From Candidatus Daviesbacteria bacterium RIFCSPHIGHO2_12_FULL_37_16 (GTDB lineage Bacteria > Patescibacteriota > Microgenomatia > Daviesbacterales > UBA10151), in the NCBI GenBank assembly GCA_001776785.1, contig MFDF01000023.1, forward strand, positions 60,432-124,431: a DNA stretch of 64,000 nucleotides. Direction: 5' to 3'. The translations under genes and the position numbers were made by a program. The notes below the pieces were generated by a model. That model did no database searches. It was not told the DNA's origin and was given only the letters and a program-made list of their open reading frames with translations. Each line of letters begins with the position of its first letter. Positions within the stretch are counted from its first letter, which is position 1. Positions 1 to 64,000 of the stretch are shown piece after piece.

Positions 1-598
1 TCTAAAGCACTTCCTCCCCCGTCAAATGTTATGTTTTTAAAGTAGATATTTTTTAGCCTGTTTGTTGTTGCACAAGATAAAGCATCAGGATCCCTGTTTG
101 TTACAGCTAAACTAAAATCATGATAGTTAAGCGCTGTATCACAACCTGCAATCCTGCTTGTCCCAGCAATAGTAGCTCCTGGATTACCAATAAAGTGAAC
201 ATTGTTTTTACCAACTAAAGTAAAATTGGAATAATCTCCTGCAGGAAAATAAAGAGTTCCTCCAGAGGATGGTAGGGAGTCTAATGCAGCCTGAGTATTA
301 CCACCAAACTGGGTAGCAACATTGACCTGGTTTGATGGAGAATTTATATCAGGTCTGTAATTTGGTGATGAGGGATTAAAAGGATGATTTGCCCAATAGG
401 TTTCTACATCCTGGTTATAATCTATATTAATTGATGGAACTCCATCCCAGGGTGCTGCAGCGTGAGATTTGGATTTAGGGTATAGAGAGTTTAAGAGCTG
501 GTCTCTTAAAGGAGCGTTTGAAGATATTACAAGAAAAGCTAAAACTCCAACAATGGCAACTAGCAGTACAGGAAGATAAATTATTCCTTTTTGGGACA
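1..598 (-). CDS. Partial CDS (runs off the window, N-terminus at 598): secreted/anchored right-handed beta-helix protein, pectate-lyase-superfamily-like
   Basis: Translated by hand from the ATG at 598 on the reverse strand. No stop codon before position 1. N-terminal hydrophobic anchor (MSQKGIIYLPVLLVAIVGVLAFLVI). The motif GGTLYFPAGDY followed by VGKNNVHFIGNPGATIAG is typical of Pectate_lyase_3 / beta-helix proteins. Not in the supplied ORF track because it is partial. Confidence 0.45.
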
Positions 599-619
599 TG
601 AATTGTTTGTACATATCAT

Positions 620-2299
620 TTACTTAATTACACCTTCTTGTTTTAGGATCAAGACTAAGGCTGAGAAGTCTACAGCGTTTATTAATGAATCATCATTTAT
701 ATCAATCTCTGTTGGTAATCCAGTTGTCTTAGCCCAATTAGTCATCATTACAGACAGGTCAATCCTATCAACCCTTCCATCTTTATTACCATCACCTTTT
801 CTAAATTCCCCAACTCCTGGTTTAGTAACCTCTAGTTTTGGATCTGAAGAGTTAAGTGTTAGACCAGACCCTACTAAGGAAGCTATATAGTAGTACTCAG
901 GAGGGTTATTAATTCCGCCAACTCCGTCATCCTGGAACTCAGAAACCCAAGCAGAATTTGCAGTTGTTCCCACAAATGTGGCAGTTACAGGATTATTTAG
1001 TACACTATTAAATCCTAATATGCCATCATCCTCTCTTACCTCAAATGTCACTTGTCTTCCATTACATGCACTAGAACCTGTTACCCTAATAGTTACCAGT
1101 GAGCCCTGCATAACTGGATTTGAAGGTGTAATCCAGGCTGCATTAGTTAAGGTGCAAGTTGGTACAGGTGTTGGACTTGGAGTTGGAGATGGGGTTGGTG
1201 TTGGACCAGCTGAGCCAGTTGGTGTTGGGCTTGGAGATGGGGTTGGGGTTGCTCCAGATTGCAGAGTTAAAGCTAAATCAGTTGTTGAACCTAAAATATC
1301 CTGGTTATCTGAATTTCTTAAAATACCTGAAGTTGGTAAAATAGAAATAGTTGTGGGTCCAGCAGTCTTTGCCTTGAATGTAAATGCCATCATTTTAACC
1401 CCACTCCCACTTGTTTGGATACCAGGACTTGGTACTCCTCCTAAAAGTGAAACCTCACCAGTAGCATTATCATAAAACTGCTCAGCCCATTGGGTAATAA
1501 ATGAACCTGTGGGCTCAAGCCTGACAACTTCAAGTTTAGCTGCATCAAAACTCAATTTTGCATCAAATAAATTAGCAGCATCCTGATCACTTTGGGCTTG
1601 CAAAGTTACCAGAAACTCCTGCCCAACAGTTACAGGATTAGTATTACTAATTAAAGTGAAGCTTGCACTGCCTGTCTGTGAACCGATATTAATTGTCCCA
1701 TCACCTCTATTCTGCAAAATATTACTATTAGAATTGCTTGATATTGCCTGAGAAGCAGCACTAAAACTTATTGCTGCAACTCCAGATGCAATAATTGGTT
1801 TAAAAGTTAAAGTTGCAATTAACCCATCACCATTTACAGGTGCAACAGTTCCTCTAGATATGGTCACACTTCCAGGAGAGGTTGTGGTAGGTACTTCCAA
1901 TCCAAAACTACTACCAGTCCCATCTATGCTGACATATTCCAAAGAGGCGATTGGGTAATTAACTACTGCCTCAACAGCATTAATAGGTTCCCCATTAGTA
2001 TTTACCCTAACCTGAACCTGAAAATTCTGATTTTGTGTAGCTTGGGTAGTAACAGGAGATACATACACACAAGCAGTCCCAGTTGTTGTATTTTGACAAA
2101 CTGTTCCTGTTACATCAGCTTGTGAGGATGGTTTTTGGTATAAAAAACTAAATAAATTGTCCTTGAAAGGAGCACTTGAAGAGATAAAAAGATATGCTAC
2201 CAGCCCTAAGGCTGCGAGCAGTATTAAAGGGATTAAATGTACAATCCCATTTTGGAGTTTTAGTGTATTCTTTGCAGAATTAAAAAGCCTGGACAACAT
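620..2299 (-). CDS. Surface protein with two cohesin-like domains, a Pro/Thr linker and a C-terminal dockerin (two Ca-binding repeats)
   Basis: N-terminal TM anchor. PT linker TPTPSPSPTPTGSAGPTPTPSPTPSPTPVPT. C-terminus GDGNKDGRVDRIDLSVM...DINDDSLINAVDFSALVLIL is a classic type-I dockerin duplicated segment. Internal beta-sandwich segments resemble cohesin. Confidence 0.55.
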   Translation of the reverse strand: MLSRLFNSAKNTLKLQNGIVHLIPLILLAALGLVAYLFISSSAPFKDNLFSFLYQKPSSQADVTGTVCQNTTTGTACVYVSPVTTQATQNQNFQVQVRVNTNGEPINAVEAVVNYPIASLEYVSIDGTGSSFGLEVPTTTSPGSVTISRGTVAPVNGDGLIATLTFKPIIASGVAAISFSAASQAISSNSNSNILQNRGDGTINIGSQTGSASFTLISNTNPVTVGQEFLVTLQAQSDQDAANLFDAKLSFDAAKLEVVRLEPTGSFITQWAEQFYDNATGEVSLLGGVPSPGIQTSGSGVKMMAFTFKAKTAGPTTISILPTSGILRNSDNQDILGSTTDLALTLQSGATPTPSPSPTPTGSAGPTPTPSPTPSPTPVPTCTLTNAAWITPSNPVMQGSLVTIRVTGSSACNGRQVTFEVREDDGILGFNSVLNNPVTATFVGTTANSAWVSEFQDDGVGGINNPPEYYYIASLVGSGLTLNSSDPKLEVTKPGVGEFRKGDGNKDGRVDRIDLSVMMTNWAKTTGLPTEIDINDDSLINAVDFSALVLILKQEGVIK

Positions 2300-2342
2300 A
2301 CCTTATATTAAGTAACTCATATTAAATATAAGCCTGTCAAGC

Positions 2343-3959
2343 TTACTTTGTGAAAGTTATAATAAAGATCGTTTGTTTTAGATTTGGATTGTGCTCAACT
2401 GTGATTGGGCTTTCAGTTTGTGAGGATATAAATTTCGCTATATAGCCTTCTAATCCGCTGGAAAGCTTTAAGTTAGATTTAAACAAAAGGTGATCATAAT
2501 ATGGTTTTAGTAAAACGTTATAATCTATCCCTAATTGTGGGGAAGATGAGGTAATTTTTATCTTTATAATATGACCAATTTTTAGTATTTCTACTAAAAT
2601 TTTTGGATCTTTTTGGTCTGAGGATAAAAGTATTGAAAGTTCAATCAGTTTTTGGATCATAACCTCTATCCATTTTGAATCCAAAGGTATGGCAAAATCA
2701 GGGATAACATCTCCTGCAAATGGGGATTTTTGCTCGGTCATATTTATAGCTGCTTGTTCAGAGACTTCGTTAGCAGATAGAGAAAATTCAAGTTTTACTC
2801 CTAAGCTTTTGGCAAACACAATTTTTTGATTAACTATTTTTTTAGATAAAAGCGCAAGGTCAGTTAAAGTTTTAAATTCTTTGATTGGATGGTCTTCTAA
2901 TTCCTGGGCAATATTTAAATCTTCCTCAGATTTAGCTAAAAGTTCGATTTGTAAATCAAGGCTGGGAATGTTTGCTCTTAAAAGAGAGTTTCTGATTTCT
3001 GAAAGCAGCTTTAGATTGGAATTTTTTAATGGAATTAAATCTTGGTGAAGGGATTGACCTATTTTGGTAAATGCTTTTTCAGAAACAATAAATACAAGCT
3101 GGGTAACTTTGCTAGCTGAATCAACAATAGGTCTTAGCTGGATACTAATATATATAGGTTGGGGTTTTGTTTTAGTAGAAAGGGAAAAACCCTCAATTAT
3201 CCTGGTAGACCTGTCTTTTAGAACTATATCAATGTAGAGGCTGTCTTTAGTAGCAGGGTTATTTGTACTATCTAAGAGTTTTAAAACTTCTAAAGCAGGT
3301 TTATTTTTGTAGTCAATTTCAGAAAGCTTTAAATTGTTTTCAAAAGCTGAGTTTGCTGAAAGGATAATTAAATTGGGATCTGTTATAAAAACAATTTCTG
3401 CCAGACTTCTTAAGATTGATGCTTCTTTAGATTCTTGGATAACCAGTATATTTTTTAATTTTTCATAGATGGCTGACTTTAGATGGTATGTTCTATTAAC
3501 AATGTGCGAGAGTGGAATAATAACTACAAATGAGACAATATATAGAATTAATGTGAAAGGGTCCTCTTTAAATTTTTCAAGTAAGATTGGATTGTAATAA
3601 GAGTTGAAAACAAGAAGGGCAGATGATGTTGTTAAGAAAATTATTGAAGAGGGGAGGTTAACCAAGAAGCTTAGAGCTAGTGAGTAAAGGTGAATAAGAA
3701 TTAGAAATGGGCTGTAAAAACCTCCTGAGGATAAAACAAAGATTTGAACAAAAAGAGAACATAAGCTTATCAAAAAAGTGGTATTAAGGTTTTTTAAGAT
3801 TGGATTTATACTTTGATTTAATCTATTAGCTGAAACAATAAGGAAAATAATTAACAGGACTAAAATAATATTTACTATATTTGTAGGGATTTTATAGTAA
3901 ATTAAAGCTAAACTTAAAAGTGATGAAATTACTAAAAGGGTAGGAGTCAAAAAGGACAT
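2343..3959 (-). CDS. Polytopic membrane protein with a degenerate histidine-kinase-like C-terminal ATPase region; hypothetical sensor
   Basis: About 6 N-terminal TM helices. C-terminal SSGLEGYIAKFISSQ...TIFIITF resembles the G2/G3 boxes of HATPase_c. No canonical H-box was seen. Confidence 0.35.
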   Translation of the reverse strand: MSFLTPTLLVISSLLSLALIYYKIPTNIVNIILVLLIIFLIVSANRLNQSINPILKNLNTTFLISLCSLFVQIFVLSSGGFYSPFLILIHLYSLALSFLVNLPSSIIFLTTSSALLVFNSYYNPILLEKFKEDPFTLILYIVSFVVIIPLSHIVNRTYHLKSAIYEKLKNILVIQESKEASILRSLAEIVFITDPNLIILSANSAFENNLKLSEIDYKNKPALEVLKLLDSTNNPATKDSLYIDIVLKDRSTRIIEGFSLSTKTKPQPIYISIQLRPIVDSASKVTQLVFIVSEKAFTKIGQSLHQDLIPLKNSNLKLLSEIRNSLLRANIPSLDLQIELLAKSEEDLNIAQELEDHPIKEFKTLTDLALLSKKIVNQKIVFAKSLGVKLEFSLSANEVSEQAAINMTEQKSPFAGDVIPDFAIPLDSKWIEVMIQKLIELSILLSSDQKDPKILVEILKIGHIIKIKITSSSPQLGIDYNVLLKPYYDHLLFKSNLKLSSGLEGYIAKFISSQTESPITVEHNPNLKQTIFIITFTK

Positions 3960-3975
3960 TAACTTAATTTTAGCA

Positions 3976-4836
3976 TCAGTGCTTAAGTTTTTCTTCCCAA
4001 AAAGTTAATAGGGCAGTAGCATTAAATATTGAGGAGTAAGTTCCTGAGATAATACCTATAAGTAGGGCAACCACAAACCACCTGATGGATTCCCCTCCGA
4101 ATAATAGAAGAGCGATCAACACAAATACAACAGTTAGGGAGGTATTAAGTGAGCGGGCAAGAGTTTGGGTAATAGAAATATCTGCAACTGCTTCAAATTT
4201 TTTCGATAAGTTTTTTGGGAGGTTTTCTCTGATCCTGTCAAAAACAACAATTGTGTCATGGACAGAGAACCCGATTATAGTTAGAAGTGCAGTTACAAAT
4301 AATACATCAATTTCAACATTAAAAAAATGTCCAAGGATGGCAAAAATTCCTACTACAACTAAGACATCATGAATTAGGGCCGCAATTGCGGCAATGCCAA
4401 ACCTGAATGATGACGTCGGTTTGGGAATATTTCTAAATGAATAAGTGATATATAAAACAATCATGATACAAGATATTAAAAGTGCTATAAGTGCTTTCTG
4501 TTTTAACTCTTCCCCAATGATAGGTCCTACATTTTCTTCACTTCTAACTTCAAAATTGCCAAATTTATTTTTTAAATCTTGCTTTAGAGTTTGTAGTTTT
4601 TCATGTTCTATTGGTTTAGTCCTGATGATAAAAGTATTTTCTCCGGCCGGAGTAACTACCCCAAATTGTTCAAGCTCACTTTTGCTTACATTTTGTTCAA
4701 ATCTGTATTCAAGCAGTGCTCCTCCCGTGAAGTCTATGCCAAGTTTTAGTCCAGATATAATTAGATAAAAAAGTCCAGGCAGAATTATGAGGGTGGAAAA
4801 GATAAAAAATAGAAGTTTGTGTTTCATTAAATGCAT
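3976..4836 (-). CDS. secF: Protein-export membrane protein SecF
   Basis: N-terminus GLKLGIDFTGGALLEYRF and the overall topology are typical of SecF. Same strand as secD, upstream of it in the transcription direction. Confidence 0.85.
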   Translation of the reverse strand: MHLMKHKLLFFIFSTLIILPGLFYLIISGLKLGIDFTGGALLEYRFEQNVSKSELEQFGVVTPAGENTFIIRTKPIEHEKLQTLKQDLKNKFGNFEVRSEENVGPIIGEELKQKALIALLISCIMIVLYITYSFRNIPKPTSSFRFGIAAIAALIHDVLVVVGIFAILGHFFNVEIDVLFVTALLTIIGFSVHDTIVVFDRIRENLPKNLSKKFEAVADISITQTLARSLNTSLTVVFVLIALLLFGGESIRWFVVALLIGIISGTYSSIFNATALLTFWEEKLKH

Positions 4837-4906
4837 ATTGTTAGTTTGTAAGCTATTTAGCTAGTTAGTTTTCCTAAATAGCTTACTTGCTATCTTGCTT
4901 CTTAGC

Positions 4907-5242
4907 TTATTTGCTTCCTCTCTTTGATTCCTTAATGTCTTCATGCATTTTATTTTTGATGTCCTCTGCTGCTGTTTTGATTTTTTCTTCAATGTTGTTA
5001 ACTTTAGAGTTTAGGTGTTCCCAGATTTTTTCTTTGTCATCATTTGAAAGATGCTCCATAAAAATTTTTTTATCTTGTTCTGAAAGTTCTGAAAGTATTA
5101 CATCTAGTATGGTGTGATGAAGATTTGAATCAACAAGTGCAGCTAAGTGATTTTTTTCAGTGTCGGATAGTTCCAACTTATCAAGCTCTACAACCAGTGA
5201 TTCAATCTCTATTAAATGTGAGTAAAAATGTGTTTTGATCAT
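4907..5242 (-). CDS. Hypothetical acidic coiled-coil protein (111 aa)
   Basis: Clean ORF overlapping the upstream gene by 4 nt (coupled). No recognisable domain. Confidence 0.45.
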   Translation of the reverse strand: MIKTHFYSHLIEIESLVVELDKLELSDTEKNHLAALVDSNLHHTILDVILSELSEQDKKIFMEHLSNDDKEKIWEHLNSKVNNIEEKIKTAAEDIKNKMHEDIKESKRGSK

Positions 5243-6117
5243 ACTTTTGCTAAACTGTGTTCTGTTTTATTGACAGGTCCTAAAGGGATCTGGTCCTGAG
5301 GGTCATCAAGGAAGAAGTATAGTACAGGTCCTTTTCTTGGTCCACCTGCTAATCCTACCTCATGCATTACTTCTGGAGAACCTCCTAAGTGTTTGCCTGT
5401 CCACTCAGCTGGTCCTGCGTCCCCTATTACTGCAACTACTGCCTGGCCTGTTTTAGGGTTAACTACCAGCATTTTTCTAAATTTATAAAAATCCCTATAT
5501 TCTGCAACCCTTTCTGAGAATCCAGGAGAGAGAAAAGTCTGGACAGCCAGATAATACCTTTCCTGGGCCTCATCTTTTGGGGTAAACTGGGCTTTTGATG
5601 GAGTAAAATATCCCCATGCTCCAAGTCCAGGAGCAATGCCTGAGGATCCATACATAGCCCAGTCCTGTGCAGTTTTAGCATGGGCTTCTAAAGTATCCCC
5701 TGGATATCTATAGAGGTGCTGCTCTCCACCAATTACTCCATAAGTCCTGTTTAACCTTTTTCCATCTATCTCTGCTTTAATATCCAGATCTAAGTCTTTT
5801 TTAACTAGTTCTTCTACAACTTTTTCTTCAGTTGGTGTAAGAGCCCTGGTTTCTTTAGGGATTTTATCTGTAAGTTCTGCTGCCAATAGAGCATTTTTAG
5901 AAGTTGAAGCCCCAATTTTAGACTGGTCTTGCTGCGCTGGATGAGTGATAGGGACTGAAAGCCCTGGGGTAGATAAAAGCATAAGTCCCCCAAGGGTAGA
6001 GGCTGCTGCATTTCTAAAGTGTTTTTCAAAAAGATTTTCTGTAATGTCTTTGTTTCTTGAAATCCACTTTTTCCTTAGGTGTTCATAATGAGGCCTTTTT
6101 GATTTGAATAGGTTCAT
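5239..6117 (-). CDS. Hypothetical secreted protein, possibly an RlpA/3D-like double-psi beta-barrel
   Basis: N-terminal hydrophobic segment. VVAVIGDAGPAEWTGKHLGGSPEV resembles the DPBB (RlpA/3D) core. Weak. Confidence 0.4.
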   Translation of the reverse strand: MNLFKSKRPHYEHLRKKWISRNKDITENLFEKHFRNAAASTLGGLMLLSTPGLSVPITHPAQQDQSKIGASTSKNALLAAELTDKIPKETRALTPTEEKVVEELVKKDLDLDIKAEIDGKRLNRTYGVIGGEQHLYRYPGDTLEAHAKTAQDWAMYGSSGIAPGLGAWGYFTPSKAQFTPKDEAQERYYLAVQTFLSPGFSERVAEYRDFYKFRKMLVVNPKTGQAVVAVIGDAGPAEWTGKHLGGSPEVMHEVGLAGGPRKGPVLYFFLDDPQDQIPLGPVNKTEHSLAKV

Positions 6118-6118
6118 T

Positions 6119-7426
6119 TTATTTAGTTATTAATTTCAAAAATGTTTTGGTGATTGTTATTGCTGTAAACATTGAGACTAAAACCCCAATTGCCAGCGTT
6201 ATAGCAAAACCCCTGACAGGACCTGTACCTAAAAAGTATAGAATAGCTGCAGTAATTAATGAAGAAATATTTGAATCCCTGATGGATGACCAGGCTCTCT
6301 TAAAACCCTCTTCCAGTGCAGTTTTATTTGATTTACCCCATCTTTTTTCTTCCTTCATCCTTTCAAAAATTAAGATATTGGCATCAACAGCCATACCAAT
6401 TGAGAGAATAAATCCTGCAATGCCTGCTAAAGTTAAGGTGACAGGGGGGAGGATAAATAGACCTGTTTTAAAGATTGCTAAAACCAGTAGTGAATAAATT
6501 ATTAAAGCAATGTCTGCAACAATTCCTAAAAAACCATAATAAAAGGCCATATAAATCATTATAGTTAGAAGGCCTATTGCTCCTGCAGCTAAACTTTTAT
6601 TAACAGATTCCTGGCCCAGCGTTGCACCAATAGAGCGTTGCTCAATGATTTGAATTGGGACAGGTAAAGCCCCTGCATTTAGCTGGACTGCTAACTGTTT
6701 AGCAGTTTCAGAGGTGAAATTTCCAGTTATGACTGCGCTGCCACCAATAATTTCCTGCTGGACAGTGGGAGCAGAAACAGGAAGCTCATCTAAAAAGATG
6801 GGTAAACTCTTGCCAATGTTTCTTTTGGTGATTTCAGCAAATTTTTGAGCACCAACTGGTGTGAATTCAATTGAGACTTGGGCACCTGCCTGGGAACCAC
6901 CCTGGCCAAAAACAACAGTAGATTTTTTAAGATCTGCTCCTGTTAAACCTGTGGGTTTTGTAGTATCCAGTGAAATGAGGAGTCCACTCATAGTAGCAGG
7001 AATGTTTGGGTCTTCAACTATTTCCCTAAATTCAAGCTGAGCTGTTTTTCCAACCAAACTGGCAGCCTCAGAGGCATTTTGGATTCCCGGGAGGTCAACT
7101 AAAATTCTTCTGGAGTCACCAACTTTTGAAGATTGGACAACAGATTCAGAAACACCAAATAAGTTAACTCTTCTTTCTATGACAACTCTGGCTGATTCTA
7201 AAGCATTGTCTCTATCTTCTGAGGCGATATTTTCCATTTTGGTTTCCAGCACAAGCTGTGTTCCACCCTGGAGGTCTAATCCAAGCTTGAGAGGAATTGT
7301 GCCAAGTATTTCATTTGAGTTTTTATTGACTGCTGGAATTTGAAAGTTGGGAAGATTAACCTTAGGAAGGTCCACAAAAAGTGCAGCAAGAATAAGAATG
7401 ATAATAAGCCAAAGTTTAGTCCGCAT
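6119..7426 (-). CDS. secD: Protein-export membrane protein SecD
   Basis: Signal/TM then a large periplasmic domain then 6 TM helices (GLDLQGGTQLVLE..., ...IFERMKEE). Typical SecD. Confidence 0.85.
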   Translation of the reverse strand: MRTKLWLIIILILAALFVDLPKVNLPNFQIPAVNKNSNEILGTIPLKLGLDLQGGTQLVLETKMENIASEDRDNALESARVVIERRVNLFGVSESVVQSSKVGDSRRILVDLPGIQNASEAASLVGKTAQLEFREIVEDPNIPATMSGLLISLDTTKPTGLTGADLKKSTVVFGQGGSQAGAQVSIEFTPVGAQKFAEITKRNIGKSLPIFLDELPVSAPTVQQEIIGGSAVITGNFTSETAKQLAVQLNAGALPVPIQIIEQRSIGATLGQESVNKSLAAGAIGLLTIMIYMAFYYGFLGIVADIALIIYSLLVLAIFKTGLFILPPVTLTLAGIAGFILSIGMAVDANILIFERMKEEKRWGKSNKTALEEGFKRAWSSIRDSNISSLITAAILYFLGTGPVRGFAITLAIGVLVSMFTAITITKTFLKLITK

Positions 7427-7427
7427 A

Positions 7428-8012
7428 TTAAACTAATACCCCTTCCATCATTTCCTGTTCATCCCCAATTAACATAATTTTGGGCTGGACCAGGACATGT
7501 AAAATGAATGGATCCCTTCTTTTAACCCTGAAATTAAACTCTGCCTCATCCATATATGAATAGTTAATCTCTCTTTCTCTTTTAGCTTGTTCATCTGCAA
7601 CCAGGGATTGAAGTTCTGGAGCTACAATTTGACCAACTATTAATAAGTCTACATCTTCAGTATCAGATGATTCATTTTTTGCAAAACGGGTTGCCATCAT
7701 AGCAAATTTCACTTTTCCTAGAGTATGCTTATTTTTTACAATTGCTCCTGCTAAACCTGTTGATTTAACCACCATTCCTAAAATTTCAGGATAAAATTTA
7801 TAATCTTTTTTGAATCTATAAAGTCTTCTATTAGCCCTCCATTCAGATGAAACTAAACCATACTTTTCCATTCTGGCAAGCTCCCGCCTGACTGCGTTTA
7901 TTTCTTCATCAACCCTTCTGACAATTTCCCTGACATGGAATAACCCTTCTGAAGAAGTTAAAAAAAGAGTTAGAATTTTAACCCGGACTTTTGATACGAA
8001 TAGTTCCTCCAT
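7428..8012 (-). CDS. Winged-helix DNA-binding domain fused to a minimal nucleotidyltransferase (MNT-like) domain
   Basis: N-terminus VRVKILTLFL...HVREIVRRV is a wHTH. SDTEDVDLLIVG matches the NTase hG[GS]...D.D motif. Confidence 0.45.
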   Translation of the reverse strand: MEELFVSKVRVKILTLFLTSSEGLFHVREIVRRVDEEINAVRRELARMEKYGLVSSEWRANRRLYRFKKDYKFYPEILGMVVKSTGLAGAIVKNKHTLGKVKFAMMATRFAKNESSDTEDVDLLIVGQIVAPELQSLVADEQAKREREINYSYMDEAEFNFRVKRRDPFILHVLVQPKIMLIGDEQEMMEGVLV

Positions 8013-8036
8013 TAGACCTCCTTTCTAGGCAGAGGA

Positions 8037-9206
8037 TTAATACTTGACTGTATTACCTTCCGGGACAGTTTGAATCCAAATTTGACCTTTAACAAAACTT
8101 ACTTCTTTGCCCTTATCGTCTAAATATTTAGTCCTTGCAAGCCTATTGGTTTTATCCCAGGTGCCAACTATTGCTTTTCCATTCTGGAAAATTAAAGCTT
8201 TTCCTTTGCCTGTTGTTCCATATAAAAGATGGGCATTGCCTTCATAACCATCATTAGCCCTTGACTCTTTCTGGAACTGGATAACAACATTTTTAGGAGA
8301 TAGCTGTTTATCATTATTCAAATCTTTATGGTCGCTGCCATTTTTTCTGTGGTAACAGTTGCAGGTTGAGTCATAGTTCCATTCCACAGTGTAATCACCC
8401 TGAGACTGCCAGAAAGGTACTTCTATTTTTTGAGGGGTGTCAGGTTTTGCATCTTCAATAAATTTCCAGGGGATAAATTTTGCATCCCATTTGACACCTG
8501 CAGCATCAACTGCAGCCCAGCCTTTTTTAGCCCCAATCTCCCAAAGTTTTTGAGTGGTAGAATACATAGTGTGTTCTGTGGCAACTGGCCTGCCTAGCCT
8601 TTGGTAATCTCTCCAGAATGTTGGGAAGCCAATACCAAATTGGTTTAAATCTTTAATTTTATAATCAATAATTTGACCTAAAGCATTAGCAGGTCCTGGG
8701 CTGTTTGCTCCTCCTACATGGGCATAAAGGGCATCATATTCTGAGAGCCAGTCTAAATAATAGGTTCTGGCAGAGCGGACTGGACCAACCTGGACATCTG
8801 AAAGATTACAATAAAACAGGGCCATGAATCTAGTGATACCGCCTTCTGCTACAGCTTCATAAACAATATTTGCAGAAGAAAGACCTGATTGAGGGCGGGC
8901 TTCTGTGTGGTTTTCAATCATGACAGCTAAAGGTCTTCTTAGCTCCCAGGCATCTTTTGCCTGTTTTGTGTGCATTGAACCATCAAGGGGACAGCTTTCT
9001 GTTTTGGGGACATTTGGGTCCTCATCTACTGCTTGAGATGGACCTGGAAGAGAAGTGGTAAGGGTGCCGCTTCCTGCCTTAAAAGCTAGGTTAGCAAACA
9101 GAGAATAAGAGGCAGTAGTGGAAACTAAATAAACCACTACTGCCATGATAGTTAGGACTAAAGTTTTTTGAGTCTGGTTTAAGTTTCCCAAATATTTATC
9201 AAACAT
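8037..9206 (-). CDS. DUF3048 (YerB-like) secreted protein
   Basis: PLAVMIENHTEARPQSGLSSANIVYEAVAEGGITRFMALF matches the DUF3048 N-domain signature. N-terminal TM/signal. Confidence 0.55.
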   Translation of the reverse strand: MFDKYLGNLNQTQKTLVLTIMAVVVYLVSTTASYSLFANLAFKAGSGTLTTSLPGPSQAVDEDPNVPKTESCPLDGSMHTKQAKDAWELRRPLAVMIENHTEARPQSGLSSANIVYEAVAEGGITRFMALFYCNLSDVQVGPVRSARTYYLDWLSEYDALYAHVGGANSPGPANALGQIIDYKIKDLNQFGIGFPTFWRDYQRLGRPVATEHTMYSTTQKLWEIGAKKGWAAVDAAGVKWDAKFIPWKFIEDAKPDTPQKIEVPFWQSQGDYTVEWNYDSTCNCYHRKNGSDHKDLNNDKQLSPKNVVIQFQKESRANDGYEGNAHLLYGTTGKGKALIFQNGKAIVGTWDKTNRLARTKYLDDKGKEVSFVKGQIWIQTVPEGNTVKY

Positions 9207-9663
9207 TTTGTATTGCTTTTTTTAGAACTTCTTTCTCTTCTTTAGACAAATCCAATTCACTCTCACCCTTTTTTATGACTTTGGCATAAATCCTGGTACC
9301 AGATCTTGAGTGTAAGCTAGTTAAAATTGTGCCATTTAGCTTACCATCCAGGAGTACCAAAGAAAAGCTTTGATCCCCTCCAGTATCATTATAAGGGTTA
9401 TATTTTATAATCTCTACTTTTTGTATATGACCCAAACCCTCTTTTGATACATCTCTGACATGTCTTTGAAGGACATGTCCATCTTTTACAACTTCATCAA
9501 TGATATCAACCAATTCTTTAAACTTATTTCTGATATCACGAGCGCCTGATTTAGGAAAAAGTGAGCGTAAATAGTTTTGTTCCCTCCAGTATAAAAAACT
9601 TAAGATCCCAAGCCAAATAAGGGCTATTAAGATTAGGACCTGCTCAATTCCTACCGGATACAT
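9199..9663 (-). CDS. DUF4446-like small membrane protein
   Basis: One N-terminal TM plus a soluble domain. Frequently partnered with DUF3048 genes. Overlaps the downstream gene by 8 nt. Confidence 0.45.
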   Translation of the reverse strand: MYPVGIEQVLILIALIWLGILSFLYWREQNYLRSLFPKSGARDIRNKFKELVDIIDEVVKDGHVLQRHVRDVSKEGLGHIQKVEIIKYNPYNDTGGDQSFSLVLLDGKLNGTILTSLHSRSGTRIYAKVIKKGESELDLSKEEKEVLKKAIQNV

Positions 9664-9751
9664 AAGTTACTCTATTAAGAATAGCTTAATAATATAAAAG
9701 TTGTCAAACCCCACAATTTGGATCTTAGAATCTATATATTAATAATGTAGG

Positions 9752-10030
9752 TTAAGAGCGGGGGGATTGGAGTTTTTCCATTAACCACATTCTAATTAAA
9801 GTGGATAAGTTTAAACCTTTGCTTCTGGCTATTTGATCTAATCTATCTCTTAACTCTGCCTGCATTCTGATAGGAACTATTTTTTCTCTGGGCTTTTTTA
9901 GATCAAATATAATTTCTACTTCCTCAGTCTCATCTTCATAATCAGTTATATCATGAGTGTCCCAGAAGTGAGCTTCCTCTTCATAGGTCATTTTATTAAA
10001 ATTTGGTAATTTATTTTTTTTCTTTGGCAT
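9752..10030 (-). CDS. brnA: BrnA-family antitoxin (RHH/CopG-like)
   Basis: EEEAHFWDTHDITDY then a C-terminal RHH (LRDRLDQIARSKGLNLSTLIRMWLMEKL). Overlaps brnT by 20 nt in the canonical brnT-brnA order. Confidence 0.6.
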   Translation of the reverse strand: MPKKKNKLPNFNKMTYEEEAHFWDTHDITDYEDETEEVEIIFDLKKPREKIVPIRMQAELRDRLDQIARSKGLNLSTLIRMWLMEKLQSPRS

Positions 10031-10289
10031 AAAGATCTTTCCTTTCCTTTTTACTTGCGTCTCTGGCAGTAACTGGATAATACTTTTTGGGAGCTTTTCT
10101 TCTAATAATTATTGTTATCAGTCTATTACCACTTCTCCCAACTGCCATGTACCTGCCAGTATGAGTTTTTCTGTGATAAATAAAGTTTTTACCAATGTTT
10201 TCAACTTCTTCTGTAGAGACACTATGCTTCTTGATATGTTCTTTATTTACCTCATCCCAGATTAACTCAAGGATTATAATTCTTGTCAT
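10011..10289 (-). CDS. brnT: BrnT-family toxin (DUF497 ribonuclease)
   Basis: WDEVNKEHIKKHSVSTEEVE ... LITIIIRRKA...PVTARDASKKERKDY matches the BrnT/DUF497 pattern. Confidence 0.6.
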   Translation of the reverse strand: MTRIIILELIWDEVNKEHIKKHSVSTEEVENIGKNFIYHRKTHTGRYMAVGRSGNRLITIIIRRKAPKKYYPVTARDASKKERKDLYAKEKK

Positions 10290-10396
10290 ATTGTATTACA
10301 CTGTAATATATTTGTCAATGAAAAGTCAATTAGGCCCATAATTTTAGGCTCGATTGGGGGTTGACAAGCTCAGCTCGTGCGTGTTAGGCTCATACC

Positions 10397-10672
10397 GTGC
10401 CTAAAATAAGTTTGGACGAGAAAAGACTTCAGATACTAAGGCAGCAGCTCTCCCAAAAGAGTATGAGCTTAAGTTCCAAAAAAACTAAGGAAGTGGAAAT
10501 GAGGGAGATCTCTACTCCTGTGGCTGCGACTACCGCTGCATTAAAGATTGAGGATACAAACTACCTATATAAAGATTTAAGAAAAATTATCATTTTGTCT
10601 GTTTTAGCTTTAGCTCTACAGGGAATTCTATATTACAGTCTGCAAATGAATTTAATTCGTTTGTGGTTTTAA
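10397..10672 (+). CDS. Possible small Lys-rich protein with a C-terminal TM helix (GTG start); uncertain
   Basis: ORF preceded by a TTGACA-like box. GC-rich leader. No homology recognised. Confidence 0.25.
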   Translation: MPKISLDEKRLQILRQQLSQKSMSLSSKKTKEVEMREISTPVAATTAALKIEDTNYLYKDLRKIIILSVLALALQGILYYSLQMNLIRLWF

Positions 10673-10700
10673 AATAGAATTTTGAGAGGGGGTGAATTTT

Positions 10701-10850
10701 ATGGCAGTACAAATGTATTGTGTTAAGTGTCGCCAAAAAAGAGATGCTGAGAATGCTGAAGCAGTTACCATGAAAAATGGTAAACCAGCAATGAAAGGAA
10801 AGTGTCCAGTTTGTGGTACAGGAATGTACAAAATTGGTGCAGCATCATAA
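10701..10850 (+). CDS. 49-aa zinc-ribbon mini-protein (two CxxC pairs)
   Basis: MAVQMYCVKCRQKRDAENAEAVTMKNGKPAMKGKCPVCGTGMYKIGAAS. Strong RBS (GAGAGGGGGTGA) 7 nt upstream. Followed by an intrinsic terminator. Below the ORF-track length cut-off. Confidence 0.5.
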   Translation: MAVQMYCVKCRQKRDAENAEAVTMKNGKPAMKGKCPVCGTGMYKIGAAS

Positions 10851-10879
10851 AGTTGGCATCAGTTAATTGATGAAAATTT

Positions 10880-10908
10880 AATCCCCCCAAGTTTGGGGGG
10901 ATTTTTTT
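10880..10908 (+). terminator. Rho-independent terminator (ATCCCCCC-loop-GGGGGGAT then T7)
   Basis: Perfect 8-bp GC stem then TTTTTTT. Also sits just downstream of the convergent comM. Confidence 0.6.
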
Positions 10909-10946
10909 AGAGATTGCCACGTCGCTTCGCTCCTCGCAATGACGGT
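10908..10946 (+). repeat. Family-1 repeat copy (AGAGATTGCCACGTCGCTTCGCTCCTCGCAATGACGG)
   Basis: See 44031-44068. Located immediately after the terminator T-run. Confidence 0.6.
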
Positions 10947-10964
10947 TTGGCTGGAGAGATGTAG

Positions 10965-12494
10965 TTAAGCATCTGATTTAGCCCTATATTGGAGGGCTTC
11001 TGCAATGTGGTGCTGTTCAATATGTTCTGAATCTGCTAGATCTGCAATGGTTCTGGATAATTTTAATATCCTGTGATAACTTCTGGCTGATAAATTCATC
11101 TGGACTATAGCTAATTTTAATAAATCCAAAGCTTCTTTTTTAATTGTGCAAAACTGTTTAATTTGGGAATTATTCATCTCTGAATTGGTTAGAATTCCTG
11201 TTCCTGCAAACCTTTTTGACTGGATTTTTCTTGTTTTCTCAACCCTTTTTTTAATCTCTTTTGAGGTTTCAGATTTTAGGTCTCCTGTTAATTTTTCAAC
11301 ATCAACAGCTGGTACATCTAAATGAATATCTATCCTGTCTAAAAGGGGGCCTGATAATTTTTTCTGGTACCTTGAGACCTGGCCCGGCATGCAGATACAG
11401 CTTTTTTTAATGTCCCCCAAAAACCCGCAGGGGCAGGGATTTTGGGCAGCCAGCAAAATAAACTGGGCTGGGAAGGATAAAGACCCGGAAGCCCTGGAGA
11501 TAACAACATGCCTATCCTCTAAAGGTTGCCTTAGGGATTCTAAAACCTGTCTTGGAAATTCAGGCAGTTCATCTAAAAATAGGACACCTCTGTGAGAGAG
11601 AGAAACCTCACCAGGTTTAATATTATTTCCTCCACCTATAATCCCAACATAAGAAGCTGTATGGTGAGGGGCCCTAAAGGGCCTTGTTTTTATAATTGCC
11701 TCATCTTTAGAAAGGTTTCCTGAGACTGAATAGATCTGGGTGATTTCTAATGCTTCATCTAAAGATAAAGAAGGGAGAATAGAAGGGAAAGTCCTGGCAA
11801 GCATGGTTTTACCTGCACCTGGAGGGCCTTTTAATAAAACATTGTGGGCACCTGCAGCTGCAATTTCTAAAGCCCTTTTTGATTGTTCCTGGCCTTTAAT
11901 CTGGGAAAAATCATACTCATAAAGCCCTTCTTTTTCTAAATTGATTTTAGTTTTGGGCTGGGGAGTAAAGGAGACAGATTTATTCAAAAAACTTACAACA
12001 TCTTTTAAATTTTCAAAGCCATAGATTTTTACTCCATCTATAATTGCTGCTTCAACTGCATTATCTTTTGGAATAATAATTTTTTTTAGACCTAATTTTT
12101 TTGCAAGAATAGTTAAGGGTAAAACTCCATGGGTATATCTTAAAGACCCATCAAGGGAGAGCTCACCTACATATAATATATCCTCTTCTACCTTTTCTAA
12201 CTGGCCTGAGCCAATTAAAATCCCTACTGCAATTCCTAAATCATATAAAGGTCCTTCTTTGGGTAGATCTGCAGGAGCTAAATTAACAGTGATCCTTTTT
12301 GGGGGAAAGTCTGCGCCTGAATTTCTTAAAGCTGAGCGGACCCTTTCTTTGGATTCATCGATTGCTTTGTCTCCTAAACCAACAATGGAAAAAGAGGGGA
12401 GGCCTTGGGAGGCTATGTCTACTTCAATAGTGACAGGGGTTGAGTTGAGCCCTAAATTTGCACCGGATAAAACCTTGGCAAGCATTAAAAACAT
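10965..12494 (-). CDS. comM: YifB/ComM family Mg-chelatase-like AAA+ ATPase
   Basis: N-terminal Lon-like domain. Walker A GPPGAGKT. C-terminal Mg-chelatase ChlI-like region. Confidence 0.85.
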   Translation of the reverse strand: MFLMLAKVLSGANLGLNSTPVTIEVDIASQGLPSFSIVGLGDKAIDESKERVRSALRNSGADFPPKRITVNLAPADLPKEGPLYDLGIAVGILIGSGQLEKVEEDILYVGELSLDGSLRYTHGVLPLTILAKKLGLKKIIIPKDNAVEAAIIDGVKIYGFENLKDVVSFLNKSVSFTPQPKTKINLEKEGLYEYDFSQIKGQEQSKRALEIAAAGAHNVLLKGPPGAGKTMLARTFPSILPSLSLDEALEITQIYSVSGNLSKDEAIIKTRPFRAPHHTASYVGIIGGGNNIKPGEVSLSHRGVLFLDELPEFPRQVLESLRQPLEDRHVVISRASGSLSFPAQFILLAAQNPCPCGFLGDIKKSCICMPGQVSRYQKKLSGPLLDRIDIHLDVPAVDVEKLTGDLKSETSKEIKKRVEKTRKIQSKRFAGTGILTNSEMNNSQIKQFCTIKKEALDLLKLAIVQMNLSARSYHRILKLSRTIADLADSEHIEQHHIAEALQYRAKSDA

Positions 12495-12543
12495 TAAAAC
12501 ACAAAGAGCTTATATTTTAAAATACTAAGATTAAAGTTATGTG

Positions 12544-12614
12544 CTGCGGGACTAGGGCTCGAACCTAGATTAGAGGATTCAGAGTCCTCTGTACTACCAT
12601 TATACGATCCCGCA
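12544..12614 (-). tRNA. tRNA-Gln (anticodon CTG)
   Basis: Hand-folded cloverleaf. Acceptor TGCGGGA/TCCCGCA. D-loop with GG. Anticodon stem GAGGA/TCCTC, loop CTCTGAA. T-arm CTAGG-TTCGAGC-CCTAG. Discriminator G. No encoded CCA. Confidence 0.75.
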
Positions 12615-12660
12615 ATGTTTCTAACCTGTTAATTTTACCAAAAGGGGGATTAATTTAAAA

Positions 12661-13164
12661 TTATCTACGCTGGAGCTGGTTAATTTTTTTAAAGTCCCTA
12701 TAAACCCTAATCAGGTGTGCAACATTCCATCCTAAGTCTCTTAACTGCTCCCTTTGTTTGTCATCCATTCTTACAGGTCCTCTATTTTCTGATGCAACCA
12801 AAAAAGCATCTCTAATCAATTCTCTTTCGATCCCTGTAACCTCTTTTCCATGACTATCTGCAAGGTCTGTAATACTCTCAAGCATTTTAGACGCTTTCCA
12901 AACACCATGCAGGTAATGACCCTGTGGTAAAAGTTGAAAATAACCTGTTCTAACAAAATGACCAGGATCTAGTATATGCTCATTCCAATCGAGTAAAGTA
13001 CATTTCAAATCGAAAGGAAGATAACTTGCACTTAAAACTGTTTGCCTAGTTTTCTGGTACCTTTCATTAGCATTTTGTTGCGCTTGGAATGCAACTTCCA
13101 TTCTTTTTCTTTCTCTTTCATCCATAATATAGCATATTATATCAACTACTATAAGATAATTCAA
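12661..13164 (-). CDS. Hypothetical protein (167 aa; the start may be the internal Met 13 codons downstream of the first ATG)
   Basis: Clean ORF. No domain recognised. Confidence 0.4.
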   Translation of the reverse strand: MNYLIVVDIICYIMDERERKRMEVAFQAQQNANERYQKTRQTVLSASYLPFDLKCTLLDWNEHILDPGHFVRTGYFQLLPQGHYLHGVWKASKMLESITDLADSHGKEVTGIERELIRDAFLVASENRGPVRMDDKQREQLRDLGWNVAHLIRVYRDFKKINQLQRR

Positions 13165-13213
13165 ACTTAATAATCATAATTTATTATTAATTAGTTTTTG
13201 ATATACTCCAATT

Positions 13214-13714
13214 ATGAATTCTTTTTCTATTTGGATTGTGCCTTCTGGAGATGTAAAAAAGAAGCTTGAAGGGGTTATTTTAGATTTAAGCCAGAAATAT
13301 AACTCGCCAGTTTTTGAGCCTCATATGACACTTTTGGGGGATATATCAGTTGATGAAAAATCTGTACTAGAAAAGGCAAAAATTTTAACTTCAAAAATTA
13401 AACCTTTCACAGTAGAACTTGGGGAAATATCTTTTAGCACAACATATTTTCAATCAGTTTTTGTGAGAATTAAATCTAATGCAGAACTTATGAATGCTAA
13501 TTTAGCTGCAAAAGAAATATTTGGAGTTGATAATAATGTTTTTATGCCCCATATCAGTCTTTTGTATGGTGATTATGACATGGAGTTAAGGGAAAAAGTT
13601 GCAAAAGAAATTAAATTACCTTCTAATTTATCTTTTAATGTAGATAAACTTGTTATAATACCAAGTTTTCCAGAACCTAAGGACTGGAAACACTTAGCTA
13701 AACTCCCACTTTAA
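13214..13714 (+). CDS. 2H phosphoesterase family (LigT/ThpR-like 2'-5' RNA ligase / cyclic phosphodiesterase)
   Basis: Two H-x-[TS]-x motifs, PHMTLLGD and PHISLLYGD, at the expected spacing. Confidence 0.7.
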   Translation: MNSFSIWIVPSGDVKKKLEGVILDLSQKYNSPVFEPHMTLLGDISVDEKSVLEKAKILTSKIKPFTVELGEISFSTTYFQSVFVRIKSNAELMNANLAAKEIFGVDNNVFMPHISLLYGDYDMELREKVAKEIKLPSNLSFNVDKLVIIPSFPEPKDWKHLAKLPL

Positions 13715-13755
13715 ATTCTCAGTAAAATTTTTTACAAATTTAGTAAGATATTGGG

Positions 13756-14721
13756 ATGGCTTATGAATTTACCTCCTTTTTAGAGAAGAGAAGACAACAA
13801 AGAAGAAATAAAAAGATTGTTAGAATTTTAGGTTTTTCCATAGTTATATTATTTGCAGTTTTTTTTATCCCAGGTTTTCTTAGAGATAGGCCTGCAATTT
13901 TGGGAGAACTGGTTAAACCAAATGTTAAATCCACCCAGGCTACACCCACTATTGAGTCAAGTAAAAATTTAGAACAGGCTGTATCAAAAGCTTTAATTGG
14001 GACCCAGGGAGAGTATGCAGTTTATATTAAGAATTTAAAAACTAATGAATCCTTTTTTTTGAACGAACACCAGGTATTTGAGTCAGGAAGTTTATACAAA
14101 CTTTGGGTAATGGGTGAGGCTTTTAAGCAGATTGAGGAAGGAATTATTCAAGAAGATGAAGTTTTATCCCAGGACATTGCCACATTAAATAGAAAGTTTT
14201 CTATTGATCCAGAGTTGGTTGAACAAACTGAAGGAGGGATTACACTAACTGTAGCCCAGGCTTTAAACCAGATGATAACTATATCCCACAACTATGCAGC
14301 ACTACTTTTGACTGAGAAGTTAAAACTTTCTCAGGTAAAAAAGTACCTTGAGGATAATGGTTTTAAGGAATCACAGGTAGGGTCTGAAACTGAGCCTCCA
14401 AAAACTACTGCTTTTGATACAGCTTTATTTTTGGAGAAGTTATATAGGGGAGAGCTTGGCAGCAGTGAGAGCAATGTAAAGATGATGGAGCTTTTAAAAA
14501 ACCAGAAATTAAATAAAAAGCTTCCAAAATATTTGCCAGAGGGTACAGTTTTAGCCCACAAAACTGGAGAGATTGGCTGGTTTTCTCATGATGGAGGAAT
14601 TGTTTTTCAAGAAAATGGGGATTATATAATTGTAGTTTTATCTGAAAGCAGTGTACCTGCAGGGGCAGAAGACAGGATTGCTAAAATTTCAGAAGCTGCT
14701 TATCAATATTTTTCTCAATAG
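13756..14721 (+). CDS. Class A beta-lactamase-like serine hydrolase with an N-terminal TM anchor
   Basis: S-x-x-K (SGSLYK), an SDN-like ISHN, and KTG (HKTGEIG). Confidence 0.65.
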   Translation: MAYEFTSFLEKRRQQRRNKKIVRILGFSIVILFAVFFIPGFLRDRPAILGELVKPNVKSTQATPTIESSKNLEQAVSKALIGTQGEYAVYIKNLKTNESFFLNEHQVFESGSLYKLWVMGEAFKQIEEGIIQEDEVLSQDIATLNRKFSIDPELVEQTEGGITLTVAQALNQMITISHNYAALLLTEKLKLSQVKKYLEDNGFKESQVGSETEPPKTTAFDTALFLEKLYRGELGSSESNVKMMELLKNQKLNKKLPKYLPEGTVLAHKTGEIGWFSHDGGIVFQENGDYIIVVLSESSVPAGAEDRIAKISEAAYQYFSQ

Positions 14722-14723
14722 TT

Positions 14724-15638
14724 TTACTTAAGAGTGCAGAAGAGTTGGGGGAAGGAAATCCTGAAGAATCCAAAGTTTAGGGTCCTAACCCTAATCTGAC
14801 AGGATATATTTAGTCCAAAGAAGGGATTAGGGGCTGAACTAGGTGTTGCAGATGGTGAAGAGGTTGGTGTAGCTGATGGAATTGAGGTAGGTGTGGCAGA
14901 AGGGGTAGCTGTAGGTGTAGGCTGCGCAGTTGGTGAAGCTGAAGGAGTAGCAGTGGGGGTTGCACTTGGAGTTGCTGTTGGAGAGGGAGTGGCCTCTGGT
15001 TCAATGTCAGACTGGGAGTTTTGGGGCTGGGGTACATCTCTTACTACAAAATCATCTCCATTGTTATTTGTATCTTCTGCATTGCCCATGTTTATATCAA
15101 CTCCTGAGGACATACTCTGCGGGGTTGAAGAAGAGTTTGCTTTTCTTTCCAGACTCTGGCCTGATGAAGGAGTGGCAGCTGCAGTTGTTTCTGTATCTAA
15201 AGCTGTTCCAAAGCCTACTTTATCAACTAGAGTTGTGCCTGAGTCAGAAAATAAAGAGAGAGTATTATCATCTGCAATTACTCCTGATGAGTAAACTAAG
15301 TCAGCAGAAGGAGAAGCAAATGATTCATCATGGGTTATTAAGAAAAATCCATTTGAAGGGATAGTCCCTGACAAAGATGCTACCAGGCTTGTTTCAGGAG
15401 ATCCATCCTGAGGTTTTTTTGTTAATCTCCAACCTGCAAGATCTACTGGAGAGGAGGTTGGGTTATAAAGCTCAATAAATTCATCATTTGCACTACTGCC
15501 TCTGACCATAATTTCTGAAATGACTATGTTTGTGGCTGCAGCAGATTTAACTGATGTTACCTGGTGTAAGTAGATTAGGGAGAGTGTTGTTAGGGCTGTA
15601 AGAGATAAAAAGATGGGAAGGGCAGTTTTTCTCATCAA
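14724..15638 (-). CDS. Secreted lamin-tail-domain (LTD) protein with a long Ala/Thr/Pro/Ser low-complexity tail
   Basis: Signal peptide. IVISEIMVRGSSANDEFIELYNPTSSPVDLAGWRL is the LTD signature. C-terminal (ATPS)n repeats generate the spurious ORFs on the opposite strand. Confidence 0.7.
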   Translation of the reverse strand: MMRKTALPIFLSLTALTTLSLIYLHQVTSVKSAAATNIVISEIMVRGSSANDEFIELYNPTSSPVDLAGWRLTKKPQDGSPETSLVASLSGTIPSNGFFLITHDESFASPSADLVYSSGVIADDNTLSLFSDSGTTLVDKVGFGTALDTETTAAATPSSGQSLERKANSSSTPQSMSSGVDINMGNAEDTNNNGDDFVVRDVPQPQNSQSDIEPEATPSPTATPSATPTATPSASPTAQPTPTATPSATPTSIPSATPTSSPSATPSSAPNPFFGLNISCQIRVRTLNFGFFRISFPQLFCTLK

Positions 15639-15811
15639 TTTTATTTTAGTGAAGATAGGATTTTAGTCAAGACAGCAAATTTATCGGCTATTTTGAGAAA
15701 AGTTAAATTTATGTAAATAAAAGTAATAAATGTGTAAGAATTTGGTATTTTTGGGCTTATTGGGGTTGTCAAAACTAGATTTTTTGGTAAGATTGGAAGA
15801 ATAAATTATCT

Positions 15812-16972
15812 ATGGATAATATTCTAGAAACTATTAATAAATCTGGACTGAGGCTCTTAGAACCACTAACACTTTCTGAAACTTATGAGATTATTGTAAA
15901 AGAAGCAATAAGATTGGTGGATGCGGCTTATGGTTCCCTAACTTTAATTTCAGGTGACAAATTTTCTCAGGTTTATTCAACTCTCCCTATAACTGTAAAA
16001 AGACGCAAAAAAGGCTTTACATATAAAGCTTTAAAATCAAGAAAAATTTTAATAGTTAACACAGAAAAGACTGATGGTTTTCTAAAACTCTATCCAGACT
16101 ATCAAAATTTAGGAATAAAATCGGTTGTGTTGATCCCTTTGTTTTACAAAAAAGAGGCTATTGGAGTACTAGCAATAAATTCTTTTAGAAGTGAACATTT
16201 TAACAAAAGAGAGCTTGATATTTTACAGCTGTTTGGATCTTTTGCCACTTTAGCAATAAGAAAAAATCAACTTTATGATGAGGTTAAAAAAGCTTTAGAG
16301 ATAAGAGATCTTTTTATATCTATGGCTGCTCATGAATTAAGAACTCCATTAACTTCTGTAAATGGATATATTCAGCTTTTGAGAAGCAAACAAACAAATT
16401 CTAATACCCCTGAATCTAGATGGATAGAGCAACTATATGGTGAGAGTTTGAGAATGACAAGTTTAGTAAATGAATTATTAGAGATAAACCGAATTAGATC
16501 GGGGAAGTTAAATTTTATTTTAAAGGAGTGCCACGTTGGTCAGTTAATTAGAAAGATAGAGAATGATTTGAAAGTTTCTTATCCTAACAGAAAATTTGTT
16601 ATTGAAGATCAGACAGGAGATAGATCCGATTTGGTGATTGGAGATTCAGATAAAATATCCCAAGCATTGTTTAATTTAGTAGAGAATGCTATTAAATTTT
16701 CGCCAGAGAGCACTCCAGTTGTCATGAATTTAAAGAATAAAAGTGGGAATTTGATTGTACAAGTAAAAGATAAAGGTGTAGGAATTCCTAAAAAGGATTT
16801 GGATTTAATTTTTAGAGCATTTCAGCAGGGAGAGCATAGTAGGGAGGGTTTAGGTTTGGGACTTTATCTTGTGAATAATATTGTTGAGAATCTGCGAGGA
16901 AATATAAAAATATCTTCTAAAATAAACAAAGGAACAACAGTAGAGGTTATTTTTCCACAAGCAAGAACATGA
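15812..16972 (+). CDS. Cytoplasmic sensor histidine kinase (GAF + HisKA + HATPase_c), no TM
   Basis: H-box AAHELRTPLTSV. N-box NLVENAIKFS. G-boxes DKGVGIP and GLGLGLYLV. Confidence 0.8.
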   Translation: MDNILETINKSGLRLLEPLTLSETYEIIVKEAIRLVDAAYGSLTLISGDKFSQVYSTLPITVKRRKKGFTYKALKSRKILIVNTEKTDGFLKLYPDYQNLGIKSVVLIPLFYKKEAIGVLAINSFRSEHFNKRELDILQLFGSFATLAIRKNQLYDEVKKALEIRDLFISMAAHELRTPLTSVNGYIQLLRSKQTNSNTPESRWIEQLYGESLRMTSLVNELLEINRIRSGKLNFILKECHVGQLIRKIENDLKVSYPNRKFVIEDQTGDRSDLVIGDSDKISQALFNLVENAIKFSPESTPVVMNLKNKSGNLIVQVKDKGVGIPKKDLDLIFRAFQQGEHSREGLGLGLYLVNNIVENLRGNIKISSKINKGTTVEVIFPQART

Positions 16973-18042
16973 CAGAATCTATTCCAGAAGTAAAAAAAAT
17001 TATAAGACGTAATTCTGCATTATGGTTTGAACCCATAATGAGAGTAGAAGGACTACCTTTAATTGAACATCTTCAGGATAGGAATCCCCAACATTTTAAT
17101 AAGTTAACTTATTTGAGCGCCAGTTCTTATGGAAGAGCGCAGAGGTTGAAAGAGCAGATAACAATAGAGATTGATATTTTAGGGTTAACGGGTTTAGCAA
17201 AATCTCTTCTTAGAGAAGAACTTTGTAATTTTTTTGAACCGATCGGACCAACTTTTACACATGATTATGAAGTGTCTATTGCTTTAGCTACGTTGCAAGG
17301 AAAAGTAAAAAATCCTAGTGGTCAGAGGACAGAGGAGGAGTTTCAAAGATCAAACGAAGAAGATAATAGGTTAATTAGTCTTTTTTTGGATCATATTGAG
17401 GTTAACAAGTTTTTTGTTCGAGAAAAACCTGGAATTACTCAGGATCCCTTTACGAAAGCTGGGTCTGTTAGAGGAGACTGGAGTTTTGATAAAAGGTTTA
17501 GGCATAGAAGGTCTCTTTTCGACATAATCATGGGAGGTGAAGAGGAGTTTAGAAGAGCCAATGTTTACAGGAGGGCAGTTTTAGCCAGTGAGACTAAAGA
17601 TGCAAATTGGAGTTCTGGTTATAATGCTTTCGTTCAGCATTCTAAGGCTGCAGCCCTACAGATTTATACTCTAGCAGGGCGCGAAGAAGGAATGCGCTAT
17701 GAAGAGCTTGATAAATACAAAGGAATGCCCCTGGAAGAAATTGGATCTTATTTATATAGAGAGGAAGGGGCGATGGTGGAATTTATAAGAGATGTACTTA
17801 GCAAGAGAGTCTCTCTTTTTCTTCACGGTGCCTACAATTCAGAGAGAGTGATATTTTTTTGCAATGAATTAAAAGAGGATTGGTCAACAGCTTTCAAAGG
17901 ATACTCAAAAGTTGCCCTGAATTCCAGGTTGGGCATACACAGAGCTTTGTGGAAACATTCTCAAAAAACAGGAGATAAAAGTTTAGGAGCTGAACTTAAA
18001 AGTATGAAGGTTCCAGAATTAATAGAGATAGAAGAGAGGTAA
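16969..18042 (+). CDS. Hypothetical protein (357 aa) translationally coupled to the histidine kinase (ATGA overlap)
   Basis: 4-nt start/stop overlap with the kinase gene. No domain recognised (a weak R-x4-H near the C-terminus). Confidence 0.55.
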   Translation: MTESIPEVKKIIRRNSALWFEPIMRVEGLPLIEHLQDRNPQHFNKLTYLSASSYGRAQRLKEQITIEIDILGLTGLAKSLLREELCNFFEPIGPTFTHDYEVSIALATLQGKVKNPSGQRTEEEFQRSNEEDNRLISLFLDHIEVNKFFVREKPGITQDPFTKAGSVRGDWSFDKRFRHRRSLFDIIMGGEEEFRRANVYRRAVLASETKDANWSSGYNAFVQHSKAAALQIYTLAGREEGMRYEELDKYKGMPLEEIGSYLYREEGAMVEFIRDVLSKRVSLFLHGAYNSERVIFFCNELKEDWSTAFKGYSKVALNSRLGIHRALWKHSQKTGDKSLGAELKSMKVPELIEIEER

Positions 18043-18047
18043 GGAAT

Positions 18048-18911
18048 ATGATAGAAAGTTGGCAAGGGTCTAAACCAGTTTTTTTGTTGGACAATCAAAA
18101 AACTTTAACCCAGCATGTAATACATGAAAGAAATAGAAATCACCAACAGCCACAAGATTATAGTTATGATGATTATTTATTAGTCGAAAAGATGGTTGAT
18201 TGTTTGCGAAGAGAACATTGGGGGGAAATTTCTAAGGATAGGATTAATAGAGAAGATGCTTTATTTTTTCAAATAAGTCTTTTAGATTTAGCTATTTCAA
18301 AAGAAATTGATATTAATGATCTTGGTAATGGTTTTAATTTGATGGAATACTTGTTAAAAGCACCAAAAAAAGATGGAATATCTTCTATACCTAGTATTAG
18401 TTCATCCTCAAATGATCAAATAACAGATTGGAAATTAACCGATGAAGCTAAAAGTTTAGTTAAAATGATTCATGATGATTTAAAATGCCCACAGTTTGTA
18501 GTTACAGGCATTGGTATCGATCAGAGGACAGAGCTATTTGAAAATTTTACTAAGCAAGGAGTTCTGGAATATTTAGATGATCCGCAATTTATATTACGAC
18601 TAGGTAGGATTGGTTCTACACATATTCACAAAGCATTTGTGAATGCCGCAGTGCGCAATCTAGGAGAGCCTACAATTCATGTGGATGACGATCCCAATAC
18701 AATAGGAACAGTACAAGCGCTTGTTGGTGGTGCGCATGTATTAGTTTCAACACCAGAAGAGGTTGAGTTCTATACTAGATCTAGAGGTTTAGACTCGATA
18801 AAAAATCAAAAATCAGGACCCATTTTTCAAAAAGGAGTAGATGGAGATACTATGCTGGAATTAGCTCATAAAGCCTATGATTGGTGGCGAGATCAACCAG
18901 CTAGTCTTTGA
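18048..18911 (+). CDS. Hypothetical protein (287 aa)
   Basis: 5-nt gap after the previous gene with RBS GAGGTAAGGAA. Its 3' end overlaps the convergent response regulator by 11 nt. Confidence 0.55.
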   Translation: MIESWQGSKPVFLLDNQKTLTQHVIHERNRNHQQPQDYSYDDYLLVEKMVDCLRREHWGEISKDRINREDALFFQISLLDLAISKEIDINDLGNGFNLMEYLLKAPKKDGISSIPSISSSSNDQITDWKLTDEAKSLVKMIHDDLKCPQFVVTGIGIDQRTELFENFTKQGVLEYLDDPQFILRLGRIGSTHIHKAFVNAAVRNLGEPTIHVDDDPNTIGTVQALVGGAHVLVSTPEEVEFYTRSRGLDSIKNQKSGPIFQKGVDGDTMLELAHKAYDWWRDQPASL

Positions 18912-19572
18912 TCATGTAACCGAAGCCGCGGACAGAGTGTAAGAGTTTTTGGTGGGCAGACTCATCAATCTTTTTTCTTAGGTAACCCATATAAACATCT
19001 ACCACCCTTGTTTCTATATCCGGGGAATATAACCAAACCCTGTTTAAAATCATTTCCCTGGTTAAGATCCTGCCCTTATTGCTCATTAAATACTGCAGGA
19101 GTTTAAATTCCTGAGGTGTCAGCTGTATATTTTTTTCTTTTCTTTTTACCTCTAAGGTCTTATTGTCTAATTCTAGATCTCCAACTTTGAGTTTAGTATC
19201 CTGGATGCCTTTGCTTCTAAGCCTGGCTTTTACCCTAGCCAAAAGTTCATCTGCCACAAAGGGTTTAGTCATATAATCATCAGCTCCTAAATTTAGACCC
19301 TGGACTATATCTGAAACTGCATCTTTGGCAGTTAGAATAATTACAGGTAGGTCAGGATATTTTTTTCTGATTTCCATACAGACTGCTTCACCGCTCATAT
19401 TGGGTAGGCCTAAATCCAGAATAACCAGGTCTGGTTCTGATTTAGAGATTGAGTTTAGTGCCTGAATACCATCTGAAGCTGATTGGGCTGAAAAGCCATT
19501 ATCCAAAAGAAGTTCCTTTAAGTATTTTTGTAAACCTGAGTCATCTTCAACAATGAGGATTGTGCTTGTCAT
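18901..19572 (-). CDS. OmpR/PhoB-family response regulator (REC + winged-helix Trans_reg_C)
   Basis: ILIVEDD...D53-like LVILDLGLPNMSG...K. C-terminus ...VWLYSP...RVVDVYMGYLRKKID. Confidence 0.8.
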   Translation of the reverse strand: MTSTILIVEDDSGLQKYLKELLLDNGFSAQSASDGIQALNSISKSEPDLVILDLGLPNMSGEAVCMEIRKKYPDLPVIILTAKDAVSDIVQGLNLGADDYMTKPFVADELLARVKARLRSKGIQDTKLKVGDLELDNKTLEVKRKEKNIQLTPQEFKLLQYLMSNKGRILTREMILNRVWLYSPDIETRVVDVYMGYLRKKIDESAHQKLLHSVRGFGYMIKD

Positions 19573-19823
19573 AGGTTTTCAAAAAAATTATATAGAGATA
19601 TCAATTTATTTTCAAGTATCCTCTTACTAATTTTGGAAGTTTTTTTGAGGCTACTGTGCATATCCTTACAATATTATTACAAAAAAATTAACTTTTTTAT
19701 TACTGATGCTCAGTATTATTGCTATGTGATTAAAGTAAATAAAGTATTAATAAGAATAGTTAAAAATACATTCCTATATGATTTTGTAGTACTTTTTTCT
19801 GCCCCTGTTAAGTAATATTTTAA

Positions 19824-21263
19824 TTAGAATGGGTTTGTAATTAAATTTGAGTTTAAATATTTAAGTTTTATATTTGGCGGGGATTCAATGTTGGTTAACT
19901 TTTTCTGAGAGTTTAAATAGCTACTAAGAATTTTATAGGTATCTAAATCAAAATTGATGTATTCTTCCTGCTCTAACCCATCCATTGTAACCTTTCCTAT
20001 TAAACACCAGTTATTTAATAGGAATCCCTCATCCCCTTCTTTGATAATAATTGGCCCGTTAAATGGCCAGGGTTTAAGTCTGCTGCGGGTGAAGGCTTCT
20101 ATAAACCTTAAATTATACTTTATGGTTTTTTCTTTACCTTTGCAGGCACCATGACAATTGCCAAGCCTGTAGCCAAAACATTCCCCCTTAGTATTTTCTA
20201 AAGATAATAATTTCTCACAAAGATTAAAGTTTTTACAGATAATTAATAAAGTATCTTTTGCCTGTTTTTTTGACCTGAAAACTCCAACTATAGAATCTAA
20301 GTCTGCAGGATTAATTCTATCCACAGACTCCAGTGCTATAGTTTTATACCCTTGGGGATTGTCTTTAACTTTTAATAGCAAAAGTTTTCTGGAGAGCCTA
20401 AGCTTTGAGTTATAAAGGGGCTGAAGTTTTTTTACCAGAGTGGATTCTAATAAAAGGGCTCCCAATTCTCCAAAGGTTTGAATAGTTTCTATGTTTGTGA
20501 TTAGCTGGGCAATTTTTAACTCTTTTGAAGAAAGATGGTCTGAGGAGAAGTGGGACATTACCCTATCTTTAATATTTATACTTTTTCCCACATAAAGGGG
20601 TGCCCTATTTTCTCCATAAAAAATATAGACTCCTGGGGATTTGGGGAGTGAATCTAAAATATCCTCAGAAATTTTTATAGGAATGGAGGGTCTTTTCATA
20701 GCTTTTTTAAGGTTTAATAAAAGTGTTTCTTTGGGCAGTTTTTTTGTTAAATGTGAGTAAAAATCCCACAAAACTTTAGCATCATCAAAAGCGCGGTGGC
20801 GGTTTTTAACTTTGAATTTAAACCTTTCTATTATGCTGTCTAAATTGTGGTGTCTGTGTTCAGGATATAAAGCCCTTGATAACTTTACTGTGCAAATTTG
20901 TTTTGGAGAAAAACTAATTTCCCATCTTTTAAATTCATTCTTTAAAAAACTTAAATCAAACCTGACATTGTGGGCTACAAAGATACAATCCTCTAGAAGA
21001 GAATAAATATCTTTTTTAACTTCATAAAAAGTTGGTGCAGCCTCAAGCTGTGAAGGGGTTATGCCTGTTAGTTCAACTATCTCTTCAGGGATATGACACT
21101 GAGGATTAAGTAAAGTCTGGTAGCTTTCAATTAATTTGTGGTTTTCAACTCTTAATATGCCTATTTCTATAATTCTATCTGAAATCCTACAGCCTGTAGT
21201 TTCTATATCAACAAAAGCTAGTTTTTTTGGCAGATCATCCATAGGAGAATTGAATATTATCAA
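19824..21263 (-). CDS. DnaQ-like 3'-5' exonuclease fused to a GIY-YIG nuclease domain
   Basis: Exo I FVDIETTG. Exo II/III (HNVRFD..., HRAFDDA). GIY-YIG (PGVYIFYGEN...LYVGKSINIKDR). Confidence 0.7.
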   Translation of the reverse strand: MIIFNSPMDDLPKKLAFVDIETTGCRISDRIIEIGILRVENHKLIESYQTLLNPQCHIPEEIVELTGITPSQLEAAPTFYEVKKDIYSLLEDCIFVAHNVRFDLSFLKNEFKRWEISFSPKQICTVKLSRALYPEHRHHNLDSIIERFKFKVKNRHRAFDDAKVLWDFYSHLTKKLPKETLLLNLKKAMKRPSIPIKISEDILDSLPKSPGVYIFYGENRAPLYVGKSINIKDRVMSHFSSDHLSSKELKIAQLITNIETIQTFGELGALLLESTLVKKLQPLYNSKLRLSRKLLLLKVKDNPQGYKTIALESVDRINPADLDSIVGVFRSKKQAKDTLLIICKNFNLCEKLLSLENTKGECFGYRLGNCHGACKGKEKTIKYNLRFIEAFTRSRLKPWPFNGPIIIKEGDEGFLLNNWCLIGKVTMDGLEQEEYINFDLDTYKILSSYLNSQKKLTNIESPPNIKLKYLNSNLITNPF

Positions 21264-21307
21264 AGGTATTATTAATAAGGCAATACTTATATGAGGAATG
21301 GTAAGAT

Positions 21308-21481
21308 ATGGATATGCTTAGGAATTTTTTCTTTGTATTAATAATTGGATTTTTTATCACTGGAATCTATGCAGCTTTTTACAATTCCCATAGAAAAATA
21401 AACCAACAAGTCCTACCAGCCTCTACAACTGCTCCAGAGTATCTGGAAAGTACTCCATCTGCGAGCCCCCTAAAAAAATGA
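21308..21481 (+). CDS. Possible 57-aa single-TM mini-protein
   Basis: MDMLRNFFFVLIIGFFITGIYAAF.... Followed by a GC hairpin (CCCCGC-ACGTA-GCGGGG) and a T-run. Below the track cut-off. Confidence 0.3.
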   Translation: MDMLRNFFFVLIIGFFITGIYAAFYNSHRKINQQVLPASTTAPEYLESTPSASPLKK

Positions 21482-21627
21482 GTCGAAAAACCCCGCACGT
21501 AGCGGGGATTCTCGAAAACTTATTTTTTAAGTAAGCTTATTATGTATAGCAGATAGGGCATTTTTCAGTCAACTAATGCAAAATATATCAATTTGCATGT
21601 TTTAAACAAATGCACTATAAATTTAGT

Positions 21628-22134
21628 ATGAAGATTTATATTGGTGCTGACCATACAGGATTTGAGTTAAAAGAGAAGATTAGGACTTATCTTTCAGAAC
21701 TTGGTCATGAAGTAGAGGATTGCGGGGCATTTGAGTATGACAAAAGTGATGATTATCCTGACTTTATAGCAAAGACTGCACAGTCTGTTTCAAAAGATCT
21801 GGAAAATAGTTTAGGAATAGTTATAGGAGGTTCTGGTCAGGGAGAGGCAATGGCTGCAAATAAAATTAAAGGGATTAGATGTGCCTTGTTTTATGGCCCG
21901 GCTTTAGCAGTTGAGGCAATTGATATAAATGGTAACAGCAGTGATGACCCATATGAGATTTTGAAACTGACAAGAATTCATAATGGTGCAAATGTCTTAT
22001 CTTTGGGAGTGAGGTTTTTAACAGAAGCGCAGGCAAAAGAGGCTGTAAAAGTTTGGCTGGATGCACCTTTTGCCACTGAAGACAGACATATAAAAAGAAT
22101 TGAAAAGATTAAAAAGATTGAAGAAAAAAGTTAA
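21628..22134 (+). CDS. rpiB: Ribose-5-phosphate isomerase B (RpiB/LacAB family); the ORF could extend to 21610
   Basis: MKIYIGADHTGFELKE..., GIVIGGSGQGEAMAANK, CALFYGP. Confidence 0.8.
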   Translation: MKIYIGADHTGFELKEKIRTYLSELGHEVEDCGAFEYDKSDDYPDFIAKTAQSVSKDLENSLGIVIGGSGQGEAMAANKIKGIRCALFYGPALAVEAIDINGNSSDDPYEILKLTRIHNGANVLSLGVRFLTEAQAKEAVKVWLDAPFATEDRHIKRIEKIKKIEEKS

Positions 22135-22781
22135 TGGTTCAAATTATTCCTACTTTATTTGCAACTTCTGAAGAGGATTATCAAAAAAGAATTGTACAGC
22201 TTAATTCTGTACCAAGCTTTGAAGATGGGTGGGTACAAATTGACCTCATGGATAATAAATTTGTTCAAAATTTGAGTGTCGATCTGGATATTGTAGAAAA
22301 ATACCCCCTAAAATTTAAAAAAGAAGGTCACTTAATGGTTGAAGACCCTGAAAGCTGGTTTGAAGGTTTACTTGAATTTGGTGTGGATAGAATAATTTTT
22401 CCTATAGAGATTGAAAAAGATATTGATGGGTTAATCAAAAAGGTAAAAAGTAATAACATAGAAGTAGGTTTGTCTTTAAATCCAGAGACTCCAGTTGAAA
22501 AACTAGAAAATTATTTAGATAAGGTTAATGTAGTTTTAGTCATGGGGGTGAATCCTGGTTTGGAAGGACAACAGCTTGATCCTAATACAGTAGGGAAAGT
22601 CAGACAGCTTAAAGAAAAAAGGAATGATTTAATAATTGGGGTGGATGGTGGAGTTAAAGATACAAATGTTAGAAGTTTAGTTGAAGCTGGAGTGGATTAT
22701 TTAGCAATAGGATCATTTTTGTTTGAAGGGGATGTAGAGGAAAACATAGAGAAGATTTGGGAAGCAATCAAGAAAATGTAA
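22134..22781 (+). CDS. rpe: Ribulose-phosphate 3-epimerase-like (TIM barrel)
   Basis: QIDLMDNKFVQN (cf. H-x-D-x-M-D-G-x-F-V-P-N). GVNPG. Start overlaps the rpiB stop (TAATG). Confidence 0.7.
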   Translation: MVQIIPTLFATSEEDYQKRIVQLNSVPSFEDGWVQIDLMDNKFVQNLSVDLDIVEKYPLKFKKEGHLMVEDPESWFEGLLEFGVDRIIFPIEIEKDIDGLIKKVKSNNIEVGLSLNPETPVEKLENYLDKVNVVLVMGVNPGLEGQQLDPNTVGKVRQLKEKRNDLIIGVDGGVKDTNVRSLVEAGVDYLAIGSFLFEGDVEENIEKIWEAIKKM

Positions 22782-22866
22782 GGACCTGCTTCGCACTTCA
22801 GTGAGAATGGTTTTACTTCGTGCTCGCAGAACCTTGCCTTTTTAAACTAATGATATTTGAAGAAAA

Positions 22867-23547
22867 ATGGAAAGTTTAAAAACGTTGAAAAAATTTGGGA
22901 AACTCTTAAGAGCTAAACAAAGATGTGAGCTTAAAGCTCACACTATAGAGAATGTAGCTATCTTTGGCTATGCAGATACTTCAAACAGGGAACATTTATT
23001 CAGGGATGTCTTTAAAGTTTGCAAGAGGCTGGCTGAGTCAGGCTACACTGTTGTGGATGGAGGAGGCCCTGGGGTGATGCTGGCTGCTTCTCTGGGAGCT
23101 AAAGAGGGTGGAGGGAAAGTGATTGGTGTGACTTTGTACCCAAAAGACATGAAAAATTTTGAAGGGAGGGATCCTGAAAATTTACTAGATAAGGAGATTA
23201 AGACTGATAACTATATTGAAAGGACATTAACATTAATGAGGCATGGGCAGGTTTATGTAATTTTTAATGGGGGGACTGGTACTATCTCTGAATTTGGGAT
23301 GGCTTGGGGTTTAGCTAGGCTTTATTTTGGACACCATAAGCCTTTAATTTTATATGGAAAATTCTGGAAAAATATTATGAAAGCTTTTAAAGAGAATATG
23401 CTTTTGAGGGAAGAGGAGTCCAAAGTTTATAAAATTGTTGATGACCCTGAGGAGGTTTTACAGGCTATTTATGATTTTGAGTGTGAGATAGTTGCAGGTG
23501 AACATAGGGATCATCTAAAAGCTTCCAAAAATGGATTCAGTATATAA
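22867..23547 (+). CDS. LOG-family / TIGR00730 Rossmann-fold nucleotide-binding protein
   Basis: GGGPGVMLAAS and NGGTGTISEF motifs. Confidence 0.65.
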   Translation: MESLKTLKKFGKLLRAKQRCELKAHTIENVAIFGYADTSNREHLFRDVFKVCKRLAESGYTVVDGGGPGVMLAASLGAKEGGGKVIGVTLYPKDMKNFEGRDPENLLDKEIKTDNYIERTLTLMRHGQVYVIFNGGTGTISEFGMAWGLARLYFGHHKPLILYGKFWKNIMKAFKENMLLREEESKVYKIVDDPEEVLQAIYDFECEIVAGEHRDHLKASKNGFSI

Positions 23548-23556
23548 TATATCTAT

Positions 23557-24441
23557 ATGCTTTCTGCCCATGAAGTTAAACAATTAGAATTAAAGGCAAA
23601 TGAGATCCGCATTGACCTTATAAAGATGCTTGAGGAAGCAGGCAGCGGGCATTCTGCAGGCCCTTTGGGGATGGCAGATATATTTACTGCACTTTATTTT
23701 AATATTCTAAATATTGATTCCAAAAATCCAAATTTAGCTGAAAGAGATAGGTTAGTTTTATCAAATGGGCATATCTGCCCTGTACTTTATACTACTATGG
23801 CCCACAGGGGATTTTTTCCTGTTGAAGAGCTTAAGACGTTGCGAAAGCTGGGGAGTAGGTTGCAAGGGCATCCACACAGAGAAGCTTTACCTGGTTTAGA
23901 AACAACCTCAGGGCCTTTGGGTTCTGGACTTTCGCAAGCCAGTGGGATGGCAGCTGTAGCTAAGATGGATAAGCTTCCCTGGAGGGTTTACTGCTTAATG
24001 AGTGATGGGGAGCAGGATGAGGGGAATACCTGGGAAGCTGTGATGTTTGCAGCAAAATATAAACTGGATAATTTAACTGCCATTATGGATAGAAATCACA
24101 TTCAAATTGATGGTTTTACAGAAGATATCATGCCTTTGGATTCCCTAAAAGCTAAGTATGAGGCATTTAATTGGTATGTAATAGAAATTGATGGGCATAA
24201 TATGCAGGAGATTATTGATGCCTGTCATGAAGCTGAGGCAATTCATGATAAGCCAGTTTTGATTTTGGCCCATACAATTCCCGGGAAGGGTGTGGATTTT
24301 ATGGAGAATGATTATAAATGGCATGGAGCTCCTCCAGGGGCTTCTGATATGGAAGGTGAACCTAAAAAAGAAGAGCAGGCAAAAATTGCACTTAAGGAAC
24401 TAAGAACTTTAAGAGGAAAGATACGATCGGAGCATGAATGA
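23557..24441 (+). CDS. tktA: Transketolase, N-terminal (TPP-binding) subunit
   Basis: GHSAGPLGMADI, SNGH, GPLGSGLSQASGMA. Split-gene arrangement. Confidence 0.85.
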   Translation: MLSAHEVKQLELKANEIRIDLIKMLEEAGSGHSAGPLGMADIFTALYFNILNIDSKNPNLAERDRLVLSNGHICPVLYTTMAHRGFFPVEELKTLRKLGSRLQGHPHREALPGLETTSGPLGSGLSQASGMAAVAKMDKLPWRVYCLMSDGEQDEGNTWEAVMFAAKYKLDNLTAIMDRNHIQIDGFTEDIMPLDSLKAKYEAFNWYVIEIDGHNMQEIIDACHEAEAIHDKPVLILAHTIPGKGVDFMENDYKWHGAPPGASDMEGEPKKEEQAKIALKELRTLRGKIRSEHE

Positions 24442-25424
24442 TTAATCAAAACTTAAAATTAAATCCTAAACTTTTTGATGAGGATATTGAGGAGGCTCCT
24501 ACCAGGAAGGGGTTTGGGGAGGGGTTGGTAATTGCAGGCGATGAAAATCCTAATGTGGTGGCTCTTTGTGCAGATTTAACAGAGTCTACTAGGATGGAGG
24601 AGTTTAAAAAGAAAAATCCTTCTAGGTTTTTTGAGGTTGGGGTGGCTGAGCAGAATTTGGTTACTGTTGGATCAGGTATGGCAGCAGCTGGAAAGATTCC
24701 CTTTGTTGCAAGTTATGCTACTTTTTCTCCAGGCAGGAATTGGGAGCAGATTAGGACTACTATTTGTTATAACAATGTGCCTGTAAAGATTGTTGGATCC
24801 CATGCAGGGATTTCTGTAGGACCTGATGGAGCAACACATCAGGCTTTAGAAGATATAGCTTTAATGAGGGCTTTACCAAATATGGTGGTAATTGTTCCGG
24901 TGGATGCAATTGAGGCCAAAAAAGCCACTATTGCAATGAGTAAAGATAAGATGCCTGATTATTTAAGACTTTCCAGATCTAATGTTCCAACTGTTACAAC
25001 TGAGGAAACACCTTTTGAAATTGGGAAGGCTGAAGTTTTTTTTGAGGGTAAAGATGTAACAGTCATTGCCTGCGGGCAGATGGTCCATAGAGCACTTTTG
25101 GCTGCAGAGGATTTGAAAAAGAGTAATATAAGTGTCCGGGTAATAAATTGTTCCACTATTAAACCTTTAGACTCAAAAACAATATTAAAAGCGGCAGAAG
25201 AAACAGGAGCAATTGTTACTGTTGAAGAGCACCAGGTAAATGGAGGGTTAGGCGGGGCAGTTTCAGAGCTTGTAAGTGCCCATTTTCCTGTACCTATAAA
25301 AATAATAGGGATTGAGGACCATTTTGGAGAGAGTGGGGAACCTGAAGAGCTATTAGAAAAGTTTGGGTTGACTGTAGAAAATATTATAAAGGCTGTAACG
25401 CAGGTTTTAAGAATGAAACATTAA
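24438..25424 (+). CDS. tktB: Transketolase, C-terminal (Pyr + C-terminal domain) subunit
   Basis: 4-nt overlap with the N-terminal subunit. FEVGVAEQNLV, GPDGATHQALEDIALMRALPNM. Confidence 0.85.
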   Translation: MINQNLKLNPKLFDEDIEEAPTRKGFGEGLVIAGDENPNVVALCADLTESTRMEEFKKKNPSRFFEVGVAEQNLVTVGSGMAAAGKIPFVASYATFSPGRNWEQIRTTICYNNVPVKIVGSHAGISVGPDGATHQALEDIALMRALPNMVVIVPVDAIEAKKATIAMSKDKMPDYLRLSRSNVPTVTTEETPFEIGKAEVFFEGKDVTVIACGQMVHRALLAAEDLKKSNISVRVINCSTIKPLDSKTILKAAEETGAIVTVEEHQVNGGLGGAVSELVSAHFPVPIKIIGIEDHFGESGEPEELLEKFGLTVENIIKAVTQVLRMKH

Positions 25425-25444
25425 AAAGTAGGAGGTGAGTTTAT

Positions 25445-25576
25445 ATGATGGGTTTTGGGAGTTATGGAATGATGAATTCAGGTTTTGGTTTTTTGGCCAG
25501 TTTATTTTGGCTGGTAATATTTATTGATTTTATACTACTAGGTGTTTGGCTCTGGAAACAAATTAATAAAAAATAG
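25445..25576 (+). CDS. Possible 43-aa Met/Gly-rich single-TM peptide
   Basis: Strong RBS AAGTAGGAGGTGAG 6 nt upstream. MMGFGSYGMMNSGFGFLASLFWLVIFIDFILLGVWLWKQINKK. Immediately upstream of the CsoR operator. Confidence 0.3.
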   Translation: MMGFGSYGMMNSGFGFLASLFWLVIFIDFILLGVWLWKQINKK

Positions 25577-25615
25577 AGTGAATAAATAATATCTTGCCAG
25601 AATACTACTTATAAA

Positions 25616-25648
25616 TTAATATATCCCCATAGGGGGGATATATTAATG
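25616..25648 (+). promoter_or_regulatory. CsoR-type operator: GC-cored inverted repeat TTAATATATCCCC-ATA-GGGGGGATATATTAA overlapping the csoR start
   Basis: A 13-bp perfect inverted repeat with a C/G-tract core, as in characterised CsoR operators. It abuts the csoR ATG (25646). Confidence 0.5.
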
Positions 25649-25915
25649 GCTTACAGACCTAAAGATCTACAGGAAAGAATCCTTCACAGGTTAAAAATTT
25701 CAAGAGGACATCTAAATAAAGTAATTAACATGATTGAGAGTGATGAGTATTGTATAGATGTACTTACGCAATCCCAAGCCGTTCAAAAAGCAATTAAAGA
25801 AACTGATGCTCTGATTTTGGAAAACCATTTAAAAGGGTGTGTTGTTGATCACATACAAAGAGGAGAGACAAAAGCTACTATCGATGAAATAATGAAAATT
25901 TTTAGAAAACAATAA
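25646..25915 (+). CDS. csoR: CsoR/RcnR-family metal-sensing transcriptional repressor
   Basis: 89 aa. Conserved Cys...His...Cys (YCIDV, CVVDH). DUF156 fold. Confidence 0.75.
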   Translation: MAYRPKDLQERILHRLKISRGHLNKVINMIESDEYCIDVLTQSQAVQKAIKETDALILENHLKGCVVDHIQRGETKATIDEIMKIFRKQ

Positions 25916-25930
25916 AAAGGAGGTGAATAT

Positions 25931-26572
25931 ATGAAACAAAGAGACCCTTTAATTTACGGAATAATAGGTGTGCTCATTGGTGGTGCATTTGTATGGTTTT
26001 CGGCTACAAATGCAGTTAATAACAATAACTATGGCATGATGCAGATGATGGGTATGCGTGGAGGAAACCAGGGTATGATGATCAGTTCAACCACGATAGA
26101 TGCTCATTTTATCGAGCAAATGATTCCCCACCACGAAGATGCTATTACGATGGCAAAACTTGCTCAAGAAAAAGCTAGGCGTCCTGAGATTAAAACGCTT
26201 GCCCAAAACATTATCAATTCCCAAAGCCGGGAAATTGATCAGATGAAAGGTTGGTATAAAAATTGGTTTGGCAGAGAATTACCTGTAGGTACCCAAGTAA
26301 TGAGCCAACATGGAATGATAGGAGGAAGTGGTATGCATATGGGTATGATGGGTGACGAGACGGATATGGCAAGACTTGAACAAACTGCTGATTTTGATAA
26401 AGCGTTTATTGAGGAGATGATCCCTCACCACCAGATGGCTGTAATGATGGCAAGTATGCTTAAAAGTAGTACAAATAGAGATGAGATGAGAAAACTTGCA
26501 GATGATATTATCACTGCTCAAACTAGTGAAATAGATCAGATGAGGCAGTGGTATATAAACTGGGGGTACTAA
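25931..26572 (+). CDS. DUF305 copper-resistance-associated protein with Met-rich inserts
   Basis: Duplicated F(I)EQMIPHHEDAI / FIEEMIPHHQMAV motifs. Met-rich MMQMMGM and MHMGMM. N-terminal TM. Confidence 0.7.
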   Translation: MKQRDPLIYGIIGVLIGGAFVWFSATNAVNNNNYGMMQMMGMRGGNQGMMISSTTIDAHFIEQMIPHHEDAITMAKLAQEKARRPEIKTLAQNIINSQSREIDQMKGWYKNWFGRELPVGTQVMSQHGMIGGSGMHMGMMGDETDMARLEQTADFDKAFIEEMIPHHQMAVMMASMLKSSTNRDEMRKLADDIITAQTSEIDQMRQWYINWGY

Positions 26573-26603
26573 GGAGGTGAGTACCATAAAAAAGTATTTA
26601 ACA

Positions 26604-26753
26604 ATGTGGCAGGTGTGGGCTGGAATTACAGTTGTACTTGCTATATTAGTGATTAGTGGGGTAACTAATTTTGCTGGTTTTTTGCCTTTCATATTGCTGT
26701 TAGCGTGTCCTATCATAATGATGTTTATGATGCGAGGGCACAAGCACAAATAA
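26604..26753 (+). CDS. DUF2933-like 49-aa membrane mini-protein (LLLACPIIMMFMMRGHKHK tail)
   Basis: Small TM protein with a Cys-Pro, Met-rich, His tail typical of DUF2933 found in metal-resistance loci. The start could instead be the in-frame GTG at 26577. Confidence 0.4.
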   Translation: MWQVWAGITVVLAILVISGVTNFAGFLPFILLLACPIIMMFMMRGHKHK

Positions 26754-26763
26754 AATAAAGGGG

Positions 26764-27036
26764 GTGATTAAATTGTTAAAAGAAAAAGAATTTGCCAATG
26801 CTTTTACTGTTGTCAGTTTGGGGGTTTATGTAGTTTGCAGGGTATTATCACTTATTGCACCTGACTTTCTTTTTAGTGTAGGGAAAAGCTGGTTTCATAC
26901 CTTTAGCTTAGACAGTATGAGGGCTGTTTCACCAATGGATTTAGGTACATTTATATTTGGGGCAGTTAGCTTAGCTTTTTTAGTATGGATAACTACATAC
27001 TCAGGGGCAGCCTTATATAATAAGTGGGCAAAATAA
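26764..27036 (+). CDS. Small two-TM membrane protein (DUF5676-like?)
   Basis: 90 aa. GTG start with RBS AAAGGGG. Confidence 0.4.
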   Translation: MIKLLKEKEFANAFTVVSLGVYVVCRVLSLIAPDFLFSVGKSWFHTFSLDSMRAVSPMDLGTFIFGAVSLAFLVWITTYSGAALYNKWAK

Positions 27037-27165
27037 GTTTAGTGAATAGAATAATTAAAAACACATTTACGATTACGCCTGTCTGCCGACAGGCAGGCCT
27101 TTAAGGTTTTCGACTCTGAGGGACGAGCCCTCAGGCTCAGACTCGAATGAGTGGAAAGCTAAATT

Positions 27166-27606
27166 TTGCAAAATATGAAAATGAGTAATAAAAATTTTGT
27201 GATTTCAAATAGGTTAAAAACCCTCCTAATGCTTTCGATAGTTGTGGTCTATCTACACTTTTTTGAAGAAGTTATTACGGGTTTTTATAACAATGATTGG
27301 ATAATGAAGTATATTAGCAGTCTCTTCCAAAATATTAATCAAGCGCAATATTACGCGTCGCATATTGTTTGGATTCTCATGATTGGTCCAGCTGCCCTAC
27401 TGGTTTTAGGAGGAAAATGGACTCTAAGAGTGTTAACACTTTATGGTATCTTCTTTATTTTTGAACTACATCATTTGATTGATGCTATTAGAACACTTTC
27501 CTACTATCCAGGAGTAATTACAAATATTGTGTTTGAAATAATTGGATTATTTTATTGGAAAGAGTTAGTAAATAACTGGAGGAGTGCTGAAGCATATGAA
27601 AACTAA
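27166..27606 (+). CDS. HXXEE-domain membrane protein
   Basis: LHFFEEV is the eponymous H-x-x-E-E motif. 4 TM helices. Confidence 0.6.
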   Translation: MQNMKMSNKNFVISNRLKTLLMLSIVVVYLHFFEEVITGFYNNDWIMKYISSLFQNINQAQYYASHIVWILMIGPAALLVLGGKWTLRVLTLYGIFFIFELHHLIDAIRTLSYYPGVITNIVFEIIGLFYWKELVNNWRSAEAYEN

Positions 27607-29857
27607 AGAAATAATTAAAACTTATATTTGTCCAATGCATCCTGAAGTAACATCAGACAATCCTGGTAGATGTCCTAAGTGTGGAATGAAGCTTGTTGAG
27701 ACAGAGATAAAAATGCCTGTCCGCCGAAGCCTGAGTGAAGGTGGAGAACATAAAGATATGGATCATGGAGGTCATGTAATGAAGCCTGTTTCTGAGATGT
27801 CTTTTTGGGAAAAGTTTAAGATGAGTATGGGGATGACTATGGGGATGGAGCACACCGGGCTTGCAGGCAGGGAGATGGCTAAAATGATGGAGGAGGATAT
27901 CAGGAATAAGTTTTTTGTTTCTTTAATTCTCACAATACCCATTGTTTTATATTCCCCTCTGGGAATGAATCTTTTAGGGTTGAGACTTCCTGAGCCAATC
28001 CCAGGAGTTTGGATAATGTTTTTGCTTACAACCCCTGTTTATTTTTACTGCGGGTGGATCTTCCTTTACTCAAGCTACATTGCTTTAAAGCAAAAAACTT
28101 TAAACATGGCAGTTTTAATTGCTGTTGGGATTACTGCTGCCTACATATTTTCAATTGTTTTAACACTTTTGGGATCTGTGGAGTCTTTTTATGAAGCTGC
28201 TGCTATGCTTACAACTTTTGTTTTATTTGGGCACTGGATGGAGATGAAGAGTAGAAGAGGCACAACAGATGCGCTGCAGGCTCTTTTTAATTTAGTTCCC
28301 CCGCAAGCCAGGGTTTTACGGGATGGCAAAGAGCTGCTAGTACCAACTTCTGAGGTTAAAATTGGGGATGTTTTAATTTTAAAGCCCGGAGATAAAGTAC
28401 CAGTTGATGGTGTTATTTTAGATGGAGAAACAGCTATTGATGAGTCTTTGGTTACAGGTGAGTCTCTGCCTGTTTCTAAAAAAAGAGGTGATCTGGTAAT
28501 AGGAGGGTCAATAAATACTTCAGGATCAGTTAGGTTTAAAGCCACTAAGGTTGGGGAGGATACAGCTTTAGCCCAAATTGTAAAAATGGTTGAAACTGCT
28601 CAAAACTCCAAGGCCCCCGGGCAAAAACTAGCCGATAAATTTGCTAAGTACCTTGTAATAGTTGCAGTTGGTGGAGGTTTACTTACCTTTTTAGTCTGGT
28701 TTTTTATACTTGGACAGCCCTTACTTTTTGCATTAACTTTTGCAATATCCACAGTAGTGATTGCCTGTCCTGATGCTTTAGGGCTTGCTACCCCTACTGC
28801 AGTAGCAGTTGGTACAGGACTTGGGGCAAAACATAATATTTTAATAAAAGATGCACCTACTTTAGAGCAGGTTTCTAAGATCCAGGCTGTGGTTTTAGAT
28901 AAAACAGGAACACTGACAGAGGGTAAACCAAAAATTACAGATATTGCTGTTATAGCAGGTTACTCTAAAGAAGAGGCATTAATCTTGGTTGCAGCTGCTG
29001 AGGCAAAATCTTCGCACCCCCTAGCAAATGCAGTGCTTGAGGAATTAAAAAATAGAAAATTGGAATTATCAGGGAATGTTGAAAAGTTTGAGAATTTATC
29101 AGGTTTAGGGGTTAGGGCAGTGGTGGATAATAAAAAAATCCTTGTAGGGACAATTAAATTAATGAAAGATGAAGGAGTTGAGATTAATAAAAATTTGCAG
29201 GATAAGATTGATGAGTTTTTGAAAGATGGTGAAACTATTATGGTTTTAGCAGTGAATAAAGCTGGAGTAGCAGCAATAGGAGCACAAGACCCCATAAAAC
29301 CTAATGCCAAAAAAGCTATTGAGAGGTTAAAAGAGTTGGGGATAGAGACTGCCATGATTACAGGGGATAACAAAGCAACAGCTGATGTAGTTGCAAAAAA
29401 ACTGGGGATAGAGAGGGTTTTTGCAGAGGTGCTGCCAAAAGAAAAGTCTGAGTATGTTAAAAAATTACAGAGAGAGGGAAAGTTTACTGCTATGGTTGGG
29501 GATGGGGTGAATGATGCACCAGCTTTGGCCCAGGCAGATATAGGGATAGCTATTGGGGCAGGTACAGATGTTGCAATAGAGACTGCAAAGGTAGTGCTGA
29601 TGAAATCAGACCCTGCAGATGTTTTGAGGGCTATAAAACTTTCTAAAGCAACAGTTTTGAAGATGAAGCAAAACCTTTTTTGGGCTTCTATTTATAATTT
29701 ACTGGCAATCCCTATTGCAGCAGGGGTTTTATATCCTAACTTTGGGATAATGCTGCGGCCTGAATTTTCAGCGCTTTTAATGAGTATTTCTTCTGTTATT
29801 GTTGCAACTAATGCAGTTTTATTAAACAGGGCAGAAAAAGATTTAATTGCCCTTTGA
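27596..29857 (+). CDS. copA: Copper-translocating P1B-type ATPase (CopA/CopB-like) with an N-terminal Zn-ribbon heavy-metal-binding domain and a Met/His-rich region. TM6 motif is CPD rather than CPC/CPH.
   Basis: CPMHPEV...PGRCPKCGM (HMBD). MGMTMGMEH. DKTGTLT, TGDN, GDGVNDAP. TM7 YN, TM8 MSISS. Start taken at the ATG at 27596 (RBS GGAGGAG), overlapping the HXXEE stop. Confidence 0.85.
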   Translation: MKTKEIIKTYICPMHPEVTSDNPGRCPKCGMKLVETEIKMPVRRSLSEGGEHKDMDHGGHVMKPVSEMSFWEKFKMSMGMTMGMEHTGLAGREMAKMMEEDIRNKFFVSLILTIPIVLYSPLGMNLLGLRLPEPIPGVWIMFLLTTPVYFYCGWIFLYSSYIALKQKTLNMAVLIAVGITAAYIFSIVLTLLGSVESFYEAAAMLTTFVLFGHWMEMKSRRGTTDALQALFNLVPPQARVLRDGKELLVPTSEVKIGDVLILKPGDKVPVDGVILDGETAIDESLVTGESLPVSKKRGDLVIGGSINTSGSVRFKATKVGEDTALAQIVKMVETAQNSKAPGQKLADKFAKYLVIVAVGGGLLTFLVWFFILGQPLLFALTFAISTVVIACPDALGLATPTAVAVGTGLGAKHNILIKDAPTLEQVSKIQAVVLDKTGTLTEGKPKITDIAVIAGYSKEEALILVAAAEAKSSHPLANAVLEELKNRKLELSGNVEKFENLSGLGVRAVVDNKKILVGTIKLMKDEGVEINKNLQDKIDEFLKDGETIMVLAVNKAGVAAIGAQDPIKPNAKKAIERLKELGIETAMITGDNKATADVVAKKLGIERVFAEVLPKEKSEYVKKLQREGKFTAMVGDGVNDAPALAQADIGIAIGAGTDVAIETAKVVLMKSDPADVLRAIKLSKATVLKMKQNLFWASIYNLLAIPIAAGVLYPNFGIMLRPEFSALLMSISSVIVATNAVLLNRAEKDLIAL

Positions 29858-29900
29858 ATGTTTACAAGCGGGTTTTAGTATACTAAAATCATAAAACCTT

Positions 29901-30665
29901 ATGGATTCTGATAATAATTCTACCTTTATATCTACTCCCCTGGCAATTGTTTTAGGTTCTTTTGTAATAGCTGTTGCTATTTTAATCAGCGGCGGGGTAA
30001 TACAGCTTCAGGGAGTGAAAACACTGGGAGCCCAGGCTAGTCCACTGCCTCAGGTTGGGGCATCTCCACTTCCTCAAGCAGAGGAGCCCGCTGGTCCTAT
30101 GGAGGTTTCTCTGGATGATGATCCTGTTATGGGTGATAAAAATGCTCCCTTAACTATGGTTGAATTTTCTGATTATGAGTGTCCATTTTGTAAAAGGTAT
30201 TTTGATCAGACATTGCCTGAAATTAAAAAGGACTATGTAGACAGCGGCAAGCTAAAGATAGTGTTTAGGGATTTGCCTTTATCTTTCCATGACCCAATGG
30301 CTACAACTGAGGCAATTGCAGCAAATTGTGCCAGGGAACAGGGAGGAGATAGTAAATATTTCCAGTTTCATGATGAGATGTTTAAAAGGACTACCTCTAA
30401 TGGGGATGGGTTAGATAGGGCAGAGATTGATAAAATTGCTGCAGATGTAGGATTAAATGCTTCTAATTTTAAAACTTGTTTAGATACTGAGAAGTATAAA
30501 GATGAGGTTTCTAAAGATTTAGCTGATGCTTCAAATGTAGGGGCAGATGGGACACCAACATTTTTTATAGGTAAAAGTGAGGCAGGAAATAAAATTACAG
30601 GAACTAAACTTGTGGGTGCACAGCCTTACTCTGCATTCAAAACTATACTTGATGGTATAAAATGA
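29901..30665 (+). CDS. DsbA-family thiol:disulfide oxidoreductase with an N-terminal TM anchor
   Basis: YECPFCKRY active site, thioredoxin fold. Confidence 0.7.
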   Translation: MDSDNNSTFISTPLAIVLGSFVIAVAILISGGVIQLQGVKTLGAQASPLPQVGASPLPQAEEPAGPMEVSLDDDPVMGDKNAPLTMVEFSDYECPFCKRYFDQTLPEIKKDYVDSGKLKIVFRDLPLSFHDPMATTEAIAANCAREQGGDSKYFQFHDEMFKRTTSNGDGLDRAEIDKIAADVGLNASNFKTCLDTEKYKDEVSKDLADASNVGADGTPTFFIGKSEAGNKITGTKLVGAQPYSAFKTILDGIK

Positions 30666-30671
30666 GTATAG

Positions 30672-31148
30672 ATGAAATTTTTACTGACTGCCCTATCAGT
30701 TTCATTATTTTACATCCTGTTAAATGTTTATATTTCAAACTATCAGGTAATAAACCAGGCTTTTTTGGGGGATTTTACATTTGAATATAGGTCAGCATTA
30801 ATGTTTTCTTTAATCCAGGGACTTACAACTGCATTATCTGCAACAAGCTTAATCTTTTTAATGATAATTTCTGTTTTAACTGGTTTAAATTCTGCCATGC
30901 TTATAAAAAAAGTTAATAAAGGAGGTGGGGTGCACTTAATGTTTGGAGGGTCAATGCTGGGGACATTAGGTAGTGGATGTGTATCCTGTGGATTGCCACT
31001 TTTAGGGGTTTTAGGAATGAGCGGGAGTATAGCTTACTTACCGTTTAAGGGATTAGAATTTTCAGTTTTATCAGCAGGATTACTTTTAATATCTTTTTAT
31101 CTTCTTTTGAGAAATTCAAAGAAAGAGTGTGTAATTAAATCTTCTTAG
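30672..31148 (+). CDS. Polytopic membrane protein with an intramembrane CVSC motif (possible DsbB/VKOR-analogous partner of DsbA)
   Basis: 4-5 TM helices. GSGCVSCGLP. 6 nt downstream of dsbA. Confidence 0.45.
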   Translation: MKFLLTALSVSLFYILLNVYISNYQVINQAFLGDFTFEYRSALMFSLIQGLTTALSATSLIFLMIISVLTGLNSAMLIKKVNKGGGVHLMFGGSMLGTLGSGCVSCGLPLLGVLGMSGSIAYLPFKGLEFSVLSAGLLLISFYLLLRNSKKECVIKSS

Positions 31149-32124
31149 CAACAATTTTGGGGTTTTTATTTAAACTTTCTTTTAATTTATTTAAAGTTAA
31201 TAGTCCTTCCTGGGGACCCATGGCTGAGATTACTGATGCAGAGTTTGATGTACCCCACCTGATGGCTTCTGAGAGGGGATTTCCATAAAAGAGTCCTGCT
31301 AGAGTGGCAGTAGCAAAAGCATCACCTGCCCCTGTTTTTTGGACTAGTTCAGCTGGGAAAACATCTAATTTATAATAATTTTCTCCATCAAAACAAAAAG
31401 AACCATTTTTTCCATCTGTAATTACCACATTTTTTGGACCTAAATCAGCAAGTTTTTTTAGGAGTTTTTTTATTTCTATTTTTTCATCATCTTTATAACC
31501 TAGAAACTTTTTAGCTTCTTCCAAATTCATTATCAAAAATTGGGTTCTAGATAAAAGTTGGCCATTTTTTTTAGCCCCCAAACTTATTTGGAAAGTCCCT
31601 GGCTGGTAAGCAAGTTTGGCTTTGGTCCTTTCTAAGTAATTTAAAATCTGGTCAATTAAGTTAGTGTCTACGAAGTTGGGAGCAAGAGAAGTTAGATAGA
31701 CCCATTTTGTTAAATCCAGATCTGGTAAATTAAATTTCCAATGGTGGTGGTGGACTAAAATAGTCCTCTCCCCTTTGTAATTTAAAATAATATTGTGGTT
31801 AGTTGGTAAATCTGGATCATGGATAACAAACCTTGTATTTACCCCTTCTTTTTTGAGCTTTGCAATTATTCTTTCATCTGAGGCATCTATATCTTTTTTC
31901 CCTACATTTGTATAAATTGCAGTTTTTAATCCAAGTCTTGAAGCACCAACTGCATTATTTGAAGCATTTCCACCAACAAAAGAGATGGGATCATCAACAG
32001 GAATTTTGTAGCCAAAGGGTAAACTTAAATGAGGAGTACCAGAGATATCTGTTACTTGCGCATCTTTTAAGGGGACAAAAGTATCAATTACAGTATCACC
32101 TATGGTGATAAGATCAAAAGCCAT
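31135..32124 (-). CDS. PfkB-family carbohydrate kinase (ribokinase-like)
   Basis: GGNASNNAVGASRLG and C-terminal TGAGDAFATATLAGL motifs. Confidence 0.75.
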   Translation of the reverse strand: MAFDLITIGDTVIDTFVPLKDAQVTDISGTPHLSLPFGYKIPVDDPISFVGGNASNNAVGASRLGLKTAIYTNVGKKDIDASDERIIAKLKKEGVNTRFVIHDPDLPTNHNIILNYKGERTILVHHHHWKFNLPDLDLTKWVYLTSLAPNFVDTNLIDQILNYLERTKAKLAYQPGTFQISLGAKKNGQLLSRTQFLIMNLEEAKKFLGYKDDEKIEIKKLLKKLADLGPKNVVITDGKNGSFCFDGENYYKLDVFPAELVQKTGAGDAFATATLAGLFYGNPLSEAIRWGTSNSASVISAMGPQEGLLTLNKLKESLNKNPKIVAKKI

Positions 32125-32138
32125 GTTAATTTAGTTTA

Positions 32139-33059
32139 TCATGGATATTTTTGTTTTACCTGATCTGGAGTGAGAACTTCTTTTATTGAGTGGTTATCAT
32201 TTATTATTACAACCTGGTCTGCATTATTTTGGGCTAAGTTTTTAATGTGGATTGCAGGGTGGACTGACCTCCAGAAATAATGGACAAACTCCACAATTTG
32301 GTCATGGGTCATGCCTTCCCCTTTTGCCCTTAAAGCTTCCTCTGCCTGGTCTCTCCATTTAAGGGACATTTCATAATTTGGGACATATAAGACATTCATA
32401 AAATCTATTAAATCCCAAAGAGGATAATATTCATCCAGTTTAGAATTTATATCTTTAGCAAGTTGGATGTGTTCCGGGGTATCTAAAGCAGGTAAACCTG
32501 AATTAAAGATTGATTCATCCTCAACTTTTCTAGCACCCAGCATCCAGCCATCATAGAAAATAAAATGTGGTTTTTTAGTAACAGTATTCCAGCCAGTCCT
32601 GTCCCCGTCCCCATTAAAAGCTCCCTTATCATAAATAGGTATTTTAACTTCAGTTCCATCTTTCATGGTCTGAAGATCTTTTAGATTTTGGATTGCAAGT
32701 GGGATATCATGGGTTACCCCCCTTCTTATGTACCTTGGGTCTGATTCTCTTAGTTTGTTTAACTCATCATGGGTAAGATAGTGGTTATCAATAGATAGAT
32801 GAAAAGATTCATAGCCAAAATGGTCAAGTAAGGTTTCTAGTATTTCACCTTGAGTGGTTTTGCCTGCCCCCTGAATTGCAGAGACACCCACAATTATTCC
32901 TTCCTCTGAAGTTTTATTTTTGGATAGATTAATTAGCTTTTCAATAAAAGGTAAGTAATATTTTTGGAGTTCAATTTTTAGGGATTCTTTTGAAATTTCA
33001 GGACGTTTTTTTAGGGGTTCATCAAATAGGGTTAAGTCATTATCTAAGTGAAAGTTCAT
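32139..33059 (-). CDS. P-loop kinase of the PRK/uridine-kinase superfamily (glycerate 3-kinase-like)
   Basis: GVSAIQGAGKTT Walker A in a context resembling plant-type glycerate kinase. Confidence 0.45.
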   Translation of the reverse strand: MNFHLDNDLTLFDEPLKKRPEISKESLKIELQKYYLPFIEKLINLSKNKTSEEGIIVGVSAIQGAGKTTQGEILETLLDHFGYESFHLSIDNHYLTHDELNKLRESDPRYIRRGVTHDIPLAIQNLKDLQTMKDGTEVKIPIYDKGAFNGDGDRTGWNTVTKKPHFIFYDGWMLGARKVEDESIFNSGLPALDTPEHIQLAKDINSKLDEYYPLWDLIDFMNVLYVPNYEMSLKWRDQAEEALRAKGEGMTHDQIVEFVHYFWRSVHPAIHIKNLAQNNADQVVIINDNHSIKEVLTPDQVKQKYP

Positions 33060-33103
33060 ACATAATATGGTAACATCTTTTTAGCAAAAAGGAGGTGATT
33101 TTA

Positions 33104-33325
33104 ATGGCGTTAACAGATTTAGGATTAACAGGTAAATGGTTGGTGGCTAACTGTGGAAAATATCCAAGTGAGAAAAACTGTAAGTTAGTAATGTTGGCTC
33201 CGGAAGACCAAAAAGAAGATTTAGTAGAGGCAGGAGTAGCTCATGCAGTAAAGTCTCATGGACATACAGATACACCAGAGATGAGGGCTGAACTGGAAAA
33301 AATGATTGAAACAGTTGAGGCTTAA
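33104..33325 (+). CDS. DUF1059 small protein
   Basis: RBS AAGGAGG 8 nt upstream. LVANCGKYPSEKNCKLVMLAP...AHAVKSHGHT matches the DUF1059 pattern. Confidence 0.55.
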   Translation: MALTDLGLTGKWLVANCGKYPSEKNCKLVMLAPEDQKEDLVEAGVAHAVKSHGHTDTPEMRAELEKMIETVEA

Positions 33326-34190
33326 ATTTGCTATACTGAATTTAATGCCCAATTTGGATAAATTTTTAAAAAATGGAAAGTTTTTGATGCTGGCTTTTGA
33401 CCATCGGGGAAGCTTTAAGAAGATGATGAACCCTTCTGATCCAGAAGTGGTATCTGATGCAGAGGCGATAGAACTTAAGAAAAAAATTATTGATAGTTTG
33501 AGGGAAAAATTTAGTGCAGTTTTAATAGATCAGGATATTGGGTTTAAAGCTTATGAGCCAAAGGATAAACCTTTTTTACTTCCTGTTGAAAAGTCTGGGT
33601 ATGAAAAACAAGGTAAGGAGAGGATTACAGATCTTGAGTATTCTTTAGATTCATTAATTAATAATGGGGCAAGCGGAGCAAAAATATTAATTTGGTTTAA
33701 CCCTTATGCAGAATCTGCCCAAATCCAGATTGAAACCTGTAAAAAACTAATAGAGGAATGTAAGCAAAAAGATTTTCCATTTTTTTTAGAGATTAGGACT
33801 TATGATGGGGAGAATGAGGCAGATAAGATGAGTGAGCCAGAAAGAGAAAAGATAAATATAGATTCCCTAAAGATGTTTTTAAGACACAAGGTCTATCCAG
33901 ATGTTTATAAATTAGAATACCCAGGTTCTGCTATAGCTTGTCAGACATTTACTGCAGCACTAGCATTAGAGGAAAAACAGATTCCCTGGATTATGCTGAC
34001 TATGGGGGCAAGCTTTGATGAATTTTGCAAAGAGCTAGAGATTGCTTCTGTAAGAGGATGTCAGGGGTTTTTAGCAGGAAGGGCTTTGTGGCAGGAAGCA
34101 TGCAGTTTAAAGGATGAGGAGTTAGAAAAGTTTTTAAGTGAGACTTTGCCTGAAAGATTTCAAAAAATCTCAGAGATTGTATCTAAGTAG
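33306..34190 (+). CDS. Class I aldolase of the LacD (tagatose-1,6-bisphosphate aldolase) / DeoC-FbaB family
   Basis: LMLAFDHRGSFKKMM matches LacD ALAFDQRGALKRMM. The start may be 33345. Confidence 0.6.
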   Translation: MKQLRLKFAILNLMPNLDKFLKNGKFLMLAFDHRGSFKKMMNPSDPEVVSDAEAIELKKKIIDSLREKFSAVLIDQDIGFKAYEPKDKPFLLPVEKSGYEKQGKERITDLEYSLDSLINNGASGAKILIWFNPYAESAQIQIETCKKLIEECKQKDFPFFLEIRTYDGENEADKMSEPEREKINIDSLKMFLRHKVYPDVYKLEYPGSAIACQTFTAALALEEKQIPWIMLTMGASFDEFCKELEIASVRGCQGFLAGRALWQEACSLKDEELEKFLSETLPERFQKISEIVSK

Positions 34191-35868
34191 GTTTAGGGGT
34201 TGCAGCATAATCTTCAACTTCTTTTAGTTTTACTCCATGGTCTAAGTGGTCCATTGAATATTTTATAGTTGCATCTGTTTTTTTGTGAGGGTTAAAGATT
34301 TTTTTTGGATCAAAAATCTCTTTTACTTCTTTAAATAACTGGTACATCTGCTCTCCATACATTTTGGGTAAATAGGGCCCTCTGACTAGTCCATCATTGT
34401 GCTCTGCAGCCATGGAACCTTTAAATTCAAAAACTAAATTAAAAACTTTTTCTGAAATTTCAGGAATTAAGCTTCTTATATTTTCATCTGAAAAGTTCAT
34501 AAGTGGGATAATATGAAAGTTTCCATTACCAATGTGTCCTGCAATTGTATATATAATTTTCCCTTCATACTGTTTTAGAAGCTCCTGGAGCCTGGGTAAA
34601 AATTGAGGAAGGTCTTTTGGAGAGATAATTATGTCATCTATAAATGGGGCAGTCCTCATATTTTCCCCTGAATGATGCCTTAGGATATTAAAACTATCCC
34701 TTCTTATAATCCAGTATTTTTCCTCATCATTTGAGTGGATCACCCTTAAATGAATATTAAACTTTGTTAGAGCTTCTTTTGCTTTTTGTGCTAGGTCAAT
34801 CTCTTCACCTTCATTTTCTCCAGTGAACTCAGCTATCAATATAAGTTTAGGGAGTTGTCCAGCCAGAGACATTAAATACTCAGGTAAAATTTTTAAATAA
34901 ACTTCAAAGCCATGGGTTTTTTTAAAGTCTTTAGCTATTTCTCCAATATATTTAGTGGCTGCTTTTAGGGTAGCATCATCAAAACACTCAAAACTTTCAG
35001 GTTTAAATTCTAAAACAGTATTTACAATTTGATCTAATTTTTCCAAGTTTTGAAGTTCTATCTCAAGCATGGCTGTTTGAGGCTTTGGTTTAATAAGCTG
35101 AAACTCTATCTCTGTAACTATTCCCAAAGTTCCCTGTGACCCAACTATTAGTTTAGTTAAGTCAAATGTTTGCTCATCAGAAACTTTCCAAAGATAGTAG
35201 CCTGTGGAATTTTTAGAAGTATGGGGCTGCGAAGATTTTATTAACTCTAAATTTTCATTTATTAGTTCACTTATCTTTTTATAAATTTCTCCCTCTAAAT
35301 TATTTTGAGAAACTTTATTACTCAATACATTTTTATCAATTGGATATATTTCATACTCATTTCCATCTGAGAGAATAACTTTTAATTTCCTAACCCATTT
35401 TTCAGTTTGGCCAAAACTTAAGGATTTTTCCCCCGCAGCATTATTTCCTACCATTCCTCCGACAGTGCAGATCTCTCTTGAGGAGGTGTAACAGGGTAAG
35501 ATTAAACCTTTTTCTAAAGTTTTTTTCTCAAAATCTCTGTAAAAAACTCCAGGTTGGGTCCTGGCAAAATTATCCCCTACCTCTAAAACAGAATTAAAAT
35601 ATTTGGTCATATCTAAAATTATTGAGTCATTTAAAGGACCTCCTGACATGCAGGTGGCAGCTGCCCTGGGGGTTAGAGAGAGGTTTTGTTCTGGGTTTTC
35701 ATTTATATATTTAACTAAAGCTTTTATGTCTTCTGAATCTTTAGGGAAAACTACTAATTGGGGTTTAATGATAAAGATTGATGCATCTTTTGAATAGGTA
35801 TTTAGGGTTTGTTGATCATCCAATACTTCTCCTTTAATAATAGATTGAATTTGATCTTTTAGAGCCAT
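34183..35868 (-). CDS. FAD-linked oxidase (GlcD / D-lactate dehydrogenase family)
   Basis: PCMH-type FAD-binding motif (CTVGGMVGNNAAGEKSLSFG). C-terminal FAD-oxidase_C. Confidence 0.75.
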   Translation of the reverse strand: MALKDQIQSIIKGEVLDDQQTLNTYSKDASIFIIKPQLVVFPKDSEDIKALVKYINENPEQNLSLTPRAAATCMSGGPLNDSIILDMTKYFNSVLEVGDNFARTQPGVFYRDFEKKTLEKGLILPCYTSSREICTVGGMVGNNAAGEKSLSFGQTEKWVRKLKVILSDGNEYEIYPIDKNVLSNKVSQNNLEGEIYKKISELINENLELIKSSQPHTSKNSTGYYLWKVSDEQTFDLTKLIVGSQGTLGIVTEIEFQLIKPKPQTAMLEIELQNLEKLDQIVNTVLEFKPESFECFDDATLKAATKYIGEIAKDFKKTHGFEVYLKILPEYLMSLAGQLPKLILIAEFTGENEGEEIDLAQKAKEALTKFNIHLRVIHSNDEEKYWIIRRDSFNILRHHSGENMRTAPFIDDIIISPKDLPQFLPRLQELLKQYEGKIIYTIAGHIGNGNFHIIPLMNFSDENIRSLIPEISEKVFNLVFEFKGSMAAEHNDGLVRGPYLPKMYGEQMYQLFKEVKEIFDPKKIFNPHKKTDATIKYSMDHLDHGVKLKEVEDYAATPKPT

Positions 35869-35880
35869 ATTTTATAGTTT

Positions 35881-35918
35881 TCTCTGGGTTCTGCCAGCTC
35901 GCTGTCACCCCTCGAAAA
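35881..35918 (+). repeat. Family-2 GC-rich intergenic repeat, short form (CTGCCAGCTCGC|TGTCACCCCTCGAAAA)
   Basis: Matches the two ends of the 105-nt copies at 37279 and 40441 with the internal ~70 nt missing. Confidence 0.5.
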
Positions 35919-35937
35919 CTCTTTACTAATCGTAACA

Positions 35938-37266
35938 GTGTCCTTCTGGCTTGTCCAGAATCTTAAGCTATTGTATGTTAAATACATGGATGAAAATCTG
36001 CCCAAGAGTCTTAATGCAATCTCAACCCCAATACCTTCTGAGAATGCAGGTAAAAAAATTATTGTTTTTGGGACTCCTACCTGTCCTGATTGCGGGAGGG
36101 TTAAAAAATTCTTAACTGAAAATGCCATTGAGTATGAATTTCATGATGTATCTTCTGAAAAAGAGGCAAATAATTGGCTTACAAGTTTTGTAACTTTTGT
36201 TCCAGTTTTAGTAATGCCTGATAAAACTCTTTTATATTCCCCTTCAAACCAGGAACTTTTGGAAAAAATTAATGGGGGAAGTGTGAATGAAGCTGTAAAG
36301 ATGGTTGAACCTGAAGTTTTTGACACAATAATTATTGGGGCAGGTCCTGCAGGATTATCTGCTGCAATTTATGCAGTCAGGAAATCTTTAAAGGTTTTAA
36401 TTATTACAAAAGATATTGGAGGGCAGGCAGCACTTTCAGGGGATATTGAAAATTATTTAGGGTTTACTATGATTGCGGGGGCAGATTTGGTAGCTAAGTT
36501 TAAAGAGAGTGTAGAACAATTTAAAGGGGATGGTATTTGGATTAAGGATGGGGTGGAGGTTACTGATTTAGTAAGTGAAAATGGGCAGTTTGTTGTAAAA
36601 ACTTTAAGTGGGGAATACAAAAGTAAAAGTGTAATTGTTGCATCAGGAAGAATTCCAAGGCATTTAAATATACCTGGAGAGAAGGAGTTTATAGGGAAGG
36701 GTGTGGCAACCTGTGCCACTTGTGATGCACCTTTATTTAAGGGTAAAGATGTGGCAGTTGTTGGGGGTGGAAATTCTGCTTTGGATGCTGCATTTTCTTT
36801 AATGAAGCTTGCAAAAAGTGTAACTATTATTAATTTAACTGAACAAATTAGCGGGGATAGTATTTTGGTGGAGAATGTAACCCATGCTAACAATGTAAAG
36901 ATTTTAAATAACACAGAGAGTTTAGAGATAATAGGTAAACAGTTTGTGGAGGCAGTGAAGGTGAAAGAAAAGATAACAGGAAAGGAGGAAGCAATACCTG
37001 TTGCAGGTGTGTTTGTAGAGATTGGGTATACTCCATCAACTGGTTTTGATAAGTTAACTGATAAAGATGAGCAGGGCTGCATTATTGTTGATGAGATGGG
37101 GCATTCATCTGTAGATGGGATTTGGGCTGCAGGGGATGTTAATAATTTATGGGGTGAACAGATTGTTATAGCTGCTGGAGAGGGAGCAAAAGTTGCTTTA
37201 TCTGTGGCAGAGCATATCTCTAAACAGCCTCACCAGGCTACTTCAAATCCGCATGAACAGGTTTAA
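35938..37266 (+). CDS. Glutaredoxin-like domain (CPDC) fused to a thioredoxin-reductase-like FAD/NAD(P) oxidoreductase (CATC)
   Basis: TPTCPDCGRVKKF. GAGPAGLSAAIYA. CATCDAPLF. GDV...AAGEG. The start is possibly the Met 15 codons downstream of the first ATG. Confidence 0.7.
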   Translation: MSFWLVQNLKLLYVKYMDENLPKSLNAISTPIPSENAGKKIIVFGTPTCPDCGRVKKFLTENAIEYEFHDVSSEKEANNWLTSFVTFVPVLVMPDKTLLYSPSNQELLEKINGGSVNEAVKMVEPEVFDTIIIGAGPAGLSAAIYAVRKSLKVLIITKDIGGQAALSGDIENYLGFTMIAGADLVAKFKESVEQFKGDGIWIKDGVEVTDLVSENGQFVVKTLSGEYKSKSVIVASGRIPRHLNIPGEKEFIGKGVATCATCDAPLFKGKDVAVVGGGNSALDAAFSLMKLAKSVTIINLTEQISGDSILVENVTHANNVKILNNTESLEIIGKQFVEAVKVKEKITGKEEAIPVAGVFVEIGYTPSTGFDKLTDKDEQGCIIVDEMGHSSVDGIWAAGDVNNLWGEQIVIAAGEGAKVALSVAEHISKQPHQATSNPHEQV

Positions 37267-37278
37267 GATAATGTATTT

Positions 37279-37383
37279 GCTCGGGGTCCTGCCAGCTCGC
37301 AGCCCCAGTTAGAAAAAATTTAAGGGACGGGGTCTATTAAATTTTTTCATTGGGGCGCCCCGCTCGCTGTCACCCCTCGCAAT
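37279..37383 (+). repeat. Family-2 GC-rich intergenic repeat, long form
   Basis: Aligns over ~105 nt with 40441-40543: GGGTCCTGCCAG...AGCCCCA...GAAAAA...TTT..GGGGCGCCCCGC...CTGTCACCC.TCG.AA. Confidence 0.6.
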
Positions 37384-37389
37384 TTTTCA

Positions 37390-38094
37390 TTAATGCACAT
37401 AGACTCTGGTGCCTGGGTTGTCGGCAGAAGCACGCAGGGCATTAGTTTTCTCTGGTAAAACAGGGCCTGCCCATTCAAATAACTGGGCAACCTGGGCTAG
37501 TGGGGCATTGACACATCCATGTGACATGGGTTGGCCAAAGTTGTTGTGCCAGTAAGCGCCATGGACTGCATATCCTTTATAGAAAAACATATTGTTGGGG
37601 ACATTGGGTAAATTGTAGTAAGTACCTAACTCTTTTGAACCTCCAATCATGGATTGGTTTCTGGTCTTATACCAGATAGAAAAATCCCCTTTTGGTGTAG
37701 GTGCCCATTTACCAGAGGAGATAGGAAATTCCATTACTACCCTGTTTCCCTCCATAGCCCTTAATTTTTGCTCATCTAAGGAAATATCAATCCATTTTTC
37801 CTCTCCTGCTGCATTTGTTGTACCCAAGACATCTTTTAAAGCGTTAGCTGATGCTAACCTAACTGTTGAGGCAAGAGAAGTTTTTGGGTAATCAATTACT
37901 TCATTATTAAAAATTGCTACTGATGATGTTTCATCAAATTCTCCATTTTGAGATAATTTATTTTCATCACAGCAGGATAATGTTGTATCTCCTGAAATAC
38001 CTAACCTGTAAGCAAGTTCTCTTTTTAAAGGAAGATAGTTTAATATAGTTGCCAGCAGGGCGAGTATGACTATAACGGGCAGAAGTTTACTCAT
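37390..38094 (-). CDS. L,D-transpeptidase (YkuD) domain protein, membrane-anchored
   Basis: Catalytic H...SHGCV(N) motif near the C-terminus. Confidence 0.7.
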   Translation of the reverse strand: MSKLLPVIVILALLATILNYLPLKRELAYRLGISGDTTLSCCDENKLSQNGEFDETSSVAIFNNEVIDYPKTSLASTVRLASANALKDVLGTTNAAGEEKWIDISLDEQKLRAMEGNRVVMEFPISSGKWAPTPKGDFSIWYKTRNQSMIGGSKELGTYYNLPNVPNNMFFYKGYAVHGAYWHNNFGQPMSHGCVNAPLAQVAQLFEWAGPVLPEKTNALRASADNPGTRVYVH

Positions 38095-38161
38095 AATCTT
38101 ATTTTTGCATCCTAAAAATTTTTAATCAAGAATCAGATTTTAATATGTTAGAATTTTTGTC

Positions 38162-39115
38162 ATGAGAAAAGCTTTTTTATTATACTTTCTGGTAATTTTA
38201 CTTTCAGTAGTTTCCCTTACTTTTTACTTTATTACTGCCAGTAAGAAAGCATTAATTTCTCCTGTACTTGGAATTTCAAAGCAAAGACTAGCTGAAAATG
38301 TCTGGTTTCCTAAAGAAGCTGGGAAAAGTTCTGCGGAGGATACAAAAGTTTCAGAACAGATTACAGCAAATGCTGCATTTTTTGTAGAGACTCAAAGCGG
38401 ACAGGTTTTATTTTCAAAAAACCAATATGAAAAATATTCTGTAGCATCTCTTATAAAAATTATGACTGTGATTGTTGCTTTAGAGCATAAATCGGTGGAG
38501 GATATTTATAGTGTCAGCCAAAAAGCTGCAGATATGGAACCAGACAAAATGCTTTTGATTGCAGGAGAGAGGTTAAGTTTAAAAAAATTACTTGAGGGAA
38601 TATTTTTAGTTTCTGCAAATGACGCTGCAGAAGTTTTGGCTGAGGGAACAACAGGAAGAAGAGAGGAATTCATAAATTTAATGAATTCAAAAGCACTGCA
38701 ACTGGGGATGAATAATACATATTTTGTAAATCCCACAGGCCTTGAGGAAGATCCCTGGACTTGTTTTAATAAAAGCCCCTGTCAGTATTCCAGTGCTTTT
38801 GATGTTTTGTTAATGTCTCATTATGCTATAAAAAAGTGGCCTGAGATTATATCCATAACATCAGAGTCCCATATATTTATAGAAGCTACTTCTGACCACC
38901 AGGATTATGATTTATATTCAGGGATTAACCTTTTAACTACATATCCTGGAGTCATAGGGTTTAAGACAGGATTTACTCCTGAGGCAGGGTTAACATTAGT
39001 TACACTGGCAAGAAGGGGTGATAAAGAAGTTATGGGAGTACTTTTGGGAGCAACTGACAGAAGGGATGATGCTAAGCTGCTTTTGGACTATTCATTTAAA
39101 AAGTTAGGAGTTTAA
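38162..39115 (+). CDS. dacA: D-alanyl-D-alanine carboxypeptidase (peptidase S11, PBP5-like)
   Basis: SxxK (SVASLIK), SxN (SAND), KTG (KTGFT). Confidence 0.75.
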   Translation: MRKAFLLYFLVILLSVVSLTFYFITASKKALISPVLGISKQRLAENVWFPKEAGKSSAEDTKVSEQITANAAFFVETQSGQVLFSKNQYEKYSVASLIKIMTVIVALEHKSVEDIYSVSQKAADMEPDKMLLIAGERLSLKKLLEGIFLVSANDAAEVLAEGTTGRREEFINLMNSKALQLGMNNTYFVNPTGLEEDPWTCFNKSPCQYSSAFDVLLMSHYAIKKWPEIISITSESHIFIEATSDHQDYDLYSGINLLTTYPGVIGFKTGFTPEAGLTLVTLARRGDKEVMGVLLGATDRRDDAKLLLDYSFKKLGV

Positions 39116-39657
39116 TGGTTTTATTGGGCTATATTATTGCAGCAGTTCTACTAATTTTTGCAATTTTGATAATAATTTATTTGTTTTTGGACTTTATTGC
39201 CCATTTTTTGGGGGCACCTTTTGTACCAACTTCTCAAAAAGATATTGATGAAATTTTAAAGGAGGCAAAATTAAAAAAGGGTCAGGTGTTTATTGAACCA
39301 GGCAGTGGTGATGGCAGAGTTGTAATAAGTGCAGTTAAAAATTATGGGGTTTTTGGAGTGGGAATTGAAGTCCACCCCTTTTTACTGCTTTATTCAAAGC
39401 TTTCAGCCAGGTTTAAGAAAGTTAGTGTGCAGCTTAAAGCTGAGAATTTTTTTCAGACAAATTACAAAAAAGCTGATGTGATTTTTCTATTTTTGTTTCC
39501 AAGAACTTTAAAAAAATTAAAAGAAAAATTTTTAAAAGAATGCAAAAAAAATACTTTAATAATTTCCCATGGGTTTAGGATAGAAGGAATGGAGAAATAT
39601 TTAATAAAAACATTAGAAAGAAAAGTTTATAATACTTACTTTTATAAAATAAGGTAA
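39115..39657 (+). CDS. Class I SAM-dependent methyltransferase with an N-terminal TM
   Basis: Motif I VFIEPGSGDGRVV. Start overlaps the dacA stop (TAATG). Confidence 0.6.
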   Translation: MVLLGYIIAAVLLIFAILIIIYLFLDFIAHFLGAPFVPTSQKDIDEILKEAKLKKGQVFIEPGSGDGRVVISAVKNYGVFGVGIEVHPFLLLYSKLSARFKKVSVQLKAENFFQTNYKKADVIFLFLFPRTLKKLKEKFLKECKKNTLIISHGFRIEGMEKYLIKTLERKVYNTYFYKIR

Positions 39658-39722
39658 CTTCTCCACTCACTACGTTCGGTCGAAGAGTAAATTTTTTGTT
39701 CGAGCGTAGTCGAGAACATACA
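39658..39722 (+). repeat. Family-3 GC-rich 3'-flanking repeat/hairpin
   Basis: Homologous to 55619-55684 (TTCTCCAC...TCGAA...AATTTTT...TTCGAGCG...AGTCGAGAA.ATAC). Forms a ~10-bp stem ACTACGTTCG/CGAGCGTAGT. Confidence 0.5.
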
Positions 39723-39776
39723 CACAGTTAATAGCTTGATTAATTGTACACGGGGTGGTAAAAGTGAGAATTAGAA

Positions 39777-40436
39777 ATGAGTGAAAGGGTTTTTGTAGTT
39801 ATATTTTTAGTAGTAGTTGCGCTGGTTTCTGTTGGGCTTTTGGTCTCCAGGTCTATGCAGAATAACCAGGTTAACCAATCTGCCCAGAGTGCAAATACTA
39901 TTTCTCCTCCACCAAGTGCTGCGGGACAAGTAAGCCAGACACCAGTCCCAACTCCACTAAGGAAAACCTATACTGCTTACACTGGAGATGTTACTTTAAA
40001 GGAAAGACAAAATAAAAAAGCTGTAATTCAGACAAAAAAAGGGACAATTGAGTTTGAGATTTATCCAGAGGCTACTAAAGCTGCATCTAATTTTATTAAA
40101 TTAACTAATGATGGGTTTTATGATGGGATTACATTCCACAGGGTAGAGCCAGGTTTTGTAATTCAGGGAGGGGATCCTGAAGGGACTGGTAGAGGTGGAC
40201 CAGGATACAAGTTTGAGGATGAACCAGTGACTAAAAAGTATATTAAAGGGATTGTTGCAATGGCTAATGCAGGTCCAGATACCAATGGATCACAGTTTTT
40301 TATCATGCTTGAGGATAAACTGGATTTACCTCCAAAATATACAATTTTTGGGAAGGTTATAAAGGGACAAGAGGTTGTATCTGCAATTAGGGTTGGGGAT
40401 GTAATGGAAAAAGTGACGATAGAAAATTTAAGGTAG
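39777..40436 (+). CDS. ppiB: Cyclophilin-type peptidyl-prolyl cis-trans isomerase, membrane-anchored
   Basis: FHRVEPGFVIQGGDP, GIVAMANAGPDTNGSQFFI. Confidence 0.85.
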   Translation: MSERVFVVIFLVVVALVSVGLLVSRSMQNNQVNQSAQSANTISPPPSAAGQVSQTPVPTPLRKTYTAYTGDVTLKERQNKKAVIQTKKGTIEFEIYPEATKAASNFIKLTNDGFYDGITFHRVEPGFVIQGGDPEGTGRGGPGYKFEDEPVTKKYIKGIVAMANAGPDTNGSQFFIMLEDKLDLPPKYTIFGKVIKGQEVVSAIRVGDVMEKVTIENLR

Positions 40437-40440
40437 TTTT

Positions 40441-40543
40441 CTCCGGGTCCTGCCAGAGGACAGCCCCAAATGGAAAAATTTGTGGAACAGGTTCTAACAA
40501 ATTTTTCTCTCGGGGCGCCCCGCCCTCTGTCACCCGTCGAAAA
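40441..40543 (+). repeat. Family-2 GC-rich intergenic repeat, long form (second copy)
   Basis: See 37279-37383. Confidence 0.6.
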
Positions 40544-40601
40544 CAAATTTCACACTTCACTCCCTTTTAGCAAAAACTTCTCTTTAAAAATCTATGATTT
40601 G

Positions 40602-40646
40602 CACAATATATTGTATGTTGACAGGGATTACTTGTAGTGTGATAAG
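40602..40646 (+). promoter_or_regulatory. Putative nrdR promoter with an NrdR-box-like palindrome (CACAATATATTGTATG) overlapping a TTGACA -35
   Basis: 12-bp perfect palindrome ACAATATATTGT resembling the NrdR box consensus. TTGACA at 40618 with TGTGATAAG ~17 nt downstream. Confidence 0.4.
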
Positions 40647-40701
40647 TTAGTAGATGTTGGGTATGTTGAGTGTAGGTTAGGGTGAGTATACAAGATGTTG
40701 T

Positions 40702-41145
40702 ATGAAGTGTCCTTTTTGTTACAGTGAGCTTTCAAACGTTATAGATAAAAGAGCAGTAAAATCCAGCGGAGAGATAAGACGTAGAAGAGAGTGTTTAAAG
40801 TGCCGCAGAAGATATACCACTTATGAGCGGGTTTCTGCAGTAGAGCTTGCAGTAATTAAAAAGGATGGGAGAAGGGAGCCTTTTGACATTTTAAAGCTAA
40901 AGGGTGGTCTGATAAGAGCATTGGAAAAAAGACCAGCTTTTTTAGAGATTGACAGTATTGTTTCAAAAATTGAAGCAAAGCTTAAAGCAAAAGGGAATTT
41001 TGAGATAGAGAGTAGAATAATAGGACAGGTTAGCTTATCTGAACTCAAAAAGATAGATAAAGTGGCTTATTTAAGGTTTGCATCAGTCTACAGGAAATTT
41101 GAGGAACCAGGAGATTTTACAAAAGAGTTACAAAAGATTCATTGA
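40702..41145 (+). CDS. nrdR: Transcriptional repressor NrdR (Zn-ribbon + ATP-cone)
   Basis: MKCPFCYSE...CLKCRRRYTTYE...ATP-cone. Confidence 0.85.
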   Translation: MKCPFCYSELSNVIDKRAVKSSGEIRRRRECLKCRRRYTTYERVSAVELAVIKKDGRREPFDILKLKGGLIRALEKRPAFLEIDSIVSKIEAKLKAKGNFEIESRIIGQVSLSELKKIDKVAYLRFASVYRKFEEPGDFTKELQKIH

Positions 41146-41179
41146 ATTTTTTTAAAAAATAGATATATTTAATTAAGAT

Positions 41180-43828
41180 ATGAAAAAAACAAAGATTCAA
41201 ACAACAGCAATGCAGGTAGCAATAGTGGCCCCAAAGCCAAACAAAACTAATGGCCATGCAAATGGATTGACTCCTAAGAATAGAGGTTTTGAGGATAGGT
41301 TTATCTCAAGGTATGACAAAATGCCTAAAGTTCCAGAGGGTTTAGAGACTCCAACTTTTTCTGAATCTTCACAAAAAATATTAAAGGAAAGGTATCTTCT
41401 AAAGGGTGGAAATTTGGAGGTTGCTGAGACTATTGCTGAGAGGTTTTGGCACATTGCTTATGATATAGCTTCAGCGGATTTTGATTTTGGGGCTTCTGAA
41501 AAAGAGGTAATGGAACTTGCCAAAAGATTTTATGGAACTATGGTCAGGCAGGAGTTTTTACCTAATTCTCCTACTATTATGAATGCTGGGAAACAGAATC
41601 AGCTTCAATATTCAGCCTGTTTTGTATTACCTGTTGATGATTCAATCCCTGATATTTTTGACACAATGAAGTATGCAGCTATGATCCACCAAACTGGGGG
41701 GGGAACTGGTTTTGCTTTTTCCAGGATCAGACCACAGGGATCAATTGTTAAAAGGTCAGGAGGGGTTGCATCAGGTCCTGTTTCATTTTTAAGGGTTTTT
41801 GATGCTGCAACCCAATCTATTAAGCAGGGTGGGACAAGAAGAGGGGCAAATATGGGGATTTTAAGGGTAGACCACCCTGATGTTTTGGAATTTATAAGGT
41901 GCAAAGCTTTATTGGATGAACAAAACCAGCCTATTTATGATGGGATTGCCCCATTTTTGCCAGATGATAATGTTAGAGCTTACTTCAGGACTCTGCTTTT
42001 AGACAGGCAGATCTCCAATTTTAATATTTCTGTGGCTATAACTGATAAGTTTATGGAGGCTTACAAAAATGACCAGGAGTATGACCTGATTGACCCTAAA
42101 ACTAAAGAATCTGTAGGGAAAATGCGGGCCAGGGATGTGTTTGAGGAGATGGTAGAGAGAGCCTGGGCAACTGGGGACCCTGGAATGGTGTTTATAGACA
42201 GGATTAATAATTCTCCTGCTAATCCTGTACCTGATTTGGAAGAAATTGAGGCTACAAATCCTTGCGGTGAGCAGCCTTTAGGGCCTTGGGATGCATGTAA
42301 TTTGGGTTCTATAAATTTAGGAAAATTTGTTTTAGCAGATGGGTCAGATGTTGATTGGGAGGGATTAAGAAGGGCAGTAAGGGAAGCTGTACACTTTTTA
42401 GATAATGTTGTTCAGACAAACCCTTATACTTTAGAGTCTATTTATAAAGAGGTACACAATAACAGAAGGATTGGGCTTGGGGTGATGGGCTGGGCAGATA
42501 TGCTTTTTAGGTTAAAGACTGCTTATGACAGTGAAGAGGGAATAGCTTTGGGTGAAAAAGTAATGAAGTTTATAAATGATGAGGGGGTTAAGATGAGTGA
42601 GGATTTGGCAAAACTTAAGGGCCCATTCCCTAACTTTTATAAATCCAGATATAAAAATGGAACCCCCAGAAGAAATGGGACTGTGACTACAATTGCACCA
42701 ACAGGGACAATCTCTATAATTGGTGACTGTTCCTCAGGAATTGAGCCTGTATTTGCTCTTGCTTATATCCACAGGGCAAAGGGTGATGGTGGGAAGACAG
42801 GCAATGAGATGAGGCTTTTGACTATTGCTAATAAAACCTTTAGAGAGATTGGCGAGAAGCAAGGCTTTTATAATGATGCTATAGCCCAAAAAGTGATGGA
42901 TAGGGGGAGTGTAAGCGGAGTTGATGATATTCCTCTTGAGTGGCAGAGAGTGTTTGTGACTGCACCTGAGATTGAGCCTAATTGGCATGTGAAGATGCAG
43001 GCTGCATTCCAGAAAAATACAGAAAATGGGGTTTCAAAGACAATTAACCTTCCAAACTCTGCAACTTTGGATGATATCAGGACTTCATACCTTTTAGCCT
43101 GGGAAACAGGCTGCAATGGAATAACAGTTTATAGAGATGGGTCAAAAACTACCCAGGTTTTGAATGTAGGTTCAACTATAAATACTAAAGGTGAAATAGC
43201 TTCAGGGCTTGGTATAAAAGAAGAAGAGGTAGACCACAGCTTAAGTGTGTCACAGGACTCATTTGTTTCAAGGCCAATGATTTTGCGGGGCAGGACTTAC
43301 AGGATCCAGACTCCAATTGGGGAAGGATTTATAACTATTAACAGGGATGAATCTGACCAGCCATTTGAAGTATTTATAACTGTGGGTAAGGGTGGAACTC
43401 ACACTTTAGCTGATGCTGAGGCTATGGGGAGGTTGGTTTCACTTTCCTTGAGGCTTGGGAGAAGTGGGGGGACTATAAAACCTAAAGATGTAGCCCAAAA
43501 GATTGTGGCACAACTTAGGGGCATTGGGGGGGCATCCCATGTAGGATTTGGGAAAAATAGGGTGATGAGTTTAGCTGATGCTATAGCTAAGGCTTTAGCT
43601 GAGGATTTAGCAATTGGGGCAACAACTGGGGAACAGCCTGAACCTTTGCCTTTAAATCTAACTGAAGATCCAGTTTCTGCCTCACAAACATCACTGGTTG
43701 ATGATGTGATGACTCATGCAAGTATGGCTTCAAAAGGAGCAGATCTTTGCCCAGAGTGTGGACAAGCTACTTTTGTAATGGAAGAAGGCTGCCAAAAATG
43801 CTATAGCTGCGGCTACTCTAAGTGCTAA
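41180..43828 (+). CDS. nrdJ: Class II (adenosylcobalamin-dependent) ribonucleotide reductase
   Basis: 882 aa. NrdJ-type catalytic core (NPCGEQ, active-site Cys/Glu context). C-terminal Zn-ribbon CPECG...CQKCYSCG. Confidence 0.9.
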   Translation: MKKTKIQTTAMQVAIVAPKPNKTNGHANGLTPKNRGFEDRFISRYDKMPKVPEGLETPTFSESSQKILKERYLLKGGNLEVAETIAERFWHIAYDIASADFDFGASEKEVMELAKRFYGTMVRQEFLPNSPTIMNAGKQNQLQYSACFVLPVDDSIPDIFDTMKYAAMIHQTGGGTGFAFSRIRPQGSIVKRSGGVASGPVSFLRVFDAATQSIKQGGTRRGANMGILRVDHPDVLEFIRCKALLDEQNQPIYDGIAPFLPDDNVRAYFRTLLLDRQISNFNISVAITDKFMEAYKNDQEYDLIDPKTKESVGKMRARDVFEEMVERAWATGDPGMVFIDRINNSPANPVPDLEEIEATNPCGEQPLGPWDACNLGSINLGKFVLADGSDVDWEGLRRAVREAVHFLDNVVQTNPYTLESIYKEVHNNRRIGLGVMGWADMLFRLKTAYDSEEGIALGEKVMKFINDEGVKMSEDLAKLKGPFPNFYKSRYKNGTPRRNGTVTTIAPTGTISIIGDCSSGIEPVFALAYIHRAKGDGGKTGNEMRLLTIANKTFREIGEKQGFYNDAIAQKVMDRGSVSGVDDIPLEWQRVFVTAPEIEPNWHVKMQAAFQKNTENGVSKTINLPNSATLDDIRTSYLLAWETGCNGITVYRDGSKTTQVLNVGSTINTKGEIASGLGIKEEEVDHSLSVSQDSFVSRPMILRGRTYRIQTPIGEGFITINRDESDQPFEVFITVGKGGTHTLADAEAMGRLVSLSLRLGRSGGTIKPKDVAQKIVAQLRGIGGASHVGFGKNRVMSLADAIAKALAEDLAIGATTGEQPEPLPLNLTEDPVSASQTSLVDDVMTHASMASKGADLCPECGQATFVMEEGCQKCYSCGYSKC

Positions 43829-44030
43829 GAGGTGGTTTCCAAAGTTAAACTTATACCAAGAGAGGGAATTTTTACCTCATGACCTTTTGCTAAATCTTCA
43901 GCCACTGCCATAGCTGCTAAAGCACCAGCAGGATTTTTAGTATGAACTTTAAACTTGTTTTCTGGTGTCTTAGTTATGGGTTTTTCTATTTCCAAAGTTA
44001 GGATTATCAGTATTTTTGCTTGTGATGTCA

Positions 44031-44068
44031 ATCGTCATTGCGAGGAGCGAAGCGACGAAGCAATCTAG
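44031..44068 (-). repeat. Family-1 repeat copy (reverse orientation) containing the exact 25-mer CGTCGCTTCGCTCCTCGCAATGACG
   Basis: 25/25 identity to 10919-10943 on the opposite strand, with further flank similarity (AGATTGC...). Confidence 0.6.
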
Positions 44069-44070
44069 TA

Positions 44071-44104
44071 TTGAGATTAATCGTTTTTTTCGTATAATTC
44101 CATC
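44071..44104 (+). promoter_or_regulatory. Putative sigma70-like promoter (TTGAGA-16-TATAAT) giving a near-leaderless cobA transcript
   Basis: The -10 hexamer ends 6 nt before the ATG at 44105. No RBS. Confidence 0.35.
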
Positions 44105-44683
44105 ATGTCTGATAAAAAAAAGGCTGAGCAAAAAAAGAGAGTTAAGTTTAAAGAGACTACTAAGGGGCTGGTGATTTTATATACTGGTGAGGGGAAGGGG
44201 AAGACTACTGCTGCTTTGGGACTTGCACTGAGGGCTGCAGGGTATAAAAGGAAGGTTTTAATAGTCCAATTTGGGAAGGTTTGGTTTACAGGGGAACTTG
44301 AGGGTATAAAGATGCTTGAACCCTTTGTAAAGATTGTGCAGGGTGGGATTGGGTTTGTGAATATTTTTAATGATAAATCCAGTTTGGAAGATCATAGGAA
44401 GGTTGCTTTAAAGACCCTGGAGTACTTAAAAAAAGAGATAATTTCCGGGAAGTGGGATGTTGTGATTGCAGATGAAATTATAGGAGCATTAGCTGGGAAT
44501 GTTTTAAAATTTGAAGAAGTCAGGGATTTTATAAAATCAAAGCCTGAGAGAGTGGATTTGGTGATTACAGGTCACCATGCAAAAAAGAATTTAATTGCTT
44601 TGGCAGATTTAGCTACTGAGATGAAACCCATTAAACACCCTTATGAAAAAGGTTTTCTTGCAAAACCTGGAGTTGATTATTAA
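44105..44683 (+). CDS. cobA: Cob(I)alamin adenosyltransferase (CobA/CobO/BtuR type)
   Basis: P-loop GEGKGKTTAALG. The family is ~190 aa. Adjacent to the B12-dependent nrdJ. Confidence 0.75.
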   Translation: MSDKKKAEQKKRVKFKETTKGLVILYTGEGKGKTTAALGLALRAAGYKRKVLIVQFGKVWFTGELEGIKMLEPFVKIVQGGIGFVNIFNDKSSLEDHRKVALKTLEYLKKEIISGKWDVVIADEIIGALAGNVLKFEEVRDFIKSKPERVDLVITGHHAKKNLIALADLATEMKPIKHPYEKGFLAKPGVDY

Positions 44684-44812
44684 CTATTTATTACAGTTTG
44701 GATTTAAGATAAACTAAGAACAGTCTAAGTTTTTGGAGGGTTGACCCCGATAAAGTTCGGGGTTGACAGATTTTAGCACTCATGTTAGGATACTGCTAAT
44801 TGATTTGAAAAT

Positions 44813-47224
44813 ATGGCAACTTTAGATCCTATTACACATCCATTAAAACTTTCAAAGAATATGCCTGTTGCTCCCCTTAGGGGCACAGTTATATTCCCCC
44901 AAAACACAGTCCCTATTGTTTCAGGCAGACCAAAGTCCAGATCAGCTATTGACAGCGCCTGGGCAACCAACAGATTAATTGTTTTTGTAGCCCAAAAAAA
45001 TGACAGGATTGATGACCCATCTCCTGAGCAGCTTTACCAGGTTGGCACAGTCTGTTTAGTCAAAAGAGTATTAAAAGTTGATAATGAATACCAGCTTTCT
45101 GCAGAAGGACTTGTCAGAGTCTATTTAAAAAATTTCACCCAAACAGACCCTTATTTAGAGGCAGAAATAGAAGAGATTCCTGAACTTTATGAAAAAAATG
45201 AAGAAACAGAAGCACTTTTGAGGACAGTTAAAGAGCAGTTAAGAAGGTATCTGGAGCTTAATGGTAATCCCCTTTTTGATGTTTCAGCTGTAGCTAACTG
45301 GCCTCTTTTATCCCAAAGTGAAGATCCAAACCAGATTGTAAATTCTGTTTGTCAGATGATTGAGTTTAAGACTATTGATAAGCAGCAAATTTTAGAGATG
45401 GTTTCTGCAGCAGACAGACTGCAAAGAGTATCTGAGCTTTTGGCAAAAGAGATAAGGATTTTGGAGATTTCCCAAAAGATTTCATCCCACACCCAGGAAA
45501 GGGTATCCAGAATGACTAAAGAAGCAATCTTGAGAGAGCAGATGAGGTCAATTGAGGAAGAGTTGGGTGAGTCTGGAGAGAATGTAGAGATTAGGGAGTT
45601 TGAGTTAAAGATAAGAAAGGCTAATATGCCAAAAGAAGTCAGGGAAAAAGCTATGAAAGAACTCTCAAGGCTTTCTAAGATGAGTTCCTATAACCCGGAG
45701 GCTGCATATATTAGGAATTATTTGGAATGGTTGACTGACCTTCCCTGGAAATCTGCAGGAAAGACTAAGTTAAATATGAAGAAATCCCAGGAAATTTTAG
45801 ATGATGAACATTATGGACTGAAAAAAGTTAAAGAAAGGGTGATGGAGTATTTAGCTGTCTATAAACTGGCAGGAAAACTGCATGGTCCAATCCTTTGTTT
45901 TGTGGGACCTCCCGGAACCGGAAAGACCTCTATTGGGAAATCTATTGCTAAAGCTTTAGGCAGAAAGTTTGTGAAAGTATCCCTTGGTGGAATCAGGGAT
46001 GAGGCTGAGATAAGAGGCCACAGAAGGACTTATGTTGGGTCAATGCCTGGAAGGGTTATCCAGTCTATAAAACAGGCTGGTACTTCAAACCCTGTGTTTA
46101 TGCTGGATGAGATAGATAAAATTGGGGCAGATTATAGGGGTGACCCATCCGCTGCGCTTTTGGAAGCTTTAGACCCTGAGCAAAATAATTCTTTTTCTGA
46201 CCATTATTTAGAAGTTCCATATGATTTGTCTAATGTCATGTTTATAACTACAGCAAATATGCTTGATACTATTCCCCCAGCCCTTAGGGATAGATTAGAG
46301 GTTATTCCATATCCTGGTTATACAAGAGAAGAAAAGTTTAATATTGCAAAGAGGCACTTAGTACCAAAAGTTTTAGGCTCCCATGGTTTGCCTGAAAAAT
46401 TAAAGATTGGGTTTGATGATGATGCAATCCATCAGGTAATTGATGGATATACCAGGGAAGCAGGGGTAAGAGGTTTAGAAAGAGAACTGTCTGCAGTTGT
46501 TAGGAAAATTGCCAGAAAATATGCAGAGGGTGAGATTAAAAAAGAATATGAGATTACTGAGCAGGAAATAAGAAAACTTCTAGGGCCTGTTAAATTTATC
46601 CCTGAGCTTGCAGAGATTGAAGATATGGTTGGTGCTTCAACAGGGCTTGCCTGGAGTGAGGTTGGAGGATCTGTGATGTTTATTGAGGTTACCCTAATGC
46701 CTGGTAAAGGTGCAGTGCAGCTGACTGGTCAGCTGGGTGAGGTGATGAAAGAGTCAGCCCAGGCTGCAATGAGTTATGTCAGGACAAACTGGTTTAGAAT
46801 GGGATTGCCAGAGAAATTTTTCCACAAAGTAGATGTACATGTACATGTACCAGAAGGTGCTGTACCAAAGGATGGTCCATCTGCAGGTATTGCACTAACT
46901 ACTGCAATAGTTTCTGCTTTTACTAAGATTCCTGTCAGGAAAGATGTGGCTATGACTGGTGAGGTAACTTTAAGGGGTAGGGTTTTAGAGATTGGGGGGT
47001 TTAAAGAAAAAGTTTTGGCAGCACACAGAGCAGGGGTTAAAGTGGTTATTGCACCAGAGCATAATAAAAAAGACTTAGAGGATATTCCAGAGAATGTGGT
47101 AACTGATTTAGAGTTTCATTTTGTAAAACACATGGATGAAGTATTAGACTTAGCTTTAGTTAGATCTCCAAAACCAGGTTCTTTAAAAAGATCACCTGTA
47201 GTCCCAAGACCAGCTGTAGCATAG
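44813..47224 (+). CDS. lon: ATP-dependent Lon protease
   Basis: Lon N-domain, AAA+ (GPPGTGKTS), protease domain with DGPSAG and K dyad. Confidence 0.9.
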
Positions 47225-47252
47225 TAATTATCCTCAGGGTATAATTCCCAAC

Positions 47253-47810
47253 ATGAGTGAAAGAAAATTGACCTTTGATGAGAGGCTTGATTTGCTGAGG
47301 AGATACAGAAAGCGTAAGGTTCAGTATTTAGAAGAATTGGATCCGAGGAAAGAAGGTTTACTTAGAAACGCAGAAGCTGGATTTATTGGATTGTCTGCAC
47401 TTTGCGGGGCATTAGTTTTTGCTTCAATCTTTGGGGTAGCTGCAGCTGATTACTTAAAAACCAGGCCTGAATTTTCCTTTTTAAAAAGTGAACCAAGTAT
47501 AATTGCCTATTGTACTAATGAAAATGGTGAAGCAGGAACGCATGTTGCTATTAAGATAAGTTTTAGGCCATTTAATGATTTAAGTGAAGGTGTAACCGTT
47601 GTTACAACAGCCAGTTCATCCAACAAAGCAGAGGTTATTTCGCACAGTCAATTTTACTCTGAAGTGCCTATAGAAGATACGATCCATGTTAAGAGGAGTT
47701 TTAGAGGAAGAGTTATGCTATTTAGAAGTGAAAATATTTATGATTCAACAAAGAGATATACAGATGATTCAAAGAAGTTATATGAAAAAGATGTGGATAT
47801 TAAATGCTAA
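47253..47810 (+). CDS. Hypothetical membrane-anchored protein (185 aa)
   Basis: Single TM. No domain recognised. Confidence 0.45.
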   Translation: MSERKLTFDERLDLLRRYRKRKVQYLEELDPRKEGLLRNAEAGFIGLSALCGALVFASIFGVAAADYLKTRPEFSFLKSEPSIIAYCTNENGEAGTHVAIKISFRPFNDLSEGVTVVTTASSSNKAEVISHSQFYSEVPIEDTIHVKRSFRGRVMLFRSENIYDSTKRYTDDSKKLYEKDVDIKC

Positions 47811-47857
47811 CTCCCCCTTGACTAAACTTAGTCTTATAGTGTAGATTTACCGCCAGT

Positions 47858-47898
47858 AGAGATTACTTCGGGTCAAAGTTGACCCTCGCAATGACAGG
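47858..47898 (+). repeat. Family-1 repeat copy (AGAGATTAC...GGGTCAAAGTTGACCCTCGCAATGACAGG) followed by T8
   Basis: Shares AGAGATT.C and CCTCGCAATGAC.G with 10908-10946 and 44031-44068. Contains the hairpin GGGTCA-AAGT-TGACCC. Confidence 0.5.
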
Positions 47899-47924
47899 AT
47901 TTTTTTTGTATATTATCTAAAGAC

Positions 47925-49919
47925 ATGAATTTACAAAGCTTTGTAGATATATTTATTTGGGGGGCTGCAGGAGCTGCCACACTTTATGGACTTATTTTAT
48001 CCTACCTTATTTTAAGACTTCCTGATGGAAATGAAAAAATGAAAGAGATTGCTTCTGCAATTCAGGAGGGGGCAGCAGCTTATTTATCCAGGCAATACAT
48101 GGTGGTTTCTTTGGTGGCTGTTGTTTTAGCTGCACTGATTTATCAGTTTTTGGGTTTAAATAGCGCTCTGGGATTCTTGGTTGGAGCAGTTTGCAGTGGA
48201 ATTGCAGGCCTTATCGGAATGCTTATTGCTGTGAGGGCAAATGTCAGGTGTGCAGAAGCTGCAAAAGATGGATTATCCCAGGCTTTTAATGTGGCTTTCA
48301 GAGGTGGGACTGTAACCGGGTTTTTGGTTGTTGGTTTAGCGCTTTTTGCAACTTATGGGTTTTATAAATACACAGGTGATCTAACAGCTTTGGTGCCACT
48401 TGGCTTTGGTGCATCTTTAATTTCTGTTTTTGCCAGGCTTGGTGGAGGGATATTTACTAAAGGAGCAGATGTAGGTACAGATATGGTTGGGAAAGTAGAA
48501 GCTGGGATTCCTGAGGATGATCCAAGAAATCCTGGTGTGATTGCAGATTTAGTGGGTGATAATGTTGGTGATGATGCAGGAATGGCTGCAGATGTATTTG
48601 AGACTTATGTAGTAACTGCTGTAGCTGCAATAATTTTAGGGGAATTAACTTTGTCAGGTTTGGGGGAAAATATAGTCAATTATCCACTTGCTCTAATGGC
48701 AGGGGCAACTTATGCTTCAATAATAGGAACTCTTTTTGTCAGATTATCTGGTAACAAAATCATGGGGGCTTTGTATCAGGGTCTGATAATCTCAGCTGTT
48801 TTGGCAGCAGGAGCTTTTTACTTTATAACCAATAGTTTAATTGGAGAAAGTGGACCTTTTTCAAGCTTTAATTTATTTTTATCTGCAGTAGTAGGGCTTT
48901 TAGTTACAGGTGGGATGGTGATTATTACTGAATACTACACAGGTACAAAGTATTCTCCTGTGAAGCATATAGCAGAAGCTTCAAAGACAGGACATGGAAC
49001 AAATGTGATTGCAGGTTTGGCTGTGTCTATGAAATCCACATTTGCACCAATTATTTTAATCTGCACTGCTATACTTTTTGCATACTCTTTAGCAGGGCTT
49101 TATGGAATAGCATTAGCTGCTGTAGCAATGCTTTCACTTGCTGGAATAGTTGTAGCAATTGATGCATTTGGGCCTATTACTGATAATGCTGGGGGAATTG
49201 CAGAGATGAGTGGGCTTCCTGCGAAAGTAAGAGGGGTGACTGATCCTTTGGATGCAGTTGGGAATACCACAAAAGCTGTAACTAAAGGTTATGCAATTGC
49301 ATCTGCAGGACTGGCTGCATTGGTTCTATTTGCAGCATACCAGCAGGAACTTGGGAGTGCAGTGGTTTTTGATCTGGCAAACCCAATGGTATTAGTGGGA
49401 CTTTTCATTGGGGGTGCACTGCCATATGTATTTGCAAGTTTAGCTATGGAGGCTGTAGGAAAAGCTGGAGCCAAAGTGGTAGAAGAAGTCAGAAGACAGT
49501 TTAGGACTATGAAGGGGATAATGACTTATGAGGAAAAGCCTGACTACGGCGCTTGTGTATCTATTGTGACAGCAACTGCACAAAAAGAGATGATTCTTCC
49601 AACTTTAATTCCAATTCTAGCTCCAATTTTAGTTGGACTGTTTTTGGGGCAGCAGGCTTTGGGGGGAATGCTGATGGGAGTTATAGTAACAGGGTTATTT
49701 GTAGCTTTATCTATGACAACTGGTGGAGCTGCCTGGGATAATGCTAAAAAATATATTGAGTCAGGAAAATTTGGGGGAAAAGGTTCATTTGCTCACCAGT
49801 CTGCAGTAACAGGAGATACAGTAGGAGATCCATATAAGGATACTGCCGGGCCTGCTATAAACCCCATGATCAAAGTAGCAAACATTGTAGCTCTTCTTCT
49901 GGTAAGTTTAATGAAATAA
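47925..49919 (+). CDS. hppA: Membrane-bound proton/sodium-translocating pyrophosphatase
   Basis: ~16 TM helices. GGG(I)FTKAADVGADLVGKVE, DNVGDNVGD motifs. Confidence 0.9.
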
Positions 49920-50165
49920 ATGGAAAGTAAGATCAAGAATTCTTTTCCCTTTGAAAGTAAACCAATCCTTTGTAGAAATTTAAGTCAGGAAGTAGATGTT
50001 AGTATTGATGCTTTAGTTGCAGCAAAAATTTATAGAAGTAGGGATCGCGCTTTAGCTGGACTTGTTGAGGAAGGTCTTGAAGCTTTTATAGAGAAAAATC
50101 CTAAAATGTTGGGAGTTATAGAGACTTATAAGGAATTTCAAGAAGCAGCTTCAAAAATGAAATAA
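49920..50165 (+). CDS. Small hypothetical protein, possibly ribbon-helix-helix-like
   Basis: The ATG overlaps the hppA stop (TAAATG). ...[22 protein letters not shown]. Confidence 0.4.
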
Positions 50166-50168
50166 CTT

Positions 50169-51947
50169 TTATCTAGTTCCGTTTAGGTCTATTTTTCTGA
50201 GTCTGACATTTTTTGGGGTGACTTCTACTAATTCTGAGTCATTAATGTATTCCAGGGCATCTTCCAGGTCCATGAGTTTTGGGGTATTAAAGTGTTCAGA
50301 AACTCCCTCTCCAGAGGATCTGTGATTAGTTTGTTGTTTTTCTTTAACTACATTTACAGAGATATCTCCAGGCCTTGAGCTTTGCCCAACTACCTGACCT
50401 TTGTAAACTGTAACACCTGGACCCAGAAAAAGTGTTCCTCTGGACTGGATACCAGTAAGGGCATAAAGTTTGGTTGCACCATTTTCATGGACAACTAGTG
50501 AACCATTATCCCTTTGGAAAGACTGACCTGGATCTTGGGCAAATTCATAAAAGTTTGTATTAATAATTCCCAGGCCTTTGGTGTCAGTAATAAATTCTGA
50601 CCTATATCCAAAAAGTTCTTTGGTTGAGATTATAAATTCCATAGTGGCTGTGCCATTATCATTTGTCATGTTTTGTAAATTTCCATGCCTTAAACCCATC
50701 TTTTGCATAACTACTCCAGAATATGTTTCTGGTACTTCTATATAAACTTTTTCAAATGGGGTAAGGGTTTGACCATTTTCCTGCTTTTCTATTACCTGAG
50801 GCCTTGAGACCTGGAATTCATAACCTTCCCTTCTTAACCTTTCAATTAAAATTGCCAGATGCAGTTCTCCTCTTCCTGAAACTTCCCATCCGCCACTTGT
50901 TTCCTTAACCTTTAGAGCAACATCATCTTCAGCTGCTTTAAACAACCTTTCTGCAATTTGACGGGATGTTTTAAACTCCCCTTCTTTTCCTGCAAATGGT
51001 GAAGTGTTTACACCAAAGGTCATTTTAACTGTGGGTTCTTCTATGGATAAAAGAGGAAGAGCTTGGGTATCTAAATTATCTGCAATGGTTTCACCAATTG
51101 TGATCTCAGGGATTCCTGAAAGGGCAATAATATCTCCGGCAAACGCTTCTTTGGCATCAATCCTATCCAATCCTTCAAAAGTCATAAGGGAGGTTAACCT
51201 GAATTTTGCTTTTTGCCCATCCCTGTTGATATGGATTACATCCTGGTTTGCATTGACTTTACCATTCATTATTCTACCTGTAGCAATTCTGCCTTTGAAA
51301 TTATCATATGAGGTGGAGGTGATTAAAATTTGAAGTGGTTTCTCCGGATCTCCAGATGGTTGAGGGATTTCTTTTAAAATTGTTTCAAAAATTGGGGTAA
51401 TATCTGTCATTGAATCTAAGTTTGGTTCTAAACCTGCCAGGCCATTTTTAGCTGAGGCATAAACAATTGGGAAATATGCAGAGTCTTCATCTGCACCAAG
51501 TTCTATAAAAAGATCAAAGGTTTTGTTTATAACATATTCAATTCTGGCATCTGCTTTATCAATTTTATTTATAACTACAATAATTTTTAATCCTAAACTT
51601 AAAGCCTGTTTTAAAACAAACCTGGTTTGAGGCATAGGGCCTTCTTTTGCATCAACCAGGAGTAAACAGCCGTCAACAAGTTTTAGGACTCTTTCTACTT
51701 CTCCTCCAAAATCTGCATGGCCAGGGGTGTCAACAATATTAATTTTGGTGCCAAGATAATTTACTAAAGCATTTTTGGAGAAAATTGTAATGCCTCTTTC
51801 TTTTTCAAGCTCATTAGAATCCATTATCAGATTTGTGTCTTTTAAGTCCTTGGAGAGTTTGGTTTCAGTTTGGCGCAGCAAAGAGTCAACAAGAGTAGTC
51901 TTGCCGTGGTCTACATGGGCGATGATTGCAACATTACGAATATTCAT
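50169..51947 (-). CDS. typA: Translational GTPase TypA/BipA
   Basis: G1 [11 protein letters not shown]3 DTPGHADF, G4 NKID. EF-G-like domains. Confidence 0.9.
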
Positions 51948-52080
51948 AAATTTTACCCAGAATAGATATTATACCTGATTTGAGAGAATAAAGAAACTAT
52001 AGGATCACATTAATTTTTTGAAAAAGACTATTTATTCTTTAAACGCGTAGTGATATCTTATACTGAATGCCCAGAGATAA

Positions 52081-53142
52081 ATGATGGAGCATTTAGACAG
52101 AAAAGAGGCAATTAGGAGAATGGCTGCAATTAGTGTGGCCCCTTTTATAGCCCCAAAACTCATTCTTCCTGGAATCTCTGAGGCTAATAATAAGTATCAG
52201 GTTCCCAATGTTATTGTTAAGAAGTCTCCTTCTTTTGATCCTTCTTCAAATCTGGGAATTAATGTAAATCCAGCATTAGTTGACTGCAATGCAAAATTTA
52301 TAAAAGATTTGGGAGCTTCTTGGGTTAGGCTAGTCCTAAATCCCCATACTGACTTTGGACCTTATTTAAGAGAATTAGAGAGTGTTGGTTTAGAGGCTGT
52401 TTGTGTAATAGGGCAGGAAAGCATAAAAGTTGGTGATTGGAATGATGAAAACCTTCTTAGCAGTAATCAATTTAAGTTATCAGCTGAATACTATGCTGAA
52501 AAATATAGTGGTTACCGTTTTGCACTTCAAATTGGAAATGAGCCAGATAATATCCCAACTGAAGATAGAGTAGAAAGCGAAGCGAGCTGGTGGCTGTATC
52601 AGGAAGTATTTAATAATTTGCTTGAATCCTACAGGGAAGTCTTTACAGATAGATTTTTAATAGCCGGGGGTGTATGTACTGGTGATTCTTATTATTTAGA
52701 TAGGGTTAATTTATCTCATGTAAATGCCTTTGCAGTGCAGCTGTATGGAGTGGATACACCTGAGGTTTCTTCTAATGAGGGTTTTACTGACGCTGCTTCT
52801 GCTTTAGGAAGGTATAAAATAAACCTTCCAGTTTTTATTACAGAAACAGGGGTAAATCACCTTAATTATACTGATGATGAAGCAGTTAAGTACTCTTTTG
52901 CTCTTTTGAATTACTATATAAAAAGGGGTATTCCTATTGCTTATTATTGTCTTTCAGATCTGATGCATGATGATCATGGGATTTTTGACAAAAATGGAAA
53001 TCCAAAACCTATCCTTAAGTCATTTTTGAAGGTTGCCTGGGGAGAGGATGTGCCCATAGATTCATTTCATCTAAACCCTGTTAAGGAAGAAGTTGTAGAA
53101 AAAGAGCCTGTTGTACAATTTACAGATTTTTCTTCTCGTTAA
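52081..53142 (+). CDS. Glycoside hydrolase, clan GH-A TIM barrel (GH5/GH113-like)
   Basis: Catalytic acid/base in QIGNEP and nucleophile in FITETG at the canonical spacing. N-terminal anchor. Confidence 0.55.
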   Translation: MMEHLDRKEAIRRMAAISVAPFIAPKLILPGISEANNKYQVPNVIVKKSPSFDPSSNLGINVNPALVDCNAKFIKDLGASWVRLVLNPHTDFGPYLRELESVGLEAVCVIGQESIKVGDWNDENLLSSNQFKLSAEYYAEKYSGYRFALQIGNEPDNIPTEDRVESEASWWLYQEVFNNLLESYREVFTDRFLIAGGVCTGDSYYLDRVNLSHVNAFAVQLYGVDTPEVSSNEGFTDAASALGRYKINLPVFITETGVNHLNYTDDEAVKYSFALLNYYIKRGIPIAYYCLSDLMHDDHGIFDKNGNPKPILKSFLKVAWGEDVPIDSFHLNPVKEEVVEKEPVVQFTDFSSR

Positions 53143-53285
53143 ATTTTGGAATAAGTACCGCGTACGGAAGATATCCTAGTCCTTCGACTTCGCTCAGGAC
53201 TAACGAACCAGATCAAAGATCTTTGTTCTCTCTTAACACAGTTATTACAAAATTAATGGTCACAAGGACCAATAAATTTTGTAAG

Positions 53286-53359
53286 TACCGCGTACGGGAG
53301 TCGAACCCGTGATCTTAACATTGAGAATGTTATGTCCTGGACCACTAGACGAACGCGGC
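53286..53359 (-). tRNA. tRNA-Glu (anticodon CTC)
   Basis: Hand-folded. GCCGCGT acceptor. D-arm GTCT-AGTGGTCCA-GGAC (very similar to E. coli tRNA-Glu). Anticodon stem TAACA/TGTTA, loop TTCTCAA. T-arm ACGGG-TTCGACT-CCCGT. Confidence 0.7.
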
Positions 53360-53500
53360 TCGCTTTGCTCGCCTTGTCCGTCTGCGAGTATTCCGTTTAC
53401 TCTTTTGATTGCTGTCAAAGAGTAAACTCCAAACTCTAATGACGAACGCGGCGCAGGTCAATTATAGCAATTTAGCCTCAAAAAAGATATACTTTTAGGC

Positions 53501-54955
53501 ATGGCATTAGATCAGTTGAAAAAAGAGAGAATTAAGAAGCTCAATAATATTAAAAAGCTGGGAGTTAATCCTTACCCTGCAAAAGCTAAGAGGACTTTTG
53601 AGATACACAAAGCCAGGGGAATTTTGGGCAGAAAAGTTGTAGTTGCAGGAAGGATAAGATCCCTACGTCCTCATGGAAAGATTACTTTTGCAGATTTAGA
53701 GGATGCCAGTGGTAGAATGCAGCTTTTTTTCTCTTTGAATGATCTTCCAGGGGAAAAATATGATTTTTTAGTAAATTTAGATTTAGGGGATTTTATAGAA
53801 GTTTCTGGTGAGGTTTTTAAAACCCAGGCTGGTGAAGTAACTGTTAAGGTAAAAGACTATAAAATTTTAACTAAATCTTTACTTCCCCTTCCTTCTTCCT
53901 GGTATGGACTTAAAGACATTGAAGAAAGAAACAGGAAAAGATATCTGGATCTACTTATGAATCCAGAAGTTAGGACAACTTTTGAAACAAGGTCAAAAAT
54001 AGTTCATGCAATAAGAAAATTTTTAGTAGAAGAAAAGGGATATTTTGAAGTGGAAAATCCAGTACTCCAACCTTTATATGGTGGAACAAGAGCCAGGCCT
54101 TTTAAAACACATCACAACAGCTTAGATGCAACATTATACTTAAGGATTTCCAATGAACTTTATTTAAAAAGATTAATTGTTGGTGGGTTTGAGAAAGTTT
54201 TTGAGATTGGACACACCTTTAGAAATGAAGGGATGGATAGAAACCATAACCCTGAATTTACCATGCTTGAGACAATGGAGGCTTATGCAGATTATATAGA
54301 TAATATGAATTTGGTGGAAGAGATGTTTGAGTATGTTGCAAAATCTGTTTTTGGTAGTACTAAACTTGAGTACCAGGGCCAGGTTTTAGAATTTAAAAGA
54401 CCCTGGATAAGAGTAAAACTTGAGGAATTATTTAAGAAGCACACAGGGGTTAAATTTTCAAGCATTGATACTTTAGAAAAAGCTACAACTCTTGCTAAAA
54501 AACTTGGGGTAGAGATTAAAGATTATATGACTGATGGGGAAATTTTACTTGAGATTTTTGAGAAAAAATGTACTTCGCAGTTAATCCAGCCAACTTTTGT
54601 TTATGATTATCCTGCAGATTTTTACCCTTTAGCTAAGAAGAAAGCTGATGATCTAAGGTTTGTTGAGAGTTTTGATATTTATGTTGTAGGGATGGAGATG
54701 GGGACAAATTATTCAGAGGCAAATGATCCATCCCAGGTAAGAGAGGCCTGGGTTAAAGAAAAGAAAAAAGAACAAAAGGGAAATCCAGAAGCCCAAAAAA
54801 TGGATGAGGATTTTTTGGAAGCGCTGGAGTATGGAATGCCTCCAACTTCTGGGATTGGTCCTGGGATAGACAGGTGGATAATGGTGATGACAAACTCCCC
54901 ATCAATTTCTGATGTGATAGCATTTCCAACTTTAAAACCTGAAAGGAAAAAATGA
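53501..54955 (+). CDS. lysS: Lysyl-tRNA synthetase, class II
   Basis: OB anticodon-binding N-domain. Class II motifs (FRNEGMDRNHNPEFTMLE, GIGPGIDR). Confidence 0.9.
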   Translation: MALDQLKKERIKKLNNIKKLGVNPYPAKAKRTFEIHKARGILGRKVVVAGRIRSLRPHGKITFADLEDASGRMQLFFSLNDLPGEKYDFLVNLDLGDFIEVSGEVFKTQAGEVTVKVKDYKILTKSLLPLPSSWYGLKDIEERNRKRYLDLLMNPEVRTTFETRSKIVHAIRKFLVEEKGYFEVENPVLQPLYGGTRARPFKTHHNSLDATLYLRISNELYLKRLIVGGFEKVFEIGHTFRNEGMDRNHNPEFTMLETMEAYADYIDNMNLVEEMFEYVAKSVFGSTKLEYQGQVLEFKRPWIRVKLEELFKKHTGVKFSSIDTLEKATTLAKKLGVEIKDYMTDGEILLEIFEKKCTSQLIQPTFVYDYPADFYPLAKKKADDLRFVESFDIYVVGMEMGTNYSEANDPSQVREAWVKEKKKEQKGNPEAQKMDEDFLEALEYGMPPTSGIGPGIDRWIMVMTNSPSISDVIAFPTLKPERKK

Positions 54956-54972
54956 TTAAAGATTAATGATTT

Positions 54973-55611
54973 ATGAATAGAGAACAGGCGTACAACTTAA
55001 TGACTGAGATGATAAAGAATCCTAATTTGAGGAAACATGGAGTAGCTGTGGAGGCTATTATGAGGGCTTTGTGCAAATATTTAAAAGAGCGGGTCCGTGT
55101 CCACCCCGGGGGTGGAAGCAAGGTTACTGCTGGCCCGCACCCCCGGGGTGATGCCAAAGTGGATGAATTTGATGAAGAGGAATGGGCAATAGTTGGGCTT
55201 TTACATGATGCAGATTATGAGTTGATAGAAAAAGACCCAACCAGACATACTTTGGTGACTGAGGAAAAGTTAAGAGAAAAAGGGGTTAACAATGAGAGGA
55301 TGATTTCTGCAATAAAAGCTCACCACGATGGAATAAAAGAGGGAAGGGATAATTTGCTTGAGAGTTCAGTTTATGCAGCTGATGAGCTGTCAGGGTTAAT
55401 TACAGCTTGTGCTTTGGTACAGCCAGATAAAAAACTTGCACCTGTTAGTGTGGAGTCTGTAATGAAGAAATTTAAACAAGCTAATTTTGCAGCAGGTGCA
55501 AGAAGAGACCAAATTTTGGCTTGTGAGAAAGAATTAGAGATTCCTTTAAGAGAATTTGTTAAGATAGCTTTAGATGCAATGAAAGGAATTTCATCTGAGC
55601 TGGGTTTGTAA
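54973..55611 (+). CDS. HD-domain phosphohydrolase carrying an in-frame GC-rich insert
   Basis: H...LLHDADYE HD motif. Residues VHPGGGSKVTAGPHPRGD are encoded by a 50-nt palindromic GC-rich segment (55101-55150). Confidence 0.6.
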   Translation: MNREQAYNLMTEMIKNPNLRKHGVAVEAIMRALCKYLKERVRVHPGGGSKVTAGPHPRGDAKVDEFDEEEWAIVGLLHDADYELIEKDPTRHTLVTEEKLREKGVNNERMISAIKAHHDGIKEGRDNLLESSVYAADELSGLITACALVQPDKKLAPVSVESVMKKFKQANFAAGARRDQILACEKELEIPLREFVKIALDAMKGISSELGL

Positions 55612-55618
55612 TATTGTA

Positions 55619-55684
55619 GTTCTCCACAAGGTCGAACAAAAAAGAATTTTTCTTCGAGCGAGCGGAGCGAGTCGAGAAGTACAA
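55619..55684 (+). repeat. Family-3 GC-rich 3'-flanking repeat (second copy)
   Basis: See 39658-39722. Confidence 0.5.
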
Positions 55685-55686
55685 AT

Positions 55687-56961
55687 ATGTTAGATATAAA
55701 TTTTATTAGAGAAAACACAGATTTAGTTAAAAAAGCAGTCCTCGATAAAGAGATTAAGCTTGATGTGAATGAATTACTAAAACTTGATGATAGAAGGAGA
55801 GAATTGCTTGGTAAAGTTGAGGATTTAAGGGCACAAAGAAACCAGGCTGCAAAGGAGAGGAATATAGAACTTGGGAAAAAGGTAAAAGGTGAATTAGATG
55901 GGTTGGAAGATGAATTGAGAAAGGTTGAGGAAAAATTTAGAGAACTTATGCTTTTAGCCCCAAATATTCCTGCCCCTGATGCACCAGTTGGAAAAGATGC
56001 CCAGAATAATGAGGTAATCTATAAGTGGGGAAATAAACCTGACTTTGATTTTGAAGTTAAAGACCACATAGAACTTGGGAAGAATTTAGATATTTTGGAT
56101 TTGGAACAGGGTGCAAAGGTCTCTGGATTTAGGGGATATTATCTAAAAAATGAGGGTGCAGTTTTGCACTGGGCAATTTTAAGGCTGGCTATGGATAGGA
56201 TTTTATCCCATGGATTTAGTTTAATGGTCCCCCCCACTTTAGTACATGAGGAAGTTTTAGAAGGGTCAGGCCATTTCCCTTTTGGGAAAGAGAATATTTA
56301 CCAGATTGCCAATCCTGGGAAATTAGATAGTGGTGAGGATATTAAAAAACCTGTGTTTTTAACAGGTACTTCTGAACCATCTTTGCTTGCATACTTTATG
56401 GGTAAGACTTTAAGTGAGGAAGACCTGCCTGTTAAAGTTGCTGCAATGACCCAATGCTATAGATCAGAGGTTGGTGATTATGGTAAAGATACAAGGGGCC
56501 TTTATAGGATTCATGAGTTTACTAAAGTTGAGCAAGTTGTTATTTGTTCAGCTGATTTGGATGAATCTGAAAAATTATTTAAAGAGATGCAGGAAATTTC
56601 CCAAAAGATTTTAGAGGATTTAGGGATTCCCTACCAGGTTATTGCAACTTCTACAGGAGATATGGGGGCAGGCAAATACAGGATGAATGATATAGAGGCT
56701 TGGATGCCTGGCAGAAATAAATATGGGGAGACTCATTCTAATTCTAATTTGACTGACTGGCAGGCAAGAAGACTTAATATAAAAGTGAGATATAAGAATG
56801 AAGATATAAAATATGTATACACACTTAATAATACTGTTATTGCATCCCCTAGAATTTTAATTGCAATTTTGGAAAATTTTCAGCAAAAAGATGGGTCTAT
56901 AAAAATTCCTGATATTTTAATCCCTTATACTGGTTTTTCAGAAATTTCATCCAAACATTAG
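55687..56961 (+). CDS. serS: Seryl-tRNA synthetase
   Basis: N-terminal coiled coil. Class II motifs 2 and 3 (FRSEVGDYGKDTRGLYRIHEF, GSALAV-like ...IASPRILIAILEN). Confidence 0.9.
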   Translation: MLDINFIRENTDLVKKAVLDKEIKLDVNELLKLDDRRRELLGKVEDLRAQRNQAAKERNIELGKKVKGELDGLEDELRKVEEKFRELMLLAPNIPAPDAPVGKDAQNNEVIYKWGNKPDFDFEVKDHIELGKNLDILDLEQGAKVSGFRGYYLKNEGAVLHWAILRLAMDRILSHGFSLMVPPTLVHEEVLEGSGHFPFGKENIYQIANPGKLDSGEDIKKPVFLTGTSEPSLLAYFMGKTLSEEDLPVKVAAMTQCYRSEVGDYGKDTRGLYRIHEFTKVEQVVICSADLDESEKLFKEMQEISQKILEDLGIPYQVIATSTGDMGAGKYRMNDIEAWMPGRNKYGETHSNSNLTDWQARRLNIKVRYKNEDIKYVYTLNNTVIASPRILIAILENFQQKDGSIKIPDILIPYTGFSEISSKH

Positions 56962-58058
56962 TTAGGTGGGGGAACTGAAGGTAGTGGAGGACCAGGAGGG
57001 ATTGTGGGACTGGCTGAAGAGCTTTGTCTTTGTTTTAAAAGATCAACTGCTGAAGTACCAGAAGGTGTAGGGGTTGGTGTTACCAGGCTTGAGGAAGTTG
57101 TGGCTGGAGGAACTGAAGGGAGAGGAAGCGGTGGCGGAGTGGGAACTTGAGCTGGAGGGTTAGTTAGTGTAGATTCTTCTTGAGCTGGTATTGAAGCTGG
57201 AGATGGGGCTCCAGGTTTGCCTATTCCTAAGATAAAGTATGCAGATAATCCAGAGACTATTAAAATTACAATAATCCCAACAATTATCAATATTTTTGAA
57301 ATATTGAAGTGATTTCCTGATGTAGTAATAGATTCAGGAGTATTATTTGAGGGGACTACTAAATTTTCTGGTTGAGCAATGGGTGGAGTGTAAACTTCAT
57401 TGTGATTATTTGCGGGAGGCGTTTCTGATATTAAGTGGGAAAGGTCTGTGGGTGCAGTTTCAGTTGGAGTCTGAGGTGATGGAGGTGTAGATCCAGGTTG
57501 TTCAGCTCCCCCTAATCCTAAGCTCTGACTAAGATTTGGAGGCATATTTGGAGTTTGGGAATTATCTGGTGCAAAAACTTCTGGAGCTATTGGCTGGGTT
57601 GGTGCTGGAGGTTCTTGAAGTGTTGTTTCAGGAGGAGTTAGAGGGTTGACAGAAGGGGTAGCTCCATCAATTGTACCTGAAAATGCTGGTTGAGAGGGAA
57701 TGCTTGGAGTTAAGTTATCAAGAGGTGGTGCTGCAGGTGGGGTGGTTGAGTCCAGTGGTGTAGATCCAAAACTTTGGGGAGGATTAGATGGAGGAGCTGG
57801 ATCAATGGTAGAAGATGGGGGTGCAGAAAAACCTGTTGAAGCAGGTAAATCTGGTGAAGAAGATGAGGGTATATCAAGCGAGATTGGCTGGATAGGTGTT
57901 TGTGGAGATGCAGTTATATTTTGGGTTGGGTCAGAGGCAGGAGTGGCTGGGGGTTGTGCCTGTGATAACCCTCCACCTGGGGTAGAAGGCCAGCTAAATC
58001 CAGAGGGTGGGTTATTGGGATCGTTTGGGTTGTTAGAATTAGGATTATTAGGGTCCAT
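56958..58058 (-). CDS. Proline/Thr/Ser-rich low-complexity single-TM protein
   Basis: 366 aa, ~35% Pro. One TM (ILIIVGIIVILIVSGLSAYFILGI). Confidence 0.5.
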   Translation of the reverse strand: MDPNNPNSNNPNDPNNPPSGFSWPSTPGGGLSQAQPPATPASDPTQNITASPQTPIQPISLDIPSSSSPDLPASTGFSAPPSSTIDPAPPSNPPQSFGSTPLDSTTPPAAPPLDNLTPSIPSQPAFSGTIDGATPSVNPLTPPETTLQEPPAPTQPIAPEVFAPDNSQTPNMPPNLSQSLGLGGAEQPGSTPPSPQTPTETAPTDLSHLISETPPANNHNEVYTPPIAQPENLVVPSNNTPESITTSGNHFNISKILIIVGIIVILIVSGLSAYFILGIGKPGAPSPASIPAQEESTLTNPPAQVPTPPPLPLPSVPPATTSSSLVTPTPTPSGTSAVDLLKQRQSSSASPTIPPGPPLPSVPPPN

Positions 58059-58184
58059 GGGCAGTTCCTTAGCCTTTAGTGTAGCTAATTTGTATGTCTG
58101 TTATCAAGAGTTAAATTACGTAGTCTGTTGTGAAGGTCGCTCGTCAGATCATAAAGTACCGTTCGGGCCGGATCCCTCACTGTT

Positions 58185-58223
58185 GGTGAGCAAGTCACCG
58201 AACTACTGCATGACTTGCTCACC
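58185..58223 (+). promoter_or_regulatory. Perfect 13-bp stem-loop (GGTGAGCAAGTCA-N13-TGACTTGCTCACC) in the secA leader / divergent intergenic region
   Basis: Seen directly. No upstream gene ends here, so it is not a simple terminator. Confidence 0.4.
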
Positions 58224-58301
58224 GACTACTTTATTGATTCTGACTTCGCTACCTTATGCCAGCTCTGTGAAATTGATGGATTTTTAGGTATAATTGCATC
58301 C

Positions 58302-61181
58302 ATGTTAAATATATTTAGCAAACTTATTGATGCTAATCAGAGAGAAGTGAAAAGGCTTGCAAATACAGTCAGGGAAGTTAATTCCCTAGAGCCTAAAATT
58401 AAAAAACTCACAGATTCTCAAATTAAGTCAAAATCAGAGGAGTTGAGGAAAAAAGCTCAAAGTGGTGAGGATTTAAATAAGTTATTGCCTGAGGCTTTTG
58501 CACTTATTAGGGAAGCAGCTTTTAGAAGTTTAGGCCAGAGGCACTTTGATGTCCAGCTTATTTCTGCAGCTGCATTGCATGAAGGGAAGATTGCTGAACA
58601 AAGAACTGGTGAGGGTAAGACTTTGTCTGCCACTCCTGCTGTATTTTTGAATGCATTAACAGGTAAAGGGGTACATGTTATTACTGTAAATGATTATTTG
58701 GCCAGAAGAGATGCTGGATGGATGGGGCCAATTTACCACATGCTTGGGGTGAGTGTAGCTGTTATAGTTCATGATGCAGCTTACCTTTATGATCCAAAAT
58801 ATTCTGCAAAGGATGTAAGTGATAAAAGACTTAAGCATTTAAAACCTGTTTTCAGAAAAGAAGCTTATTATGCAGATATAACTTATGGGACTAACAATGA
58901 GTTTGGATTTGATTATTTGCGGGATAACATGGCCCTTTCTTTGGAAAACCAAAACCAGAGAGGCCACTTTTATGCAATTGTTGATGAGGTTGACTCAATT
59001 TTAATTGATGAGGCAAGAACCCCTTTAATTATTTCTGCACCTGCCCAGGAAGCTACTGACAAATATATCCAGTTTACAAAGATAATAGATAAGTTATCTG
59101 CAGATACAGATTATGTAATTGATGAAAAACTAAGGACTGCCCATTTAACAGAGCATGGGACTTTAAAAATTGAAAAAATTTTGGGGGTAGATAACCTATA
59201 TGAGAAAGATTTTTCTTCTTTACATCATATGGAGGAAGCTTTAAAAGCCAAAACACTTTTTCAGATAGATAAAGATTATGTGGTTAAAGATGGGGAGGTA
59301 ATTATTGTTGATGAGTTTACCGGAAGGCTGATGCCTGGGAGAAGATATTCAGAGGGGCTTCATCAGGCAATTGAAGCAAAAGAGGGTGTGCAAATTCAGC
59401 AGGAGTCCCAAACTTTGGCAACCATTTCTTTCCAGAATTACTTTAGGATGTATGAAAAACTTGCAGGTATGACTGGTACAGCTGCAACAGAGGCAGAAGA
59501 GTTTCATAAAATCTATAAACTGGATGTTATTATTGTGCCTACTAATATGGACATGATAAGAATTGATGATGCTGATGCAATTTATAAAACTATTGGTGCA
59601 AAATATTCAGCTGTAGCAGCAGAGATAGAAAAAATTCATGCTACTGGACAGCCAGTTTTAGTTGGTACTACATCAATTGAAAAAAATGAATTTTTATCTG
59701 ACCTTTTAAAGAAAAAGAAGATCTCCCATGCTCTTTTAAATGCTAAAAATCATGAAAAAGAAGCTGAGATTATTGCAGATGCAGGAGCCAAGGGTGCTGT
59801 GACAGTTGCTACAAACATGGCAGGAAGAGGAGTGGATATCCAGTTGGCTAAGGGGGTAGCAGAGCTTGGGGGGCTTTATGTAATTGGTACTGAAAGGCAT
59901 GAGTCCAGAAGGATTGATAATCAGCTTAGGGGTAGGTCTGGAAGGCAGGGGGATCCAGGTGTCTCTAAGTTTTTTGTTTCATTGGAGGATGATTTAATGA
60001 GGATTTTTGGAGGGGACCAAGTGGCAAAAGTGATGAACTTTTTAAAGATGCCTGAGGATGTACCAATTGAGAATCCTCTTGTTTCTAAAGCAATTGAAGG
60101 GGCCCAGAAAAAAGTTGAGGGTCACAACTTTGATATCAGAAAACACACTGTTGAATATGATGATGTGATGAATCAGCAAAGACAGATTATTTATGGGGTA
60201 AGAAAGCAAATTTTAGAAGCAACAAGTCAGTCGTCAGTCGTCAGTCGTCAGTCGTCAGACTCCTTGAAAGAGCAGATACTTGAGAAGGTTGATAAAGAGA
60301 TTGAAGGAGTAGTTTTGGCAAATTCCCAGGATGGAGTAGATTTTGAAAAAATTGTTGAGGATATGTCTACCATAGTTCCTTTTGATGATAAATCTAAAAT
60401 AGATTTGCAAAAACAGGTAGAACAATTAAATTCTGAGCATATAACTGAATTTTTAATTAAGCTTGCAAGAGATTTATATGGGCAAAGGGAAAAACAGGTG
60501 GGAGAAGATATATCAAGACAGATGGAGACATTTGTTTATTTAAATACTATAGATACACTTTGGATTGAGCATTTAGATACTATGGATGATCTAAGGGCAG
60601 GGATTGGGCTCAGGGGTTATGCCCAAAGGGATCCTTTGGTTGAATATAAAAAAGAAGGGTTTGATTTATTTGAGAGATTACTTATAAATGTAGATTCAGA
60701 GGTAGTCCATAGGATTTTTAAAGTTTCAGTAGAGCACAGGCATCCAATTGCTCCCCAGCCTGTGGTGGATCTGGATAAAGCTCTGGAAGAGCATGAAGAA
60801 GCATTAGATGAGAAAACTTTGATGGAAGAAGTAGGACAATTAATGCCGCAAGTAGAAGAGACAAGAGACAAGATACAAGATACAAATAATGGGGAAACTA
60901 AGGTTGTGGTAGAAGGGTCAAGTAATGATGCTGCATATTCAACACCTGAACCCTCCCGTCATTCTGAACAAGTTTTGGAATCTGTACCAGATGTAGTAGT
61001 TGAACAGCCATCACCAACTACAAAAGTAACTGTTGAAAGAGGGGGGCAAGTTGTTGCCCAGCAAGTTTATAGAGAAGATGGAGGTTTGCAACAAAATAAA
61101 ATTGGCAGGAATGATCCTTGTCCCTGTGGATCAGGGCTTAAGTGGAAGAAGTGCCATCTAAATAGGGAACCGCAAGGATAG
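58302..61181 (+). CDS. secA: Preprotein translocase ATPase SecA (ORF open from 58215; likely start is the ATG at 58302, MLNIFSKLID...)
   Basis: DEAD motor (TGEGKTL, DEVDSILIDEARTPLIIS). C-terminal Zn-binding CPCGSGLKWKKCH. Confidence 0.9.
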   Translation: MLNIFSKLIDANQREVKRLANTVREVNSLEPKIKKLTDSQIKSKSEELRKKAQSGEDLNKLLPEAFALIREAAFRSLGQRHFDVQLISAAALHEGKIAEQRTGEGKTLSATPAVFLNALTGKGVHVITVNDYLARRDAGWMGPIYHMLGVSVAVIVHDAAYLYDPKYSAKDVSDKRLKHLKPVFRKEAYYADITYGTNNEFGFDYLRDNMALSLENQNQRGHFYAIVDEVDSILIDEARTPLIISAPAQEATDKYIQFTKIIDKLSADTDYVIDEKLRTAHLTEHGTLKIEKILGVDNLYEKDFSSLHHMEEALKAKTLFQIDKDYVVKDGEVIIVDEFTGRLMPGRRYSEGLHQAIEAKEGVQIQQESQTLATISFQNYFRMYEKLAGMTGTAATEAEEFHKIYKLDVIIVPTNMDMIRIDDADAIYKTIGAKYSAVAAEIEKIHATGQPVLVGTTSIEKNEFLSDLLKKKKISHALLNAKNHEKEAEIIADAGAKGAVTVATNMAGRGVDIQLAKGVAELGGLYVIGTERHESRRIDNQLRGRSGRQGDPGVSKFFVSLEDDLMRIFGGDQVAKVMNFLKMPEDVPIENPLVSKAIEGAQKKVEGHNFDIRKHTVEYDDVMNQQRQIIYGVRKQILEATSQSSVVSRQSSDSLKEQILEKVDKEIEGVVLANSQDGVDFEKIVEDMSTIVPFDDKSKIDLQKQVEQLNSEHITEFLIKLARDLYGQREKQVGEDISRQMETFVYLNTIDTLWIEHLDTMDDLRAGIGLRGYAQRDPLVEYKKEGFDLFERLLINVDSEVVHRIFKVSVEHRHPIAPQPVVDLDKALEEHEEALDEKTLMEEVGQLMPQVEETRDKIQDTNNGETKVVVEGSSNDAAYSTPEPSRHSEQVLESVPDVVVEQPSPTTKVTVERGGQVVAQQVYREDGGLQQNKIGRNDPCPCGSGLKWKKCHLNREPQG
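60228..60258 (+). repeat. Tandem heptanucleotide repeat (CAGTCGT)x4.4 inside secA, encoding SQSSVVSRQSS
   Basis: Seen directly. The 7-nt unit is not a multiple of 3. Confidence 0.7.
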
Positions 61182-61201
61182 GTTGTTCTACAATCCTATA
61201 A

Positions 61202-62770
61202 CTAGAATCGAAAATCTATTTCAATTTTTCCATTTCCTGCTCTGATCTCTTTGACTATCATACGTAGTACATGTTTTCTCTCTTCAAGTTCCGAACTATC
61301 CCATAAAGTATTGAAGTCATCTAGGGATTTAGTAAATTTCTCTAGCTCTTTGCGACGCTCATTAAGTTGTTGAACCTTAAATTGATAATCATCGGTTACC
61401 ACATGGTATTTAGTTACCTCTTCCTCCAGACGCTTCATATTGCCCGCATACACATCTATAGAGTCAATACCCGCCTCGTATGCCTCTTTGACTCTCTCAC
61501 GTCTTCTATCGATATCTGCGAGGTGCTTAGCTGCTAATTTGTAATCTGATTCAAGGTTATCTGTAATAGCAATATTTCTGTCAAATATAAGCCTTTCTCT
61601 GGCAGTAGGATTGTTTACGAGATTGCGTATCTGATTCAAGACAAAATCTTCAAGCCTTGTTGCACTCATAATCCTTCGTTGGCATATTCCACTGTACTTG
61701 TAGCCTCCGCACAAGTACTCATAAGTAGTGGTATCATTCCATTTCGGATTTTTCTTCTTTCTGTTGTGGTGGCGGGTAAGATAAGTTACACCTGATCCGC
61801 AACGAATACATTTTGCTATGCCTGTAAGTAAACCTCTGCTTTGTTTTGCTCGTCCTTTTTGCGAGTTTCCCCTAATCCTTTTCTCCTTTTGAGCGAGCTT
61901 AAATATTTCTTCAGGTATAATGGCTTTGTGTATTCCGTCTTCAACAATGCCTTTATGATCTCGTAACTTTCGTTGTTTGTTTTTTGCATAGTCTGCATGT
62001 CTCCAACCCCAAAGTACCTTTCCAGTATAAGTTTGGTTTTGAAGCATATATTTGATCGCTTGGGCTCTCCAATATTTACCTCTTGGAGGTTTTATGCCTT
62101 TTTCTGTGAGTGCAAAGGCAATACTTAAAGCCCCTCTTCCTTTAGTGTATTCTTCAAATATCCAGCGAATAGTTTTAGCGTTTTCTTCATCAACCTCAAC
62201 TTTTCTTTGAACTTTATTTTTATCATCAATCCAACGAATAATTTTATAACCATAGGGCACGTTGTTTGGTATCTTTCCAGCTTTTGCTACAGCTACCTTA
62301 CCCATCGTCATTCTACGCCTGATCTTATTCCTTTCGATTTCGTTCATGGTGTCACTGAAGCCTTCTACCATTATGCCTAAGTCGTCATCTGTAGGATCGT
62401 AAAGTTTTGGATCTCTCGGCTCAACAGGGGTTGCAAGCGAATACGTTTGTATAAATATCTTCTTTAGCTCATCTCTAGATTTAGTAGCCAGTGATTTATT
62501 TCGTGCAAATCTATCAAAATCTTTTACTATTACAAGATCGAATTTGTAGGCAAGGGCATCCTGCATGAGTTTTTGGAAACCTAGTCTTTCTTCCATTAAA
62601 TGGCCACTTTCTGCGTCGATATAGGGTTCTTCAACCAGTTCCCAGCCGTGATCGGCTATGGCTTTTTTGCACACTCTTATTTGATCGGGGATAGATTCCT
62701 TGCCGTCTGCTTGTTCTTTTGTTGAGACTCTTCCGTAAATAACAGCTCTAATTTTAAATTTATTTTCCAT
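61202..62770 (-). CDS. Large serine recombinase (resolvase N-domain + recombinase domain + Zn-ribbon + coiled coil)
   Basis: AVIYGRVSTKEQ (catalytic Ser). C-terminal CxxC...C Zn-ribbon (CIRCGS...CGGYKYSGIC). Confidence 0.8.
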   Translation of the reverse strand: MENKFKIRAVIYGRVSTKEQADGKESIPDQIRVCKKAIADHGWELVEEPYIDAESGHLMEERLGFQKLMQDALAYKFDLVIVKDFDRFARNKSLATKSRDELKKIFIQTYSLATPVEPRDPKLYDPTDDDLGIMVEGFSDTMNEIERNKIRRRMTMGKVAVAKAGKIPNNVPYGYKIIRWIDDKNKVQRKVEVDEENAKTIRWIFEEYTKGRGALSIAFALTEKGIKPPRGKYWRAQAIKYMLQNQTYTGKVLWGWRHADYAKNKQRKLRDHKGIVEDGIHKAIIPEEIFKLAQKEKRIRGNSQKGRAKQSRGLLTGIAKCIRCGSGVTYLTRHHNRKKKNPKWNDTTTYEYLCGGYKYSGICQRRIMSATRLEDFVLNQIRNLVNNPTARERLIFDRNIAITDNLESDYKLAAKHLADIDRRRERVKEAYEAGIDSIDVYAGNMKRLEEEVTKYHVVTDDYQFKVQQLNERRKELEKFTKSLDDFNTLWDSSELEERKHVLRMIVKEIRAGNGKIEIDFRF

Positions 62771-62790
62771 ATTACATTTAATCGAACAAT

Positions 62791-63027
62791 TTATTTCTTC
62801 AACTTAATTTCTACTGAATTCAAATAAGCCAAGACATCTTCTTTTCTATAGCGTCTATCATTTCTGGAACCTACACGAATAGCTACAAGCTTTCCTTTTT
62901 TGTCCCATTCCCTTAAAGTCCAATTGCTAACCCCTAGAATTCTTGCTGTTTGCTCAAGTGTTAAGAGATATCCCCAAGTATTTGGATCTGAAGGAGAAAA
63001 TAAACTAGTTGATTTACTATTTACCAT
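62791..63027 (-). CDS. Excisionase-family helix-turn-helix DNA-binding protein
   Basis: LTLEQTARILGVSNWTLREWDKKGKL...R..YRKEDV matches HTH_17/excisionase (MerR-like). Confidence 0.6.
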   Translation of the reverse strand: MVNSKSTSLFSPSDPNTWGYLLTLEQTARILGVSNWTLREWDKKGKLVAIRVGSRNDRRYRKEDVLAYLNSVEIKLKK

Positions 63028-63068
63028 AACTTATACTAAGTTAACCATAGTTAAATGTAAAATGCAAT

Positions 63069-63887
63069 ATGAATAATGATGTAATCTTAGATTCTCTGAG
63101 ACTAGTAAAAAATATTCTTAATTCGCTACTGCCAGAAGAAAAAGGAGCAATAGTAAATATTGCTAGAGATAAAAGAGATTCTTTCCAACTTAAAGGAATA
63201 GCAACAATATATGGCTACAAACAAGACAAGACGCCTGTATTTTTAGAAAAACATGGAGTAATAGAGGCTATAAACACTAGAAAATGGCACGTCGATAATG
63301 TTGATGAAAATGATGATTGGGTAAAGCAAGTCTTGCCAGAAATAAATTTCGTAGATCCTATTTTTACAAAAGCTCTCGCTAAAGATTACTTAGAAGATAA
63401 TCAAATACCTAAATATTATTACGAGGCTACTTATTGGGGTGGAGTTCCTACTGTTTACTCATGGGGGCCTAAGAAAGATAGACATGCAGCAATTTTAGTT
63501 AGCGTTGACGGCCTCAATAAGTTTATAGAAATGTTTGATGTTCAAAATAGTAAATTTGCTCAGAAAGAAAAAATCGTGACATTTGATGATGCGACTGGTG
63601 AGGTTAAAGTAAGTGGTAATACTTTAGGTAAGATAAGAAAAAATACAGATCAGTTTGAATTATGCAATGTAGTTCTTAAGAATGGAGCCTCTAAAAAGAA
63701 AACATGGGAATGGGATGAGATATTAAATAAGTGGCATATGGATAATCTAGATAATCTAAAGGCTAAGAAAATGAAGGTTTATCGTGCAGCTCGGGAGATA
63801 AATAAAAAAATTGCTCAAGTTAGTGAATATAAAGAATTCTATATTTTTACTACTAACACCTTACAGCTAAATCCTATCTTCAAATAA
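63069..63887 (+). CDS. Hypothetical protein, element cargo (272 aa)
   Basis: Clean ORF divergent from the recombinase operon. No domain recognised. Confidence 0.45.
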   Translation: MNNDVILDSLRLVKNILNSLLPEEKGAIVNIARDKRDSFQLKGIATIYGYKQDKTPVFLEKHGVIEAINTRKWHVDNVDENDDWVKQVLPEINFVDPIFTKALAKDYLEDNQIPKYYYEATYWGGVPTVYSWGPKKDRHAAILVSVDGLNKFIEMFDVQNSKFAQKEKIVTFDDATGEVKVSGNTLGKIRKNTDQFELCNVVLKNGASKKKTWEWDEILNKWHMDNLDNLKAKKMKVYRAAREINKKIAQVSEYKEFYIFTTNTLQLNPIFK

Positions 63888-64000
63888 TTGTTTGTCTAAC
63901 ATTATATAAATTTAGACAAATCCTCTTTTTGTAAACTTTGGTTGACATGCAAAGTCAGCCATTTTCAAAACTCACACCAGAACAACAAGAGAAGGTAATA

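What the first reader, a model, noticed from the sequence alone, without database searches (positions are those of the whole stretch)
35881..40543. Family-2 ~105-nt GC-rich intergenic element (two long copies, one short) with partly compensatory changes
37279-37383 and 40441-40543 align end to end (GGGTCCTGCCAG...AGCCCCA...GAAAAA...GGGGCGCCCCGC...CTGTCACCC.TCG). The copy at 35881-35918 joins the two ends without the middle. The outer pairing shows partial covariation, which suggests a conserved long-range helix. The copies sit in a convergent terminator region, a 3' UTR upstream of nrdR, and a divergent promoter region, so they are not only terminators.
Basis: seen in the sequence. Interest (0 to 1): 0.6.

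Follow-up and report, generated by a model that had tools for sequence, protein, structure and literature searches.

The report
Palindromic mobile repeat in CPR bacteria
The three GC-rich sequences are copies of a small hairpin-forming repeat from uncultured Candidate Phyla Radiation (CPR) bacteria; related copies in other genomes sit in frame inside essential genes and are read as protein, as the palindromic elements of Rickettsia are.

Summary
Window 35878-35919, 37276-37383 and 40437-40544 are three same-strand copies of one imperfect palindrome. The short copy is the outer hairpin alone. The window comes from a Candidatus Daviesbacteria genome (CPR). No Rfam family and no terminator pattern fits. 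Public scans and a peptide search raised the count to 15 distinct copies. All share GGGTCCTG-Y-CAN / NTG-Y-CACCC, a 3-nt bulge, an always-unpaired pyrimidine-pyrimidine position and a hypervariable but complementary 4-5 bp segment. In the outer helix 87.5% of cells are paired against 68.9% in shuffles, and the covariation score is 0.42 against 0.12. The elements are absent from the same sites in relatives. A 92.5%-identical copy lies at a different locus in another genome; the few similar genes in the two stretches are 30-55% identical in protein. A sister core type is inserted in frame in RadA, LeuRS (three sites), ArgRS, NifU, an ABC ATPase, Fpg and a membrane protein, always in one reading frame. 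Best reading: a new family of non-autonomous palindromic elements that behaves like Rickettsia palindromic elements. The transposition enzyme is unknown. Compensatory change inside old radA copies leaves a host function possible.

The parts
35878..35919 (+). Short copy. It is the outer hairpin only: TTTTCTCT-GGGTTCTGCCAG-CTCG(loop)-CTGTCACCC-CTCGAAAAC. It lies between the divergent starts of the FAD-oxidase gene (- strand, ATG at 35868) and the glutaredoxin-thioredoxin-reductase fusion gene (+ strand, start 35986).
37276..37383 (+). Long copy A: the outer hairpin plus the type I core. It fills almost all of the 123-nt gap between the convergent stop codons of the thioredoxin-reductase fusion gene (stop ends at 37266) and the YkuD L,D-transpeptidase gene (- strand, stop at 37390-37392).
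40437..40544 (+). Long copy B: the outer hairpin plus the type I core. It starts directly after the TAG stop codon of the cyclophilin (PPIase) gene (40434-40436) and lies 157 nt upstream of nrdR (start 40702).
37284..37295 (+). Conserved 5' arm GGGTCCTGCCAG (P1, TCC bulge, P2). The same motif is at 35886-35897 (one mismatch) and 40445-40456.
37367..37375 (+). Conserved 3' arm CTGTCACCC (P2', P1'). The same motif is at 35902-35910 and 40527-40535. The C of the 5' arm and the T of the 3' arm form a mismatch that is pyrimidine-pyrimidine in all 15 copies.
37300..37362 (+). Type I core of copy A: CAGCCCC ... GGGGCGCCCCG, with an asymmetric GCCCCG bulge. It encloses an AT-rich inner hairpin (37312-37323 pairs with 37337-37348).
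40461..40522 (+). Type I core of copy B. Its inner hairpin (40472-40483 pairs with 40497-40508) carries compensatory changes relative to copy A.

Best explanation
The three sequences are copies of a small non-autonomous palindromic repeat that is, or recently was, mobile in CPR/Patescibacteria genomes (the window is from Candidatus Daviesbacteria). Each copy is one long imperfect hairpin. From the base upwards it has: an A/T-rich foot (GTTTTS/SAAAAC); a conserved tandem TC/TC mismatch; a GGG(G)/(C)CCC stem; a 3-nt TCC bulge; a 6-bp stem TGYCAG/CTGYCA with an obligatory pyrimidine-pyrimidine mismatch; a hypervariable but complementary 4-5 bp segment; and then either a 4-nt loop (minimal form of about 41 nt) or an exchangeable core. 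The core is type I, about 62 nt, in the window; type II has 95 nt between the conserved arms. The invariant subterminal stem with its bulge and mismatch is most likely the part recognised by an enzyme supplied in trans. That enzyme would act on a hairpin or cruciform or on single-stranded DNA, as in REP/RAYT or IS200/IS605-like systems. This step is inferred, because no enzyme was identified. Copies land in short AT-rich intergenic spacers. Type II copies also land in frame in loops of housekeeping proteins, where they are read as an extra segment of about 45 residues (GPVSRFLPASARS...ELRAVGNPSTTATP). In the window the copies are intergenic passengers. Any effect on neighbouring genes, such as protecting the 3' ends of the PPIase, thioredoxin-reductase and YkuD mRNAs or altering the 5' UTR of the FAD-oxidase gene, is possible but untested. 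Shown here: the repeat family, hairpin covariation, presence/absence at the same sites in related genomes, a near-identical copy at a different locus in another genome, and in-frame copies in at least 7 protein families. Inferred: the mode of mobility and the trans-acting enzyme.
For: (1) The family is real and specific. The window holds 3 copies. Further distinct copies were found in a Curtissbacteria and a Patescibacteria genome (L011, L012) and in metagenome contigs (L151, L174/L166). The two-part motif is specific: among 203 hits to the 5' motif in 3 Mb, only 2 had a 3' motif nearby by chance. (2) Hairpin covariation over 15 copies: 87.5% of cells are paired against 68.9% in shuffles, 13 of 19 pairs have double changes, and the covariation score is 0.423 against 0.124 (0 of 500 shuffles reach it). 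Slid controls score at most 0.163. Helix 2 is 94.8% paired and 6 of its 8 pairs have double changes. The cores covary as well: 10 of 40 pairs in type I and 11 of 35 in type II. (3) Presence/absence. Thioredoxin-reductase loci from relatives at 77%, 72% and 67% protein identity lack the elements. In L017 the two stop codons are 4 nt apart where the window has copy A, and the divergent starts are 22 nt apart where the window has the short copy. (4) Copy D (L174) is 92.5% identical to B over 120 nt, lies between different genes (a TP_methylase gene and a DedA-like gene), and the few genes similar in the two stretches, which are not shown to be orthologues, are only 30-55% identical at the protein level. 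(5) In-frame copies. In radA of L011 the ORF stays open through the element. In an alignment of 18 Curtissbacteria RadA sequences, 8 carry the insert at the same position and 10 lack it. A phmmer search with the insert peptide against 1.84 billion proteins found it inside ArgRS, LeuRS (three sites in one gene), NifU, an ABC ATPase, Fpg and a membrane protein. DNA fetched for NifU, the ABC ATPase and LeuRS shows the same conserved arms and complementary variable segments. (6) No Rfam family matches and there is no terminator pattern at the elements. (7) In an AlphaFold model of L011 RadA the insert is low-confidence coil between a helix and a strand. This is weak evidence because the overall pLDDT is only 60.7.
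Against: No transposase or recombinase partner was identified. No target-site duplication could be defined, because the flanks of filled and empty sites are too diverged. Copy number is low: 3 in 64 kb, all within 4.7 kb, and exact-end scans of 185,579 species genomes and of the JGI metagenomes returned only a handful of true hits. Type I cores, the kind in the window, were never found inside proteins, and copy A has a stop codon in the frame that type II copies use. So the in-frame behaviour is shown only for the sister core type. The radA inserts have diverged about as much as the flanking gene (insert 70-80% and flanks 63-71% nucleotide identity), yet they keep the hairpin through compensatory changes. 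A dead selfish insertion would not be expected to do that, which points to selection on the structure where it sits.
Confidence: 0.7

Rival explanations
1. The hairpin is a host-selected nucleic-acid signal, not merely selfish DNA. It could be a structured RNA in UTRs and mRNAs, for example an RNase III or other processing site, a block to 3' exonucleases, a translation-pausing structure, or the binding site of a CPR-specific protein. It could equally be a DNA cruciform bound by a protein. Its spread would then be secondary.
For: Covariation is strong in every helix. Non-paired features are invariant in all 15 copies: the TCC bulge and a pyrimidine-pyrimidine mismatch that changes from C.T to T.C but is never repaired. 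The radA copies appear to be old and vertically inherited, because they diverge like the flanking gene, yet their arms are more conserved than the gene (73-88% against 63-71%) and the pairing is kept by double changes that alter the encoded amino acids. Two of the three window copies lie at the 3' ends of genes.
Against: Contexts are heterogeneous: a divergent promoter region, convergent 3' ends, operon spacers, and in-frame positions in at least 7 unrelated protein families. Both orientations relative to genes occur. The elements are absent from the same sites in close relatives. The cores are exchangeable. No Rfam family matches. Both strands fold about equally well, and G.U pairs are as frequent on one strand as on the other (26 against 28), so nothing marks a transcribed functional strand.
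Confidence: 0.2
2. The elements are recombination sites of an integron-like or other site-specific system (attC-like). This would explain three same-orientation hairpins bracketing genes within 4.7 kb.
For: The hairpins are imperfect, with conserved bulges and a variable terminal structure, which is the general architecture of attC sites. All three window copies have the same orientation and lie close together.
Against: The ends carry no RYYYAAC/GTTRRRY boxes. The genes between and next to the copies are housekeeping genes, none matches an integrase family, and their order is kept in relatives that lack the elements (L017 and L019). Copies inside coding sequences do not fit a model of gene cassettes.
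Confidence: 0.03
3. The elements are Rho-independent transcription terminators, or bidirectional terminators, that happen to be similar.
For: They are GC-rich hairpins in an AT-rich genome. Copy A lies between convergent genes and copy B lies after the PPIase gene.
Against: The T-run precedes the stem and an A-run follows it on both strands. The terminator scan finds 5 sites in the region and none at the elements. The short copy lies between divergent gene starts. Sister copies lie inside ORFs that are read through.
Confidence: 0.03
4. The similarity is due to chance, or the copies are decaying remnants of a single duplication.
For: The window holds only three copies and they are clustered.
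Against: Motif counts exceed all shuffles. The same ends occur in several other, separately assembled genomes and contigs at unrelated loci. Pairing is kept by compensatory changes.
Confidence: 0.01

Closest known systems
Rickettsia palindromic elements (RPEs; Ogata et al. 2000, as summarised in PMC10969869)
   Same: Both are dispersed palindromic repeats of about 100-150 bp in a small, AT-rich genome. Copies occur in intergenic regions and in frame within unrelated housekeeping genes. One reading frame is used, which gives a conserved inserted peptide. The hairpin is kept by compensatory changes. No transposase is known.
   Different: The host is a different phylum (CPR, not Alphaproteobacteria), and sequence similarity to RPEs was not tested. 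This family is modular: an invariant subterminal stem with a bulge and a mismatch, a minimal form of about 41 nt, and exchangeable cores. The core type in the window (type I) was found only between genes, and copy A has a stop codon in the frame used by in-frame copies.
REP/BIME elements mobilised by RAYT (TnpA-REP, HUH Y1) transposases
   Same: Both are short GC-rich imperfect palindromes between genes with conserved mismatches or bulges. The most conserved part is the hairpin itself rather than the outermost ends. Four type I copies are preceded by (G/A)TAG, which resembles the REP GTAG tetranucleotide.
   Different: Copy number is very low compared with the hundreds of REP copies per genome. 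No RAYT gene was seen, although only 64 kb was available. The long forms and the in-frame coding copies are not features of REPs. The G of the TAG can also be explained as part of the basal stem GTTTTC/GAAAAC.
Bacterial MITEs (Correia, ERIC, RUP, Nezha and others)
   Same: Both are small, non-coding and non-autonomous, have inverted-repeat ends, fold as RNA hairpins, show insertion polymorphism between relatives, and occasionally form in-frame fusions.
   Different: No target-site duplication and no parent IS with matching ends could be identified. The outermost ends vary, whereas the subterminal stem is invariant.
Integron attC sites
   Same: Both are imperfect hairpins with conserved extrahelical bases and a variable terminal structure, and their function is defined by structure.
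   Different: There are no R-box consensus sequences, no integrase and no cassette organisation, and some copies lie inside genes.
GC clusters and translational-bypass elements (byps) of yeast mitochondrial genomes (from my own knowledge, not checked here)
   Same: Both are GC-rich palindromic mobile clusters in an AT-rich genome that also land in coding regions.
   Different: Those are organellar and eukaryotic. Here the inserts keep an open frame and a conserved peptide, so they appear to be translated rather than bypassed.

Membership tests
Rickettsia palindromic elements (RPE) | Palindromic repeat of about 100-150 bp that is dispersed in the genome | tested here: met
   The long copies are 108-140 nt and fold as a single hairpin. 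They occur at unrelated loci.
Rickettsia palindromic elements (RPE) | In-frame insertion in unrelated protein-coding genes, giving a conserved peptide | tested here: met
   Met for the type II core: RadA, ArgRS, LeuRS (three sites), NifU, an ABC ATPase, Fpg and a membrane protein. Not met for the type I core found in the window.
Rickettsia palindromic elements (RPE) | Sequence homology to RPE-1 to RPE-10 of Rickettsia | not tested
   No RPE sequences were available in the tools. The host is a different phylum, so this is an analogy and not family membership.
MITE | Small non-autonomous element with terminal inverted repeats | tested here: met
   The copies are 41-140 nt and encode no gene of their own. 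The ends GTTTTS...SAAAAC and GGGTCCTGYCAG...CTGYCACCC are inverted repeats.
MITE | Target-site duplication flanking each copy | tested here: inconclusive
   No consistent direct repeat flanks the copies. Empty sites in L017 are too diverged to fix the boundaries. The GCTCG...GCTCG repeat inside copies A and F can also be read as a recurring C:G/T.C/C.T/G:C motif.
MITE | A parent insertion sequence with the same ends that encodes a transposase | not testable with these tools
Nothing transposase-like lies next to any copy that was examined.
REP / RAYT | Imperfect palindrome of 20-40 nt preceded by a conserved GTAG | tested here: inconclusive
   The short copy is a 41-nt hairpin. GTAG or ATAG precedes 4 of the 7 intergenic copies (short, B, C, D) but not A or F, nor the radA copy E.
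REP / RAYT | High copy number and a RAYT gene in the same genome | tested here: not met
   There are 3 copies in 64 kb and very few hits in large collections. The presence of a RAYT gene could not be assessed genome-wide.
Integron attC | R''/R' boxes (RYYYAAC ... GTTRRRY) and an adjacent integrase with a cassette array | tested here: not met
   The ends read (G)TTTTSTC and TCGSAAAA(C). The genes next to and between the copies are housekeeping genes and none matches an integrase family.
Intrinsic terminator | GC-rich stem followed by a T-run | tested here: not met
   An A-run follows the stem on both strands. The scan finds no site at the elements.
Any Rfam family | Covariance-model score at or above the gathering threshold | tested here: not met
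   The window gives only two tRNAs. In the E-value mode over 35800-40700, the best hit that overlaps an element scores 23.2 bits against a threshold of 90.

The most novel reading that the evidence does not exclude
The invariant stem with its bulge and mismatch is a nucleic-acid signal under selection where it sits. It would be recognised by a dedicated CPR factor, as RNA or as DNA. It is kept for long periods inside the mRNAs of essential genes (RadA, aminoacyl-tRNA synthetases, Fe-S assembly proteins) as well as between genes. The family would then be a domesticated structural module that links these genes, and its translated form would be a recurrent route by which CPR bacteria add loops to core proteins.
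Probability: 0.18. Interest if true: 0.8.

Novelty: new member of a known kind. Interest (0 to 1): 0.55.

Why it matters
CPR/Patescibacteria have tiny genomes, and I know of no small mobile repeats described for them (own knowledge). The searchable literature held no description of palindromic or MITE-like elements in them. This family would be a second, independent case of the Rickettsia palindromic element phenomenon: a hairpin-forming repeat that colonises intergenic spacers and also the loops of essential proteins, where it is read as protein. That bears on how reduced genomes tolerate selfish DNA and how they gain new protein segments. It also has practical consequences. One assembly breaks inside such a repeat: contig L016 starts inside copy A. 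The repeats create odd insert peptides in annotated CPR proteins, and they could serve as strain markers. The strictly conserved bulge and mismatch give a concrete handle for finding the enzyme or factor that recognises the hairpin.

Tried and rejected
1. Rfam at gathering thresholds on the whole window, and in E-value mode on 35800-40700, gave only chance-level hits.
2. The promoter/terminator scan found nothing at the elements.
All of them looked like chance hits and none had the 3' motif.
5. The strand test was abandoned. The reverse-complement strand folds better as RNA in 9 of 10 copies, by up to 11 kcal/mol, which I first read as strand-specific selection. However, G.U pairs are equally frequent on both strands (26 against 28). 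The difference therefore comes from purine mismatches and loops, and I dropped the argument.
6. I considered the GCTCG...GCTCG direct repeat around the cores of A and F, which is single in the short copy, as a target-site duplication. I rejected that because B, C, D and all type II copies have inverted complementary segments at that position.
7. A k-turn reading of the bulge plus tandem G.A on the reverse strand fails, because the bulge and the G.A pairs are separated by 4 Watson-Crick pairs.
8. A protein-database search with six-frame translations of copies D and F found nothing at E <= 10.
9. A look-up of a 90%-identical ribonucleotide reductase (P0003) found no record.
10. L001-L003 and L016 are the same strain as the window and added no variation.
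11. The AlphaFold model of RadA has low overall confidence, so it is used only as weak support.


Full report
**1. Observation**

The three sequences exist as described. The repeat finder groups them into one family (D2 and D3). The 5' motif GGGTCCTGCCAG, the 3' motif CTGTCACCCCTCG and the internal GGGGCGCCCCGC each occur more often than in any of 100 dinucleotide-preserving shuffles. The few other weak hits lie in coding sequence and are unrelated.

They run from TTTKCTCN-GGGT to ACCC-NTCGMAAA(C), which gives 35878-35919, 37276-37383 and 40437-40544. All three are on the + strand. The short copy is GGGTTCTGCCAG-CTCG-CTGTCACCC, that is, the two ends closed by a tetraloop.

The long copies fold into one long hairpin. 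Their energies are -45.6 and -38.4 kcal/mol, with z-scores of -4.2 and -3.6 against shuffles, and the reverse strand folds at least as well.

**2. Setting**

The window has about 37% G+C. Its ribonucleotide reductase and NrdR proteins are the ones recorded as Candidatus Daviesbacteria (Daviesiibacteriota) and ACD_30. The host is therefore an uncultured CPR bacterium of the Microgenomates group.

- The short copy lies between the divergent starts of an FAD-oxidase gene and a glutaredoxin-thioredoxin-reductase fusion gene.
- Copy A fills the gap between the convergent stop codons of that fusion gene and a YkuD transpeptidase gene.
- Copy B begins right after the TAG stop codon of a cyclophilin (PPIase) gene and lies 157 nt upstream of nrdR.

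Rfam finds only two tRNAs in the window. In its permissive mode it finds nothing meaningful over the elements. A T-run precedes the stem and an A-run follows it on both strands, and the terminator scan finds no site at the elements.

**3. More copies**

- An exact-pattern scan of one genome per species returned 12 stretches, of which two also carry the 3' motif and are treated as true copies: L011 (Candidatus Curtissbacteria) and L012 (a Patescibacteria-group bacterium). Both have the same ends and a different middle.
- The metagenome scan added copy C (L151) and copy D (L174, identical to L166), and found L012 again as L175.
- The viral scan gave only stretches that look like chance matches.
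- The two-part motif is specific. Among 203 hits to the 5' motif in 3 Mb of fetched DNA, only two had a 3' motif nearby by chance.

**4. Absence in relatives and spread between genomes**

Thioredoxin-reductase loci from relatives at 77%, 72% and 67% protein identity lack the elements. In L017 the two convergent stop codons are 4 nt apart where the window has copy A. The divergent starts are 22 nt apart where the window has the short copy.

Copy D is 92.5% identical to B over 120 nt. It lies between a TP_methylase gene and a DedA-like gene. The few genes that are similar in the two stretches, which are not shown to be orthologues, are only 30-55% identical at the protein level. The element is thus far more conserved than those genes, and it sits at unrelated loci.

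**5. In-frame copies**

In L011 the element lies inside radA, and the ORF stays open through it. I aligned 18 Curtissbacteria RadA sequences. Eight carry an insert at the same position, between the Walker A helix and the VLYVTGEES strand, with a conserved peptide (RGPVSRFLPASARS...ELRAVG.PS..ATPR). Ten lack it, including one that is 86% identical to the L011 protein.

DNA of three further radA inserts shows the same arms, with exactly 95 nt between them in all four radA copies.

A phmmer search with the 46-residue insert peptide against 1.84 billion representative proteins gave 14 hits. The same segment lies inside:

- arginyl-tRNA synthetase (annotated as Candidatus Curtissbacteria);
- leucyl-tRNA synthetase (three sites in one protein, plus two fragments);
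- NifU/IscU, where it splits the domain;
- an ABC ATPase;
- Fpg;
- a 560-residue membrane protein;
- two small ORFs.

Three of the 14 hits are long proteins without a single clear matching stretch (0 or 7 stretches, 33% identity where given); I did not examine them further and do not use them.

DNA fetched for the NifU, ABC ATPase and LeuRS genes confirms the conserved arms GGGTCCTGTCAN and NTGCCACCC, with perfectly complementary variable segments. The intergenic copy F (L012) aligns with this type II core.

An AlphaFold model of the L011 RadA places the insert in low-confidence coil between a helix and a strand. The model has low overall confidence (pLDDT 60.7), so this is only weak support.

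Searching with translations of copies D (type I core) and F (a shorter relative of type II) found no proteins. Copy A has a stop codon in the frame used by type II copies. The window contains no type II peptide.

**6. Structure and covariation**

I aligned the outer arms of all 15 distinct copies. The results were:

- 87.5% of cells form standard pairs, against 68.9% in shuffles.
- 13 of 19 pairs show changes on both sides.
- The covariation score is 0.423, against 0.124 in shuffles (0 of 500 reach it) and at most 0.163 when the partners are slid.
- The upper helix is 94.8% paired.

The 4-nt segment next to CAG/CTG reads AGGA/TCCT, CAGA/TCTC, TCGT/ACGA, CGAT/ATCG, GAGT/ACTC, TGGT/ACCA, CAGT/ACTG, TTCT/AGAA, AAGT/ACTT and CGCT/AGCG in different copies. 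Copies A and F depart from this: both read CTCG/CTCG there, with only 2 of 4 positions paired. The cores covary as well, in 10 of 40 pairs (type I) and 11 of 35 pairs (type II).

Some features never become paired. These are the TCC bulge; a pyrimidine-pyrimidine mismatch inside TGYCAG/CTGYCA that is C.T in some copies and T.C in others; and, in most copies, a tandem TC/TC mismatch below the GGG stem.

The reverse strand folds better as RNA in 9 of 10 copies. However, G.U pairs are equally common on both strands (26 against 28). This asymmetry therefore reflects purine mismatches and does not identify a functional strand.

**7. Interpretation**

Five lines of evidence point to a non-autonomous mobile palindrome:

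- a dispersed, modular family;
- absence from the same sites in relatives;
- a near-identical copy at an unrelated locus in another genome, where the few similar genes are far more diverged;
- both orientations relative to genes;
- translated copies in one reading frame in many unrelated proteins.

The closest known behaviour is that of Rickettsia palindromic elements, as summarised in PMC10969869. REP/RAYT elements and MITEs are more distant analogues.

The outermost ends vary, and the most conserved part is a subterminal stem with a bulge and a mismatch. This suggests recognition of a folded single strand or cruciform by an enzyme supplied in trans. That step is inference. No partner gene, target-site duplication or parent IS was found.

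One result does not fit a purely selfish picture. The radA inserts have diverged about as much as the gene around them (insert 70-80%, flanks 63-71% nucleotide identity). Yet their arms are more conserved (73-88%), and the pairing is kept by double changes that alter the encoded residues. Selection on the hairpin where it sits, as RNA or as DNA, therefore remains a live alternative. I give it about 0.2.

The attC-like, terminator and chance explanations fail on tested features.

**8. Novelty**

Searches of the held literature found no description of palindromic or MITE-like elements in CPR, Patescibacteria or Microgenomates. I classify this as a new member of a known kind, namely palindromic non-autonomous repeats with RPE-like in-frame insertion. 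The window's own three copies are ordinary intergenic members. The interest comes from the wider family they reveal.

Noticed in passing
window 55083-55163: A different GC-rich palindrome (GAGCGGGTCCGTGTCCACCCCGGGGGTGG...CCCGCACCCCCGGGGTGATGCC; RNA MFE -39.7 kcal/mol) lies in frame inside an HD-domain gene (ORF 54973-55611). It encodes KERVRVHPGGGSKVTAGPHPRGDAKV between the H and HD motifs. It may be a second family of in-frame palindromic insertions in this same genome.
   Followed up: partly
window 58128-58255 (and L166:778-904): A strongly structured intergenic stretch of 128 nt upstream of secA (MFE -54 to -59 kcal/mol, z about -5.3) is 87.5% identical to a stretch in the L166 genome. There it lies next to a different ORF whose first residues look like the start of UvrB (my reading of the sequence; no domain search was run). 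Rfam gives no hit at E <= 1. It is either an undescribed small RNA gene or another shared mobile hairpin.
   Followed up: partly
L018:30-110 and L151:340-450: Other GC-rich palindromes of the TGTCATCCCGCA...TGCGGGAT / GGATCCCTGC...GCAGGAATGACA and GTCATTGCGAGG types lie next to the thioredoxin-reductase gene of a relative and next to copy C. These CPR genomes therefore carry several families of small GC-rich hairpin repeats.
   Followed up: no
window 40434-40436: The TAG stop codon of the cyclophilin gene is the (G)TAG that precedes the element in copies B, C and D (ATAG in the short copy). The insertion may therefore have supplied or replaced the end of that gene.
   Followed up: no
L016:1-70 and L016:2966-2978: In another sample of the same strain, the contig begins inside copy A, so the assembly breaks at the repeat. 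The cyclophilin gene there carries a TGG-to-TGA change that shortens the product from 219 to 170 residues.
   Followed up: no
window 1-64000: GC skew is persistently positive over most of the window (cumulative skew rises from 0 to about 4.9), and most genes and all three elements lie on the + strand. A paper on a Microgenomates genome reports an unusual difference in nucleotide composition between the two DNA strands (PMC7143001; I saw only its title and abstract).
   Followed up: no
window 1158-1257 and 14833-14998: There are runs of 12-nt periodic GTTGGWGTTGGA-like repeats (family D1 of the repeat finder). They are probably coding repeats rich in Gly and Val.
   Followed up: no
window 11424-11454: A short GC-rich hairpin-like island (CCCGCAGGGGCAGGGATTTTGGGCAGCC) is unrelated to the family studied here.
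   Followed up: no

What the first reader, a model, noticed from the sequence alone, without database searches (positions are those of the whole stretch)
53153..53452. Att-like duplications of both ends of tRNA-Glu
The 16-mer TAAGTACCGCGTACGG (tRNA 3' end, + strand 53282-53297) is repeated at 53153-53168. The 5'-end 12-mer GACGAACGCGGC (53349-53360) recurs at 53441-53452. Exact duplications of tRNA 3' ends are the footprint of tyrosine-integrase elements. Here the intervening segments are only ~113 nt and ~80 nt and rich in perfect hairpins (e.g. GTTTACTCTTT/AAAGAGTAAAC), which suggests remnants or miniature elements.
Basis: seen in the sequence. Interest (0 to 1): 0.5.

Follow-up and report, generated by a model that had tools for sequence, protein, structure and literature searches.

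The report
Small insertions splitting a tRNA-Glu gene
A glutamate tRNA gene in an uncultured groundwater bacterium (Candidatus Daviesbacteria) is flanked by leftover copies of its own first 12 and last about 16-19 bases because two small DNA insertions landed in it and each brought a replacement piece; the downstream insert belongs to a hairpin-rich 111-base element family found behind three tRNA genes of this genome and is in no RNA family library.

Summary
tRNA-Glu(CUC) lies at 53285-53359 (-). Its first 12 nt recur 93 nt upstream (53441-53452). Its standard nt 59-74 plus UUA recur 130 nt downstream (53152-53170, one mismatch).

The outer 5' copy sits 8 nt after an extended -10 box, TGCTATAAT. 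That matches the geometry of undisrupted tRNA-Glu genes, so it is the original gene start.

The 111-nt downstream spacer is not a random remnant. Homologous modules follow tRNA-Glu(UUC) and tRNA-Lys(UUU) on another contig of the same genome. Each has three covarying hairpins and a conserved AGATCTTTGATCTGGTTCG, and each ends in a copy of its own tRNA from nt 59 to nt 74.

The nearest relative has Glu and Lys 4 nt apart with no modules. It has instead a different 5' insertion that duplicates nt 1-19.

Best reading: small insertions into the D-loop and T-loop regions that each restore the tRNA. The 3' one is a miniature, non-autonomous element family. No tyrosine integrase or transposase family matched among the 39 larger ORFs scanned (about 74 kb examined), so the enzyme is unknown.

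Interest is moderate.

The parts
53461..53469 (-). Extended -10 promoter box TGCTATAAT (TATAAT = 53461-53466). It lies 8 nt upstream of the outer 5' tRNA fragment and is the presumed original tRNA-Glu promoter.
   Evidence: Read from the sequence. Undisrupted tRNA-Glu genes show the same geometry: L099 TATAAT+11, L101 TATAAT+10, L102 TAAAAT+10, L108 outer fragment TAAAAT+10. The region aligns in register with the L108 promoter, 19/22, shuffle p about 0.01. The consensus scan proposes an alternative promoter, TTGACC-17-TAGAGT at 53461..53433.
53441..53452 (-). Outer 5' fragment, a displaced copy of tRNA-Glu nt 1-12 (GCCGCGUUCGUC).
   Evidence: Exact 12-mer repeat, unique in the window. Identity starts exactly at tRNA nt 1.
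53360..53440 (-). 5' insert (sp1), 81 nt with two hairpins (11-bp stem GUUUACUCUUU/AAAGAGUAAAC, and CUCGC/GCGAG). It has no homologue in any sequence fetched.
   Evidence: I2; folding z = -5.2. blastn found no other copy in the window or loci.
53285..53359 (-). Intact tRNA-Glu(CUC). Its acceptor, D and T arms are identical to those of the genome's tRNA-Glu(UUC), apart from one D-loop base, and only the anticodon arm differs.
   Evidence: ARAGORN, Rfam 63.9 bits, comparison with L099-L102 and L108.
53282..53300 (-). Proximal 3' repeat: tRNA standard nt 59-73, C74 and the UUA trailer.
   Evidence: (D1).
53245..53284 (-). Module hairpin A, an AU-rich stem of about 15 bp that starts right after the tRNA. 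No U-tract follows the full stem.
   Evidence: Compensatory changes against L102 (helix 1). The 'terminator-like' call uses only the inner 5-bp stem.
53204..53228 (-). Module hairpin B (AGAUC-UUU-GAUCU, extended by GAAC/GUUC in the Glu modules) plus the conserved GGUUCG.
   Evidence: The sequence is AGATCTTTGATCTGGTTCG in the window and L102-Lys modules and AAATCTTTGATTTGGTTCG in L102-Glu, a compensatory G-C to A-U change.
53177..53202 (-). Module hairpin C. The loop varies between copies but the stem always pairs.
   Evidence: (helix 4, 100% paired, 3 pairs with double changes).
53152..53170 (-). Distal 3' fragment, a displaced copy of tRNA nt 59-74 plus UUA. It carries one mismatch (C61 to U, at 53168) and ends 9 nt from the stop codon of the convergent ORF 52081-53142.

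Best explanation
The locus is one tRNA-Glu gene that has taken up two small insertions. Each insertion carries a replacement copy of the tRNA segment it displaces, so an intact tRNA-Glu(CUC) survives between two orphaned end fragments.

(1) 3' side. A 111-nt structured module plus a 16-nt copy of tRNA nt 59-74 sits between T-loop positions 58 and 59. This pushes the original 3' end 130 nt downstream. The module belongs to a small family of non-coding, non-autonomous elements. The same genome carries at least three copies, behind tRNA-Glu(UUC), tRNA-Lys(UUU) and this tRNA-Glu(CUC). Each copy ends in its own tRNA's nt 59-74.

(2) 5' side. An unrelated 81-nt hairpin-rich segment plus a copy of nt 1-12 sits after position 12. 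The original gene start and its promoter are left 93 nt upstream.

Shown: the anatomy, the family, its conserved secondary structure, and presence/absence at an orthologous locus in the nearest relative.

Inferred: the inserts arrived by a site-specific DNA insertion that targets the tRNA T-loop and D-loop regions. Two mechanisms would fit. One is integrase-type recombination with an element-borne tRNA core. The other is a 'ruler' type insertion that duplicates 16 bp next to the conserved GGTTCGA. The enzyme would act in trans and is not identified.

Also inferred: at this locus the 3' module came along when the Glu(UUC) transcription unit was duplicated to make the CUC gene, and the 5' insertion came later. 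The whole array is probably transcribed from the outer promoter, and RNase P and 3' processing release the tRNA.
For: - Exact, unique repeats of tRNA nt 1-12 and nt 59-74+UUA.
- The extended -10 box TGCTATAAT lies 8 nt before the outer 5' fragment. Undisrupted tRNA-Glu genes have the same geometry, and the region aligns in register with the L108 promoter.
- A metagenome scan recovered L102: tRNA-Glu(UUC), a module 74% identical to the window's, a copy of nt 59-76, tRNA-Lys(UUU), a module of the same architecture, and a copy of Lys nt 59-74.
- L102 is the same genome as the window. Its proteins carry ACD_30C00017 and A2858_01300 names, against ACD_30C00080 and A2858_02445 for the window.
- The three hairpins are supported by covariation: 86% of cells paired against 48% or less when partners are slid, 8 pairs with double changes, and 0 of 500 shuffles as good.
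- The orthologous locus in the nearest relative, L108, has Glu-ATAT-Lys with no modules. The flanks after the L102 distal copies match the native L108 flanks. L108 instead has a 5' insertion duplicating nt 1-19, which L102 lacks.
- Three other Daviesbacteria tRNA-Glu(CUC) loci have no end duplications.
- In both tRNA types the duplication starts at position 59 and ends at 74 (+0-3).
- The spacers match no Rfam family.
- Precedent: integrating elements split a tRNA gene and restore it, leaving a displaced fragment (PMC4383910). An attP core covering the T-loop can be retargeted to other tRNAs by core changes (PMC1762012).
Against: - No tyrosine integrase or transposase family matched in the 39 larger ORFs scanned across the window, and none is listed for the 10 kb to its right. 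The only recombinase is a large serine recombinase in a prophage-like region 8 kb away.
- No attP-like junction or further module copy appeared in viral contigs, phage genomes or 260 kb of related DNA.
- The module has no terminal inverted repeats.
- Only three copies are known, all from one genome, so mobility rests on a single presence/absence comparison. That comparison could equally reflect precise deletion between the direct repeats in the relative.
- The Glu and Lys modules are only about 45% identical, so they are not recent copies of one another.
- The 5' inserts of the window and of L108 share no sequence, so a common '5' element' is not shown.
- The modules are probably co-transcribed with the tRNAs. 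Hairpin A lacks a U-tract, and by my reading of the L102 sequence a stem GCGTGAG followed by TTTTTT comes only after the second module; the consensus scan did not list it. An RNA-level role is therefore not excluded.
Confidence: 0.55

Rival explanations
1. The 3' module is a functional RNA co-transcribed with the tRNA. It would be a structured trailer whose 3' end mimics the tRNA acceptor/T-stem 3' strand. It could, for example, guide or buffer 3' processing and CCA addition, or control folding of the precursor. It would spread with tRNA gene duplications rather than by transposition. In the window, the outer 5' fragment and the distal 3' copy would pair as an outer 'acceptor stem' around the whole unit.
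For: - Three hairpins are conserved with compensatory changes, and folding z-scores are -4 to -6.
- Hairpin A lacks a U-tract. In L102 tRNA-Lys lies downstream of the Glu module with no promoter-like site in between. By my reading of the sequence, a stem-plus-TTTTTT follows only after the second module. The modules are therefore probably transcribed.
- In both Glu modules the linker pairs with the distal copy as a continuous helix.
- In the fold of the whole region the outer 5' fragment pairs with the distal acceptor strand.
- The window's module seems to have been inherited through a gene duplication.
Against: - The distal copy is identical to the tRNA even at unpaired positions (59-60, 73-74). 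It is contiguous with the native flank seen in the module-less relative. That looks like copying at the DNA level, not selection for pairing.
- The nearest relative manages without modules at the same two tRNAs, and tRNA-Gln in the window has none.
- The linker-to-distal-copy helix is absent in the Lys module.
- 5' and 3' fragments do not co-occur in L102 or L108.
- No Rfam family matches.
Confidence: 0.2
2. The repeats are scars of two ordinary large integrated islands or prophages (tyrosine integrase, attL/attR). Their interiors were later deleted, leaving only the arm sequences.
For: - An intact tRNA plus a displaced fragment in direct orientation is the standard island signature (PMC4383910).
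- The locus is a synteny break point. Relatives have RR-HK-tRNA-Glu-greA-M49 upstream of lysS. The window has typA plus an ORFan (52081-53142) that has no homologue among 5.8 billion proteins.
- This reading may well apply to the 5' inserts, which differ in sequence between the window and L108.
Against: - Independent deletions would not leave the same 111-nt, three-hairpin architecture three times, behind two different tRNAs.
- No integrase pseudogene fits in 81 or 111 nt.
- The ORFan lies outside the repeats, and no third repeat copy exists in the window.
Confidence: 0.15
3. The fragments are what is left of a tandem array of tRNA-Glu genes, with pseudogenised copies on either side of the survivor.
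For: - The CUC gene is clearly a paralogue of the UUC gene, with identical arms.
- There are weak colinear resemblances between the module and tRNA nt 40-58: UGUUAAGA, AAGAUC and GGUUCG.
Against: - The module interior shows no significant similarity to nt 1-58 of its own tRNA. z is 2 or less, and the only p below 0.05 is 0.04 for Lys.
- The Rfam tRNA model finds nothing in the spacers at E up to 10.
- Perfect 12-19-nt ends next to totally unrelated sequence is not how pseudogenes decay.
- The repeat spacings differ, at 93 and 130 nt.
Confidence: 0.07

Closest known systems
tRNA-targeting integrative elements (tyrosine-integrase genomic islands and prophages; Islander-type attL/attR with a displaced tRNA fragment; T-loop sites such as mycobacteriophage Ms6)
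   Same: The target tRNA stays intact because the insert carries the displaced segment. A direct-repeat fragment marks the far end. The identity block runs from the T-loop region to the tRNA 3' end (PMC4383910, PMC1762012). Relatives provide an empty site.
   Different: The inserts are only 81 and 111 nt and have no coding capacity. No tyrosine integrase family matched in the ORFs scanned nearby. One backbone carries cores for two different tRNAs. The identity block starts at nt 59, so it excludes most of the T-loop that serves as the crossover in Ms6. There is also a 5' (D-loop side) counterpart, which to my knowledge is unusual for islands.
Non-autonomous att-flanked elements (CIME-type: att sites without recombination genes) and MITE-like miniature elements
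   Same: Short, non-coding, multi-copy and rich in hairpins, flanked by direct repeats, and presumably mobilised in trans.
   Different: There are no terminal inverted repeats. The 16-nt duplication is longer than typical transposase target duplications. Insertion is strictly tied to one position of tRNA genes. Mobilisation has not been shown. The CIME comparison rests on my own knowledge and was not checked in a paper.
Casposon (Cas1-type) integration next to the T-loop of tRNA genes
   Same: A fixed-length duplication of about 15 bp lies immediately downstream of a recognition segment containing the T-loop (PMC5137440: 15-bp TSD plus an 18-bp upstream segment of tRNA-Pro). A ruler-type mechanism would explain why both tRNA types are duplicated from nt 59 for 16 nt.
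   Different: Casposons need terminal inverted repeats and encode a casposase and a polymerase, and neither is present here. In A. boonei the duplication overlaps the tRNA by only 5 bp, whereas here it lies entirely inside the tRNA.

Membership tests
Tyrosine-integrase island/prophage att scar | Intact target tRNA plus a displaced partial tRNA copy in direct orientation | tested here: met
   nt 59-74+UUA lies 130 nt downstream and nt 1-12 lies 93 nt upstream.
Tyrosine-integrase island/prophage att scar | Integrase gene inside the element, next to one att site, with a multi-kb element | tested here: not met
   The inserts are 81 and 111 nt. No Phage_integrase family matched in the 39 larger ORFs scanned with Pfam across the 64 kb, and none is listed for the 10 kb to the right.
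Tyrosine-integrase island/prophage att scar | Empty site in related genomes | tested here: inconclusive
   No orthologue of this exact locus exists, because synteny is broken in all relatives. At the paralogous Glu-Lys locus of the same genome, the relative L108 lacks both modules. Precise deletion between the repeats cannot be excluded.
Tyrosine-integrase island/prophage att scar | A free attP junction (P arm - core - P' arm) exists on some element | tested here: not met
   Exact-pattern scans of viral contigs and one metagenome scan found only tRNA genes or chance hits. The scans need exact matches, so sensitivity is limited.
MITE / DDE-transposon derivative | Terminal inverted repeats | tested here: not met
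   No inverted repeat joins the two ends of the 111-nt module (and inspection).
MITE / DDE-transposon derivative | Several dispersed copies with a target duplication of constant length | tested here: inconclusive
   Three copies occur in one genome, each with a duplication from nt 59 to nt 74 (+0-3). No more copies were found in 260 kb.
Casposon-type (Cas1) insertion | TSD of about 15 bp adjacent to a tRNA T-loop recognition segment | tested here: met
   The 16-nt duplication starts right after GGTTCGA in both Glu and Lys. Compare PMC5137440.
Casposon-type (Cas1) insertion | TIRs and a casposase/PolB gene set | tested here: not met
   There are no TIRs. No Cas1 or PolB family matched in the ORFs scanned.
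Known structured RNA (riboswitch, T-box, leader, sRNA, ribozyme) | Match to a curated covariance model | tested here: not met
   In Rfam 15 at E up to 10, only the tRNAs match in the window, L102 and L108 regions.
Intrinsic terminator (hairpin A) | GC-rich stem followed by a U-tract | tested here: not met
   The scan's hit uses only an inner 5-bp stem, and its 'T-run' is the 3' strand of the full 15-bp hairpin. tRNA-Lys lies downstream of the Glu module in L102.
Decayed tandem tRNA gene copies | Residual similarity of the spacer to the rest of the tRNA | tested here: not met
   Local alignment against shuffles gives z of 2 or less. The Rfam tRNA model is silent on the spacers.

The most novel reading that the evidence does not exclude
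The 111-nt module may be a so far undescribed class of miniature element, or of co-transcribed tRNA-trailer RNA, in CPR bacteria. It would insert precisely between T-loop positions 58 and 59 of different tRNA genes and duplicate a fixed 16-nt stretch (nt 59-74). That implies a ruler-type, T-loop-recognising insertion enzyme acting in trans, or an RNA whose 3' end deliberately mimics the acceptor/T strand of its tRNA. A mirror-image process would operate at the D-loop side of the same genes.
Probability: 0.3. Interest if true: 0.65.

Novelty: new variant of a known kind. Interest (0 to 1): 0.5.

Why it matters
tRNA genes are the classic landing sites of mobile DNA, but the known cases are kilobase-scale islands that carry an integrase.

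Here the insert is a 111-nt, non-coding, structurally conserved unit. It occurs behind three tRNAs of one tiny CPR genome, always with the junction between T-loop positions 58 and 59, and there is a 5' counterpart. If it is mobile, it points to an unrecognised trans-acting insertion activity in Patescibacteria. It would also be a source of tRNA-locus rearrangement, since this locus is a synteny break point and the CUC gene is a remodelled copy of the UUC gene.

If it is instead a functional trailer RNA, it bears on how CCA-less tRNA precursors are matured in reduced genomes.

There is also a practical point. Displaced fragments like these break assemblies at tRNA genes. Two contigs (L109, L111) end inside the tRNA itself and a third (L107) ends in its T-loop. 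Such fragments can also mislead tRNA annotation (PMC9897764).

Tried and rejected
- The genome-contig scan with a LysS alignment used universal motifs and returned only distant phyla. It was wasted.
- Strains with identical LysS (L001-L004) are base-for-base identical in the intergenic region, so they add nothing.
- ORF353 has no homologues, so it gave no syntenic comparators.
- Viral scans for the 16-mer, the anticodon arm, the 5' 18-mer, the module motif, and predicted attP or attL-type junctions gave only chance hits in GC-rich coding DNA or unrelated phage tRNA-Glu genes.
- blastn against 50,697 phage genomes matched only the tRNA body.
- blastn of both spacers against the window and all loci found no other copy.
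- A covariance model of the module found no further members in about 260 kb of CPR DNA or in the 10 kb right of the window.
- The 'decayed tRNA copy' idea failed a shuffle test.
- A retroviral-PBS-like origin (reverse transcriptase stopping at m1A58 and copying nt 59-76) was considered because of the position-59 boundary. I rejected it because the copies carry the gene's own trailer (CUUA, CCG) and not CCA.
- A T-box or leader for lysS was rejected. The segment is too short, lies on the wrong strand for the repeats, and has no Rfam hit.
- The last contig look-ups either ended inside the tRNA (L111) or brought no new tRNA (L112).
- A paper on group I introns in Patescibacteria tRNA genes contained none of the six search terms I tried, such as T-arm, duplicat, repeat and tRNAGlu.

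Full report
**1. What is there**

The window comes from an uncultured Candidatus Daviesbacteria (CPR/Microgenomates) genome: ACD_30 / RIFCSP MAG GCA_001777025.1, contig MFCW01000029.

ARAGORN and Rfam place one tRNA-Glu(CUC) at 53285-53359 on the minus strand, scoring 63.9 bits. It lies between a convergent ORFan (52081-53142, +) and the divergent lysS (53501-54955, +).

- The 16-mer lies at 53152-53167 and 53282-53297.
- The 12-mer lies at 53348-53359 and 53441-53452.
- Each occurs exactly twice in 64 kb, with none expected by chance.

The 3' repeat extends to 19 nt with one mismatch. On the tRNA strand it covers standard positions 59-73, C74 and UUA. The 5' repeat is exactly nt 1-12. At least 7 independent assemblies of this organism read here (window, L001-L004, L112, L113) carry the arrangement, and L001-L004 are base-for-base identical to the window over the intergenic region, so it is not an assembly artefact.

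**2. Which copy is the original**

On the minus strand an extended -10 box, TGCTATAAT (53461-53469), lies 8 nt before the outer 5' fragment.

Undisrupted tRNA-Glu genes of the same sequence type have a -10 box 10-11 nt before nt 1 (L099, L101, L102, and the L108 outer fragment). Other Daviesbacteria tRNA-Glu(CUC) genes have the same geometry. The window's outer upstream region also aligns in register with the L108 promoter (19/22, shuffle p about 0.01).

By contrast, the sequence just upstream of the inner, intact tRNA is GC-rich and has no -10 box. The outer 5' fragment is therefore the original start of the gene. The inner tRNA is probably transcribed from that promoter behind a 93-nt leader. 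The consensus scan proposes a weaker alternative promoter that overlaps the fragment.

**3. The 3' spacer is a member of a family**

One metagenome scan for the tRNA 3' end (CTYCCGTACGCGGTACTTA) returned seven loci with tRNA-Glu(UUC) genes. Their acceptor, D and T arms are essentially identical to the window's tRNA.

One of these loci, L102, reads as follows:
- tRNA-Glu(UUC);
- a 110-nt spacer 74% identical to the window's 111-nt spacer;
- a copy of Glu nt 59-76;
- TTAT;
- tRNA-Lys(UUU);
- a 111-nt spacer of the same architecture;
- a copy of Lys nt 59-74.

After this array I read a stem (CTCACGC/GCGTGAG) followed by TTTTTT in the sequence. The consensus terminator scan did not list it.

The shared architecture is:
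- hairpin A, starting right after the tRNA;
- a linker;
- hairpin B (AGAUC-UUU-GAUCU) followed by GGUUCG;
- hairpin C;
- a 5-7-nt linker;
- the tRNA copy.

The hairpins covary. 86% of cells are paired, against 48% or less when partners are slid. Eight pairs show changes on both sides, and 0 of 500 shuffles do as well. With only three sequences this counts as support, not proof. Rfam has no family for the module.

An exact-sequence look-up shows that the proteins of L102 carry ACD_30C00017 and A2858_01300 names. L102 is therefore another contig of the same genome as the window. This genome thus holds at least three module copies. tRNA-Gln in the window has none.

**4. Presence and absence in relatives**

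L108 is the nearest relative found at the Glu-Lys locus. Its neighbouring DUF1361 protein is 79% identical, and the upstream intergenic DNA is about 85-90% identical. Its locus reads: promoter, GCCGCGTTCGT, a 54-nt palindromic insert, CTAGTGGC (together tRNA nt 1-19), about 80 AT-rich nt, intact tRNA-Glu(UUC), ATAT, tRNA-Lys, CCGATCGTGCAC.

L108 therefore lacks both 3' modules. The sequences that follow the L102 distal copies (TTAT-tRNA-Lys; CCGAAGGTGCAC) correspond to the native L108 flanks. This shows that the distal copy is the original tRNA end.

Conversely, L108 has a 5' insertion with a displaced nt 1-19 fragment, and L102 lacks one. The 5' and 3' events are thus independent and vary between close lineages.

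Three other Daviesbacteria tRNA-Glu(CUC) loci carry a different tRNA-Glu sequence and no end duplications (L086, L094, L095; LysS 77-78% identical).

**5. History of this locus (inferred)**

In relatives the order is Lon, H+-PPase, response regulator, histidine kinase, tRNA-Glu(CUC), greA, M49-like, lysS, HD, serS, secA. In the window the block from the regulator to the M49-like gene is replaced by typA, an ORFan and this tRNA.

Three observations bear on the origin of the window's tRNA:
- It has the body of the genome's UUC isoacceptor.
- Its outer promoter resembles the UUC gene's promoter.
- Its distal copy is followed by UUAU, as in L102.

The simplest reading is that the CUC gene arose by duplication of the whole Glu(UUC) unit: promoter, tRNA, module and distal copy. 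The anticodon arm was then remodelled, and the 5' insertion (sp1 plus nt 1-12) came afterwards. This is inference from short alignments.

**6. Mechanism**

Shown: small inserts, each carrying the displaced tRNA segment, with junctions at T-loop 58/59 (three times, in two tRNA types) and after nt 12 or nt 19.

Inferred: a site-specific DNA insertion process. Two mechanisms would fit.

(a) Integrase-type recombination with an element-borne core. This is the standard way islands preserve tRNA genes (PMC4383910), and cores can be retargeted (PMC1762012).
- In favour: the logic of restoring the gene.
- Against: one backbone carrying two unrelated cores, an identity block that starts after most of the T-loop, and no integrase found.

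(b) A ruler-type insertion that nicks right after the conserved GGTTCGA and again 16 bp further on, so that the duplication is made from the target. This resembles casposon integration next to the T-loop of tRNA-Pro, which gives a 15-bp duplication (PMC5137440).
- In favour: the same start and length in Glu and Lys.
- Against: no terminal inverted repeats and no Cas1.

I cannot choose between them.

No tyrosine integrase, DDE transposase, Cas1 or reverse transcriptase family matched among the 39 larger ORFs that I scanned with Pfam across the 64 kb, and none is listed for the genes called in the 10 kb to the right. The only recombinase is a large serine recombinase (61202-62770) at the edge of a prophage-like region.

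**7. Rivals**

A functional co-transcribed RNA remains possible (about 0.2). The hairpins covary, hairpin A is not a terminator, and tRNA-Lys lies downstream of a module. In both Glu modules the linker pairs with the distal copy, and in the whole-region fold the outer 5' fragment pairs with the distal acceptor strand. Against it: the identity extends to unpaired positions, the distal copy is continuous with the native flank, the modules are absent in the nearest relative, and the closing helix is missing in the Lys module.

'Deleted large islands' (about 0.15) cannot explain the same 111-nt architecture arising three times. It may still apply to the 5' inserts.

'Decayed tandem tRNA copies' failed a shuffle test.

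**8. Verdict**

Tyrosine-integrase involvement is unproven, and at this locus the module was probably inherited by duplication.

The kind of thing is known (tRNA-gene insertion with a displaced fragment), but the miniature, structured, multi-tRNA form with a fixed 59-74 duplication and a 5' counterpart is a new variant. The evidence base is thin: three copies, one genome and one relative. That keeps both confidence and interest moderate.

Noticed in passing
window 61202-64000 and L112 8134-20500: Directly after secA comes a large serine recombinase (Resolvase + Recombinase + Zn_ribbon_recom, 522 aa, minus strand). It is followed by an HTH_17 (excisionase-like) gene, a run of small unannotated ORFs, DUF5659, SHOCT, an Amidase_3 (lysin-like) gene and an HTH repressor-like gene. 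This looks like a small prophage or integrated element. Its ends were not mapped.
   Followed up: partly
window 52081-53142 (+): This 353-aa ORF has only a sub-threshold Pfam match to glycosyl hydrolase family 5. It found only itself among 5.8 billion protein clusters. It is an ORFan sitting exactly at the synteny break next to the tRNA.
   Followed up: partly
window 50169-53500 versus L085, L086, L088, L094-L096: Synteny breaks here. Relatives carry response regulator, histidine kinase, tRNA-Glu(CUC), greA, an M49-like gene and one or two further genes upstream of lysS. The window has typA and the ORFan instead. Where greA and the two-component genes went in this genome is unknown.
   Followed up: partly
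L086 289-363 (-), L094 6582-6656 (+), L095 6750-6822 (-): In other Daviesbacteria the tRNA-Glu(CUC) gene sits in the same region upstream of greA and lysS (between the histidine kinase and greA in L094 and L095) but in either orientation. It comes in at least two very different sequence types (GGCGCCA... and GGCGCAU...). This suggests repeated replacement or inversion of this tRNA gene.
   Followed up: no
L108 1333-1386: A 54-nt insert with 7-bp terminal inverted repeats (TCCCGAT...ATCGGGA) and three internal mini-hairpins interrupts the displaced 5' tRNA fragment between nt 11 and nt 12. It appears to be a second, nested small insertion.
   Followed up: no
L100 250-403: The tRNA-Glu(UUC) of another low-GC contig is preceded by about 110 nt of dense hairpins and has no -10 box at the usual distance. 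No displaced tRNA fragment is present. It may be a further kind of 5' insertion.
   Followed up: no
L010 3141-3369: In a Paenibacillaceae contig the last 16 nt of tRNA-Val(UAC) and the following roughly 76 nt are repeated in tandem (92-nt period) up to the contig end. This is unrelated to the module described here.
   Followed up: no
L107, L109 and L111 contig ends: Three independent assemblies of this tRNA-Glu locus in this organism or its relatives stop at the gene: L109 and L111 end inside the tRNA and L107 ends in its T-loop. This is consistent with the partial tRNA repeats breaking short-read assembly.
   Followed up: no
L097 2054-2127 and L098 4517-4590: Two high-GC viral contigs carry tRNA-Glu(CUC) genes. 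One of them has 33 tRNAs and a tmRNA. Their genes share the acceptor and T-arm sequence of the window's tRNA but are otherwise unrelated. This acceptor type is therefore widespread.
   Followed up: partly

What the first reader, a model, noticed from the sequence alone, without database searches (positions are those of the whole stretch)
55101..55150. In-frame 50-nt GC-rich palindromic module inside the HD-domain gene
Two 13-nt elements, CACCCCGGGGGTG (55102) and CACCCCCGGGGTG (55138), are each near-palindromic and reverse complements of one another. They flank 23 nt at ~70% GC in a ~35% GC gene and add VHPGGGSKVTAGPHPRGD between the His and HD motifs, lengthening that spacer to ~56 aa. It looks like a small palindromic element inserted in-frame without breaking the ORF (tolerated loop insertion, recombination hotspot, or mini-MITE).
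Basis: seen in the sequence. Interest (0 to 1): 0.5.

Follow-up and report, generated by a model that had tools for sequence, protein, structure and literature searches.

The report
In-frame palindromic repeat in HD gene
The GC-rich hairpin inside this gene is one copy of a previously undescribed family of tiny palindromic repeats that sit, translated, inside many essential genes of ultra-small (CPR) bacteria and probably spread with the help of a hairpin-cutting transposase.

Summary
Two 13-nt arms (55102-55114, 55138-55150) are perfect reverse complements around a 23-nt spacer. This is the GC maximum of the whole window, inside an HD phosphohydrolase gene of a Candidatus Daviesbacteria genome.

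It is not a one-off. The 49-nt version lies inside ORFs in 22 of 25 cases. It is read through as HPRG..HPGG or TPGV..TPGV in unrelated housekeeping genes (RF1, FolD, Fmt, TrmD, LepA, Ham1, DinB and others) of Curtiss-, Roizman- and Daviesbacteria.

Shorter versions with the same arms bracket a Y1/HUH transposase gene whose closest relative is the REP-associated tyrosine transposase (RAYT). Arm variants covary and track transposase lineages.

In the HD protein the insert adds 17 residues in a disordered loop. Orthologues lack it, or carry other palindromic repeats at the same spot.

Best reading: a REPIN-like doublet, mobilised in trans and tolerated in frame. It resembles Rickettsia palindromic elements but is three times shorter and has a candidate enzyme. 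The window itself holds no transposase, and mobilisation is inferred.

The parts
55102..55114 (+). Arm 1, CACCCCGGGGGTG. A 13-nt REP-like core that is palindromic apart from its centre G. Translated as H-P-G-G.
   Evidence: The same 13-mer is the arm of 134 copies in metagenome loci.
55115..55137 (+). 23-nt spacer GAAGCAAGGTTACTGCTGGCCCG. It is homologous, in the same orientation and reading frame, to the family's 23-nt loop consensus aagtcaaggcgaaacctggagag.
   Evidence: Codon-by-codon resemblance to L113 (GAA GTC AAG GTG TTA CCT GGA AAA).
55138..55150 (+). Arm 2, CACCCCCGGGGTG, the exact reverse complement of arm 1. Translated as H-P-R-G.
   Evidence: The centre base pair is flipped relative to most family members; this is a compensated change.
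55095..55101 (+). Possible 5' extension of the element (ccgtgtc). It is shared with the 5' flank of the other copies that have the same arm order (L109, L175).
   Evidence: flanks of L109:915 and L175:6063. Weak evidence; the boundary is not resolved.
54973..55611 (+). Host gene: HD-domain phosphohydrolase, 212 aa. The insert accounts for 17 extra residues relative to the 195-aa closest insert-free orthologue (minimal forms are 193-195 aa), in a disordered loop (residues 44-62) between helices 17-43 and 63-77.
49920..50168 (.). The position where other Daviesbacteria carry the Y1 transposase, in the neighbourhood of the H+-pyrophosphatase gene (1-2 genes away; with HisKA and a response regulator on its other side in L204, L206 and L208). 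Here it holds only an 81-aa ORF followed by TypA. There is no transposase anywhere in the window.

Best explanation
The 49-nt module is one copy of a dispersed family of REP-like palindromic repeats of Microgenomates (CPR bacteria).

**Unit and doublet.** The unit is a 13-nt core, CA-NN-CC-N-GG-N'N'-TG; here it is CACCCC-S-GGGGTG. Two inverted cores separated by a spacer form a REPIN-like doublet that can fold into a 13-bp hairpin.

**Proposed mobilisation (inferred).** Doublets with 11-13-nt spacers, and single cores, bracket a resident Y1/HUH transposase gene related to REP-associated tyrosine transposases. I propose this enzyme recognises the hairpins in single-stranded DNA and copies or moves them in trans without making target duplications.

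**Why copies lie inside genes.** CPR genomes have very little intergenic space, so copies land in genes. Only those that keep the frame, carry no stop codon and fall in a tolerant surface loop survive.

**In this genome.** One such copy landed in the disordered loop between the metal-binding His and the HD motif of an HD phosphohydrolase. It added 17 Gly/Pro-rich residues (…HPGGGSKVTAGPHPRG…) and is simply translated.

**Shown:**
- family membership;
- in-frame residence in unrelated genes;
- covariation of the arms;
- physical association of the same arms with the transposase gene in related genomes;
- loop location in the protein.

**Inferred:**
- that the transposase moves the intragenic copies;
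- the single-stranded DNA mechanism;
- that the insert is neutral for the HD enzyme.
For: **Family.**
- Spacer-length modes are 11-13 nt and 23 nt.
- The window's spacer resembles the 23-nt consensus in the same frame.

**Intragenic and translated.**
- 22 of 25 copies with a 23-nt spacer lie inside ORFs.
- 33 of 42 copies with 17-26-nt spacers of length 2 mod 3 lie inside ORFs, against 2 of 9 for other lengths in that range and 9 of 57 for 11-13-nt spacers.
- The hosts are unrelated Pfam families: RF1, FolD, Fmt, TrmD, LepA, Ham1, DinB.
- The reading is always HPRG..HPGG or TPGV..TPGV.

**Hosts.** Curtiss-, Roizman- and Daviesbacteria.

**Enzyme.**
- A ~215-aa ORF recurs next to the repeats.
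- It is bracketed by them in L086 and L100, abutted by one in L085 and L106, and flanked by single cores in L135. That contig also carries an intragenic doublet.
- Pfam Y1_Tnp scores 42-44 bits against a cutoff of 23.
- The only NCBIfam hit is the RAYT model (E 9e-14).
- HUH and Tyr residues are invariant.
- The best fold match is 4er8, RAYT bound to a REP hairpin.

**Daviesbacteria.**
- The gene sits in a conserved neighbourhood in five loci, always within 1-2 genes of the H+-PPase gene.
- A doublet lies upstream of it and a singlet downstream.
- The arms differ by lineage: CAATCC, CAAACC, CACTCC.

**Covariation.**
- 94% of cells are paired; 7 of 13 pairs change on both sides.
- The score is 0.375 against 0.133 in shuffles (0 of 500).
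- At the orthologous RF1 site, lineages carry perfect stems built from CACCCC, CACCTC or CACTCC arms with homologous spacers.

**Insert is derived and in a loop.**

**No target-site duplication.**
Against: - The window (64 kb) has only this one copy and no transposase. The slot where other Daviesbacteria keep the gene is empty.
- The transposase-adjacent repeats seen in Daviesbacteria have other arm variants than the window's CACCCC.
- In Curtissbacteria, which are rich in 49-nt copies, the one transposase homologue examined (L119) is flanked by a different inverted repeat.
- The transposase scores below NCBIfam's RAYT equivalog cutoff (51.6 vs 80 bits). Its model is only moderate (pLDDT 61).
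- No GTAG or CGTC head typical of REPs is present.
- Exact insertion boundaries and target are unresolved. The closest insert-free orthologue is only ~80-85% identical and the site is hypervariable.
- Mobility has not been observed: no near-isogenic filled/empty pair was found.
- The metagenome sample was ascertained on perfect arms.
Confidence: 0.7

Rival explanations
1. The repeats are not merely selfish passengers. The hairpin itself is kept by selection inside the genes, for example as a binding or processing site for the resident Y1 protein, or as an mRNA structure that slows translation or stabilises the message. The HD copy would then be a functional cis-element.
For: - Perfect 13-bp stems persist at the orthologous RF1 site in lineages only ~70% identical in protein. 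This happens through sets of four coordinated substitutions.
- TopA orthologues keep 26/26 arm bases while flanks are ~70% identical.
- The transposase behaves as a conserved gene in a fixed chromosomal neighbourhood.
Against: - Decayed copies exist (L212; P0402; the first unit in L139).
- Many orthologues lack the element altogether.
- Concerted evolution by gene conversion from other copies would give the same pattern.
- The TopA comparison is biased by ascertainment on perfect arms.
- No function can be tested here.
Confidence: 0.2
2. It is a classical MITE: a deletion derivative of a DDE-type insertion sequence, moved by cut-and-paste through its terminal inverted repeats.
For: It is short, has inverted-repeat ends, and is dispersed and multi-copy.
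Against: - No target-site duplication flanks 13 independent intragenic copies.
- Each 'terminal repeat' is itself a palindrome, and single cores occur alone (L135).
- The only recurrent neighbouring gene is a Y1/HUH transposase, not a DDE enzyme.
Confidence: 0.04
3. It arose locally. Template switching or hairpin-primed repair at the ancestral His-Pro codons (CAC CCC of KERHPEL) built a palindrome de novo, without any mobile source.
For: - Insert-free orthologues have CACCCC(G) at this very place (L005: AGA CAC CCC GAA).
- Removing 15 codons from the window restores K-E-R-H-P.
- So micro-homology with the arm half-site may have guided the event.
Against: De novo origin cannot explain identical 13-nt arms plus a homologous 23-nt spacer in more than a dozen unrelated genes of other genera.
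Confidence: 0.04
4. It is an assembly or binning artefact: foreign GC-rich DNA spliced into an AT-rich contig.
For: There is a sharp local GC jump. Repeats of this family do break or mis-join assemblies: several contigs end at copies, and there is the P0125 fusion.
Against: - The identical 212-aa protein was seen on 24 contigs from NCBI, JGI, ENA and Logan.
- The reading frame and flanking homology are intact on both sides.
- The same architecture is seen in many independent assemblies.
Confidence: 0.02

Closest known systems
REP / REPIN elements with their RAYT transposase (REPtrons) of Proteobacteria
   Same: - Short palindromic units, often as inverted doublets that form a longer hairpin.
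- A single resident Y1/HUH transposase gene flanked by the units.
- Unit sequence covaries with the enzyme lineage.
- No target duplications.
- Best sequence-model and fold matches of the enzyme are to RAYT.
   Different: - The core is only 13 nt.
- There is no GTAG or CGTC head.
- The enzyme is ~215 aa and scores below the RAYT equivalog cutoff.
- The long-spacer doublets are mostly intragenic and translated rather than extragenic.
- The hosts are CPR bacteria. The literature searches found no paper linking RAYT or REPIN with CPR.
Rickettsia palindromic elements (RPE; Ogata et al. 2000, 2002, as summarised in PMC10969869)
   Same: - Palindromic repeats inserted in frame in many unrelated, mostly essential genes of a reduced genome.
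- They add a peptide segment compatible with the protein fold.
   Different: - RPEs are ~100-150 bp against 49-51 nt here (17 aa).
- Some RPEs are CGTC-tagged REPs, and CGTC REPs have no dedicated transposase known (PMC3733652). This family has a candidate enzyme.
- There is no sequence similarity, and the phylum is different.
CGTC-tagged REPs (Di Nocera et al. 2013, PMC3733652)
   Same: - Small GC-rich stem-loops, sometimes found inside genes.
- Elements fitting this definition occupy the very same HD-gene loop in other Daviesbacteria (L001: CGTC|ATCCCCGA|cccga|TCGGGGAT|CCA).
   Different: The window's element lacks the CGTC head, the AT-starting 8-9-bp stem, the 4-5-nt loop and the CCA tail.
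GC clusters of yeast mitochondrial genomes (from my own knowledge; not tested here)
   Same: Short GC-rich palindromic mobile elements in a very AT-rich genome, occasionally lying in frame inside protein genes.
   Different: They are eukaryotic organellar elements with an unknown mobilising enzyme and unrelated sequence. Related 'byp' elements are bypassed by the ribosome. Here the frame and length statistics indicate ordinary translation.

Membership tests
REP/REPIN-RAYT system | Short palindromic unit present in many dispersed copies | tested here: met
- Several copies per contig in Curtissbacteria (L157, L178).
- Only one copy in the 64-kb window.
REP/REPIN-RAYT system | Units occur as inverted doublets able to form a long hairpin (REPIN) | tested here: met
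   - 13/13 complementary arms.
- RNA fold -39.7 kcal/mol, z = -2.3.
- Covariation of 7 of 13 stem pairs, including the centre pair.
REP/REPIN-RAYT system | Conserved GTAG (or CGTC) tetranucleotide at one end of the unit | tested here: not met
   Flanks of 13 independent intragenic copies and of the transposase-adjacent copies show no such head. The definition is taken from PMC3733652.
REP/REPIN-RAYT system | A RAYT gene flanked by the units (REPtron) | tested here: met
   - Met in related genomes: L086, L100, L135, and five Daviesbacteria loci (L005, L009, L204, L206, L208).
- Not met in the window, which has no such gene.
- Not met for the Curtissbacteria homologue L119.
REP/REPIN-RAYT system | The enzyme is a RAYT: Y1/HUH fold, HUH motif and catalytic Tyr, distinct from IS200/IS605 TnpA | tested here: inconclusive
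   - Pfam Y1_Tnp passes its cutoff.
- HUH (H81, H83) and Y141 are invariant.
- The only NCBIfam hit is the RAYT model, but at 51.6 bits against a cutoff of 80.
- Top Foldseek hit is 4er8 (RAYT) at E 8e-4, just ahead of ISDra2 and IS608 TnpA, from a model with pLDDT 61.
REP/REPIN-RAYT system | Single-copy, vertically inherited enzyme gene | tested here: met
   Conserved neighbourhood in five Daviesbacteria loci at 62-74% identity: always within 1-2 genes of the H+-PPase gene, and preceded by HisKA and a response regulator in L204, L206 and L208. Copy number per genome was not counted.
REP/REPIN-RAYT system | Extragenic location | tested here: not met
   22 of 25 copies with a 23-nt spacer are inside ORFs. 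Only the 11-13-nt-spacer class is mostly intergenic, with 48 of 57 outside ORFs.
REP/REPIN-RAYT system | The enzyme binds and cleaves the unit as single-stranded DNA | not testable with these tools
   Needs biochemistry.
Rickettsia palindromic elements (RPE) | In-frame insertion into unrelated protein-coding genes | tested here: met
   Seven different Pfam families were confirmed as hosts, and more by inspection.
Rickettsia palindromic elements (RPE) | Length about 100-150 bp encoding a conserved 30-50-aa peptide; Rickettsia lineage | tested here: not met
   The element is 49 nt, with a net gain of 17 aa. Hosts are CPR bacteria. The RPE size is taken from PMC10969869.
MITE (non-autonomous derivative of a DDE insertion sequence) | Target-site duplication and a parent insertion sequence with the same terminal inverted repeats | tested here: not met
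   No direct repeats flank 13 independent copies. The only recurrent neighbouring gene is a Y1 transposase.
CGTC-tagged REP | CGTC head, 8-9-bp stem starting with AT, 4-5-nt loop, CCA tail | tested here: not met
   The window element has none of these features. The insert in orthologue L001 at the same site has all of them.

The most novel reading that the evidence does not exclude
In Microgenomates a REPIN-RAYT partnership has moved into coding sequence. The hairpin doublets live inside essential genes and are actively maintained there: arms co-evolve by compensated changes at orthologous sites and track the lineage of a vertically inherited Y1 enzyme. On this reading they are long-term residents with a role for the enzyme or the host, not decaying junk. 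It would also give the first enzyme-linked model for how protein-coding palindromic elements such as RPEs spread.
Probability: 0.3. Interest if true: 0.8.

Novelty: new variant of a known kind. Interest (0 to 1): 0.62.

Why it matters
- **Origin of in-frame palindromes.** In-frame palindromic repeats in essential genes have been a curiosity of Rickettsia for 25 years, with no known mobilising enzyme. Here a much smaller analogue appears in another reduced-genome lineage (CPR). It has the same arms bracketing a RAYT-like transposase, and arm variants track that enzyme. This makes the origin and spread of protein-coding palindromes directly testable.
- **Practical consequences for CPR genomics.**
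  - These repeats create hypervariable loops in conserved proteins: the HD protein, RF1 and others.
  - They inflate apparent protein divergence.
  - They can break or mis-join assemblies, as in the FolD-Fmt fusion.
  - They generate spurious small ORFs.
- **For the HD enzyme itself** the insert is most likely a neutral surface loop.

Tried and rejected
- **Rfam (E-value mode) over 44-64 kb:** only tRNA-Glu at 53285-53359, nothing at the element.
- **Second copy in the window or in 1.3 Mb of orthologue loci:** none.
- **Look-alike palindromes that proved to be native coding motifs:**
  - L018:1350 is the H+-PPase [15 protein letters not shown] motif.
  - Window 51617 is the Typ[10 protein letters not shown] motif.
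- **Viral contigs:** no copy of the arm pair.
- **Near-isogenic filled/empty alleles:** sought in 90% clusters of Ham1, FolD and Fmt. The length differences were start-site, truncation or chimera artefacts, not empty sites.
- **Sequence search of the transposase against PDB chains:** no hit; only the fold search found RAYT.
- **Target-site duplication or a conserved target motif:** not found. There is only a weak echo of the spacer ends in the flanks.
- **Stop codons as the cause of the single orientation of the 23-nt-spacer copies:** rejected. Reverse frames are open 28 of 48 times against 31 of 48 forward. The 20-nt-spacer class uses both orientations.
- **Transposase in the window:** tblastn with four family members gave no hit at their thresholds (E up to 0.01 for the L086 query, up to 1 for the other three).
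- **Literature:** the 13-mers, and RAYT or REPIN together with CPR terms, gave nothing relevant.

Full report
**1. The observation**

- The sequence is as described. CACCCCGGGGGTG (55102-55114) and CACCCCCGGGGTG (55138-55150) are exact reverse complements separated by 23 nt. Each is a palindrome apart from its centre base.
- The motif occurs nowhere else in the window. Chance expectation is 0.28 matches at up to 2 mismatches, and none of 100 shuffles reached the observed four strand-matches.
- The 50-nt GC content peaks here at 0.74 against a window mean of 0.37 (sd 0.08). This is the maximum of all 64 kb.
- The module is 49 nt and 73.5% GC. Its spacer is 61% GC and the rest of the gene 38%.
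- As RNA it folds into a 13-bp stem (-39.7 kcal/mol, z = -2.3).
- It lies in ORF 54973-55611 (212 aa, Pfam HD), between lysS and serS.
- The protein is 100% identical to a Candidatus Daviesbacteria protein seen on 24 contigs. An assembly artefact is therefore unlikely.

**2. The site in orthologues**

- Most homologues are 193-199 aa. All length variation maps to one place, between CKYLxxR and EF(D/N)EEEW.
- The window's insert (VHPGGGSKVTAGPHPRGD; net +17 residues) is shared only by three near-identical database variants. The closest other orthologue, P0004 (80-85% identity), lacks it.
- Many other orthologues carry different inserts at the same spot.
  - At the DNA level several are hairpins that fit the published definition of CGTC-tagged REPs: head CGTC, 8-bp stem starting AT, 5-nt loop, CCA tail. 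L001 is an example.
  - Copies of these recur at unrelated places in other Daviesbacteria loci.
- An AlphaFold model (pLDDT 85.9) places residues 44-62 in a disordered coil (residues 44-56 below pLDDT 50) between helices 17-43 and 63-77.
- The site is therefore a tolerant loop that has been colonised repeatedly.

**3. The element belongs to a large family**

- Spacer lengths cluster at 11-13 nt (57 copies) and 23 nt (25 copies), with smaller groups at 17 and 20.
- The 23-nt spacers share a consensus (aagtcaaggcgaaacctggagag). The window's spacer matches it codon by codon in the same frame.
- Position relative to genes:

| Spacer class | Copies inside long ORFs |
|---|---|
| 23 nt | 22 of 25 |
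| 17-26 nt, length 2 mod 3 | 33 of 42 |
| 17-26 nt, other lengths | 2 of 9 |
| 11-13 nt | 9 of 57 |

- The host proteins are unrelated housekeeping enzymes.
  - Pfam confirmed RF1, FolD, Fmt, TrmD, LepA, Ham1 and DinB.
  - A ClpB-like ATPase, PurL, CarB, RecG, TopA, UvrB and a P-type ATPase are evident by inspection.
- The element is always read as HPRG-x8-HPGG or, one base over, TPGV-x8-TPGV. The third frame meets a TGA after arm 1.
- The length rule and the absence of stops argue that the element is translated, not removed.
- Exact look-ups name the hosts as Candidatus Curtissbacteria, Roizmanbacteria and Daviesbacteria.
- None was found on viral contigs and Rfam has nothing.

**4. A candidate enzyme**

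- Clustering all ORFs of the metagenome loci showed one non-housekeeping family recurring beside the repeats. It is a ~215-aa protein with YHxxNR, PNHFH and RYIHLNP motifs.
- Arrangement of the repeats around this gene:
  - L086: 148-185 | ORF 213-902 | 949-986.
  - L100: 906-942 | ORF 963-1643 | 1669-1706.
  - L085 and L106: one doublet abuts the gene before the contig ends.
  - L135: single cores flank the gene, and the same contig carries an intragenic doublet in a P-type ATPase.
- Family assignment:
  - Pfam assigns Y1_Tnp (42-44 bits, cutoff 23).
  - The only NCBIfam hit is the REP-associated tyrosine transposase model (E 9e-14), but below its equivalog cutoff (51.6 vs 80 bits).
  - The HUH histidines and the tyrosine are invariant in 30 members.
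  - A moderate model (pLDDT 61) has as best structural match 4er8, RAYT bound to a REP hairpin, ahead of the ISDra2 and IS608 transposases.
  - The family is large (at least 7,856 relatives at E <= 1e-10) and common in Daviesbacteria.
- In Daviesbacteria the gene sits in a conserved neighbourhood, always within 1-2 genes of the H+-PPase gene. In L204, L206 and L208 HisKA and a response regulator precede it. A doublet lies 20-30 nt upstream and a single core lies after the stop.
  - The arms differ by lineage: CAATCC.GGATTG (L204), CAAACC.GGTTTG (L206, L208), CACTCC.GGAGTG (L005, L009).
- CACCCC-flanked genes belong to Shapirobacteria, Roizmanbacteria and unclassified Patescibacteria.

**5. Covariation**

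- Over eleven distinct arm pairs, 94% of cells pair and 7 of 13 stem positions change on both sides. The covariation score is 0.375 against 0.133 +/- 0.03 in shuffles (0 of 500) and at most 0.13 in slid registers.
- Pairing within each arm is supported equally.
- The centre pair can only reflect arm-to-arm pairing: C-G in most copies, G-C in the window, U-A in L160.
- An unbiased sample came from RF1 orthologues found through the protein. The RF1 loop is another hotspot. DNA of five orthologues shows, with homologous 20-nt spacers:
  - perfect 13-bp stems made of CACCCC (L211), CACCTC (L209) or CACTCC (L210) arms;
  - one stem with a single mismatch (L213);
  - one decayed stem (L212).
- Each arm variant needs four coordinated substitutions. 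Either selection or concerted evolution therefore keeps the four half-sites alike.

**6. What it most likely is and how it works**

- The simplest account is a REP/REPIN-type system. The 13-nt palindromic core is the unit, inverted doublets are the mobile or copied form, and the resident Y1 enzyme acts on them in single-stranded DNA.
- This fits four observations: the absence of target duplications, the hairpin covariation, the repeat-gene-repeat layout, and the co-variation of arm type with enzyme lineage.
- CPR genomes are compact, so many insertions fall in genes. Purifying selection leaves those that keep the frame, lack stops and sit in tolerant loops.
- Copies with the 23-nt spacer are all read on one strand. 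Stop codons alone do not explain this. It may reflect peptide tolerance (hydrophilic EVKxKPGE against hydrophobic alternatives) or strand-specific insertion. The 20-nt class uses both orientations, which favours selection.
- In the HD gene the ancestral sequence at this spot was K-E-R-H-P-E-L, encoded ...AGA CAC CCC GAA... in L005. A pre-existing CACCCC half-site may have guided the insertion. The boundaries cannot be fixed.

**7. Caveats**

- The window has one copy and no transposase, and the usual slot is empty.
- The enzyme-adjacent repeats in Daviesbacteria have other arm variants.
- The Curtissbacteria homologue examined has different flanks.
- The enzyme is a distant RAYT relative.
- Mobility has not been seen directly.
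- The metagenome sample required perfect arms.

**8. Comparison with known systems and novelty**

- It works like REP/REPIN-RAYT systems and looks like Rickettsia palindromic elements in its effect on proteins.
- It fails defining features of each: no GTAG or CGTC head, mostly intragenic, and one third of the RPE length.
- It is not a MITE in the strict sense.
- Searches of the held literature for the motif, and for RAYT or REPIN together with CPR terms, found nothing.
- I rate it a new variant of a known kind.

Noticed in passing
L001:10116-10185; L004:3156-3245; L017:6776-6875; L082 (P0007); L020:10121-10170: The same HD-gene loop in other Daviesbacteria carries unrelated palindromic inserts. 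Several fit the CGTC-REP definition, as tail-to-tail dimers. Copies of the L001 and L020 inserts recur at other places in L019, L022, L013, L003 and L015.
   Followed up: partly
P0125 (ENA protein); L178:421-469 and L178:3810-3858: A database protein is FolD up to the element and Fmt after it. Both genes carry a copy 3.4 kb apart in the same orientation. This is either a real deletion by recombination between copies or an assembly collapse across the repeat.
   Followed up: no
L116:2921-3038; L139:about 6030-6150 (- strand); L124 (DinB): Several genes carry more than one insert. An Rrf2 regulator has a CACTCC-type and a CACCCC-type copy in tandem. An Xaa-Pro aminopeptidase has a degenerate CACCTC unit next to a canonical copy, plus a ...FRGND-type insert. 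A Daviesbacteria DinB has a VIPAKAGI-type insert plus a 49-nt copy.
   Followed up: partly
L209-L213 and L157 (RF1 genes of Curtissbacteria): The RF1 loop before ...VILEIR is a second insertion hotspot. It holds both 20-nt-spacer and 23-nt-spacer versions of the family, compensated arm variants, decayed copies, empty sites and unrelated inserts among orthologues about 70% identical.
   Followed up: yes
L119:1165-1205 and 1590-1630; L119:1640-1680 and 2325-2365: The Curtissbacteria Y1 transposase gene is flanked by a different inverted repeat (GGGTCTCTCC / GGAGAGACCC, followed by GGTTGTTGYAAT). It lies next to a ~40-nt duplication of the 3' end of the upstream gene, as if a small cassette had been inserted there.
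   Followed up: no
window 47925-50168: The H+-pyrophosphatase is present. The neighbouring two-component genes and Y1 transposase seen in other Daviesbacteria are absent. An 81-aa ORF and then TypA follow instead.
   Followed up: partly
window 55625-55680: A GC- and purine-rich stretch (cgagcgagcggagcgagtcgag) lies in the short spacer between the HD gene and serS. It is not a hairpin and its purpose is unknown.
   Followed up: no
window 56958-58058 (- strand): A 366-aa ORF made almost entirely of Pro/Ser/Thr/Asn-rich low-complexity sequence, with one hydrophobic, membrane-like segment. It overlaps the end of serS by 4 nt.
   Followed up: no
window 51617-51629; L018:1350-1376: Native coding motifs can mimic the repeat core: Typ[10 protein letters not shown] gives CAAACCTGGTTTG, and H+-PPase DDPRNPGV gives GATGACCCCCGG aat CCGGGGGTCATC. 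This is a caution for pattern-based censuses.
   Followed up: yes
window 10880-10903: AATCCCCCCAA gt TTGGGGGGATT followed by a T-run. This is the only other perfect GC-rich stem in the window and looks like an intrinsic terminator.
   Followed up: no
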